A model generated the notes under the pieces. That model worked only from the letters and a program-made list of their open reading frames with translations. It had not been told where the DNA came from and did no database searches. Both the position numbers and the translations under genes were made by a program. Positions 1-8,894 of a stretch of DNA of 8,894 nt are shown here, one piece after another; the first letter of the stretch is position 1, and every line of letters begins with the position of its first letter. The stretch lies in IMG/VR virus record IMGVR_UViG_2663763478_000004; one strand, written 5' to 3'. The DNA is from a virus. Taxonomy: Duplodnaviria > Heunggongvirae > Uroviricota > Caudoviricetes.

Positions 1-10
1 GTGTGGTCAT
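1..10 (-). CDS. V: Major tail protein gpV-like, 5' partial (start codon plus 2 codons only)
   Basis: On the - strand the window begins GGAGG-tggta-ATG ACC ACA: a Shine-Dalgarno 5 nt upstream of an ATG at 10..8, just downstream of the U stop (23..21). Position matches lambda gene V after U. Far too short for homology. Confidence 0.3.
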
Positions 11-20
11 TACCACCTCC

Positions 21-422
21 TTAATTCGTGTACGTGATCTGGTACGTGATTTCCGCCATCGCCCAGGTGGCCATCTCATTATCACGTTGATAGTTAAAAC
101 CGAGTGGGATCATGGTGTCGATGAGTCCGGAAAGCACCGGAATATCCTTCATGGCCGGAAATATGGTGTTCTCCATCCACGTATCCAGCTCAGAATCCGG
201 CGCCTGTGCACGGACGAAAACGGCAATATGCAGAACAGCCTGCCAGTCGTCCTCATCCGTCATTTTTCCGGTGTACTGCGCATCACTCAGCCACACCGCC
301 ACGGCGGGCAGTTCCTGCGCATCAATAAATGCCGGAAGCCCGTCAAAAAACGTGGCGCTGTCTCCACACTGTTCCCGAAGGCGTGCCAGCACGCTCTGAC
401 GGATTTGTGTGTGTCGGTTCAT
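21..422 (-). CDS. U: Tail terminator protein gpU
   Basis: 133-aa ORF (MNRHTQIRQSVLARL...ATFFDG...PAVAVWL...ELHI..VF..AQ.PDSELD.WME) recognisably homologous to lambda gpU (131 aa). ATGA overlap with the Z stop at 419..422. Confidence 0.9.
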   Translation of the reverse strand: MNRHTQIRQSVLARLREQCGDSATFFDGLPAFIDAQELPAVAVWLSDAQYTGKMTDEDDWQAVLHIAVFVRAQAPDSELDTWMENTIFPAMKDIPVLSGLIDTMIPLGFNYQRDNEMATWAMAEITYQITYTN

Positions 423-1006
423 TTACTCAGATGTAACCTCAGTTGTTGTTTCAGGGCATACCCCAGCTGTTTCGGCATTTCCGCAGCAATGATGCGGTCG
501 CGGGCATCTTCAAATGCCTGTGTCAGCGGTCCGGACATCGGGATTTTCACCACATCAATGGGGTAACGATTTTTGCCGTCAATACGCCGCATCACATGCC
601 AGCGACCATTCGCCAGTTGCTGAATAAACGCATCCCGGAAAAGGTATTTCCCCACTTTCAGTACGCTGCCACGATGACGTGAGTTGCTGCCATGCCGGGA
701 GCGGGCCAGTCTGACCTGTGCGGTACCCAGCTTAATGGCGGGCAGGTTACCCCGGTTAACACGCATGCGGGCATACATTTTTCCTGAGGGGCTGGCTTTA
801 AGCAGCCTGACACGCTCCCTGACCGTTTTCAGGGGAATACCTTTCACCTGGTTATCCCCGGCAACGGTATTCTGCGCAACCTGCCGTGTGGCGACAGAAA
901 CAATCTTTGCCGCCACACGGTTTACCGCCCATGCGCTGGTCTGTGGCACCATGCGGGTATCGAGGCTGTTCAGATTGCGGATGGCATTCTCAAGTCCCTT
1001 CATCAT
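419..1006 (-). CDS. Z: Tail completion protein gpZ
   Basis: 195-aa ORF between FII and U, the size and position of lambda gpZ (192 aa as I recall). Contains GRWHVM.R..GKNRYPIDVVKIPM. Its start overlaps the FII end by 17 nt. Assignment by synteny and length more than by remembered sequence. Confidence 0.8.
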   Translation of the reverse strand: MMKGLENAIRNLNSLDTRMVPQTSAWAVNRVAAKIVSVATRQVAQNTVAGDNQVKGIPLKTVRERVRLLKASPSGKMYARMRVNRGNLPAIKLGTAQVRLARSRHGSNSRHRGSVLKVGKYLFRDAFIQQLANGRWHVMRRIDGKNRYPIDVVKIPMSGPLTQAFEDARDRIIAAEMPKQLGYALKQQLRLHLSK

Positions 1007-1367
1007 ATCGCCTCATTCTGGCATTATTCTGTGGGGCAGGACTGCCCCGCCTTAACCGGATATAACAGCATCCCCCGTCATCCGGAGTAATACGATCCAC
1101 AAAGAAAGAATCATCCCCGATAGTTAACGTATCCTGACGGCGTAACTGCGATATATCTGCCGTTTTCACAAACAGGCACGGTGAGGAATCCTCAAGCCGG
1201 ATCCCCCCGGCAACAAAAGAAATACTTTCGGGATCATCAAAAACCCCTGTCAGGTGTGTCCCCTCAAGTTCTCCGGACGTAATGACGGCGCTGATCCCCA
1301 TATCACGGAGAATGACTTCATTGACACCGGCAAGCGCAGCATCAAACAGATTATCGAAACCGTCCAC
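990..1367 (-). CDS. FII: Head-tail joining protein gpFII
   Basis: 125-aa ORF MDGFDNLFDAALAG...GVFDDPE.IS......R.E.SSP.LFV.T....QLRR.DTLTIG...F.VDR..PDDGG closely parallels lambda gpFII (MADFDNLFDAAIA..., 117 aa). Confidence 0.9.
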   Translation of the reverse strand: MDGFDNLFDAALAGVNEVILRDMGISAVITSGELEGTHLTGVFDDPESISFVAGGIRLEDSSPCLFVKTADISQLRRQDTLTIGDDSFFVDRITPDDGGCCYIRLRRGSPAPQNNARMRRYDEGT

Positions 1368-1378
1368 GACATCTCCTG

Positions 1379-1765
1379 TTACTGCCTTTTTGCCAGACCA
1401 CCTGCCGCCATGCTGGCAGCCACCTCAGCAGAAACACGAAACGACGTTCCCGGTGAAACAAATATCACTGAACCATTACATTTTGTATGCAGTGTCGCCA
1501 GTGCCACCACCGTAACCTGCCCCGTTTCGTCTCCGGTAACAATGCCTGGCTGTTCAGGAACTGACTCGCCTTTATGCGCGGTCGGATCATCTTTCGATGG
1601 TGAGTACGTATCCGGCTCTGCGACCTCCCCCGCATCTCCAAGCTCTTCCTCCAGTTCCGCCACTCGCTGCGCAATATCTGCCGCACTACCGGAGACATCC
1701 GGTTCACGCCCCAGCCTCTCAGCCAGCTCACAAAGACGTTTCAGGTTTTCTTCTTTCGTAGCCAT
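1379..1765 (-). CDS. FI: DNA-packaging / head assembly protein gpFI
   Basis: ORF 1379..1798. The homologous start is the second Met (MATKEENLKRL, ATG at 1765..1763), preceded on the - strand by AGGAG-cgggt-ATG. The C-terminal VTVVALATLHT.....FVSPGTSFRVSAEVAA.M...GLA..Q matches the lambda gpFI C-terminus. Acidic, Pro-rich middle linker as in gpFI. Confidence 0.85.
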   Translation of the reverse strand: MATKEENLKRLCELAERLGREPDVSGSAADIAQRVAELEEELGDAGEVAEPDTYSPSKDDPTAHKGESVPEQPGIVTGDETGQVTVVALATLHTKCNGSVIFVSPGTSFRVSAEVAASMAAGGLAKRQ

Positions 1766-1780
1766 ACCCGCTCCTGATTG

Positions 1781-1810
1781 AATGAAAAACGGGAGCATTT
1801 AGCTCCCGCT
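1781..1810 (-). terminator. Intrinsic-terminator-like hairpin plus U-tract between E and FI
   Basis: - strand reads TAA(E stop)-tccgtg-AGCGGGAGC-taaat-GCTCCCGTT-tttcatt: a 7-bp perfect GC-rich stem (9 bp with one G.U and one A.U), 5-nt loop, then a T5 tract. It lies 6 nt after the E stop and about 20 nt before the FI SD/ATG. Confidence 0.45.
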
Positions 1811-1816
1811 CACGGA

Positions 1817-2845
1817 TTATTTCACCTGCACCACCACAAACTCATCCGGATCCGGCAGCACCATCAGCGGCGCGGACTGCGTCATGGTGAATTCACGCGC
1901 CGGATCACCCACGGTCAGCCAGTGTTTCGGATAACGGGAAGACGCCACCACGCCTTCAGACAATGCCTGCGCATCCTGAATGGCACCGTAGCAACGAATA
2001 CCCTCTGCGGCCGTATTTCCCAGTACCAGTGTGCCGTCCGGCAGATAACGTTTTTCGGTACCGTCCTCTGCCACATAGGACGTTTTTGCCACCACGATTG
2101 CCAGATCACCATAATACCCTTTGAAGGACACCACCGCCCCCAGGTCTTTCACTGCCGTTTCCAGCTGTGAATTTGAGCCACGACGGGTATCCAGTTTTTC
2201 GCGGAACAGCTTAAAGCCATTCAGCAGACGCCAGACCTTACCATCCATAATGGCAATATTGATGGTGCCGGAAGCAAAATCACAGTACGCATCCAGATCA
2301 TGCGTCGGATCAAAGGTATCGCGGTCCTGAGCGCTCCACTCCGTCCCTCCTGCCTGCGTAATGTTATTTCCCACCGACCGGCCAAAATCGACCTCAACAG
2401 TTTCAAACTGCTCTCCTTCCATGGTGTATTTGCCATACAGCACGGCATTCACCGCCTGCATCTCTTCCACCTGGACAATGGCGTGCTCTTCCTGTTTGAG
2501 GTTATCGGTGATGATACGCAGGCGACGGTAAGCCGGGCCGTTCAGCTGGGCCGGATCTTCACCGGGAAGACGCTCCACCGCCTGCTGGTAATTAAATTCG
2601 TGTTTCGGCTTAACGTAGCCCGGGCGCAGTACACGAGTTTCACCGCCACGGTGACGCAACACCTTTCCTTCAACAACCGGGGAGACATAGGCCGCCACCG
2701 GCGTTTTTCCGGTAATTTTGTCCAGCATTACCTCTTCGGTATGGAAATTCACCGTACGGCGGAAAAACAGCTCCAGAAACAGCGCACGAAATTTAACTTT
2801 TTGTTCGGTATAACCGAGTAACTGGCGGGTCGTAAACAATCCCAT
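1817..2845 (-). CDS. E: Major capsid protein gpE
   Basis: 342-aa ORF with long colinear matches to lambda gpE (341 aa): PGYVKPKHE, IVQVEEMQAV.AVL.GKYTM.GE.F..VEVD.GRS..NNITQ.GGTEWS, EKLDTRRGSNS.LETAVKDLG, TGDPAREFTM.QSAPLM.L.DPDEFV.VQ. SD-like AGGA upstream of the ATG. Confidence 0.95.
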   Translation of the reverse strand: MGLFTTRQLLGYTEQKVKFRALFLELFFRRTVNFHTEEVMLDKITGKTPVAAYVSPVVEGKVLRHRGGETRVLRPGYVKPKHEFNYQQAVERLPGEDPAQLNGPAYRRLRIITDNLKQEEHAIVQVEEMQAVNAVLYGKYTMEGEQFETVEVDFGRSVGNNITQAGGTEWSAQDRDTFDPTHDLDAYCDFASGTINIAIMDGKVWRLLNGFKLFREKLDTRRGSNSQLETAVKDLGAVVSFKGYYGDLAIVVAKTSYVAEDGTEKRYLPDGTLVLGNTAAEGIRCYGAIQDAQALSEGVVASSRYPKHWLTVGDPAREFTMTQSAPLMVLPDPDEFVVVQVK

Positions 2846-2902
2846 AAATCAGTTCCTTTCATTCAGAAATCAGTCAGGCTACCGCAGTGACCTGATAAAA
2901 TG

Positions 2903-3250
2903 TTACGGCAGCGCTGCGTGACTCAGGGCACTGCCGGCAAAGGCATTCGCCTTTTTGTGTGTATCCACTCTCTCAGGCCAGTGGATGGCCTCCGTCGCAA
3001 AGGTCCCCGACTTGTAATACGTCAGCACCGTCTCTGTACCTTCAAGCGGCAGTACCAGTATGCCAACCACATGGCCTGCCTTCTGTCCGTCCCAGACCAC
3101 CAGTTTCCCGGTATCCTCATCCAGCATCAGGGGCGTCAGAGCCGGTGTTGCCGAGGAAATCCCGCTGCAGCCTGTGGCGGTATGGGCCGGATCATTACCG
3201 GCAAAAATACGTACTTCCGCACGCTGTTCAGTGATGGTTTTCGTTACCAT
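2903..3250 (-). CDS. D: Head decoration protein gpD
   Basis: 115-aa ORF with DPAHTAT, TPLMLD, KLV.WDG, VGIL, T.YKSGTF, WPE and AFAG motifs colinear with lambda gpD (110 aa). GAGG about 10 nt upstream of the ATG. Confidence 0.95.
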   Translation of the reverse strand: MVTKTITEQRAEVRIFAGNDPAHTATGCSGISSATPALTPLMLDEDTGKLVVWDGQKAGHVVGILVLPLEGTETVLTYYKSGTFATEAIHWPERVDTHKKANAFAGSALSHAALP

Positions 3251-3286
3251 ATTGTAAAAACCTCATATTGATGGTCAGCACTGACT

Positions 3287-3952
3287 TCATGGCATGGCCA
3301 TGAGCATTTTCACGTCCGCATCACCGTCTGCTGACGTCTGTGGCACGCCACCCTGTACCGCTGCCGGTGAATGGTTCGCCATGAAATGTTCAAACATGGC
3401 GGTTGTGGATGCAGAAACCGGTTCTGCCCNNNNNNNNNNNNNNNNNNNNNNNNNNNNNNNNNNNNNNNNNNNNNNNNNNNNNNNNNNNNNNNNNNNNNNN
3501 NNNNNNNNNNNNNNNNNNNNNNNNTTCTCCACGGTCATCCCCGGACAGGCCGCCAGTTTTTCAGCCTGCGCCTCTGCCCCTTTTGCCTCATCCAGGGCCA
3601 TAATCTGATCACGAAGTGAGGGTCCGGCATTCGCCTGCGGTGAAGCAGCCAGAATCGGACGGGCTTTTTCCACCGTCATCTCCGGCATCGCCGCCAGCGT
3701 TGCCGCCAGTTGTTCACGTCCTTTCGCCTCTTCACATGCCATAATGCGATCGGCTTCACTCTGCGCAGATACACCAGATTGTTGCGGTGCCGCCACGGCC
3801 AGAATCGCCCGGGCCTGCTCAACGCTCATACCCTGTTGCCCTGCCAGCATCGTGGCCAGTTGTTCACGTCCTTTCGCTTCCTGACACGTCAGGATCCCCA
3901 TCACTCGCTGGTTCTCCTGCGCGGCAGCCTCCGTTGCAGTTAATTGCGGCAT
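3287..3952 (-). CDS. nu3: Scaffolding protein Nu3, nested in-frame in the 3' part of C (contains the N run)
   Basis: In-frame internal ATG at 3952..3950 (Met302 of the C ORF, ...DTGGT-M-PQLTATEAAAQ...) preceded on the - strand by AGGAGG-cact-ATG. It aligns with the GGRM... region where lambda Nu3 begins inside C. The exact start is an inference. Confidence 0.55.
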   Translation of the reverse strand: MPQLTATEAAAQENQRVMGILTCQEAKGREQLATMLAGQQGMSVEQARAILAVAAPQQSGVSAQSEADRIMACEEAKGREQLAATLAAMPEMTVEKARPILAASPQANAGPSLRDQIMALDEAKGAEAQAEKLAACPGMTVEXXXXXXXXXXXXXXXXXXXXXXXXXXXXXXXXXAEPVSASTTAMFEHFMANHSPAAVQGGVPQTSADGDADVKMLMAMP

Positions 3953-4855
3953 AGTGCCTCCTGTATCGTGTGTGTTCAGCGTCGCAGCCATCACGCTGAT
4001 GGCGTCCGACGCATTGATTAATTCATCCGCCAGTTCGGCCTCAATACCGGACTGACCTTCAAAAACGGCGGCCTCTGTTCCCATAACCGCATCCACAGAT
4101 AAACCGGTATACATCGCCACTTTTTCAGCAAACATCCGGCGCGCCGCATCAATGCGCTGCTGCATGTCCTGGCGAACCTTTGCTGGCAGGGATTCAAACT
4201 GATTGCCATCCACCTTGTGCGATCCGGCGTAAATCAGCGTGATATCCACACCGGCCTGTGCCAGATGACCGGCATAGCTGACATGGCCCATCATCACCCC
4301 AATGGAGCCGATACGGGATGTCTGGGTAACCAGCCGTCGGGAGCAGGCCGATGCCAGTAACATGGCGGCTGAACAGGCCGTGTCATTGCACAGTGCCCAG
4401 ACAGGCTTCAGCTGCCGGAGACGGTAAATCATGTCAGCGCAGTCAAACGCGCCGGTGGCCTGCCCGCCAGAACTGTCAATGTCCAGCAGTACGCCCCGTA
4501 CCTGAGTGTCCGCCATTGCCTGCTGAAGACAGGCGACAATGCCGTCATAGCCAGTCATTCCGGAAAATGGCCGCATGCCACCCAGCCGGTGTACCAGCGT
4601 GCCGGTCACCGGCAGTACAGCAATACCGTTCACCACCCGGTAAACACGGGCAGGTCGTTTGCCTCCGGCCATGTACTCGTCCGTTTCAGCCAGCATCCCG
4701 GGAGCGTCAAGCTGTACCTGCTGTTGCGGTACCGAAAGGCTTGCTGCGCCCATCTCACGCCCGAGCGCGCAAAAGAAAACCCGCGCATAGGCGGGCTCCA
4801 GAAGCAGCGGCTCATTGAATGCCGCAGCGATAATATGTGAAAGATTACGTCTCAC
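3287..4855 (-). CDS. C: Prohead protease / minor capsid protein gpC (S49 SppA-like family), interrupted by a 95-nt N run
   Basis: N-terminal 300 aa colinear with lambda gpC (AFNEPL.LEPAYARVFFCAL, VNGIAVLPV.GTLV, GVLLD.D..GG...GAFDCAD.I.R.R..KPVWAL.ND..CSA..LLASA.SRRLVTQT.R.GSIGVMM, LIY.GSHKVDGN). The C-terminal third carries the scaffold (Nu3) part with tandem repeats. The ORF length of 522 aa is not reliable because 3430..3524 is N. Start overlaps the portal end by 11 nt. Confidence 0.85.
   Translation of the reverse strand: MRRNLSHIIAAAFNEPLLLEPAYARVFFCALGREMGAASLSVPQQQVQLDAPGMLAETDEYMAGGKRPARVYRVVNGIAVLPVTGTLVHRLGGMRPFSGMTGYDGIVACLQQAMADTQVRGVLLDIDSSGGQATGAFDCADMIYRLRQLKPVWALCNDTACSAAMLLASACSRRLVTQTSRIGSIGVMMGHVSYAGHLAQAGVDITLIYAGSHKVDGNQFESLPAKVRQDMQQRIDAARRMFAEKVAMYTGLSVDAVMGTEAAVFEGQSGIEAELADELINASDAISVMAATLNTHDTGGTMPQLTATEAAAQENQRVMGILTCQEAKGREQLATMLAGQQGMSVEQARAILAVAAPQQSGVSAQSEADRIMACEEAKGREQLAATLAAMPEMTVEKARPILAASPQANAGPSLRDQIMALDEAKGAEAQAEKLAACPGMTVEXXXXXXXXXXXXXXXXXXXXXXXXXXXXXXXXXAEPVSASTTAMFEHFMANHSPAAVQGGVPQTSADGDADVKMLMAMP
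3430..3524. other. Run of 95 N (assembly gap or masked sequence)
   Basis: Directly visible in the sequence. It falls within the third copy of the tandem repeat in C/nu3. Confidence 0.98.
3525..3920 (-). repeat. Tandem in-frame repeats (period ~141-150 nt, at least 3 copies) inside the C/nu3 coding sequence, running into the N gap
   Basis: On the + strand gccagttgttcacgtcctttcgc recurs at about 3703 and 3855, and ccac(g/c)gtcatc at 3529 and 3670. At protein level: ...RVMGILTCQEAKGREQLATMLAGQQGMSVEQARAILAVAAPQ / ...RIMACEEAKGREQLAATLAAMPEMTVEKARPILAASPQ / ...QIMALDEAKGAEAQAEKLAACPGMTVE[gap]. Confidence 0.7.
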
Positions 4856-5468
4856 GTGATGTTGTCTCCTCTTCCGGCCTGCGACTCTCCGCTATCTGCT
4901 GCTGATACGCCTGGGCTATCCACACCGGACGTGAGAGTCCGGCTTTTTCGCGCTCTGCGGATTCCCTGACCTGCTGGCGGAAAATGTCCTGATAATCTTC
5001 GCCCATCAGTGCCAGTTCTTTCTCATACGTGCTCAGTCCGGCCTCAATGCGCATCACCGATTCCTGGACCTCCTTGAGCCCGTCAATGGCCATTCTTCCG
5101 GAGCTAATCCACTCTGCCCGTGACCAGGCTGAACGCGCCTGGTAAAAATCAAAACGCGCCCGTGGCGGACGAATAATCCCCCGAAGAAGCGCCTCTTCCA
5201 GCCAGCAGGAAAACATCTGCGTGGCCAGCCGGGCCGCAATAAATTTTCGCCGCCCCATAAAATAGCGCCACGACTCATTGGCGGAGGCGCGGGCACTTGA
5301 GTAACTGACCTTCGAGTAATCACGGGACAACTGTTCGTAGGAAACGCCAAGACCGGCTGCAATATACCGCAGCAGCGCCTGTTCAAGCGCCGAAAATCCA
5401 TTGTCTGAATCCTGCGCTGTCTGCAGGTTCAGCGCATCGCCAGGAAAAAAGGTGCGGAATTTTAACAC
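4845..5468 (-). CDS. B: Portal protein gpB, C-terminal fragment (homology begins about 5450; the annotated Met at 5468 is probably not a real start)
   Basis: PGDALNLQTAQDSDNGFSALEQALLRYIAAGLGVSYEQLSR.Y...YS.ARASANESW.YFMGRRKF.A.R...MF.CWLEEA, SGRMAIDGLKEVQE.VM.IEAGLSTYEKE match the lambda gpB C-terminal half. Confidence 0.8.
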   Translation of the reverse strand: MLKFRTFFPGDALNLQTAQDSDNGFSALEQALLRYIAAGLGVSYEQLSRDYSKVSYSSARASANESWRYFMGRRKFIAARLATQMFSCWLEEALLRGIIRPPRARFDFYQARSAWSRAEWISSGRMAIDGLKEVQESVMRIEAGLSTYEKELALMGEDYQDIFRQQVRESAEREKAGLSRPVWIAQAYQQQIAESRRPEEETTSRET

Positions 5469-6438
5469 CGCCCAGCGTCACGTTATTCGTGTCATACCAG
5501 CGGGTGAACTTCTCCAGAATATTAATAAGCGGATTATCCTGCTGACCTTGCGGTGCCCCCGCGATATATTCAAATGCCTTTTCGGTATCAAGTTCACTTT
5601 CGATTGTGGCTGCATACATCGCCTTCACAATGGCCGACTGAAGCTGCGTGGCCTGCAGGGAGTCCAGCATCTTCATCCGCTCCATTACGCTGTAAAACTG
5701 ATTAGCCCCACGGGTCTGCCCGTCCTCCACCGGCTCAAAAATATGCAGCATGGCCGGACGCCCGGTGGGAAGCTCACGCGGGATCCGCTCCCAGCGTCCG
5801 GCACCAGAGAACGGAAAATCATCCTCACAGATATGGTACGCAATCGCCCGCCCATACCGATCGACCTCAACCCCGGCCCGCAGAAAGTGGTTCCCCATAC
5901 CGTGTCCTGGCGTGTCCACCCGTTTCGGACTCACGGCTTTAAAACGCGTACGGAATAACTGCGTGGTTTCCGTATCCCAGACCGGCTGCACAAAGATTTC
6001 GCCGTTAAAGGCATGCACGCCCACCCCTTCACGGATAAATTCCGTAAACGTGCGTTTCCCTTCCACGTCGATCTCGCCAAACATTCCTTCTGCGTATTCC
6101 GACCAGGCTGCTTCCACCTCCCCGACAAAACTTTTTGCCGTGGTCTCCCGCATCCCCAGCCAACGCCAGTTCAGACGGTAGCTGATAAGAAACATGTGCC
6201 CGACGATATGATCCTTATGCAGGGCCACCGCATTAGCCGCGATACCGTTATTGCGCACCAGATCATCTGCCCGGGCATTCCCCAGACGCAATGCAGGCAA
6301 CAGGGCCGCATCGGCACTCTGCGCCGGTGGTAACCACTCTGCCATTTGCCCGCCAAATCCTGCGCCGCCTCCGTTGTAGCTGAGACTCTCACGAAGCGGA
6401 ACGCCGTTCACATCAATCAGGACAGGCGTTCGTTTCAT
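5383..6438 (-). CDS. B: Portal protein gpB, N-terminal fragment (homologous through about 5446; the last ~20 codons are out-of-frame read-through)
   Basis: GGGAGFGGQ, AALLP..R.GNARADDLVRNNG.AANA, KRTFT..IREGV..HAFNGE.FVQ, IPRELP.GR....H.FEPVEDGQTRGAN.FYSVME.MKMLD.LQ.TQLQSAIVKAMYAATIESELDT all match lambda gpB. ATGA overlap with the W stop. Confidence 0.8.
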   Translation of the reverse strand: MKRTPVLIDVNGVPLRESLSYNGGGAGFGGQMAEWLPPAQSADAALLPALRLGNARADDLVRNNGIAANAVALHKDHIVGHMFLISYRLNWRWLGMRETTAKSFVGEVEAAWSEYAEGMFGEIDVEGKRTFTEFIREGVGVHAFNGEIFVQPVWDTETTQLFRTRFKAVSPKRVDTPGHGMGNHFLRAGVEVDRYGRAIAYHICEDDFPFSGAGRWERIPRELPTGRPAMLHIFEPVEDGQTRGANQFYSVMERMKMLDSLQATQLQSAIVKAMYAATIESELDTEKAFEYIAGAPQGQQDNPLINILEKFTRWYDTNNVTLGGVKIPHLFSWRCAEPADSAGFRQWIFGA

Positions 6439-6638
6439 AACCTCACTCCCAGCGGTCGGCGGCGTCGGGTCGTACCCAGAACCGACTCCGCATCGTTGAT
6501 CGCACGGTTAAGCTCATTCAGGGACGCTGCCGTATATTCGATCCTGCGACCGTCTTTCTGTACCGACACAACCCGTTTACCGGTTAATAAATCAAGGCGC
6601 GCCTGACGCAGCGCCTGCAGTTCAGCGACTGTAACCAT
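6435..6638 (-). CDS. W: Head-tail joining / head completion protein gpW
   Basis: 67-aa ORF MVTVAELQALRQARLDLLTGKRVVSVQKDGRRIEYTAASLNEL...RRRR versus lambda gpW (68 aa) [43 protein letters not shown]...QRRR. GGAGGA Shine-Dalgarno overlaps the A stop; the start immediately follows the A stop. Confidence 0.92.
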   Translation of the reverse strand: MVTVAELQALRQARLDLLTGKRVVSVQKDGRRIEYTAASLNELNRAINDAESVLGTTRRRRPLGVRL

Positions 6639-8549
6639 TCACTCCTCCGGACAGCTTCGCTGCCAGTTCTTCAAGGGTCGGTTGTGCAGTTGCATCCTTG
6701 CGGGATGCAACTGCACAGCCAGATCAAGTTGCCAGCGTTGCACGGACACACGTAATGCCGCATAGGCATACACCAGGCAGTCCAGCGCTTCGTTACGCCG
6801 CTTTTTGTTATCCCACAACAGACGCATCTTTCCTTTTTCCCACTTTTCCACCAGTTCCTCCGCCACCAGTTGTTGTGCCTCTGTCTGCGAAAAAATCTCC
6901 GGATTATCAGGAAAGCGGATGGCATACGATGTGGCCTCATTCACAGGGGTGGGATCGGCCTTCATTCGGGCATAGAGAATTTCTTTTGCGGTATCCGTCC
7001 CCACCTCACACAGATACACACCCCGCTGATTGCGGGTTTTCGGCATGGTGATCACCGGCTTGCCATAGACAGAGGCACCTTTTACCGGCAGTACCCGGAA
7101 AATACCGTGTTTTTTTGACCTCTGATACACGATTTCGCCATCGATCCCCCCGATATCCCAGCAGACACGGGAAATGGTCATTTCGGTACCGTCTGCATGG
7201 CGGTATTTTTTATTGATCGCCGCATCCACACGTAACAGCGTCTCTTCCTCATCAGGACGTCCCATGATGATGATTTTATCCACCAGAAAGGCTTCCTCTC
7301 CCGGAGCCCACCCCCAGACATACATCTCAAAACGGTTTCGCTGCGAGTCAATGCCCGCCGTCAGATAAACCACCCGGACAGGCACCGTTGCCGTGTAAGG
7401 CACAACCTTATCCATCAGTACCTGGTGATCGAGTTTTTCGCCCACGGCCTCTTCCCAGGTCTCGCCCAGCGTGGTGTTCACAAAAGTTTTCACGCCGTTG
7501 GGATCTTTCAGTGCATCCAGCCAGTCACAGACTATCTGTACCCTGGTGGTGAACGGACTGTACGCCGTCCATATATGGAAAGTGATGGAGCGCGGCGGCG
7601 GAATTTCATTACCCGAAGCACTGAAAAACGTCAGACCGTCACACGTCCACATCCCGGTATTGTCACAAATCCAGCGCCCCCCGGTCTGATCAAGTTCAGA
7701 CTGACGGATCACGCAGCCATTATGTTCACACAGGTAATACACCGTTTCCGGTTTACCCTTCTCCCATTTCAGGCCAAACGACGTCGCATCATCGCCAAAC
7801 TTCAGATACTGCTCCTCCCCGCAATGAGGGCAAGGGACATAAAACCGCATGAAATGCGCAGATTCATTCGCAGCTTTTTCAATCTGACAGGAGCCTTTAA
7901 TTTTTGGCGTTGAACCGCGTATGGATTTTGGCCATACCGAACCTTCAATACGTTTATCGCCAAGCAGTGTTGGCGAACCTTCTTTTTCCACATCCGGTTC
8001 AAACGAGGAGAGTTCGTCATAGCAGACCACATCGACAGATTTTTCACGGTAGTTTTTGGCAGCAGCACCACCCAAACACCAGAACCCCACACCAGAGGAA
8101 AAACGCTTCAGTGTGAGCGTATTATCCCGGTGTTTCCGGCCCAGCCAGGGAGAAAGTTTTTTCAGGCAAGGAACATCACGAATTGTTGCTTCCACGTGAG
8201 ACTTCATAAAATCTTCAGCAGCTGAGTCCGTCGGCTGAAAAAGAAGAGTGTTGCGGGATTTGTGCTCAATAAAATACCCGATCACACCAAGCACCATTTT
8301 TGTATAACCAACACGGGCAGATTTAATCAGGTTAACTGTACGAATCTCGTCATTGCCCATGCAGTTCATGATGGCGACCTGAAACTGCAGCGTTTTCCAT
8401 TCCCCCTCACCGTATGACGATTCTTTAGGCAGGTAATAATTTTGATCGGCCCATTCTACAGCCGTCACCGGCAATACCCTGACCAGTGGCTGCAGTGCGA
8501 TAGTGACTGCCACCATCATATTACTCAGTTGTTGTTCTGATATATTCAT
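6639..8549 (-). CDS. A: Terminase large subunit gpA (ATPase/translocase plus cos endonuclease)
   Basis: The ORF runs to 8606, but homology to lambda gpA begins at the internal ATG 8549..8547 (MNISEQQLSNM versus lambda MNISNSQVNRL), giving 636 aa versus 641 in lambda. Long near-identical blocks: TAVEWAD.NYYLPKES, NTLTMKRF..G.GFWCLGG.AAKNYREKSVDV.GYDEL, FLGDKRIEGSVWPKSIRGSTPK, HFMRF.V.CPHCGEEQYLKFGD, FVNTTLGETWE, KGASVYGKPV, KRRNEALDC.VYA.AALR.S..RWQLDL. Confidence 0.95.
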   Translation of the reverse strand: MNISEQQLSNMMVAVTIALQPLVRVLPVTAVEWADQNYYLPKESSYGEGEWKTLQFQVAIMNCMGNDEIRTVNLIKSARVGYTKMVLGVIGYFIEHKSRNTLLFQPTDSAAEDFMKSHVEATIRDVPCLKKLSPWLGRKHRDNTLTLKRFSSGVGFWCLGGAAAKNYREKSVDVVCYDELSSFEPDVEKEGSPTLLGDKRIEGSVWPKSIRGSTPKIKGSCQIEKAANESAHFMRFYVPCPHCGEEQYLKFGDDATSFGLKWEKGKPETVYYLCEHNGCVIRQSELDQTGGRWICDNTGMWTCDGLTFFSASGNEIPPPRSITFHIWTAYSPFTTRVQIVCDWLDALKDPNGVKTFVNTTLGETWEEAVGEKLDHQVLMDKVVPYTATVPVRVVYLTAGIDSQRNRFEMYVWGWAPGEEAFLVDKIIIMGRPDEEETLLRVDAAINKKYRHADGTEMTISRVCWDIGGIDGEIVYQRSKKHGIFRVLPVKGASVYGKPVITMPKTRNQRGVYLCEVGTDTAKEILYARMKADPTPVNEATSYAIRFPDNPEIFSQTEAQQLVAEELVEKWEKGKMRLLWDNKKRRNEALDCLVYAYAALRVSVQRWQLDLAVQLHPARMQLHNRPLKNWQRSCPEE

Positions 8550-8844
8550 CGAGTAAATCCGGTAATTTATCCCCCGCACGCGCGCACTGATTCGCTCCCT
8601 TAGCAATAAGGATTTTCAGATGATCAATATGACGCGGCGTTAAATCCGGGAACTGTCGTTGCATGGACAAAGGAATGGAGTCAAGCGTACTGGATAAAGC
8701 CATCGCCAGCTTACTAAGGGCAAAAATACAAAATCCGGTATCGATAAGATTTCCTTTTGACACCTGATTTTTTAACTGCTGTGCGACAGCCTGTTCTGCG
8801 GTCAGTTCCCATCTGGCAATGAGTAGTTTGAGGTGTACTGGCAA
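8521..8844 (-). CDS. nu1: Terminase small subunit Nu1-like, C-terminal (gpA-interacting) part only; the frame is closed upstream by TAG at 8856..8854 and the N-terminal DNA-binding part is not readable in this frame
   Basis: ...ARWELTAEQAVAQQLKN......IDTGFCIFALSKLA...S.LD..PLSMQRQFPDL..RH.D.LK..I.K...........LPDLLDEYI matches the C-terminal ~100 aa of lambda Nu1 (181 aa). The 3' end overlaps the A start by 29 nt, as in lambda. The first in-frame start-like codon is TTG at 8844..8842, which I do not consider a genuine start. Confidence 0.75.
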   Translation of the reverse strand: MPVHLKLLIARWELTAEQAVAQQLKNQVSKGNLIDTGFCIFALSKLAMALSSTLDSIPLSMQRQFPDLTPRHIDHLKILIAKGANQCARAGDKLPDLLDEYIRTTTE

Positions 8845-8894
8845 TAGCGGACACTACCATTTGTTCTTTTTTTAAGCAGCCATCTGATGATATT

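Follow-up and report, generated by a model that had tools for sequence, protein, structure and literature searches.

How many copies of a repeated module does a phage scaffold gene contain when the available assembly is interrupted by a run of Ns within the repeat, and does the number matter? The question arises from 8,894 nt of DNA of a caudoviricete virus, IMG/VR record IMGVR_UViG_2663763478_000004 (we refer to this whole stretch as the window), in which a run of exactly 95 Ns at 3430..3524 marks an assembly or scaffolding gap. A first-pass annotation, made from the letters alone, had seen three tandem modules at this point, regarded them as an unusual expansion relative to lambda, and suspected that the Ns concealed more of them. 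On the evidence below, the window is very probably the head block of a phage 21-type lambdoid prophage, with an ancient and normal triplication of the so-called Tri box in the scaffold part of genes 5 and 6. The N run would then be an over-long gap across the last 32 nt of the Tri3 box, leaving three boxes and products of 501 and 200 amino acids (aa).

The gene pair and its three Tri boxes

All genes of the window are on the minus strand, and the list of open reading frames (ORFs), tblastn and PHROG profiles identify them as a head and neck operon of lambda type. By tblastn, lambda W, B, C, D and E match the window in that order, and the PHROG assignments of the flanking ORFs agree with the lambda-type order. 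The genes run from terminase through W, portal, protease/scaffold, decoration protein, major capsid protein, FI and head-tail connector to tail terminator. Specifically, we assigned the C-terminal part of the small terminase (8521-8844), the large terminase (6639-8606), a W-like adaptor (6435-6638), the portal (two ORFs, 5383-6438 and 4845-5468), the S49 protease/scaffold (3287-4855), the decoration protein (2903-3250), the major capsid protein (1817-2845), FI (1379-1798), head closure (990-1367), tail completion (419-1006) and the tail terminator (21-422). The protease/scaffold pair thus has the portal gene on one side and the genes for the decoration and major capsid proteins on the other, as in the lambda-type head operon. 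The portal gene is frameshifted in the window.

The ORF at 3287..4855 (minus strand) is the homologue of phage 21 gene 5 and lambda C, with an S49 (SppA-type) prohead protease domain followed by a scaffold region. It stays in frame through the N run, giving 522 codons in the window; the product is 501 aa in gap-free relatives. Pfam places Peptidase_S49 (PF01343) at aa 146-293 (E = 2.1e-35, 122 bits versus a cut-off of 24.9), and the ORF matches PHROG 53, head maturation protease (E = 8e-226). The SppA structures 3rst and 4kwb are also matched, with E about 4e-15, and in the structure alignment the serine of the window motif ACSAAM is aligned with the serine of AASGGY in SppA, which we take to be the SppA catalytic serine. 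Identity to lambda gpC is about 52-53% over the aligned region.

Nested in the same frame is the scaffold gene proper, the homologue of phage 21 gene 6 and lambda Nu3, at 3287..3952 (minus strand), assigned by the position of CDS '6' in M81255 and of the 'scaffolding protein' CDS in OL657228. Its predicted ATG is at 3950-3952 (MPQLTATEAAA...), the same site as the annotated start in phage 21, and the product is 200 aa in gap-free relatives. A Shine-Dalgarno sequence, AGGAGG, is found at 3957..3962 (minus strand), 4 nt 5' of the ATG (the site reads TACAGGAGGCACTATG), and both M81255 and OL657228 carry an annotated ribosome binding site at the corresponding point. Downstream of the boxes, scaffold and protease end in a common C-terminal tail (3290..3429, minus strand; AEPVSASTTAMFEHFMANHSPAAVQGGVPQTSADGDADVKMLMAMP), in which the homologue alignment shows conserved F-x-x-F-M and L-M-x-M-P motifs. 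One helix is predicted in this tail, and predicted order is otherwise low. We do not regard the CII-binding sites annotated inside gene 6 of OL657228 as meaningful: the window contains two matches, versus a chance expectation of 1.6.

Translation confirmed that the common part of protease and scaffold, in the C-terminal third of the ORF, contains three in-frame tandem modules, all on the minus strand. The first (aa 317-369, 3749-3907) begins RVMGILTCQEAKGREQLATMLAGQQGMSVEQARAILAVAAPQQ, the second (aa 370-416, 3608-3748) begins RIMACEEAKGREQLAATLAAMPEMTVEKARPILAASPQ, and the third (from aa 417, 3527-3607) reads QIMALDEAKGAEAQAEKLAACPGMTVE before passing into the Ns. The gap therefore lies inside the third module and starts just after PGMTVE, as the first-pass annotation had it. 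Because Tandem Repeats Finder and self-BLASTP were negative, we took the significance of the repeat from explicit pairwise alignments with shuffles. Local alignment scores between modules were 82-107, versus shuffle means of about 24-25 (sd about 4.6-4.9), which corresponds to z = 12-17, with 53-61% identity over 36-43 residues. The module measures roughly 40 residues, and successive copies start 150 and 141 nt apart in the DNA. PHROG profiles for scaffolds and for capsid assembly also hit this part of the protein as three distinct stretches.

Compared as DNA, the copies show 56-69% identity, and the longest exact words common to pairs of boxes are 23, 10 and 8 nt, the 23-nt word belonging to boxes 1 and 2. 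Tandem Repeats Finder, run on the window, reported nothing in the Tri-box region because copies at this identity are too diverged for it; self-BLASTP of the protein gave no off-diagonal matches. In other words, these are not the near-identical, readily slipping copies of a VNTR-like array.

A search of phage genomes found phage 21, with about 92% DNA identity over the region. The phage 21 record M81255, 'Bacteriophage 21 head gene operon', annotates three repeat_regions inside gene 6, named 'Tri1 box', 'Tri box' and 'Tri3 box', each noted as 'function unknown; putative'. They translate as QEAKGREQLATMLAGQQGMSVEQARAILAAAAPQ (Tri1), IMVCEEANGREQLAATLAAMPEMTVEKARPILAASPQ (Tri) and IMALDEAKGAEAQAEQLAACPGMTVESARAVLAAGSGK (Tri3), and correspond one-to-one with the three modules. 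Mapped from M81255 onto the minus strand of the window, the Tri1 box is at 3782..3885 (QEAKGREQLATMLAGQQGMSVEQARAILAVAAPQ; module HMM match at aa 320-359) and the second, Tri, box is at 3635..3745 (IMACEEAKGREQLAATLAAMPEMTVEKARPILAASPQ; HMM match at aa 370-408). The Tri3 box, at 3428..3604, is interrupted by the gap, and its readable part at 3527-3604 is IMALDEAKGAEAQAEKLAACPGMTVE. Boxes 1 and 2 are thus complete in the window, and two-thirds of box 3 can be read.

The tandem modules are the already known Tri-box triplication of phage 21 genes 5 and 6, and the view that they were an unusual, undescribed feature has to be given up. The original description of the boxes is that of Smith & Feiss, Gene 126:1 (1993); our literature search of open papers found none on that description or on later work on the boxes. 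The likeness to phage 21 extends to the nested products of 501 and 200 aa, to a predicted internal start preceded by a ribosome binding site, to the number and positions of the boxes and to the neighboring genes. The differences are a few substitutions (box identities are 90-98%) and, in the window, an assembly gap in Tri3 and a prophage origin with the frameshifted portal gene. According to PMC9119081, M81255 is an earlier partial record of OL657228, the complete phage 21 genome. As a discovery the array therefore carries little weight: it is annotated in M81255 and is standard in very common prophages of E. coli, Shigella and Salmonella.

Distribution of the boxes and their copy-number alleles

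Of 5426 complete E. coli genomes, 1870 (about a third) contain a match to the region at 90-95% identity. Every one of the 19 phage genomes matched over the full 200 aa of the scaffold has exactly 600 nt, that is, three boxes. Three-box phages include phage 21, ev017, 4A7, D2, 1W, 3W and the PhiR series, and isolates with a recorded propagation host are among these genomes. Beyond them, three boxes are present in Gifsy-1 of Salmonella and in prophages of Escherichia albertii, Trabulsiella guamensis and Providencia alcalifaciens, at 55-96% identity. The Gifsy-1 gpC homologue, the prohead protease STM2605 (498 aa), has its three boxes in the same order and orthologous to boxes 1, 2 and 3 of the window; it differs in the scaffold part, where identity is about 55%, and in having a different C-terminal tail. 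In each of these relatives, the first box most resembles box 1 of the window (68-79% identity), and the second box likewise has box 2 as its nearest counterpart (59-79%). This position-wise orthology across lineages indicates that the triplication predates them.

A single box is found in lambda, N15, ev243, an Stx1a phage, a Cedecea prophage and alpha- and betaproteobacterial relatives. For lambda, the first-pass annotation had given one copy, and rightly so: gpC of NC_001416 contains the module once, in exactly the sequence that it quoted. Lambda has the same arrangement of an S49 protease with an in-frame nested scaffold (C, 4418-5737; nu3, 5132-5737) between the portal gene and D, and its sole module shares 62% identity with the window's first box. 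It differs in that Nu3 starts 63 codons further upstream than gene 6, within the protease domain, and has a low-complexity linker of roughly 55 residues ahead of the box and a C-terminal tail unlike that of the window.

A search with a box profile, run on 1.84 billion proteins chosen as representatives at 50% identity, gave 465 matches at E <= 0.001. Among the best 150 of these 465, 54 full-length proteins (at least 380 aa) were newly fetched, and 51 of the 54 contain a single box. Since the distant relatives and these full-length representatives have one box, comparison of the sequences indicates that one box is the ancestral and general state and that three boxes are the fixed state of the 21/Gifsy-type lineage.

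Within that lineage, the number of modules does vary among related prophages, as had been anticipated: close homologues at more than 80% protein identity, all from bacterial assemblies, have 2, about 2.6, 3 or 4 boxes. The standard three-box protein is 501 aa. In proteins of 451 aa, the head of box 1 runs on into the tail of box 2 by way of EAKGREQLA, a word common to both boxes, while proteins of 452 aa, an O157:H7 protein among them, show a clean removal of box 2. A 29-aa deletion covering the linker that follows box 1 as well as the beginning of box 2 yields 472 aa, and a 19-aa deletion within box 2 yields 482 aa, a form present on at least 1000 contigs. In the other direction, a duplicated box 2 tail and box 3 head give four boxes in two E. 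coli proteins of 551 aa. One odd protein of 657 aa has a larger duplication and is possibly an assembly chimera. Finally, four boxes are also seen in P0024, a protein from a more remote E. coli lineage; its boxes 2-4 are nearly identical, pointing to an independent and more recent expansion. The 482-aa class, which lacks half of box 2, suggests that not every box need be essential.

These alleles could be read as adaptive, with unequal recombination setting the valency or length of the scaffold at two to four boxes and so altering procapsid assembly. The variety of in-frame alleles with junctions within or between boxes (451, 452, 472, 482 and 551 aa) speaks for such tuning, as does the independent recent expansion in the P0024 lineage. 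However, all 19 phage genomes matched over the full scaffold have exactly three boxes, with no other number found among them, and the variants come from bacterial assemblies in which many such prophages are visibly defective, so that they may represent neutral change or decay. Variants with other than three boxes are, moreover, a small minority of the best matches in 60 sampled complete genomes. We consider adaptive tuning unlikely; because the variants are rare, are absent from the phage genomes and occur where many prophages are defective, neutral or degenerative variation in box number is the more likely reading. As an example of the condition of these prophages, the one in E. coli O121 strain 201805972 has an IS1 insertion and a truncated portal.

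The sequence beneath the N run

To see what the Ns replace, we turned to complete genomes with matching flanks. Within the annotated collection, the complete E. coli genome nearest to the window is that of O121 strain 201805972 (hereafter L001); it is 100% identical to both flanks of the gap across 3280-3960 and has 32 nt in place of the 95 Ns. Two complete genomes of the species-representative collection, E. coli ECMA0423 (CP178302.1) and Shigella flexneri SFBU1023 (CP182556.1), were compared over 5.6 kb; their identity is 100.000% with 3525-6452 and 99.96% with 790-3429. All three genomes have the same 32 nt, TGCCCGGGCTGTACTGGCGGCAGCCTCAGGCA on the coding strand. These encode NARAVLAAASGR, which is the remainder of Tri3 in the gap-free genomes; they finish box 3 and lead directly into the tail (AEPVSAS...), and the gene then has 501 codons. 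We also drew 60 genomes at even intervals from the ranked list of 1875 E. coli records with a match, and 58 of the 60 complete genomes have a span of 887-888 nt, which is the 32-nt state.

The N run is 63 nt longer than the interval in these relatives (95 versus 32), and it is best read as a scaffolding gap of mis-estimated length: three boxes would be the true number, with the missing content taken from near-identical genomes. The gap in the window assembly can accordingly be filled with confidence, giving 32 nt, three boxes and a 501-aa product.

The alternative raised by the first-pass annotation is that the assembler collapsed the array and that the gap conceals one or more further boxes, so that this strain has four or more. 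Four-box alleles do exist, in the two 551-aa E. coli proteins and P0024, and the N run does exceed the 32 nt of the relatives. Yet there are just 32 nt, enough to complete box 3, in the complete genomes whose flanks agree at 100.000% and 99.96%. An extra box would make the gap about 173-182 nt, and the excess of 63 nt here falls well below the 141-150 nt that each box occupies, which makes a hidden box unlikely in itself. No 522-aa allele was found among the best 120 homologues, and no 951-nt span among the 60 sampled genomes. Collapse of the tandem repeat at the gap also fails as a cause: box 3 has just 8-10 exact bases in common with boxes 1 and 2, at most 10 with either, and could not be collapsed onto them. 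Taken together, we regard concealed boxes as very improbable. A true 95-nt sequence carrying a 21-codon insertion is likewise unlikely, that allele being absent from the same 120 homologues and 60 genomes. As for the notion that the repeats are themselves an artefact and that the true gene, like that of lambda, contains a single module, nothing speaks for it but the existence of a gap, and it has next to no chance of being right: it is refuted by the complete genomes with three boxes (1863 in E. coli at 80% coverage or more), by the same boxes in both M81255 and the re-sequenced complete genome OL657228 and, at 55-60% identity, in Salmonella, Trabulsiella and Providencia, and by copies that are just 56-69% identical in DNA.

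With the N run read as a mis-sized gap, there is still the matter of why the assembly broke here. A homologue search with the 200-aa scaffold returned mostly fragments, and we used these to locate contig breaks. Clusters named 'S49 family peptidase, partial', with hundreds of members each, begin or end in box 1 or 2 (for example, P0080, P0071, P0016 and P0013), and the partial cluster P0212 terminates within box 3. Clusters of fragments broken at other points of the gene are small, a comparison that is biased in that the query was the scaffold part. These partial clusters indicate that short-read assemblies often break in the Tri-box region. Each E. coli genome with the region has between one and five copies of it, differing by box-level indels, and branching of the assembly graph between co-resident prophages is for this reason a plausible origin of the gap. 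Annotators of such prophages should expect frequent short-read breakpoints in the Tri-box region.

Predicted fold and role of the boxes

We modeled the scaffold and the single box, in both cases with moderate confidence. In the AlphaFold2 model of the 200-aa scaffold, the helices of the boxes have pLDDT of about 72-77 and the linkers about 50-60, with a pTM of 0.26; the low pTM and the low linker values imply no fixed arrangement between the boxes. A model of a single box has three helices and a pLDDT of 80.6. The prediction for each box is thus a small bundle of three helices, with flexible linkers joining the boxes, and the positions that do not vary (I, EAKGRE, LA..LA, M, A..L) are consistent with a hydrophobic core and a conserved charged loop between helices 1 and 2. 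No family in Pfam or NCBIfam covers the box, and we found no solved relative of it by sequence or by fold.

Lambda Nu3 is called intrinsically disordered in the title of reference 27 of PMC11922011. Such disorder, as worded in that title, fits a beads-on-a-string model, and the predicted bundles may be only marginally stable. The interactions listed for lambda are Nu3-E, Nu3-B, Nu3-C and Nu3-Nu3 (PMC3224144). The boxes occupy a stretch present in both the scaffold (gp6) and the protease (gp5), and Nu3 reportedly makes these contacts with E, B, C and itself; for these reasons, the boxes are most likely protein-binding units that the two proteins have in common.

A possible functional analogy is offered by the scaffolds of P22 and phi29, in which helix-turn-helix coat-binding units bind the N-arm of the capsid protein (PMC11922011, PMC12005531). 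The likeness is that of small helical units in a scaffolding protein. The Tri box differs in being predicted as three-helix, in being repeated and in lying away from the extreme C terminus; in our searches, no sequence or fold match was found between it and the P22-type coat-binding helix-turn-helix.

From these models and this analogy, we infer a binding-module mechanism. The boxes would be independent small three-helix bundles, joined by flexible linkers rich in Pro, Gln and Ala, and would serve as putative binding units in both gp6 and gp5. They would tether the two proteins inside the procapsid by way of the major capsid protein, the portal or both, or they would drive self-association of the scaffold. 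Three boxes would make a multivalent version of the single-box Nu3 of lambda. Once assembly is complete, the scaffold would be cleared by the S49 protease, as it is in lambda.

A further step would be to regard the number of boxes as a functional dial, acting on the valency or reach of the scaffold and the protease tether and thereby on procapsid nucleation, fidelity or size, or as an aid in escaping or exploiting co-resident relatives that share capsid proteins. We think it quite unlikely that box number has such a role. The predicted bundle, together with the natural alleles of two to four boxes, would provide an inexpensive starting point for testing how lambda-type scaffold and protease are retained in the procapsid.

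Copy-number alleles and assembly breaks in the Tri-box region

The Tri boxes, the tandem modules of about 40 residues in the scaffold part of the protease/scaffold protein, vary in copy number in frame. Against the usual three-box length of 501 aa, we found shorter alleles of 451/452 aa (clusters P0182/P0211), 472 aa (P0113) and 482 aa (P0127), and longer ones of 551 aa (P0099/P0100) and 657 aa (P0098), with junctions lying within or between boxes. One allele is a hybrid of box 1 and box 2, joined at a 23-nt word that is common to both boxes. The 482-aa allele, from which half of box 2 is gone, is carried by at least 1000 contigs.

Among the homologues of window positions 3527-3907, eight clusters (P0013, P0016, P0018, P0071, P0079, P0080, P0083 and P0212), each with 99-412 member sequences, consist of 'partial' S49 peptidases whose termini fall inside Tri box 1, 2 or 3. 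Because these clusters stop or start within the boxes, E. coli and Shigella genomes assembled from short reads are very often broken in the Tri-box region. The breaks may be due to co-resident prophages with differing box alleles.

A more distant lineage, at 47% identity, is represented by P0024, a partial E. coli sequence of 346 aa that has four boxes. Boxes 2-4 of this protein are almost identical to each other (QIMALPEAKGREQLAQ...), and this indicates an independent, more recent expansion or homogenisation. The ORF P0041 (270 aa) comes from an 11.3-kb Logan contig; it begins with a DNA methyltransferase-like N terminus (…DLIVCDPPYG…) that leads straight into a three-box scaffold region, without any protease domain. 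Recombination or an error of gene calling may account for it.

Scaffold products of lambda, phage 21 and N15

The annotated scaffold products of lambda (2633-3238 of the locus compared, 201 aa) and phage 21 (locus positions 1588-2190, 200 aa) are nearly equal in length but differ in build. The lambda scaffold starts 63 codons further upstream than that of phage 21 and carries a long linker and one box, whereas the phage 21 scaffold starts just ahead of box 1 and has three boxes. Their similar length, despite this difference, may be a coincidence. In N15, the product annotated as gene 6 (1680-2093) has only 137 aa.

In the annotation of the complete phage 21 genome (OL657228), the scaffold gene contains CII binding sites, and at the equivalent positions the window has two plus-strand matches to TTGYN6TTGY (3700-3713 and 3934-3947). 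We rejected these matches as meaningful CII sites: 1.6 are expected in the window by chance, and two were reached in 102 of 200 shuffles.

The split portal gene and the state of the prophage

The portal gene (4845-6438, minus strand) is divided between two overlapping minus-strand ORFs, at 5383-6438 (351 aa) and 4845-5468 (207 aa), and its frame changes near 5416-5462. In the alignment with lambda gpB, the portal protein, the part ending at residue 338 matches frame -3, and the part that begins at residue 329 matches frame -1. Window positions 3525-6452 are 100% identical in two complete genomes, those of E. coli ECMA0423 (CP178302.1) and Shigella flexneri SFBU1023 (CP182556.1). The frameshift is therefore genuine and did not arise from a mistake in assembling the window.

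Among annotated E. coli genomes, the nearest relative of the window prophage is that of E. coli O121 (NZ_CP119441; locus positions 1006-1928 and 5583-6365). There, an IS1A element is inserted in the head-tail joining gene, the portal gene is without its N terminus, and the large terminase is missing. The window prophage is probably defective, and the O121 copy is a prophage remnant as well.

What the first reader, a model, noticed from the sequence alone, without database searches (positions are those of the whole stretch)
5440..5470. Portal gene (B) split by a +1 frameshift in an A6/T6 homopolymer
Homology to lambda gpB continues without loss across the break but in a different frame: the - strand reads cac-ctt-ttt-tcc-tgg (H L F S W...), while a run of five T would give cac ctt ttt cct ggc gat (H L F P G D, matching lambda HLMPGD). 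Portal is essential, so either the prophage cannot make particles or this is a homopolymer base-calling error. The scrambled Nu1 N-terminus and the N gap elsewhere in the window make a draft-quality artefact at least as likely as real decay.
Basis: seen in the sequence. Interest (0 to 1): 0.5.

Follow-up and report, generated by a model that had tools for sequence, protein, structure and literature searches.

The report
Real portal-gene frameshift, Shigella flexneri prophage
The one-base insertion that splits the phage portal gene is a genuine, lineage-wide inactivating mutation in a decaying lambda-like prophage of Shigella flexneri, deposited as two separate coding sequences in public S. flexneri genome records, so it is real but ordinary.

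Summary
An A6 run at window 5445..5450 (T6 on the coding minus strand) splits a lambda-family portal gene into a 351-aa ORF (6438..5383) and a 207-aa ORF (5468..4845). Removing one A gives a 530-aa portal that differs by one residue from the intact portal of the closest E. coli prophages, which have A5. It is not a base-calling error. The exact 351-aa fragment is indexed in 2587 blocks of public assemblies, and all 10 long records fetched, including strain 2457T, carry T6 at the same position. The window is 100% identical to two of those records. The few S. flexneri assemblies with T5 mostly also carry deletions in other 6- and 7-base homopolymers, so the artefact most likely runs the other way. 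The "scrambled Nu1 N-terminus" is the end of an IS600 element inserted in Nu1. In this haplotype the stretch between the Rz-type lysis gene and that point, where cos is expected, is also missing. A second lesion frameshifts the last 30 codons of the large terminase. The best reading is a replication-slippage pseudogene in a defective, phage-21-like cryptic prophage. Nothing supports programmed frameshifting. This is already known and of low interest.

The parts
5445..5450 (-). A6/T6 homopolymer, the site of the one-base insertion (ancestral state A5) that frameshifts the portal gene after codon 331 of 530.
   Evidence: Searches show the run. Searches show A5 in the closest E. coli prophages (99.8-99.9% identical). 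One search shows T6 in 10 of 10 S. flexneri records.
5383..6438 (-). Portal gene, 5' fragment of 351 aa. Residues 1-331 are portal sequence and the last 20 are out of frame. It is identical to AAN42336.1, AAP16213.1, ABF04804.1 and ADA73063.1.
   Evidence: PF05136 profile positions 2-288, E = 1.5e-67.
4845..5468 (-). Portal gene, 3' fragment, one base forward in frame (207-aa ORF; portal homology starts at its residue 8). It is identical to AAN42337.2 and AAP16214.1.
   Evidence: PF05136 profile positions 288-354, E = 1.9e-22.
6435..6638 (-). gpW-type head-tail joining gene (67 aa), intact.
   Evidence: (PF02831); annotation of L001.
6639..8549 (-). Large terminase (gpA family), 636 aa, with an altered C-terminus. 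The last 30 aa of the 642-aa ancestral form are replaced by 24 unrelated aa.
   Evidence: 636-aa and 642-aa forms within S. flexneri; C-terminal sequences.
6680..6720 (-). Lesion in the 3' end of terL. Three substitutions plus a one-base deletion at 6709-6713 turn an imperfect palindrome into a near-perfect one (18-nt arms, 94% complementary, 5-nt spacer). This looks like a single quasipalindrome-correction (template-switch) event.
8521..8829 (-). 3' remnant of the small terminase gene Nu1, about codons 68-170. The 5' part with the DNA-binding N-terminus is cut off by IS600.
   Evidence: match to relatives ends at 8829; alignment with the 170-aa Nu1 of L001.
8830..8894 (-). Terminal 65 bases or so of an IS600 element (IS3 family). 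A contig end here is what an assembly breaking in a multi-copy IS would give.
   Evidence: contiguous with the IS in all 10 records and repeated elsewhere in them; 99.7% identity to annotated IS600.
3287..4855 (-). gpC/Nu3-type S49 protease and scaffold gene. It is interrupted in the window only by the N run and is an intact 501-aa gene in the identical finished chromosomes.
3430..3524 (.). Run of 95 N, a scaffold gap. It stands for only 32 bases in the identical finished genomes.
   Evidence: L003 12915..12946.
21..3250 (-). Intact head and tail genes: D (2903..3250), E (1817..2845), FI (1379..1765), FII (990..1367), Z (419..1003) and U (21..422).
   Evidence: with gene calls and Pfam families mapped onto the window through.

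Best explanation
The window is the morphogenesis segment (Nu1' to U) of a defective lambdoid prophage of Shigella flexneri whose head genes are of the phage 21 type. In an ancestor of the sampled S. flexneri strains, the run of five A:T pairs at portal codons 330-332 gained one base, most likely by replication slippage (inferred). Translation now leaves the portal frame after residue 331 of 530 and stops 20 codons later. The fragment lacks the C-terminal 199 residues, including the last 66 positions of the conserved lambda-portal domain, so a dodecameric portal ring should not form (inferred). The mutation is real and lineage-wide (shown). It is one of several lesions in the packaging genes. 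IS600 is inserted in Nu1 in every record examined. In the window's haplotype the stretch between the Rz-type lysis gene and the Nu1 break point is also missing, which is where cos should lie by analogy with lambda. The same haplotype carries a frameshift of the terL C-terminus. The element is therefore a cryptic prophage that cannot package DNA, and the portal gene is a pseudogene that appears to be drifting neutrally.
For: (1) The state is derived. The closest E. coli prophages (99.8-99.9% identical over the gene) have A5 and an annotated intact 530-aa portal, and the repaired window protein differs from theirs by one residue, S445G. (2) The mutation is real and lineage-wide. The exact 351-aa fragment matches deposited S. 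flexneri proteins, one of them named in the output as from strain 301. It was seen on at least 1000 contigs and in 2587 index blocks, 31 of which hold contigs over 1 Mb. All 10 long records fetched, including AE014073.1, have T6 at the same site. Two GTDB species-representative genomes carry the exact 41-mer. (3) The window is 100% identical to L003 and L005 on both sides of the gap. (4) T6 occurs on both terL haplotypes, 642 aa and 636 aa, so it predates their split. (5) Other lesions accompany it: the IS600 junction in Nu1 is shared by all 10 records, L001 positions 12526..9986 are missing from L005 and L010, and the terL C-terminus is frameshifted. (6) Shigella genomes are known to carry pseudogenes in at least 5% of CDS (PMC7373316).
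Against: About 20 contigs labelled S. flexneri encode the repaired 530-aa protein, so T5 does exist in some assemblies. Seven of the 10 examined also carry deletions in other homopolymers of five to seven bases, which points to under-calling. Three of them show little or nothing beyond T5 itself: L014 has one other deletion, in a G6 run, and L020 and L022 have none. A true revertant sublineage is therefore not excluded. No expression or particle data were available, so loss of function is inferred from sequence alone.
Confidence: 0.93

Rival explanations
1. The extra A is a homopolymer base-calling or assembly error in a draft-quality sequence, and the real genome has A5 and an intact portal. 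This is the alternative the first reader preferred.
For: The window is a draft with a 95-N gap. Homopolymers are typical error sites. The closest E. coli relatives have A5.
Against: The same A6 is present in 10 of 10 long S. flexneri records and in 2587 blocks of assemblies from many sources. Outside the gap the window is base-for-base identical to finished chromosomes. In this data set the errors go in the opposite direction: the rare T5 assemblies mostly carry other homopolymer deletions.
Confidence: 0.02
2. The site is a recoding signal. Ribosomes slip forward by one base on CUU UUU U (or RNA polymerase slips on the T6 run), so that a useful amount of full-length portal is still made from the split gene.
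For: A P-site tRNA-Phe on UUU, or tRNA-Leu on CUU, can re-pair perfectly one base forward, and the product would be exactly the ancestral HLFPGD protein (sequence). Some spontaneous slippage is expected on any U6 run (own knowledge).
Against: The hallmarks of a programmed forward frameshift are absent. The next codon is an ordinary UCC and not a stop, and no Shine-Dalgarno-like element lies 3 nt upstream (the nearest GGCGG is about 21 nt upstream). The downstream RNA fold is not unusual (z = -1.32, 22 of 200 shuffles fold as well). The split is not conserved: functional relatives, including phage 21 and lambda, have a continuous ORF. Six bases is below the run length of about 8-9 reported for efficient transcriptional slippage in E. 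coli (own knowledge). Nu1 is disrupted in any case.
Confidence: 0.02
3. The run behaves as a reversible slippage switch. Some S. flexneri sublineages have truly reverted to T5 and carry an intact portal gene.
For: The exact repaired protein occurs on about 20 contigs labelled S. flexneri. L020 and L022 show no indel other than T5 against the reference, and L014 shows only one other.
Against: Nine of the 10 places examined come from Logan assemblies of sequencing runs, eight of them from one run series (SRR31555xxx). The tenth is CP037996.1, with 25 indels in 20.6 kb. Sibling runs show deletions confined to other 6- and 7-base homopolymers. The look-up selects for T5 by construction. With Nu1 disrupted there is no selection for reversion.
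Confidence: 0.05

Closest known systems
The deposited S. flexneri coding sequences AAN42336.1 and AAN42337.2 (strain 301 is named in the tool output) and AAP16213.1 and AAP16214.1, each named 'head-tail preconnector gp5'
   Same: Both fragments are identical in sequence to these entries. The surrounding DNA is 100% identical to S. flexneri chromosome records L003 and L005, and to L010 (AE014073.1) over 3525..8894.
   Different: Nothing differs. The window is another copy of the same locus from a draft assembly.
Portal protein of phage 21 (gene 4) and gpB of phage lambda (PDB 8k38)
   Same: The gene family is the same (PF05136) and the gene order is the same: Nu1-A-W-B-C-D-E. DNA identity to phage 21 is 93.5%. 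The intact orthologue aligns to lambda gpB over residues 5-527 with E = 6e-214.
   Different: Those genes are continuous and functional. Here a one-base insertion truncates the protein after residue 331.
Intact orthologous prophage in E. coli CFSAN029787, RMDEC364, VL46, VL40 and FDAARGOS_943
   Same: Identity over the portal gene is 99.8-99.9%. For the two fetched with flanks (CFSAN029787 and FDAARGOS_943) the head gene order is also the same.
   Different: In those two the run is A5, the portal is an intact 530 aa, Nu1 is 169-170 aa with no IS600 in it, and terL is the 642-aa form. FDAARGOS_943 carries its own decay elsewhere (an ISEc60 insertion and a frameshifted head-tail joining gene).
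Programmed forward frameshift of prfB (RF2), CUU UGA C
   Same: There is a CUU followed by U, on which the P-site tRNA could re-pair one base forward.
   Different: There is no A-site stop codon, no upstream Shine-Dalgarno stimulator, and no conservation of the split among homologues.

Membership tests
Lambda-family phage portal protein (Pfam PF05136, Phage_portal_2) | Sequence match to the family profile above the gathering score (32.9 bits). | tested here: met
   The N fragment scores 228.7 bits and the C fragment 80.4 bits. The intact orthologue scores 326.5 bits.
Lambda-family phage portal protein (Pfam PF05136, Phage_portal_2) | One continuous reading frame covering the whole domain (profile positions 2-354). 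| tested here: not met
   The profile is split at position 288 between two frames. The gene is therefore a pseudogene of this family, not a functional member.
Lambda-family phage portal protein (Pfam PF05136, Phage_portal_2) | Position between the W-type head-tail joining gene and the C-type S49 protease/scaffold gene, downstream of the terminase genes. | tested here: met
   Gene order in the window and in L001-L012.
Lambda-family phage portal protein (Pfam PF05136, Phage_portal_2) | Assembly into a dodecameric ring at one capsid vertex. | not testable with these tools
   This needs biochemistry or cryo-EM. It is expected to fail because 199 C-terminal residues are missing (inference).
Fixed pseudogene in a cryptic (defective) prophage | The disrupted state is derived relative to intact close orthologues. 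| tested here: met
   The nearest relatives, at 99.8-99.9% identity, have A5 and an intact ORF.
Fixed pseudogene in a cryptic (defective) prophage | The same lesion is present in independent isolates and sequencing projects of the lineage. | tested here: met
   It is present in 10 of 10 long records, in 2587 index blocks and on at least 1000 contigs.
Fixed pseudogene in a cryptic (defective) prophage | Other inactivating lesions are present in essential genes or sites of the same element. | tested here: met
   IS600 in Nu1, loss of the lysis-gene-to-Nu1 stretch where cos is expected, and the terL C-terminal frameshift.
Fixed pseudogene in a cryptic (defective) prophage | No infectious particles are produced on induction. 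| not testable with these tools
   This needs mitomycin C induction of a strain such as 2457T.
Programmed forward ribosomal frameshift site (prfB type) | A-site stop or rare codon, plus a Shine-Dalgarno-like stimulator about 3 nt upstream of the slippery codon. | tested here: not met
   The A-site codon is UCC and the nearest GGCGG is about 21 nt upstream. The downstream fold is not significant.
Programmed forward ribosomal frameshift site (prfB type) | The split frame is conserved among homologues. | tested here: not met
   The ORF is continuous in phage 21, lambda and the E. coli relatives examined.
Homopolymer sequencing artefact | Run length is not reproducible between independent assemblies of the same lineage. 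| tested here: not met
   T6 is reproducible. The rare T5 calls mostly co-occur with other homopolymer deletions.

The most novel reading that the evidence does not exclude
The U6 run lets a small fraction of ribosomes (or RNA polymerases) slip and restore the exact ancestral portal, or the run reverts by replication slippage in some sublineages. In either case the intact head and tail genes of this otherwise grounded prophage could still supply portal-containing proheads, for example to another lambdoid phage or a satellite in the same cell.
Probability: 0.02. Interest if true: 0.35.

Novelty: already known. Interest (0 to 1): 0.08.

Why it matters
It matters little for biology. This is one more slippage-generated pseudogene in one of the many decaying prophages of Shigella flexneri, and public records already hold the two halves as separate proteins. 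It has some practical value. First, it shows that a frameshift in a draft contig should be tested against population data before being called an error. Here the error runs in the other direction, because assemblies that compress homopolymers falsely "repair" the gene. Second, T6, the IS600::Nu1 junction and the terL palindrome-correcting lesion form an ordered series of markers that can date the decay of this prophage within S. flexneri.

Tried and rejected
(1) Sequencing error: rejected on the population evidence.

(2) Exact A6 80-mer among the 5426 complete E. coli genomes: none found, and only A5 relatives turned up. That collection holds only E. coli assemblies, and the exact protein look-up was what identified S. 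flexneri.

(3) Programmed frameshift or RNA stimulator: the sequence context and the RNA fold gave nothing.

(4) Exact look-up of the 655-aa terL ORF starting at its upstream TTG: not in the collection. The deposited form starts at the ATG and is 636 aa.

(5) Genome papers for strains 2457T and 301 (tried as PMC153260 and PMC137130): not held. The strain 8401 paper has no text on phages, and PMC4193171 concerns a different, Stx-carrying prophage. No published description of this specific pseudogene could be cited; the statement that it is already on record rests on the deposited protein entries.

(6) The T5 S. flexneri assemblies as evidence for an intact allele: examined and judged most likely homopolymer under-calling, though this is not fully excluded.

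Full report
**Observation**

On the minus strand the window reads CCG CAC CTT TTT TCC TGG CGA TGC. The run is exactly six A at 5445..5450 on the plus strand. Two minus-strand ORFs overlap at this point: 5383..6438 (351 aa, ATG start) and 4845..5468 (207 aa). The downstream ORF lies one base forward in frame from the upstream one.

Both ORFs match Pfam PF05136 (Phage_portal_2, lambda family). The first covers profile positions 2-288 (E = 1.5e-67) and the second covers 288-354 (E = 1.9e-22), so the two halves of one domain abut at the homopolymer. Removing one A gives a 530-aa protein that reads HLFPGD across the junction. The intact E. coli orthologue, which differs from that protein by one residue, aligns to lambda gpB (PDB 8k38) over residues 5-527 with E = 6e-214, and lambda has HLMPGD at that place.

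**What the ancestral state is**

Megablast against phage records finds phage 21 and lambda-like phages at about 93.5% identity, all with a continuous portal gene. Among 5426 complete E. coli genomes, five carry a prophage whose portal gene is 99.8-99.9% identical, and the match is one base shorter than the query.

Base-by-base comparison with two of them (L001 = CFSAN029787, L002 = FDAARGOS_943) shows that the only indel in the portal gene is the extra A at 5445. Both references have A5 and an annotated intact portal. The repaired window protein differs from the CFSAN029787 protein by one residue, S445G. A6 is therefore derived from A5.

**Real mutation or artefact**

No complete E. coli genome has the exact A6 80-mer. 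An exact-sequence look-up, however, finds the 351-aa fragment as AAN42336.1, AAP16213.1, ABF04804.1 and ADA73063.1. All are named Shigella flexneri, one of them as S. flexneri 2a str. 301. The fragment was seen on at least 1000 contigs, the longest 4.73 Mb. The 207-aa fragment is AAN42337.2 and AAP16214.1.

The positional index lists the fragment in 2587 blocks of assemblies. In 2146 of these the longest carrying contig is 5-10 kb, the same size class as this 8.9-kb window. In 31 blocks the contig exceeds 1 Mb. Ten long records were fetched (L003-L012, including AE014073.1, which is strain 2457T by my own knowledge), and all ten have T6 at the same position. The window is 100% identical to L003 and L005 on both sides of the N gap. 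Two GTDB species-representative genomes also carry the exact 41-mer.

**The opposite artefact**

The repaired 530-aa sequence also exists in the collection, as WP_134799197.1 from "S. flexneri", but on only about 20 contigs. These are CP037996.1 and short Logan contigs, mostly from one run series (SRR31555xxx).

Compared with L005, seven of the ten carry further one-base deletions in other homopolymers of five to seven bases. Examples are G6 at 8757, A6 at 9228, G6 at 9288, A7 at 9323 and G6 at 15168 in L005 coordinates. CP037996.1 has 25 indels in 20.6 kb. That is the signature of homopolymer under-calling, so the "intact" S. flexneri portals are most likely errors. Three contigs show little or nothing else: L014 has one other deletion, and L020 and L022 have none. 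I therefore leave about 5% for a real revertant sublineage.

**Surroundings**

The window holds the segment from the Nu1 remnant to gene U of a lambdoid prophage. The parts, all on the minus strand, are:
- Nu1 remnant: 8521..8829
- terL: 6639..8549
- W: 6435..6638
- the split portal: 4845..6438
- C/Nu3 S49 protease and scaffold gene: 3287..4855
- D: 2903..3250
- E: 1817..2845
- FI: 1379..1765
- FII: 990..1367
- Z: 419..1003
- U: 21..422

These come, mapped onto the window through.

The "scrambled Nu1 N-terminus" at 8830..8894 is the end of an IS600 element. It is 99.7% identical to annotated IS600 on S. flexneri plasmids, and the junction is identical in all ten records.

In one S. flexneri haplotype, seen in L004, the 5' part of Nu1 and the DNA upstream of it survive about 3.8 kb away, beyond a nest of IS elements. 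In the window's haplotype (L005 and L010) the whole stretch from inside the Rz-type lysis gene to the Nu1 break point is absent (L001 12526..9986). By analogy with lambda, cos lies in that stretch (own knowledge), so this copy could not be packaged even with helper functions.

The N run of 95 stands for only 32 bases of the finished genomes. It is a scaffold gap and not a sign of poor base quality.

**A second lesion**

At 6709-6713 the window differs from the E. coli relatives, and from half of the S. flexneri records, by three substitutions plus a one-base deletion. This replaces the last 30 residues of the 642-aa large terminase with 24 unrelated residues, giving the 636-aa form.

The change converts TGTGC-TGGCG-GCATCC CGCAA GGATGC-AACT-GCACA into TGTGC-AGTT-GCATCC CGCAA GGATGC-AACT-GCACA. 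An imperfect palindrome becomes a near-perfect one, with 18-nt arms, 94% complementarity and a 5-nt spacer. No such repeat is detected in the ancestral sequence. All four changes are explained by one template-switch (quasipalindrome correction) event. T6 occurs on both terL haplotypes, so the portal frameshift is the older lesion.

**Mechanism**

The most likely history is inferred as follows. Replication slippage added one A:T pair to the A5 run in an ancestor of the sampled S. flexneri. The portal was truncated after residue 331, and the mutation persisted because the prophage was already, or soon became, defective through the IS600 insertion in Nu1. This fits the known genome decay of Shigella, in which pseudogenes make up at least 5% of CDS in each genome (PMC7373316).

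Programmed recoding was considered and rejected:
- A tRNA could formally re-pair one base forward on CUU UUU U, but the next codon is an ordinary UCC.
- There is no Shine-Dalgarno-like element at the right distance.
- The downstream RNA fold is unremarkable (z = -1.32).
- The split is absent from functional relatives.

**Verdict**

The feature is already present in public records as two adjacent portal fragments and is an ordinary pseudogene of a cryptic prophage. Interest is low.

Noticed in passing
window 6680..6720 (lesion at 6709-6713): The terL 3' lesion (three substitutions plus a one-base deletion) turns an imperfect palindrome into a near-perfect one with 18-nt arms and a 5-nt spacer. 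It looks like a natural quasipalindrome-correction (template-switch) mutation. It frameshifts the last 30 codons of the large terminase. It is present in six of the ten S. flexneri records fetched (L003, L005, L007, L008 and L010 among them) and absent from L004, L006, L009, L011 and L012.
   Followed up: yes
L013 (CP037996.1) and L014-L022 (Logan SRR31555xxx and SRR16936277): These are S. flexneri assemblies in which the portal looks intact (T5). Seven of the ten also have deletions in other homopolymers of five to seven bases, which break terL into two or three pieces. Homopolymer compression falsely repairs one pseudogene and creates others.
   Followed up: yes
window 3430..3524: The run of 95 N replaces only 32 bases of the otherwise identical finished genomes (L003 12915..12946). 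The difference of 63 bases is a multiple of three, so the C-gene ORF stays open across the gap and appears as 522 aa where the real gene is 501 aa. This is probably a coincidence of an estimated gap size.
   Followed up: partly
window 109..455; L004, L006, L009-L012 at about 15920..16270: The differences between the window and several S. flexneri records, including 2457T (L010), are concentrated in genes U and Z. This suggests a recombination tract exchanged with another lambdoid prophage, or a collapse of paralogous copies in the assembly.
   Followed up: no
L005 and L010 5945..6411, compared with L004 166..3785: In the window's haplotype the Rz-type lysis gene is shortened (134 aa against 155 aa) and abuts IS600. 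About 2.5 kb between it and the Nu1 break point is missing, and cos is expected in that stretch.
   Followed up: partly
L003 2321..3742: A group II intron reverse transcriptase ORF (RVT_1 plus GIIM, 473 aa) lies between the Q antiterminator gene and the holin gene of the same prophage in one strain only.
   Followed up: no
L008 / L024 (CP178302.1): This chromosome is titled 'Escherichia coli strain ECMA0423' (4.44 Mb). It carries the portal T6 and the IS600::Nu1 junction found in the S. flexneri records, plus two further terL frameshifts (window-equivalent positions 7952 and 7824).
   Followed up: no
window 1203..1208: At this C6 run in the FII-type head-tail joining gene, E. coli FDAARGOS_943 (L002) has C5, and its gene is annotated as frameshifted. 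At this homopolymer the window has the intact state and the relative has the broken one.
   Followed up: partly

What the first reader, a model, noticed from the sequence alone, without database searches (positions are those of the whole stretch)
8845..8894. Nu1 (small terminase) frame closed by an in-frame TAG; N-terminal coding region appears frame-scrambled near a T7 run
The Nu1-homologous frame is open only from 8853 downward, with TAG at 8856..8854, yet about 75 N-terminal codons (the winged-helix cosB-binding domain in lambda) should lie upstream. In the last 50 nt of the window the other two - strand frames give NIIRW (compare lambda Nu1 VIKW) and LKKEQ (compare KLRRE), which hints at frameshifting indels or a small deletion relative to lambda, but these matches are too short to be conclusive. 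A T7 homopolymer (8867..8873) lies in this stretch. Either the phage has an atypical or defective small terminase, or this is another homopolymer artefact.
Basis: partly seen in the sequence, partly recalled or inferred. Interest (0 to 1): 0.45.

Follow-up and report, generated by a model that had tools for sequence, protein, structure and literature searches.

The report
IS600 insertion sequence truncating prophage small-terminase gene
The "scrambled" start of the small-terminase gene is the last 66 bases of the common Shigella insertion sequence IS600, which replaced the gene's first 67 codons in a decaying Shigella flexneri prophage; this is an ordinary finding.

Summary

Window 8829..8894 is nt 1199-1264 of IS600, a 1264-bp IS3-family element. 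It lies in the same orientation as the terminase genes.
- The Nu1 frame there reads YHQMAA*, the C-terminus of the IS600 OrfB transposase.
- The TAG lies in the IS600 terminal inverted repeat.
- The T7 run is native IS600 sequence.

Homology to an intact 169-aa small terminase in E. coli prophages (99.9% DNA identity) starts exactly at 8828/8829, which is codon 68. Only the C-terminal 102 codons remain (8828..8521).

Except for a run of N at 3430..3524, the window is 100% identical to several assemblies of the same locus; the junction itself was found in a Shigella flexneri chromosome. In those assemblies the other side of IS600 is a truncated Rz lysis gene, and the flanks show no 3-bp target duplication (GGG versus AAC). 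This is therefore an IS600-bounded deletion of about 1.95 kb that removed the Rz 3' end, the cos region and the DNA-binding domain of the small terminase.

The large-terminase and portal genes are also frameshifted, so the prophage is defective. Interest is low.

The parts
8829..8894 (-). Right end of insertion sequence IS600 (nt 1199-1264 of the 1264-bp element), co-oriented with the terminase genes. It holds the last 6 codons and stop of orfB (YHQMAA*, 8892..8872), the native A7/T7 run (8867..8873), the TAG at 8856..8854, and the imperfect right terminal inverted repeat ending ...ACACCTCA (about 8858..8829).
   Evidence: Bases 1-68 of the - strand query are 100% identical to the IS copy in Stx2 phage 481 (H23). 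That copy encodes orfA (100 aa) and orfB ending REKYHQMAA. The full 1264-bp element is annotated 'IS3-like element IS600 family transposase' in RefSeq E. coli genomes. It occurs at up to 43 places per genome, on chromosomes and plasmids. The exact ends TGAGGT...ACCTCA are shown.
8521..8828 (-). 3' remnant of the lambda-Nu1-type small-terminase gene: codons 68-169 plus stop (KLLIARWELTAEQ...YIRTTTE*). The first 67 codons, the HTH DNA-binding domain, are absent. Gene callers extend it to a TTG at 8844 inside the IS end, which gives a 107-aa ORF.
   Evidence: DNA is 99.9% identical to the E. coli FDAARGOS_943 prophage from window 8829 downward, where the intact gene is 169 aa. Pfam PF07471 Phage_Nu1 scores 68.8 bits on profile positions 85-163 of 164 only. 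The junction is ambiguous by one base, because the final A of the IS equals the first A of the AAA codon.
6639..8549 (-). Large terminase (gpA family) gene. Its start overlaps the end of the Nu1 remnant. A 1-nt deletion at about 6712 relative to the E. coli relative frameshifts the last 30 residues, from aa 613 of 642.
   Evidence: Pfam GpA_ATPase and GpA_nuclease are recorded for the identical product.
4845..6438 (-). Portal gene (lambda B family) split by a +1 T in a T-run at about 5450 (T6 versus T5). The two ORFs are 351 aa and 207 aa, against an intact 530 aa.
   Evidence: The same sequence is present in all eight S. flexneri-type loci retrieved.

Best explanation
The window ends 66 bases inside a copy of IS600, a 1264-bp IS3-family element that is abundant in Shigella. 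This copy abuts codon 68 of a lambda-Nu1-type small-terminase gene in a lambdoid prophage of the Shigella flexneri lineage. The stops and 'scrambled' frames are IS600's own 3' end: the orfB stop, the A7 run and the terminal inverted repeat.

In genomes identical to the window, the other end of the same IS600 abuts a truncated Rz lysis gene, and the two flanks are not a target-site duplication. The IS therefore marks a deletion. The likely routes are recombination between two directly oriented IS600 copies (one in Rz, one in Nu1) or an IS600 adjacent deletion. Compared with an intact E. coli relative, about 1.95 kb is gone: the 3' end of Rz, the Rha-type regulator gene, the cos region and Nu1 codons 1-67.

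Shown: the IS identity, the exact junction, the missing codons, the Rz flank, the absence of a duplication, and the absence of a cos-like sequence nearby. Inferred: which of the two deletion routes acted; that the remnant is a non-functional pseudogene; and that the prophage cannot package DNA. The last inference is also supported by frameshifts in the large-terminase and portal genes.
For: (1) Window 8894..8827 matches a multi-copy element, while 8829 downward matches prophage terminase genes.
(2) That element is IS600. It is 1264 bp, has orfA (HTH_Tnp_1) and orfB (rve) ending YHQMAA, and is named IS600 by RefSeq annotation.
(3) The intact relative has a 169-aa small terminase, and homology to the window starts at codon 68.
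(4) The exact junction is in the Shigella flexneri SFBU1023 chromosome and one other genome. The window is 100% identical, outside the N run, to five retrieved assemblies.
(5) In those loci the order is lysozyme, Rz (truncated at L005 position 2050), IS600, Nu1 remnant, TerL.
(6) The flanks are GGG and AAC, so there is no duplication. Three of four control IS600 copies have 3-bp duplications inside a single gene or locus (AAT, CGC, GGT). The fourth has no duplication and also joins two different genes.
(7) A lambda cos-like 22-mer lies about 200 bp upstream of the intact gene in E. coli relatives and is absent from the Shigella loci.
(8) IS600 is one of five IS expanded in all Shigella species, where IS disrupt genes and mediate deletions (PMC7373316).
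Against: The window itself stops inside the IS, so the far side is known only from other assemblies that are identical to the window over the shared sequence. The size and content of the deleted segment are inferred from an E. coli relative (98-99% identical in the shared parts); the ancestral Shigella prophage could have carried different genes between Rz and cos. No expression or induction data were available, so non-function of the remnant is an inference.
Confidence: 0.93

Rival explanations
1. Simple IS600 insertion into an otherwise complete Nu1 gene, with the 5' 67 codons and cos lying just beyond the IS to the right of the window.
For: IS600 normally inserts simply, leaving a 3-bp duplication (three of four controls). 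The window itself does not show the far side.
Against: In every full-length locus identical to the window (L006, L008, L009, L010, and L004 at 99.95%), the far flank is truncated Rz, not Nu1. The flanks GGG and AAC are not a duplication. No cos-like motif lies within 5.6 kb upstream.
Confidence: 0.03
2. Sequencing or assembly artefact: homopolymer indels at the T7 run scramble the frame of a really intact Nu1 gene.
For: A T7 run is present. Other genes in the window do carry single-base indels in T-runs (portal).
Against: No frame of 8829..8894 resembles the N-terminus of the intact relative. The DNA is instead 100% IS600, including the T7 run. The identical junction is found in many independent assemblies. 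Frameshifts cannot turn 66 nt of Nu1 sequence into IS600 sequence.
Confidence: 0.01
3. A naturally short, functional small-terminase variant: the 107-aa ORF (TTG 8844 to 8521), or a shorter internal start, is expressed from IS600 read-through and works with, or regulates, the large subunit.
For: Gene callers report a 107-aa or 94-aa Phage_Nu1 product here. The retained region aligns with the C-terminal half of lambda Nu1, which in lambda carries the gpA-interaction region (own knowledge; alignment).
Against: The ORF start lies inside the IS inverted repeat. No sigma-70-like promoter was found at the IS end or the junction. The DNA-binding domain and cos are gone. The partner TerL has lost its native C-terminal 30 residues and the portal gene is frameshifted, so the module as a whole is decaying.
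Confidence: 0.03

Closest known systems
IS600 (IS3 family) of Shigella and E. coli
   Same: The 66 bases in the window are identical to the right end of IS600 copies. In identical loci the full element is 1264 bp, has TGAGGT...ACCTCA ends and orfA/orfB with a programmed frameshift, and is annotated as IS600 by RefSeq.
   Different: This copy lacks the usual 3-bp target duplication because it bounds a deletion. In some strains (L004, L010) an IS629-like element with TGAACCGCCCCGGG ends is nested inside it, and that one does have a CAA duplication.
Lambda Nu1 small terminase (Pfam PF07471 Phage_Nu1)
   Same: The retained C-terminal 102 residues align with lambda Nu1 residues about 84-181 (43% identity) and pass the Pfam cutoff. 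The gene sits immediately upstream of, and overlaps, a gpA-family large-terminase gene, followed by W, B, C, D and E homologues in lambda order.
   Different: The N-terminal 67 residues (the HTH domain that binds cosB in lambda) and the cos site are missing. Even in the intact 169-aa relative the N-terminal domain is too divergent to match the N-terminal half of the Pfam model.
IS-mediated prophage and genome decay in Shigella (Hawkey et al. 2020, PMC7373316)
   Same: An expanded IS disrupts a gene and bounds a deletion, and the neighbouring genes carry further frameshifts.
   Different: Nothing of note; this is one instance of the general pattern.

Membership tests
IS600 (IS3 family insertion sequence) | Nucleotide identity to IS600 over the sequence available | tested here: met
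   Window 8894..8827 is 100% identical to the IS copy in Stx2 phage 481 (H23). That 1264-bp element is 100% identical to copies annotated 'IS3-like element IS600 family transposase'.
IS600 (IS3 family insertion sequence) | Terminal 5'-TG...CA-3' ends with imperfect inverted repeats | tested here: met
   The left end is TGAGGTAGCCTGAGTTTAACGGACACTCC and the right end (reverse complement) is TGAGGTGTACTGGCAATAGCGGACACTACC. The right end lies in the window at 8829..8858.
IS600 (IS3 family insertion sequence) | orfA (HTH) and orfB (DDE rve integrase core) joined by a programmed frameshift | tested here: met
   In identical locus L006, orfA hits HTH_Tnp_1 and orfB hits rve, rve_3, HTH_21 and rve_2. 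RefSeq notes 'programmed frameshift'. Only the last 6 codons of orfB lie inside the window.
IS600 (IS3 family insertion sequence) | 3-bp direct target duplication flanking the element | tested here: not met
   The flanks are GGG (Rz side) and AAC (Nu1 side) in L004 and L006, whereas control copies show AAT/AAT, CGC/CGC and GGT/GGT. This is a property of the insertion event, not of the element, and it indicates a later deletion or recombination.
Lambda-type small terminase (Phage_Nu1, PF07471) | Match to the family profile above the curated cutoff | tested here: met
   The score is 68.8 bits against a cutoff of 30, but only over profile positions 85-163 of 164.
Lambda-type small terminase (Phage_Nu1, PF07471) | N-terminal HTH DNA-binding domain | tested here: not met
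   Codons 1-67 of the intact 169-aa relative are replaced by IS600.
Lambda-type small terminase (Phage_Nu1, PF07471) | Located directly upstream of, and overlapping, a gpA-family large-terminase gene | tested here: met
   The remnant ends at 8521 and TerL starts at 8549. The TerL product has GpA_ATPase and GpA_nuclease domains.
Lambda-type small terminase (Phage_Nu1, PF07471) | cos site upstream of the gene | tested here: not met
   A lambda cos-like 22-mer is present at L005 3594-3615 and L001 2594-2615 (E about 1e-5). It is absent from the Shigella-type loci L006 and L010, 13.9 kb each.

The most novel reading that the evidence does not exclude
The C-terminal Nu1 fragment might be translated from IS600 read-through. 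It would keep the region that in lambda binds the large subunit but lack DNA binding, and so could act as a dominant-negative decoy that interferes with terminase assembly of superinfecting lambdoid phages, an accidental prophage-encoded exclusion function. Nothing here supports expression. No promoter-like site was found at the junction, and the surrounding genes are decaying.
Probability: 0.02. Interest if true: 0.4.

Novelty: already known. Interest (0 to 1): 0.05.

Why it matters
It matters little beyond correct annotation. The locus should be labelled as an IS600-truncated small-terminase pseudogene in a cos-less, packaging-defective prophage, not as a frameshifted or atypical terminase and not as a sequencing error. 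It also shows that an apparent frame scramble at the edge of a window can be the boundary of a mobile element.

Tried and rejected
- I first took the multi-copy element for IS629/IS1203 because it sits in Stx2 phages. The ORFs and RefSeq names showed it is IS600. An IS629-like element is nested inside IS600 only in some strains.
- The apparent 21-codon extension of the head protease gene (522 aa versus 501 aa) looked like a duplication. Tandem Repeats Finder found nothing, and the alignment showed a run of 95 N replacing 32 bases, so it is a masking artefact.
- The window junction is not in the complete E. coli RefSeq set: the best hits cover only bases 66-895 of the query. It was found in genome contigs instead.
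- A search for the lambda cosN 12-mer GGGCGGCGACCT with up to 2 mismatches found nothing, even in the intact relatives. Only the adjacent 22-mer is conserved, so the exact cosN of this phage lineage remains undefined.
- A promoter and terminator scan across the IS end and junction found nothing.
- I did not use the large protein-database or structure tools, because the DNA evidence was decisive.

Full report
**Observation.** Read on the - strand, the last 66 bases of the window are aatatcatcagatggctgcttaaaaaaagaacaaatggtagtgtccgctattgccagtacacctca, followed by aactactcattgccagatgg.... The frame that carries the Nu1 homology reads YHQMAA*KKNKW*CPLLPVHLKLLIARWELTAEQ...YIRTTTE*. The in-frame TAG at 8856..8854 is therefore real, and a second in-frame stop, TAA, lies at 8874..8872. 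The T7 run (+ strand) at 8867..8873 is real. The other two frames read NIIRW... and ...LKKEQ....

**What the sequence is.** Megablast of window 8894..8000 splits the query at one point.
- Bases 66-895 of the query (window 8829 downward) match the small and large terminase genes of E. coli prophages, at up to 99.9% identity in strain FDAARGOS_943.
- Bases 1-68 match a different, multi-copy element. It is found at up to 43 places per genome, on chromosomes and plasmids, and in many Stx2a-converting phages.

In Stx2 phage 481 this element encodes a 100-aa orfA (MSRKTQRYSKEF...) and a 272-aa orfB that ends ...REKYHQMAA. The complete 1264-bp element is annotated in RefSeq as 'IS3-like element IS600 family transposase', with a programmed frameshift. 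Pfam finds HTH_Tnp_1 in orfA and the rve integrase core in orfB. The ends are TGAGGT...ACCTCA.

Window 8829..8894 is therefore nt 1199-1264 of IS600, in the same orientation as the terminase genes.
- YHQMAA* is the end of the transposase.
- The A7/T7 run directly follows its stop codon and is native to IS600; it is the same in the Stx2-phage copy.
- The TAG lies in the terminal inverted repeat.
- NIIRW and LKKEQ are off-frame readings of transposon DNA. Their likeness to lambda VIKW and KLRRE is chance.

**What is left of the gene.** The intact relative (WP_074132335.1, 169 aa; L001 2800..3309 and L005 3800..4309) aligns with the window from its codon 68 (AAA CTA CTC... = KLLIARW) to its stop.
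- The remnant at 8828..8521 is 102 codons long.
- It aligns with lambda Nu1 residues about 84-181 at 43% identity.
- It hits Pfam Phage_Nu1 at 68.8 bits, but only on profile positions 85-163 of 164.
- The N-terminal 67 residues are gone. In the relative these carry an HTH-like segment (TQTEVARHLSLTDRQLRRLQK) that aligns with lambda's DNA-binding domain.

**What lies beyond the window.** A 36-nt pattern spanning the junction is found in the Shigella flexneri SFBU1023 chromosome and in one genome labelled E. coli ECMA0423. Both are 99.95% identical to the window.

A look-up of the window's exact large-terminase product shows that it is on record in a very large number of assemblies. Eight loci were returned, and five of them are 100% identical to the window apart from a run of N.

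In all full-length loci the order is holin, lysozyme, Rz-type lysis gene, IS600, Nu1 remnant, TerL, W, portal and onward. IS600 occupies L006 4458..5721, exactly 1264 bp. Its left flank is the Rz gene cut at the position equivalent to L005 2050, 67 nt before the normal end of the gene.

The three bases on either side of the IS are GGG and AAC, so there is no target duplication. As controls:
- IS600 copies in a Stx2 phage, in ninF and next to lacZ have AAT/AAT, CGC/CGC and GGT/GGT.
- The one control copy without a duplication also joins two unrelated genes.
- The IS629-like element nested inside IS600 in L004 and L010 does have a clean CAA duplication.

Both flanks keep their native order and orientation and only a single IS lies between them. 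The event is therefore a deletion, not an inversion. It arose either by recombination between two directly oriented IS600 copies or by an adjacent deletion made by one copy.

Measured against the intact E. coli relative, the lost segment is L005 2051..4000, about 1.95 kb. It holds the Rz 3' end, a Rha-family regulator gene, a small hypothetical gene, the cos region and Nu1 codons 1-67. A 22-mer nearly identical to lambda nt 20-41, just right of cosN, lies at L005 3594-3615 and L001 2594-2615. It is absent from the Shigella-type loci.

**State of the rest of the module.** Relative to the E. coli relative, two more packaging genes are damaged.
- The large-terminase gene carries a 1-nt deletion at about window 6712, which replaces its last 30 residues.
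- The portal gene carries an extra T in a T-run at about 5450, which splits it at residue 331.

Both changes are present in every S. flexneri-type locus retrieved, so they are real lineage mutations and not errors of one assembly. Together with the loss of cos and of the small-terminase N-terminus, the prophage is packaging-defective. This last step is an inference; no induction data were available.

**Comparison with what is known.** IS600 is one of five insertion sequences expanded in all Shigella species, where IS interrupt genes and promote deletions between homologous copies (PMC7373316). This locus is one instance of that pattern.

No sigma-70-like promoter was found at the IS end or the junction. 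Nothing else suggests the remnant is expressed, although gene callers do report a 107-aa 'Phage_Nu1' ORF that starts at a TTG inside the IS inverted repeat.

**Verdict.** The frameshift and homopolymer-artefact interpretation is rejected, and 'defective small terminase' is upheld, but with a different and ordinary cause: an IS600-bounded deletion. The result is already known in kind, and this junction is present in many public assemblies. Interest is low.

Noticed in passing
window 3430..3524: A run of 95 N replaces 32 real bases (TGCCCGGGCTGTACTGGCGGCAGCCTCAGGCA in identical loci) inside the head protease/scaffold gene (S49 peptidase, lambda C homologue). This makes its ORF look like 522 aa instead of 501 aa. 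It is a masking artefact of the data set, not biology.
   Followed up: yes
window about 5450 (portal gene, 6438..4845, - strand): An extra T in a T-run (T6 versus T5 in the E. coli relative) splits the portal gene into 351-aa and 207-aa ORFs at residue 331. It is present in all S. flexneri-type loci retrieved, so it is a real pseudogene.
   Followed up: yes
window about 6712 (large terminase gene, 8549..6639, - strand): A 1-nt deletion relative to the E. coli relative changes the last 30 of 642 residues of TerL. In lambda gpA this C-terminal region is the one that contacts the prohead (own knowledge).
   Followed up: partly
window 7951 and 7824; L003 2934 and 3062; L004 4995 and 5123: Two assemblies (S. 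flexneri SFBU1023 and 'E. coli' ECMA0423) differ from the window by a +A and a -T 127 nt apart within TerL, which breaks the ORF there. This is either further decay in that sublineage or a shared assembly error.
   Followed up: no
L004 1934..3225; L010 about 3520..4740: In some strains an IS629-like IS3-family element (ends TGAACCGCCCCGGG...) is nested in reverse orientation between orfA and orfB of the IS600 copy. It has a clean 3-bp CAA duplication, and its own orfB is broken into pieces.
   Followed up: partly
L005 3800..4000 (intact relative of the small terminase): The N-terminal 70 residues of the intact 169-aa small terminase do not match the N-terminal half of Pfam Phage_Nu1, although they align loosely with lambda's HTH domain. 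This lineage probably has a different cosB specificity from lambda.
   Followed up: no
window 3776/3770 and 3259..3260: Relative to the E. coli relative, a +T/-C pair of indels 6 nt apart changes two codons in the protease gene. A 2-nt longer T-run (T5 versus T3) lies in the short spacer just upstream of the head-decoration (D) gene start.
   Followed up: no
L006 432..1853: One assembly carries a group II intron reverse transcriptase (RVT_1, GIIM) in the prophage region upstream of the lysis genes, where other strains have DnaB, NinH and Q genes.
   Followed up: no
L016 (E. coli O26 RM10386, NZ_CP028126.1 1540269..1541592): Another IS600 copy lacks a target duplication (CTG versus AAG) and joins a TerB-family gene fragment to an eae-like gene fragment. 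This is a second example of an IS600-bounded rearrangement.
   Followed up: no
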